Of a DNA stretch of 9,209 nt, positions 1 to 9,209 are shown piece by piece. The notes under the pieces are model-generated. The model was given only the letters and a program-made list of their open reading frames with translations. It searched no databases and had not been told where the DNA came from. Both the position numbers and the translations under genes were made by a program. Origin of the DNA: Octopus sinensis. Taxonomy: Eukaryota. The DNA is taken from contig NW_021827986.1 in the NCBI RefSeq assembly GCF_006345805.1, positions 1 through 9,209 on the forward strand. The letters are read 5' to 3'. The stretch's first letter is position 1; the number at the start of each line of letters is the position of its first letter.

Positions 1-448
1 TTTTTTTTGTCATTTAGGTGTCATGTAGATTTTCTGTTCCTTCTGCCTTTCATCTCGTAGAATATTTCACTTTTTCTCTTAAAAAAAAATCTTGTGGTAG
101 TGAGGGGGTAGAAGTAATTATTCGGTGTACAATATAAAACGTAAGGTGAAAGTTCGAATTTACTTAAAGTTTCGTATTCCGTAATTGGACTCAAGCTTCC
201 ATTCTGTCTTTTACATTGACTACTAAATATTTACTCTACTCGCAACCTCTTCTACAAGAACAAAAGATATATAGCAATATTACGACTGTGAAAAGTAAAC
301 TTTAGATGGAATCGGTCTATATACAAAATAATTACTATTATATACCGATATCCCTATCATAAAAGATGAAAGAAAAGTTAAATATTCTGTTAGTTGGAAG
401 ACAGAGAAGAGAAAATGACATGACTTATGAATGATACAAAAATACCAC

Positions 449-676
449 AATTATGGTTTCTAATTTGGGAACAAGGTCAACAGTTTTGAGTGGACGGAGT
501 CAGTTAACACCTCGTGGACAGTATTTGACTAGTACTTTTTTTTTTATCAACCCTTGAAGATATGAAAGACAACTTTGATCTCAACAAGATTTGAACCCAG
601 GTAGGGAAGAATCAAAAGTAATATAACAAAACCTTTTTTTGTCCGATGATCAAACGCTATAACATTCCACAAGGCC
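449..676 (-). mobile_element. Old, degenerate tRNA-derived SINE with a Meta-domain-like central region
   Basis: Minus strand has a B-box GGGTTCAAATC (plus 588-598), followed by a decayed version of the motif gtcgactttgcctttcatcctttcggggtcgataaaataagtacc (here gatcaaagttgtctttcatatcttcaagggttgataaaaaaaaaagtact) and a 3' part ccttgttcccaaattagaaacc. Similarity to a cephalopod SINE is from memory. Boundaries are approximate. Confidence 0.55.
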
Positions 677-765
677 TCATAATGAATCGTGAATTAAAAG
701 TAGAAGATTGGACACTAATTATAATTATGGTAGCAACTCGGTCAGCTTTCTTAAAAATAGTTTAC

Positions 766-788
766 TATTATATATATATATTATTATA

Positions 789-821
<33 letters not shown>

Positions 822-849
822 ATAGTATTAATATATATATATATATATA
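766..849. repeat. (TA)n microsatellite, imperfect
   Basis: Directly visible. Confidence 0.95.
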
Positions 850-957
850 CATAACTACATATAATACTGTAAACAATCGCGAAAGGCTTTGGAAGTTACG
901 GAGAGAAAGCTACTATGGAGGACTGCTAGTATAATCACTATATAATAGTATATAGTA

Positions 958-1335
958 ATAATATTTTATTCTCCGATTTGCAGCGACAGTTTTTAAATAC
1001 AAATAAATGACTGAAAAATGATGAAATAACCCCAGCCAGAACCGAACCCACAAATCAACGCTAATATGGCTCCTTGCGGATTCGATTGGGCCAAATGTTC
1101 ACCCATCAATTTAGTTAATATATACTTAAGCTGTCTAACACTGCATATAACACTTGTAGACAAACGCGAAATTTGGCTGAAATTGATGGGCGAACGTTTC
1201 GCGCCATCGGATGCACAAGGAGTCATGTTAGCGTTGATTTGTGGGTTCGATTCTGGCTGGGGTTAGCTCATTATTTTTCAATCATTTGTCTGTATTTAAA
1301 AAATTATGGCTTCAAATCGGAGAATAAAATATTAT
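958..1335. mobile_element. Fold-back / MITE-like element 1 (378 bp, about 155-bp inverted arms)
   Basis: 958-1112 is the reverse complement of 1180-1335, with about 22 differences in 156 positions by hand. The outer 23 bp (ATAATATTTTATTCTCCGATTTG) match perfectly. The spacer is 67 bp and the flanks are TA-rich. Confidence 0.85.
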
Positions 1336-1360
1336 ATATATATATAATATATATATATAT

Positions 1361-1699
1361 CGGAGACCCCCTTCGGTCACGACACAGACCATGGGATTGC
1401 ACCTAGAAAGTTACCCTTCTAGACACAAGTCCGGGCGAGGTTGCTTATGGAAGACCAGCAGTCGCCCATGCATACCAGCCTCTCCTCTCTACCCCACCAG
1501 TGTTATCCAAGGGAAAGACAAAGGTCGATACAGCTTGGCACCAGTGACGTCGCAACTCATTTCTACAGCTGAGTGAACTGGAGCAACGTGAAATAAAGTG
1601 CCTTGCTCAAGAACACAACACGCAGCCCGGTCCGGGATTCGAGCTCACAACCTTACGATCGTAAGCTTGACGCTCTAACCACTGAGCCATGCGCCTTCA
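1361..1699 (-). mobile_element. Full-length tRNA-derived SINE (339 bp) inserted in (TA)n
   Basis: Minus strand begins TGAAGGCGCA. A-box TGGCTCAGTGG (plus 1679-1689), B-box-like GAGCTCGAATCC (plus 1635-1646), then the central motif CTTGAGCAAGGCACTTTATTTCACGTTGCTCC typical of SINE conserved domains. (TA)n lies on both sides. Confidence 0.9.
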
Positions 1700-1836
1700 T
1701 ATATATATATATGATTTAAAACAATTTGTTTCGGCTCCACGAGTCTTAAAGTTTGGTAGGCTACTAACAGAAACTTGATTCGTTCAAGCTTATATTACAG
1801 AATGAAGAAACACAGGAAGTCCAAGATGGCTACTGG

Positions 1837-1867
<31 letters not shown>

Positions 1868-1881
1868 CACACACACACACA
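1837..1881. repeat. (CA)n microsatellite
   Basis: Directly visible, with one CG interruption. Confidence 0.95.
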
Positions 1882-2234
1882 TCGTTCAGTTATAAGGATT
1901 CATTAAGAACCCATGCATACCAACATGCAAGACGCCAGAACATGTCTTGTCATAGTTACATAGAGCTGACAGCTAAATAATACAATATTGTAGGCAACAA
2001 ATACTAACAGGATACTGTTGTTATCGAAATACCAAGTCCAATTAACAACCAACGGTCCGACTCAGCAGTGGATCCTTGCTGCAGCGTAAGTATAAAATAG
2101 CAACACACAAATGCCATGAAAATTAGTGACAGTTGTTTGGGTAGAACTTAATTCAATGTAGTCAAAAAATATTAGATAATATATTATGCAATTACATCAT
2201 CTTCAGGCATTATTTTAACAGTCAACCAGGGACA

Positions 2235-2304
2235 TATGTATATATGTATATATATTGTATATATATATATATATATATATATAAGATATATATATATATA
2301 TTAT

Positions 2305-2352
<48 letters not shown>

Positions 2353-2355
2353 TAC

Positions 2356-2415
<60 letters not shown>

Positions 2416-2418
2416 ATA
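2235..2418. repeat. (TA)n microsatellite, long and imperfect
   Basis: Directly visible. It accounts for the IYIY ORFs. Confidence 0.95.
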
Positions 2419-2565
2419 TTTGTGAATACTTATAGTCAAAAGTACATTTATATATGCTGAATATTATCATAAAACGAGTATCGTCTTTTAATTATCAGCT
2501 GTCATCAATGTAACAACCGCTGCCAATGAATGTAATAAACTTCAAAGTAACAATTTGTCTTATAT

Positions 2566-2645
2566 ATTTTTTTGTTTTATTTTCTAGGTAAGTGTTGTTA
2601 CGTCATCATAAAAAGGTCACTCAACGTTCTTCTAGATGCGTAAGT
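2566..2645 (+). promoter_or_regulatory. Candidate recursive splice site (3'SS abutting 5'SS) with a 52-nt RS-exon
   Basis: tttttttgttttattttctAG|GTAAGT (AG 2586-2587, GTAAGT 2588-2593), with a second perfect donor GTAAGT at 2640-2645. Confidence 0.5.
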
Positions 2646-2671
2646 AAAGGTTCGCTTGCATGTATGTCTTC

Positions 2672-2724
<53 letters not shown>

Positions 2725-2750
2725 TATATAATATATAATATATATATATA
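2672..2750. repeat. (TA)n microsatellite
   Basis: Directly visible. Confidence 0.95.
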
Positions 2751-2970
2751 TGTAAATATAATATCTGACAATTATTCGATAGCCATGATAAAACTCCGAG
2801 TTTCGGATGTCGGTGCGGAAGCCCACGCCGGCATCTCTTCAGTTATCGGGGTTTTTTTTTCTTTCGATGGCCCGATAACTGAAGAGATGCCGACGTGGGC
2901 TTCCGCCCCGACATCCGGAAGTCGGAGTTTTATCATGGCTACCGAATAATTGTCACATATCATATTTACA
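2751..2970. mobile_element. Fold-back / MITE-like element 2 (220 bp, 100-bp inverted arms, 20-bp loop)
   Basis: 2751-2850 versus the reverse complement of 2871-2970 gives 7 mismatches and no gaps by hand. Ends are TGTAAATAT...ATATTTACA. Confidence 0.9.
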
Positions 2971-3039
2971 GATAAATTCTCTATTTACATAATATCGAGG
3001 GTCTCTTTCATTCATTTGTTATCTTGCCATTTCTATCAA

Positions 3040-3085
3040 TATATCTATATCTATATATGTATATATATACATACATACATAATAT

Positions 3086-3143
<58 letters not shown>

Positions 3144-3258
3144 ATATATTGTACATGTATATATATACATACATACATACATACATACATACATACATAC
3201 ATACATACATACATACATACATTATATATATATATATATATATATTTATGTATATATG
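3040..3258. repeat. Compound (TA)n-(TACA)14-(TA)n microsatellite
   Basis: The TACA tract is at 3166-3221, within TA tracts. Confidence 0.95.
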
Positions 3259-3454
3259 TAACCCTTATGCATATAATTGTTTCTATCTTCATGTATTTTT
3301 TGCATATATTCTTGTATGTTCAACCCAAATACTGATTGCACGAAACCTTCGGTTGGAAAAGCGGTAAACTATTTATCACGAATATACCATATGAATCAAC
3401 TTCTACACAGTTCAAAAATGTGTCAAGTGTTCTTATGTTACCGTACCAAAATCA

Positions 3455-3569
<115 letters not shown>

Positions 3570-3878
3570 TACATTTATTCCTTTATTACGATCGTTTTAA
3601 CAATGCATGGTTCAAGCAAAGCATGAATATAAATAATTGATTATGTAATATTACAAATTGTTATGTCTGATTGACGACCATTTCGTCAGGCAAAGGTCAA
3701 AAAGCAATACAAACGACACATATATGTGCAGACTATAGTCGGAGGATTCTGTAAACACGTAGTGAGGAGGCATACTCTTCTGATATGTAAACAAAATATA
3801 GAATGAAACAGCATCAAGAACAGAAATAATTTTAGTAATCTAAATTAAGATTAGGAGAGCGGATGGAGCTTTCAGTTA

Positions 3879-4285
3879 TTACGGGGTGCGTGCGCTAAGC
3901 GGTGATGTGTGTAAATGCAATGTTATAATCGGTTCCGAAATACCAGTGGCGCGTTCGAACTTGTAAACAAACCATTCATTGTGCTTTGTCAAATGGTGAC
4001 ATTTTTCGCTGTAGACAAATGGTGTCAATACACCTATATCACTTGCAGCGGTTTCTGTAACTGAAGAGGAGATAACTACTCCTAAATGCTTGCATCTCAC
4101 AGTCTGGATAGGTGGCGCTGCGAGCTGGTTTAGGTGCGTTTAGACCATTTGTCTACAGCAAGAAATTTTCTTCATGAGAAAACACAGTGGATTGTTTATG
4201 AGTTCGAACCTGCCACTGACATATTCGAACTGGTAATAACTTTGCATTTACACACACACCACTGCTCAGCGCTCCCGTCCAGTAA
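3879..4285. mobile_element. Fold-back / MITE-like element 3 (old, about 170-bp inverted arms, 65-bp spacer)
   Basis: 3879-4050 is an inverted copy of 4116-4285, roughly 70-75% identical by eye. An identical 16-bp block GCTGTAGACAAATGGT lies at 4008-4023 with its reverse complement at 4144-4159. Confidence 0.75.
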
Positions 4286-4387
4286 TTTGTTTGCGGCGAA
4301 TCGCCGATTAGCACTACCAACAGACTTTCATTGATAGGAATAACATAAGAGAGATTTTCTCTTTTACCAGCTCGGAGCTCCACCCTC

Positions 4388-4586
4388 CGGTTTCTGTGAC
4401 TGAAGAGGAGATAACCACTCCCAAATGCATGCATCTTCACAGTCTGGATAGGTGGTGCTGCGACTTGATTTAAGTGTATTTACACCATTTGTCTACAGCA
4501 AGAAATTTTCTCCGTGACAAACACAGTGAATGACTTGTTTACGAGTTCGAACGTGCCATTGGTATATTCGAACTCGTAATAACATT
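4388..4586. repeat. Direct partial copy (spacer plus most of the right arm) of fold-back element 3
   Basis: 4388-4586 aligns with 4049-4243 (CGGTTTCTGT.ACTGAAGAGGAGATAAC...CACAGTCTGGATAGGTGG...ACCATTTGTCTACAGCAAGAAATTTTCT...). Confidence 0.85.
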
Positions 4587-4775
4587 ACTTTTAATTATTC
4601 TCTACCACCAGAATCTGATTTTTAAGTGAGTGTGTAAACAATGGCCAGAGGCAAGAATTGGCTAAAAACTTTTAAAATATATTCCTTTCAAACATGATGA
4701 TGATGATAATTTAATAATGATTTCATTTATTTGCTCCAGTGTCACTTTGATGGCACTCGCTGCTCTCTCACTCAC

Positions 4776-4825
<50 letters not shown>

Positions 4826-4831
4826 TAATAA
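4776..4831. repeat. (TAA)n microsatellite
   Basis: Directly visible. Confidence 0.95.
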
Positions 4832-5035
4832 GATTGTCTTAACTGGTACATCACACGTATTGAGAAGAGCATTGTCGATGTGAGAATTATTACTACCCGT
4901 GTATATTAATTTAACTAAAAAAAAAAAATGAACGAACAATTGAGTTTAGTTTAATGGCCTACCAATGTATACTATGAGTTTCTTTGCCCTAGGAGTCGGG
5001 AAGACACTCGGCAAGAAATGGAAGCAAATTTGAAA

Positions 5036-5192
5036 GAAAAAAAAAATATAATAATAATAATAATAATAATAATAAGAAGAAGAAGAAGAAGGAGAAGAAG
5101 AAGAGAGAAGAAGAAGAAGAAGAAGAAGAAGAAGAAGAAGAAGAATAACAACAACAACAACAGCAACATTGATGATGATGATGATGATGATA
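5036..5192. repeat. Compound trinucleotide microsatellite A(n)-(AAT)n-(AAG)n-(AAC)n-(GAT)n
   Basis: Directly visible. It accounts for the homopolymeric ORFs at 4972-5251. Confidence 0.95.
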
Positions 5193-5310
5193 ACGACTGT
5201 TTATGCACTCTGATAGAAATTTTAATCTCTAGGCAAGCGGAAGGAAGTTGAAGAAGCTATCAACGTATAAAAGTAATAAAATTGGGAAAACGGTGGAGGT
5301 GGAGGTGGAA

Positions 5311-5334
5311 GGGGTGGGGGGTGGGGTTGGGGGG
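5311..5334 (+). other. G-quadruplex-forming motif
   Basis: GGGG-T-GGGGGG-T-GGGG-TT-GGGGGG: four G-tracts of at least 4 with 1-2 nt loops. Confidence 0.6.
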
Positions 5335-5504
5335 AATTTGAGAGGAAAAAAACATCATTAATAATTGGTAAACGGGGATATGATAAAACTATAACAAATC
5401 TGAGCAATTGACACAGATTGCCATCCCAACAATTAAAATACCCTTACAGTGTACCTCAAATATTCCAAACCAGAAACTTAGTAACACAAATCATACACCG
5501 TATA

Positions 5505-6014
5505 TCTATATATATAAAACTGTAGTTGTGTGAGTGTCTGTCCCCTTCGATTTAGATTCCTAACTCCTCCCACATTTTGCGGTGCAGTTTAACCAAATTC
5601 GGGTATCTTATAGTCGTGATTCATATCGAGCCCGTCTGAGTATTAGCGCGCGTCTACGATGAGTCTACGATTTAAAAAATAATTTAACATCATTTTTTAT
5701 CCATTTTAATGCATAATTTTTCGTGTGTCGATGGCGGCGGAGTTGGCGTCCATGGTCACACCTGCACCTGTTTGCTTCTCCCCCCTTCTTCCCTCCCTCG
5801 TGAAGCTGTGGGGAAGGGAGTTTAAGGAAATAACGTCGTAATGCGTTGTCAAGGAGACCAGCGTTCTTTTAGAACAACGACTTCATGGCTTGAAGACACA
5901 AAACAGAATGGCTAAGAAAGCCCGAATTGGCATCTATAAGGGAAGTAACTCTCTAAAAATGCTTATATAGTTATTTCCCTTACAAATCCGAGCAACGCCG
6001 GGCGATACTGCTAG
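5505..6014 (+). mobile_element. Non-autonomous Helitron (510 bp)
   Basis: 5' end A|TCTATATATATAAAA, 3' end CTAG|T (6011-6014, T at 6015). The subterminal GC-rich hairpin TCCG(A)GC-AAC-GCCGGG at 5987-6002 ends 8 nt before CTAG. Insertion is between A and T with no target duplication. These are all canonical Helitron hallmarks. Confidence 0.85.
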
Positions 6015-6062
6015 TTCCTTATAATCTACACATTCCACAATTAACACGTCATGTAATCTGCG

Positions 6063-6512
6063 CAGTCATCCCGTAATACTTTAACACAAAACCTTTTCAC
6101 ACAGCAACATCACATATACCACACAGTCACTTCTCTACTGCAATACATATTTCGCACACCACATCACTTATTCTACATAAGCACAGCCCTGTACTATAAC
6201 ACAAATTTTACACACTACATCATGTATCCTACGCAAAATCATCTCTGAATACTAACGTGCATATTTCACACACCACTTCAAACATACTACAAAATCATCT
6301 CCCGATACTATAATGCATATTTTACACAGCATATCACATATTCTTCACAATCACTTCTCAATACAAAAACTCAAATTTCACAGCCTTATTCTACATAATG
6401 ACCTGTCAATACAATAACACATATTTCTCAATACCATAACGCATATTTCACAAACGATATTACATATTCATCATAATCACCTCTCGCTAATACAACACAA
6501 ATTTAATACACT
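6063..6512 (+). repeat. Degenerate 56-bp minisatellite, left part
   Basis: Unit resembles CAATCACTTCTCAATACTATAACGCATATTTCACACAGCATATCACATATTCCAC. Unit anchors at 6124, (6180), 6236, 6292 and 6348 are 56 bp apart. There are irregular units at 6063, 6396 and 6474. Confidence 0.8.
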
Positions 6513-6513
6513 G

Positions 6514-6584
6514 TCCTCGGTAGTATAGTGGTAAGTATCCCCGCTGTCACGCGGGAGACCGGGGTTCGATTCCCCGCCGGGGAG
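6514..6584 (+). tRNA. tRNA-Asp-GTC: tRNA-Asp(GTC) copy, 71 nt, lacking one C in the anticodon loop (probable retroposed pseudogene or sequencing indel)
   Basis: Nearly identical to the canonical metazoan tRNA-Asp. Acceptor stem TCCTCGG/CCGGGGA plus discriminator G, A-box TAGTATAGTGG (6521-6531), anticodon stem CCCGC/GCGGG, anticodon GTC (6546-6548), B-box GGTTCGATTCC (6563-6573). The loop is TGTCAC (6 nt) rather than CTGTCAC. Confidence 0.9.
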
Positions 6585-6592
6585 GCTTATTG

Positions 6593-6596
6593 TTTT
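6593..6596 (+). terminator. Minimal Pol III terminator (T4) after tRNA-Asp
   Basis: TTTT starts 9 nt after the discriminator. Four T is the minimal, leak-prone length. Confidence 0.5.
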
Positions 6597-6599
6597 ATA

Positions 6600-6746
6600 G
6601 GCGTAGGAATGGCTGTGTGGTAAGTAACTTGCTTACCAACCACATGGTTCCGGGTTCCGTCCCACTGCGTGGCACCTTGCGCAAGTCTCTTCTACTAAGC
6701 CTTGTGAGTGTATTTGGTAGACGGAAAGTGAAAGAAGCCCGTCGTA

Positions 6747-6812
<66 letters not shown>

Positions 6813-7031
6813 CGTTTCTGTGTCTGTCTTTGTCCTCCCAGCATCGCTTGACAACCGATGCTGGTGTATTTACGTCCCCGTAATTTAGCGGTTCGGCAAA
6901 AGATACCGATAGAATAAGTACTAGGCTTACAAAGAATATGTCCTGGGGTCGATTTGCTCGACTAAAAGGCGGTGCTCCAGCATAGCCACAGTCAAATGAC
7001 TGAAACAAGTAAAATAGTAGAGAGTAGAGAG
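6600..7031 (+). mobile_element. tRNA-derived SINE with an internal (TA)n(TG)n microsatellite and an AGAGT-type tail
   Basis: A-box TGGCTGTGTGG (6610-6620), degenerate B-box GGTTCCGTCC (6653-6662), microsatellite at about 6746-6812, a 3' half with CGATAGAATAAGTAC...CTGGGGTCGATTTGCTCGACT, and a tail TAGTAGAGAGTAGAGAG. It matches an abundant Octopus SINE as I recall it. Confidence 0.9.
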
Positions 7032-7037
7032 TACACT

Positions 7038-7162
7038 ACATCACGTATTATACACAGTCACTTCCCAATAGTATAACACATATTTCACACTCCATATCAT
7101 ATATTCCACGCAATCACTTTTCAATACTATAACGCATATTTCTCACACCATATGAAATATTC
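7038..7162 (+). repeat. Degenerate 56-bp minisatellite, right part
   Basis: Anchors CAGTCAC at 7055 and CAATCAC at 7111 are 56 bp apart and show the same unit as 6063-6512. Confidence 0.8.
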
Positions 7163-7164
7163 AG

Positions 7165-7604
7165 TCAGTGCGAAACGTCAAAACAATGCGGGATAGCCGA
7201 AGACATATGACGGAGCTATAATTTTGGGGAGGAAAACCCTTCACAAAAGCTGTTTACAAGGAATAGTTTTTGCAGTAATCTGGTCGGCAGGAGACAAGAA
7301 CTACAAGCAGCAGTAAAACACTGCAGTTCCGCTTAAAAATACATTCATCGGTGGATATGCACCGACAAAAGATGCAGGCACTTTAAGTTCAATTTTAAAT
7401 TTAAAGCTGACGTGGGTGGCATTTTGCCCAGAATACCGAAACCAGACAAAATCGTTTTGTTGGCCAATTTCAGTGGGGGACTTGAAGATTCCAATCTATG
7501 GAATGCCACTAAGCAAATGCTTAACCCAAACACTGAATATTGTTTTATTCTTTACAAAATGGGAAGAGTACGACGTAATAATCAACAACACCGTATATAC
7601 ATGA
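7165..7604 (+). pseudogene. Decayed apurinic-like endonuclease (APE) domain of an RTE-clade LINE
   Basis: Collinear motifs across frameshifts and a stop: FWGGKP (7222-7239), GIVFAVI (7260-7280), TFIGGYAPTKDA (7341-7376), ILPRIPKPDKIVLLANFS (ORF 7412 frame) and LFFTKWEEYDVIINNTVY (about 7545-7598). These correspond to RTE motifs YTFFWKGKP, GVGFAI, TIISAYAPT, LSSIPKxDKIILLGDFN and LLLTKCAEHDLVITNTLF as I recall them. Confidence 0.75.
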
Positions 7605-7886
7605 AAAACAGTAGCTGAAAATGCACTGAGAATAGTTAGAATATTTTTATTAATATATTATATTCAAGGCTTTAACCGATTTATATATATATACTGTTGT
7701 GTGTGGGGAGATTCATTCTCTTTTAGTGCCTTATAATTTAACACACACACCGGTAGAATTTCCACTCATTTCATTATTTATTTTTCTAAACAACTATGAA
7801 CAACTAATTGAAAAGTTTGCAAGACGCAACGAAAATTTTTGGAGAATAAAGAAGGAAATGAGTGGAATTTTACCAGTGAGTGTGTT

Positions 7887-7894
7887 GATATAAT

Positions 7895-7975
<81 letters not shown>

Positions 7976-7988
7976 CATATATATATAT

Positions 7989-8032
<44 letters not shown>
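7887..8032. repeat. (TA)n microsatellite
   Basis: Directly visible. Confidence 0.95.
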
Positions 8033-8035
<3 letters not shown>

Positions 8036-8241
8036 GAAGCTTTATGAAAATAAACATAAGACGAAGGCTGGTGGAATACAAACAAACAATTGTATTAGTA
8101 TGGCGCTCAGGAATATAAATAAAACAAGTCTTTTACGTTTCGAGCCTACGCTCTTCAACAGAAAGATACACAGAAAAGAAACACGGAAAGCAACAAGGAG
8201 AGAAAAAAAATGCGTGCAGAAGCTAGCGAATCAACATGGCG
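8033..8241 (-). mobile_element. Short (209-bp) Penelope-LTR-like / retrozyme-like element inserted in (TA)n
   Basis: Unique-sequence island bounded by (TA)n on both sides. It contains the PLE-LTR signature CTGnnGAAGAGC....GCTCGAAACG on the minus strand. Confidence 0.65.
8129..8166 (-). ncRNA. Minimal type I hammerhead ribozyme motif with variant core
   Basis: Minus strand UCUUU-CUGUUGA-A-GAGC(GUAG)GCUC-GAA-ACGU-A-AAAGA. Stem I is 5 bp, stem II is 4 bp, stem III is the palindrome ACGU, and the GUA cleavage triplet predicts a cut between plus 8134 and 8133. Confidence 0.7.
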
Positions 8242-8354
8242 ATATATATATACATACACACACACATACACGCGCGCGCACACACACACACACACGGACA
8301 CACACACACACATGCACATACATATATATATATATATATAATATATATATATAT
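8242..8354. repeat. Compound (TA)-(CA/CG)-(TA) microsatellite
   Basis: Directly visible. Confidence 0.9.
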
Positions 8355-8622
8355 GAATATTGACATTGCCCGAAGCCGACGATTAGTCAGATGATGAGCA
8401 GAAAATTGGCCGACCAGATAGAGAGAAGGCCAGACAAACAGACAAACTGATAGACTGCGCGTGGGCGCGTCAGTCACTTGTTTCGTGCGTTGCTTATCAT
8501 CTTTCCTAACGGCACTTACTGAAAAGACTCGTGCAAACATGTAATTTGGGATTGGGGATGAGCTGCCATAACTGCATCCGGTCATCTTAATTACATACAC
8601 TCGGTCGAGTTTTGATTATTTC

Positions 8623-8950
8623 ATACGCACGCACACACACAAACACACACACACACACACAACACACACACACACAACACACACACACACACACACACAC
8701 ACGCAGTTATGTACACGCATGCTCACCAGAATATACAGGCGATTTTGTGTATAACCGTGTGCACAGATGTGAGCGTGTTAAGATATTTGTTATTTTAAAT
8801 ACACGCATGCACTTACGTATGCATGTGTGATTGTATGTGTGTGCGTGCATACGTGTGCGCGTGTATGTGTGTGGTCGTGCGTGTGTATTCGTACGTGTGT
8901 GTGTGTGTGTATTCGTACGTGTGTGTGTGTGTGTGTGTGCGTGCGTGCGT
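8623..8950. repeat. Alternating purine-pyrimidine region: (CA)n 8623-8702 and degenerate (TG)n about 8820-8950
   Basis: Directly visible. It includes a 24-bp tandem duplication (ATTCGTAC at 8887 and 8911). Confidence 0.9.
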
Positions 8951-9098
8951 GTTCTATATATGCCGTTGTTTGTATACACATTTGTATACATGATTATGGA
9001 CTTCCGTTGGGTAATTCTGACTTTTCTCCAGCATATCCTTGTCAACTACAGAATGCTACAACCCTGAACCGAGCGTTAATGGTAATAACGATCTAGTG

Positions 9099-9209
9099 CA
9101 GAGGTTCTCAAACTTCTTGGGCCACCCCACTCTCATGGCCACACAATACCCTCAGTGCCCCCACCCCTACTTTTATGCATAAATAAATATTTTATATATT
9201 TTACTAATT
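9099..9209 (+). mobile_element. Probable left end of a hAT (Charlie-like) non-autonomous DNA transposon, running off the window
   Basis: CAGAGGTTCTCAAACTT resembles Charlie-type TIRs (CAGnGGTTCTCAAA). The preceding 8 bp ATCTAGTG fit the NTCTAGAN target preference with one mismatch. The other end is not visible. Confidence 0.5.

What the first reader, a model, noticed from the sequence alone, without database searches (positions are those of the whole stretch)
6507..7037. tRNA-Asp and a SINE inserted as one composite unit: candidate new dimeric SINE or tRNA-SINE chimera
Seen: TACACT lies at 6507-6512, just before G+tRNA-Asp, and again at 7032-7037, just after the SINE tail. The host 56-bp minisatellite unit that starts at 6474 has 39 nt before the insert and 17 nt after the second TACACT, up to the next anchor at 7055. 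39+17=56, so removing 6513-7037 restores exact phase. The tRNA is therefore unlikely to be a resident gene that later gained a SINE neighbour here; both arrived in one event. The tRNA keeps a 3' trailer ending in TTTT and has intact A/B boxes, while the SINE's own B-box is degenerate (GGTTCCGTCC). Known: LINE machinery makes small-RNA chimeras by template switching (U6-L1 type), and dimeric SINEs arise by Pol III read-through. Inference: this is either a one-off pre-tRNA/SINE template-switch chimera, or a copy of an active composite family in which tRNA-Asp supplies the promoter to a SINE with a weak one.
Basis: partly seen in the sequence, partly recalled or inferred. Interest (0 to 1): 0.82.

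Follow-up and report, generated by a model that had tools for sequence, protein, structure and literature searches.

The report
Pre-tRNA-Asp fused to octopus SINE
A copy of an unprocessed aspartate tRNA and an ordinary octopus SINE sit head to tail inside one 6-bp target-site duplication, so they most likely entered this minisatellite together as one chimeric reverse-transcribed insert; the mechanism is known, though it is seldom seen this cleanly.

Summary
TACACT flanks a 519-nt insert (6513-7031). Removing 525 nt, the insert plus one TACACT, rebuilds a gapless 56-nt minisatellite unit. The insert is G, then a tRNA-Asp(GTC) copy (6514-6584, no CCA), a 12-nt trailer ending in TTTT, ATA, and a SINE that starts at its normal 5' end (6600) and ends in an (AGTAGAG)n tail.

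Two corrections. The tRNA has a 6-nt anticodon loop because C32 is missing, so it is not an intact tRNA. The 'degenerate B box' cannot be shown to be a family trait.

The SINE is an Octopus family, because pieces of it occur in O. bimaculoides protein models. Three other copies seen through translated contigs have unrelated sequence in front of the head.

Best reading (about 0.55): one target-primed reverse transcription event in which the LINE reverse transcriptase finished the SINE RNA and jumped to the oligo-U end of a pre-tRNA-Asp.

Main rival (about 0.28): a retrocopy of a read-through transcript, or a member of a composite family.

The genome-wide junction count could not be run, because no octopus DNA was reachable with these tools. 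This is a new member of a known kind and of moderate interest.

The parts
6093..7160 (+). Host 56-bp A/C-rich minisatellite (about 10 units), interrupted by the insert
   Evidence: TRF reports period 56. Anchors are listed, the unit alignment, and repeat families D8 and D11.
6507..6512 (+). 5' copy of the target-site duplication, TACACT
   Evidence: It is part of the rebuilt 56-nt unit.
6513..6513 (+). Single extra G before tRNA position 1. It is either a 1-nt leader or a non-templated base.
   Evidence: Read directly from the sequence. Its origin is inferred.
6514..6584 (+). tRNA-Asp(GTC) copy of 71 nt. Boxes A and B are canonical, C32 is deleted (6-nt anticodon loop), and there is no CCA.
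   Evidence: ARAGORN. Rfam RF00005 at 48.7 bits with a gap at position 32. Fold.
6585..6596 (+). 3' trailer GCTTATTGTTTT, ending in the only T4 run inside the composite (a Pol III terminator)
   Evidence: T runs at 6593 and 7118 only.
6597..6599 (+). ATA junction filler between the trailer and the SINE head
   Evidence: The SINE 5' end at about 6600 is supported by the divergence point of P0020, P0023 and P0024.
6600..6744 (+). SINE head and 5' body, with box A-like TGGCTGTGTGG (6610) and box B-like GGTTCCGTCC (6653)
   Evidence: SINE-derived peptides occur in the O. bimaculoides protein P0001 and in P0020-P0024. It is not recognised as a tRNA by Rfam even at E<=10.
6745..6809 (+). Microsatellite (TA)n(TG)n inside the SINE
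   Evidence: TRF.
6810..7015 (+). SINE 3' body
   Evidence: Matches the P0001 segments TDRISTRLIKNKSWGRFARLK and LVEKINPRTYS.
7016..7031 (+). SINE tail, (AGTAGAG)n. The repeat register runs 2 nt (TA) into the TSD, which gives a microhomology for priming.
   Evidence: TRF reports 7016-7033, period 7, 100% matches.
7032..7037 (+). 3' copy of the target-site duplication, TACACT

Best explanation
A single target-primed reverse transcription event placed a chimeric cDNA into one unit of a 56-bp minisatellite and duplicated 6 bp (TACACT).

Proposed sequence of events:
1. A LINE endonuclease/reverse transcriptase nicked the bottom strand at TA/TT. It primed on the (AGUAGAG)n tail of an Octopus SINE RNA, using 2 nt of microhomology.
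2. It copied the SINE RNA to its normal 5' end.
3. About three bases were added at the join (ATA on the + strand).
4. The enzyme jumped to the 3' oligo-U end of a nuclear pre-tRNA-Asp that still carried its 12-nt trailer and had no CCA. It copied that RNA to its 5' end.

What is shown: the insert limits, the TSD, the restored phase, the identity and limits of the modules, and their shared orientation.

What is inferred: that the join was made by a template jump at the RNA/cDNA level rather than copied from a pre-existing genomic arrangement; which LINE did it; and whether the missing C32 is a reverse-transcription error or a later mutation.

The product is a dead tRNA pseudogene joined to a SINE copy. 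It keeps Pol III boxes but has no demonstrated activity.
For: One TSD encloses both modules, and excising 525 nt restores a gapless 56-nt unit.

No correctly placed direct repeat exists for either module alone.

The tRNA module has the limits of a Pol III primary transcript. It starts within 1 nt of mature position 1, has no CCA, and ends exactly at the only TTTT run in the composite.

The SINE begins at the same point where three other copies (P0020, P0023, P0024) diverge into unrelated flanks. It is therefore a complete stand-alone element that normally has no tRNA-Asp in front.

Both modules point the same way and are only 3 nt apart.

The tail repeat overlaps the TSD by 2 nt, as expected for annealing-assisted priming.

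From the literature: the published hallmarks of template-switch chimeras are a full-length small cellular RNA at the 5' side, a LINE-dependent element at the 3' side, the same orientation, direct fusion and flanking short direct repeats (PMC2104539). LINE reverse transcriptases prefer small RNAs as jump acceptors (PMC4758252, citing Buzdin 2003). Octopus has many recently active SINE and LINE families (PMC13282606).
Against: Only this one locus could be examined, so a pre-existing genomic tRNA-SINE arrangement that was read through and retrocopied cannot be excluded.

Three filler bases at the join are not typical of the mammalian U6/L1 chimeras. In one mammalian U6atac/Alu case, an extra base at the junction was read as a hint of two separate events (PMC4476161).

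The 3' module is not 5'-truncated, unlike most described chimeras.

The TSD is short (6 bp) and on its own has about a 6% chance expectation.

The typical TSD length for this SINE family is unknown.
Confidence: 0.55

Rival explanations
1. This is a retrocopy of a Pol III read-through transcript, or a member of a young composite (dimeric) SINE family. Somewhere in the genome a tRNA-Asp gene has this SINE 3 nt past its terminator. Pol III starts from the tRNA boxes, leaks through TTTT, and the SINE tail recruits the LINE machinery. The window holds one daughter copy.
For: The tRNA A and B boxes are canonical, while the SINE B-like box in this copy departs from GGTTCGANNCC. A T4 run is a minimal terminator that can leak (general Pol III knowledge). 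There is a single TSD and a restored phase. Complex SINEs make up 13% of SINE families, and the Twin SINE of Culex is thought to derive from a dimeric tRNA precursor (PMC3531059). O. vulgaris has about 900 recently active, mostly unclassified SINE families (PMC13282606).
Against: The module boundary falls exactly at the terminator. Termination predicts that position; read-through of an arbitrary genomic neighbour does not. The leader is 1 nt at most, shorter than usual Pol III leaders. Three of three other SINE heads visible in translated contigs have unrelated 5' flanks. No predicted protein in the searched collections reads through the junction, although this is a weak negative. There is no copy-number evidence at all.
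Confidence: 0.28
2. There were two independent insertions. A pre-tRNA-Asp retrocopy entered first and made the TACACT duplication. A SINE then landed exactly at the 3' edge of that retrocopy with little or no TSD (at most TA). The reverse order is also possible.
For: SINEs make up about 11.6% of an octopus genome (PMC13282606), so nested and adjacent insertions are common. A 2-nt TA repeat could be read at 6598-6599 and 7032-7033. The filler ATA is unexplained.
Against: This needs a rare solo pre-tRNA retrocopy plus a second hit within about 2 nt of its boundary, and it also needs the second event to leave essentially no TSD. No direct repeat of 5 nt or more is correctly placed for either module alone. 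The shared orientation and the precise terminator boundary would then be coincidences.
Confidence: 0.1
3. The fusion was made at the RNA level before reverse transcription, by ligation or trans-joining of pre-tRNA-Asp to SINE RNA. The fused RNA was then retrotransposed in the ordinary way.
For: It gives the same end product as a template jump. From my own recollection, RNA ligation has been proposed for U6/L1 chimeras; I did not check this in a paper here.
Against: A pre-tRNA ending in UUUU-3'OH and a 5'-triphosphate Pol III SINE transcript are not the end chemistry used by the known RNA ligase pathway. The ATA filler is better explained by non-templated addition by a reverse transcriptase.
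Confidence: 0.05
4. The tRNA-Asp is a resident gene that later gained a SINE neighbour, and TACACT recurs by chance as part of the repeat unit.
For: The unit consensus has CACACC at the same offset, so TACACT-like words are native to the array. The 6-mer alone has about a 6% chance expectation.
Against: The 3' TACACT is not preceded by the unit's ATTT anchor; the SINE tail precedes it. With the tRNA left in place the unit would carry about 90 foreign bases. Only removal of both modules plus one TACACT gives a 56-nt gapless unit.
Confidence: 0.02

Closest known systems
Bipartite chimeric retrogenes made by LINE template switching (U6/L1, U3/L1 and 5S/L1 in mammals; WEIRD-MGL 'MINE' and WEIRD-Mg-SINE in Magnaporthe)
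   Same: A full-length small Pol III RNA sits at the 5' side and a LINE-dependent element with its own tail at the 3' side. Both have the same orientation, are joined almost directly, and are flanked together by one short direct repeat (criteria listed in PMC2104539).
   Different: The 3' partner is a complete SINE rather than a 5'-truncated LINE. The 5' partner is a trailer-bearing pre-tRNA. There are 3 filler bases at the join. The TSD is 6 bp rather than 10-20 bp. The host is a cephalopod and the LINE partner is unidentified and not L1-like (the tail is a simple repeat, not poly-A).
tRNA/LINE-1 chimeric insertions in mammals (bioRxiv 10.1101/2025.02.02.635956)
   Same: tRNA sequence and a retroelement are inserted in one event within one TSD.
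   Different: The mammalian cases are mostly half tRNAs in antisense orientation and are attributed to twin priming. Here the tRNA is full length, in sense orientation, and carries a 3' trailer.
snRNA/Alu chimeras (U6atac/Alu; PMC4476161)
   Same: A small RNA is fused upstream of a SINE, the closest structural analogue. They are reported as very rare.
   Different: The small RNA and the SINE are different. The credible mammalian case has a 14-bp TSD and no filler.
Complex (dimeric) tRNA-derived SINEs, e.g. Twin SINE of Culex and B1-dID (SINEBase, PMC3531059)
   Same: Two Pol III promoter-bearing modules lie in tandem. The proposed origin is a dimeric precursor or a template switch.
   Different: Those are families with at least 100 copies, shared diagnostic changes and no internal terminator. 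Here there is one observed copy, a near-native tRNA, and a TTTT between the modules.

Membership tests
Template-switch chimeric retrogene | The whole composite is flanked by one target-site duplication, and the empty site can be reconstructed | tested here: met
   TACACT lies at 6507 and 7032. Excising 525 nt restores a gapless 56-nt unit.
Template-switch chimeric retrogene | The 5' part is a full-length copy of a cellular (small) RNA | tested here: met
   The tRNA-Asp matches the full Rfam tRNA model (positions 1-71 of 71) and is followed by a 12-nt trailer ending in TTTT, without CCA.
Template-switch chimeric retrogene | The 3' part is a LINE or LINE-dependent element ending in its own tail, in the same orientation, fused directly | tested here: met
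   The SINE spans 6600-7031 on the + strand with an (AGTAGAG)n tail. The two modules are 3 nt (ATA) apart.
Template-switch chimeric retrogene | The 3' part is 5'-truncated at a random point (common in described sets, but not universal) | tested here: not met
   The SINE starts where P0020, P0023 and P0024 leave the SINE, so it is full length. For a template of about 430 nt, running to the end before jumping is expected. I treat this as a difference, not a disqualifier.
Template-switch chimeric retrogene | The junction is unique, not shared by other loci (a one-off event) | not testable with these tools
   The collections hold no octopus DNA: the SINE control pattern gives 0 hits. Gene ranges in the octopod assemblies were too long to return DNA.
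Complex/dimeric SINE family (SINEBase definition, PMC3531059) | At least 100 interspersed copies with the same module set | not testable with these tools
   No genome access. Junction patterns gave 0 hits in collections that also lack the SINE itself.
Complex/dimeric SINE family (SINEBase definition, PMC3531059) | An internal Pol III promoter in the head | tested here: met
   Box A is TAGTATAGTGG (6521) and box B is GGTTCGATTCC (6563).
Complex/dimeric SINE family (SINEBase definition, PMC3531059) | The unit can be transcribed as a whole, with no Pol III terminator between the modules | tested here: not met
   TTTT at 6593-6596 lies exactly between the modules and is the only T4 run in the composite. 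How much it leaks is unknown.
Complex/dimeric SINE family (SINEBase definition, PMC3531059) | Diagnostic substitutions shared among copies but absent from the cellular tRNA | not testable with these tools
   There is only one copy.
Functional resident tRNA-Asp gene | A standard cloverleaf with a 7-nt anticodon loop | tested here: not met
   The loop is 6 nt. ARAGORN reports 'tRNA-???' with anticodon gtca, and Rfam places a gap at position 32.
Functional resident tRNA-Asp gene | Native to the locus, that is, outside any insertion | tested here: not met
   It lies inside the TSD and is foreign to the minisatellite phase.
Octopus SINE (3' module) | Repeated in octopus genomes | tested here: met
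   Three separate SINE-derived pieces occur in O. bimaculoides A0A0L8FSD0. Further copies are seen in P0020-P0024.
Octopus SINE (3' module) | A tRNA-derived head | tested here: inconclusive
   A- and B-like boxes are present 33 nt apart. There is no Rfam tRNA match at E<=10 and no significant similarity to the adjacent tRNA-Asp (z about 1.6).

The most novel reading that the evidence does not exclude
The locus is a daughter copy of a very young composite SINE in octopus. In that family a near-native tRNA-Asp gene has been captured as a new Pol III head in front of an older SINE, and leaky termination at T4 allows whole-unit transcription. That would be the birth of a dimeric SINE family caught before the head has diverged from the cellular tRNA.
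Probability: 0.22. Interest if true: 0.6.

Novelty: new member of a known kind. Interest (0 to 1): 0.36.

Why it matters
SINE heads are thought to be acquired and exchanged by reverse-transcriptase template jumps onto small Pol III RNAs. Clean, datable examples of the raw product are scarce outside mammals and one fungus: a native small RNA fused to a complete SINE, with the empty site reconstructible. The minisatellite phase makes the empty site here unusually certain.

If it is a one-off, it documents that octopus LINE machinery makes such jumps. It also suggests that trailer-bearing pre-tRNAs are available as acceptors.

If further copies exist, it would be an example of how a complex SINE is born. 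Either way it is a tidy illustration, not a new principle.

Tried and rejected
1. Genome-wide junction search. The pattern GGTTCGATTCCCCGNCGGGGAG-N5-30-GGCGNAGGANTGGCTGTGTGG gave 0 hits in viral, metagenome and bacterial/archaeal genome collections. The SINE-only control GCTTACCAACCACATGGTTCCGGGTTC also gave 0 hits. These negatives are therefore uninformative.

2. Protein route to other copies. The junction-spanning open frame (77 aa) gave no hit. A six-frame concatenated query gave only O. bimaculoides A0A0L8FSD0.

3. Fetching octopus DNA. Exact-product look-ups for four window ORFs and for P0001, P0003 and P0005 found nothing. P0002 (O. bimaculoides) and P0004 (Argonauta hians) are on record, but their genes span 113 kb and 299 kb, so no DNA was returned.

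4. Literature search for SINE sequence strings: 0 papers. The Albertin 2015 and Buzdin 2003 papers are not held.

5. Pfam scan on ten stop-free stretches of the window: no real domain, so the window is non-coding.

6. Rejected ideas. The SINE head as a second tRNA-Asp: similarity is not above shuffles. TTATA at 6595 and 7048 as a SINE-only TSD: it is 16 nt off the tail. The sub-threshold Rfam miRNA and snoRNA hits across the window are microsatellite or hairpin artefacts.

Full report
**What is in the sequence.** The window is AT-rich, non-coding and full of microsatellites and small repeats. From about 6093 to 7160 it carries a 56-bp A/C-rich minisatellite. Inside one unit lies a 519-nt insert. 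Its parts, in order, are:
- G at 6513.
- A tRNA at 6514-6584.
- GCTTATTGTTTT at 6585-6596.
- ATA at 6597-6599.
- A SINE at 6600-7031, with an internal (TA)n(TG)n microsatellite (6745-6809) and an (AGTAGAG)n tail (7016-7031).

TACACT lies immediately before the insert (6507-6512) and immediately after it (7032-7037).

**Check of the observation.**
- TACACT occurs only three times on the + strand of the window.
- The unit anchors lie at 6149, 6205, 6263, 6319, 6375, 6445 and 6501, and resume at 7082 and 7138. The gap 7082-6501 is 581 nt, which is 525+56.
- The repeat finder independently reports a 581-nt spacing between in-register copies at 6465 and 7046 (family D11).
- After removing 525 nt, the interrupted unit is exactly 56 nt and aligns without gaps to its neighbours.
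- The paralogous unit at 6205 reads ATTTTACACACTACATCATGTAT, against the rebuilt ATTTAATACACTACATCACGTAT. The array therefore expects one TACACT, and the second is a true duplication.
- A scan of all excisions around the insert peaks at 525 nt. The eight best solutions all remove 525 nt, and seven of them are the TSD-equivalent positions.
- A well-placed 6-mer alone would arise in about 6% of flank shuffles when the boundaries are given generous slack. It is the combination with the phase that makes the case.
- No direct repeat of 5 nt or more is correctly placed for the SINE alone or for the tRNA alone.

**The tRNA module.**
- Rfam scores it 48.7 bits as a tRNA over the full model.
- That loss leaves a 6-nt anticodon loop. 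This is why ARAGORN reports 'tRNA-???' with anticodon gtca. The copy is therefore not an intact tRNA.
- Box A (TAGTATAGTGG) and box B (GGTTCGATTCC) are canonical.
- There is no CCA. The 12-nt trailer ends in TTTT, which is the only run of four or more T in the whole composite; the next one is at 7118.
- The module therefore has the limits of a Pol III primary transcript, or of a 5'-processed precursor that still bears its 3' trailer. It does not look like a mature tRNA or an arbitrary piece of genomic DNA.

**The SINE module.**
- A six-frame protein query recovered Octopus bimaculoides A0A0L8FSD0, which contains three separate SINE-derived stretches. The element is therefore an Octopus SINE and the window comes from an octopus-like genome.
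- A profile-free search with the antisense frame of the SINE head found four more predicted proteins with SINE-derived stretches. Three of them come from short Logan contigs.
- In the alignment, P0020, P0023 and P0024 follow the head to ...TTQP(L/F)LR and then diverge into three unrelated sequences. None reads the antisense tRNA-Asp peptide.
- This places the normal SINE 5' end at about 6600. It also shows that ordinary copies stand alone, though the sample is only three.
- The window copy, like P0020, lacks six codons (about 18 nt, between 6696 and 6697) that are present in P0001, P0021 and P0023.
- The head has A-like (TGGCTGTGTGG, 6610) and B-like (GGTTCCGTCC, 6653) boxes.
- It is not recognised as a tRNA by Rfam even at E<=10. 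It is not significantly similar to the adjacent tRNA-Asp.
- Whether the B-like box is weaker than the family norm could not be tested, because the change is silent in the only frame available for comparison.

**How it most likely arose.** One TSD around two co-oriented modules, with no TSD for either module alone, points to one target-primed reverse transcription event. The tail repeat runs 2 nt into the TSD, which fits annealing-assisted priming.

Two observations favour a template jump:
- The tRNA module ends exactly at its terminator.
- The SINE starts at its own 5' end.

Both are what a jump from the 5' end of the SINE RNA to the oligo-U 3' end of a pre-tRNA-Asp would produce. ATA would then be non-templated filler, or a short 5' extension of the SINE transcript.

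This matches the published hallmarks of chimeric retrogenes (PMC2104539). It also matches the known preference of LINE reverse transcriptases for small RNAs as acceptors (PMC4758252).

It differs from the described sets in four ways:
- The 3' module is a complete SINE.
- There are three filler bases at the join.
- The TSD is short.
- The 5' module is a full-length sense pre-tRNA. Mammalian tRNA/L1 chimeras are mostly antisense halves (bioRxiv 10.1101/2025.02.02.635956), and snRNA/Alu chimeras are very rare (PMC4476161).

**Rivals.**
- Read-through transcript or young composite family. A read-through transcript from a genomic tRNA-Asp gene with this SINE just past its terminator would give the same structure, and so would membership of a young composite family. 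The terminator-exact boundary, the leader of at most 1 nt and the TTTT between the modules argue against this but do not exclude it.
- Two independent insertions. This needs a rare solo pre-tRNA retrocopy, a second hit within about 2 nt of its edge, and almost no TSD for the second event.
- Resident tRNA gene. This is excluded by the phase analysis.

**What could not be done.** None of the DNA collections available here contains octopus sequence; the SINE control pattern found nothing. The junction searches are therefore uninformative. Octopod assemblies are indexed, but the only genes I could reach span 113 kb and 299 kb, so no DNA was returned. The decisive count of junction copies, the donor tRNA-Asp gene and the orthologous empty site remain to be checked.

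**Verdict.** The single-event reading is well supported. A one-off template-switch chimera is the best explanation (about 0.55), and the composite-family reading remains possible (about 0.2-0.3). It is a new member of a known kind and of moderate interest.

Noticed in passing
window 1361-1690 (- strand): A second SINE of a different family. Its head reads GAAGGCGCATGGCTCAGTGGTTAGAGCG on the minus strand and scores only 11.8 bits as a tRNA in Rfam. It sits in (TA)n on both sides, so its TSD cannot be read.
   Followed up: partly
window 990-1302 (extending to about 960-1330): A long foldback with 123-nt arms that are 86% complementary and 67 nt apart; it looks like a MITE. It produces sub-threshold Rfam hits to plant MIR8565 and MIR2619 on both strands, which are hairpin artefacts.
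   Followed up: partly
window 2744-2977: A near-perfect palindrome with 107-nt arms that are 92% complementary and a 20-nt loop, flanked by (TA)n. It is probably another foldback or MITE.
   Followed up: no
window 3880-4600: A repeat of about 340 bp is present as two direct copies (4049-4250 and 4388-4593, 85-92% identical). By eye, an inverted partial copy seems to lie upstream (about 3880-4040). The element is unclassified and has no Pfam domain.
   Followed up: partly
window 6696/6697: This SINE copy lacks about 18 nt (six codons, SARGYS in the antisense frame) that are present in the copies embedded in P0001, P0021 and P0023 but also absent from P0020. This may be a subfamily indel rather than a private deletion.
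   Followed up: partly
window 6745-6809: A (TA)17(TG)15 compound microsatellite lies inside the SINE body. The SINE-derived peptides in other proteins come from both sides of it but never cross it, so I could not show whether it belongs to the family consensus.
   Followed up: no
P0001 (A0A0L8FSD0_OCTBM) versus P0002: The UniProt O. bimaculoides SASH1-like model carries three SINE-derived stretches and long low-complexity runs. The RefSeq isoform P0002 aligns to only 76% of it. I did not check whether P0002 lacks those stretches, so whether they are annotation artefacts or exonised SINEs is open.
   Followed up: no
window 7741-7885: A hairpin-forming stretch gives sub-threshold Rfam MIR5380 hits on both strands, next to a long (AT)n at 7888-8032. 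It is probably another small foldback repeat.
   Followed up: no
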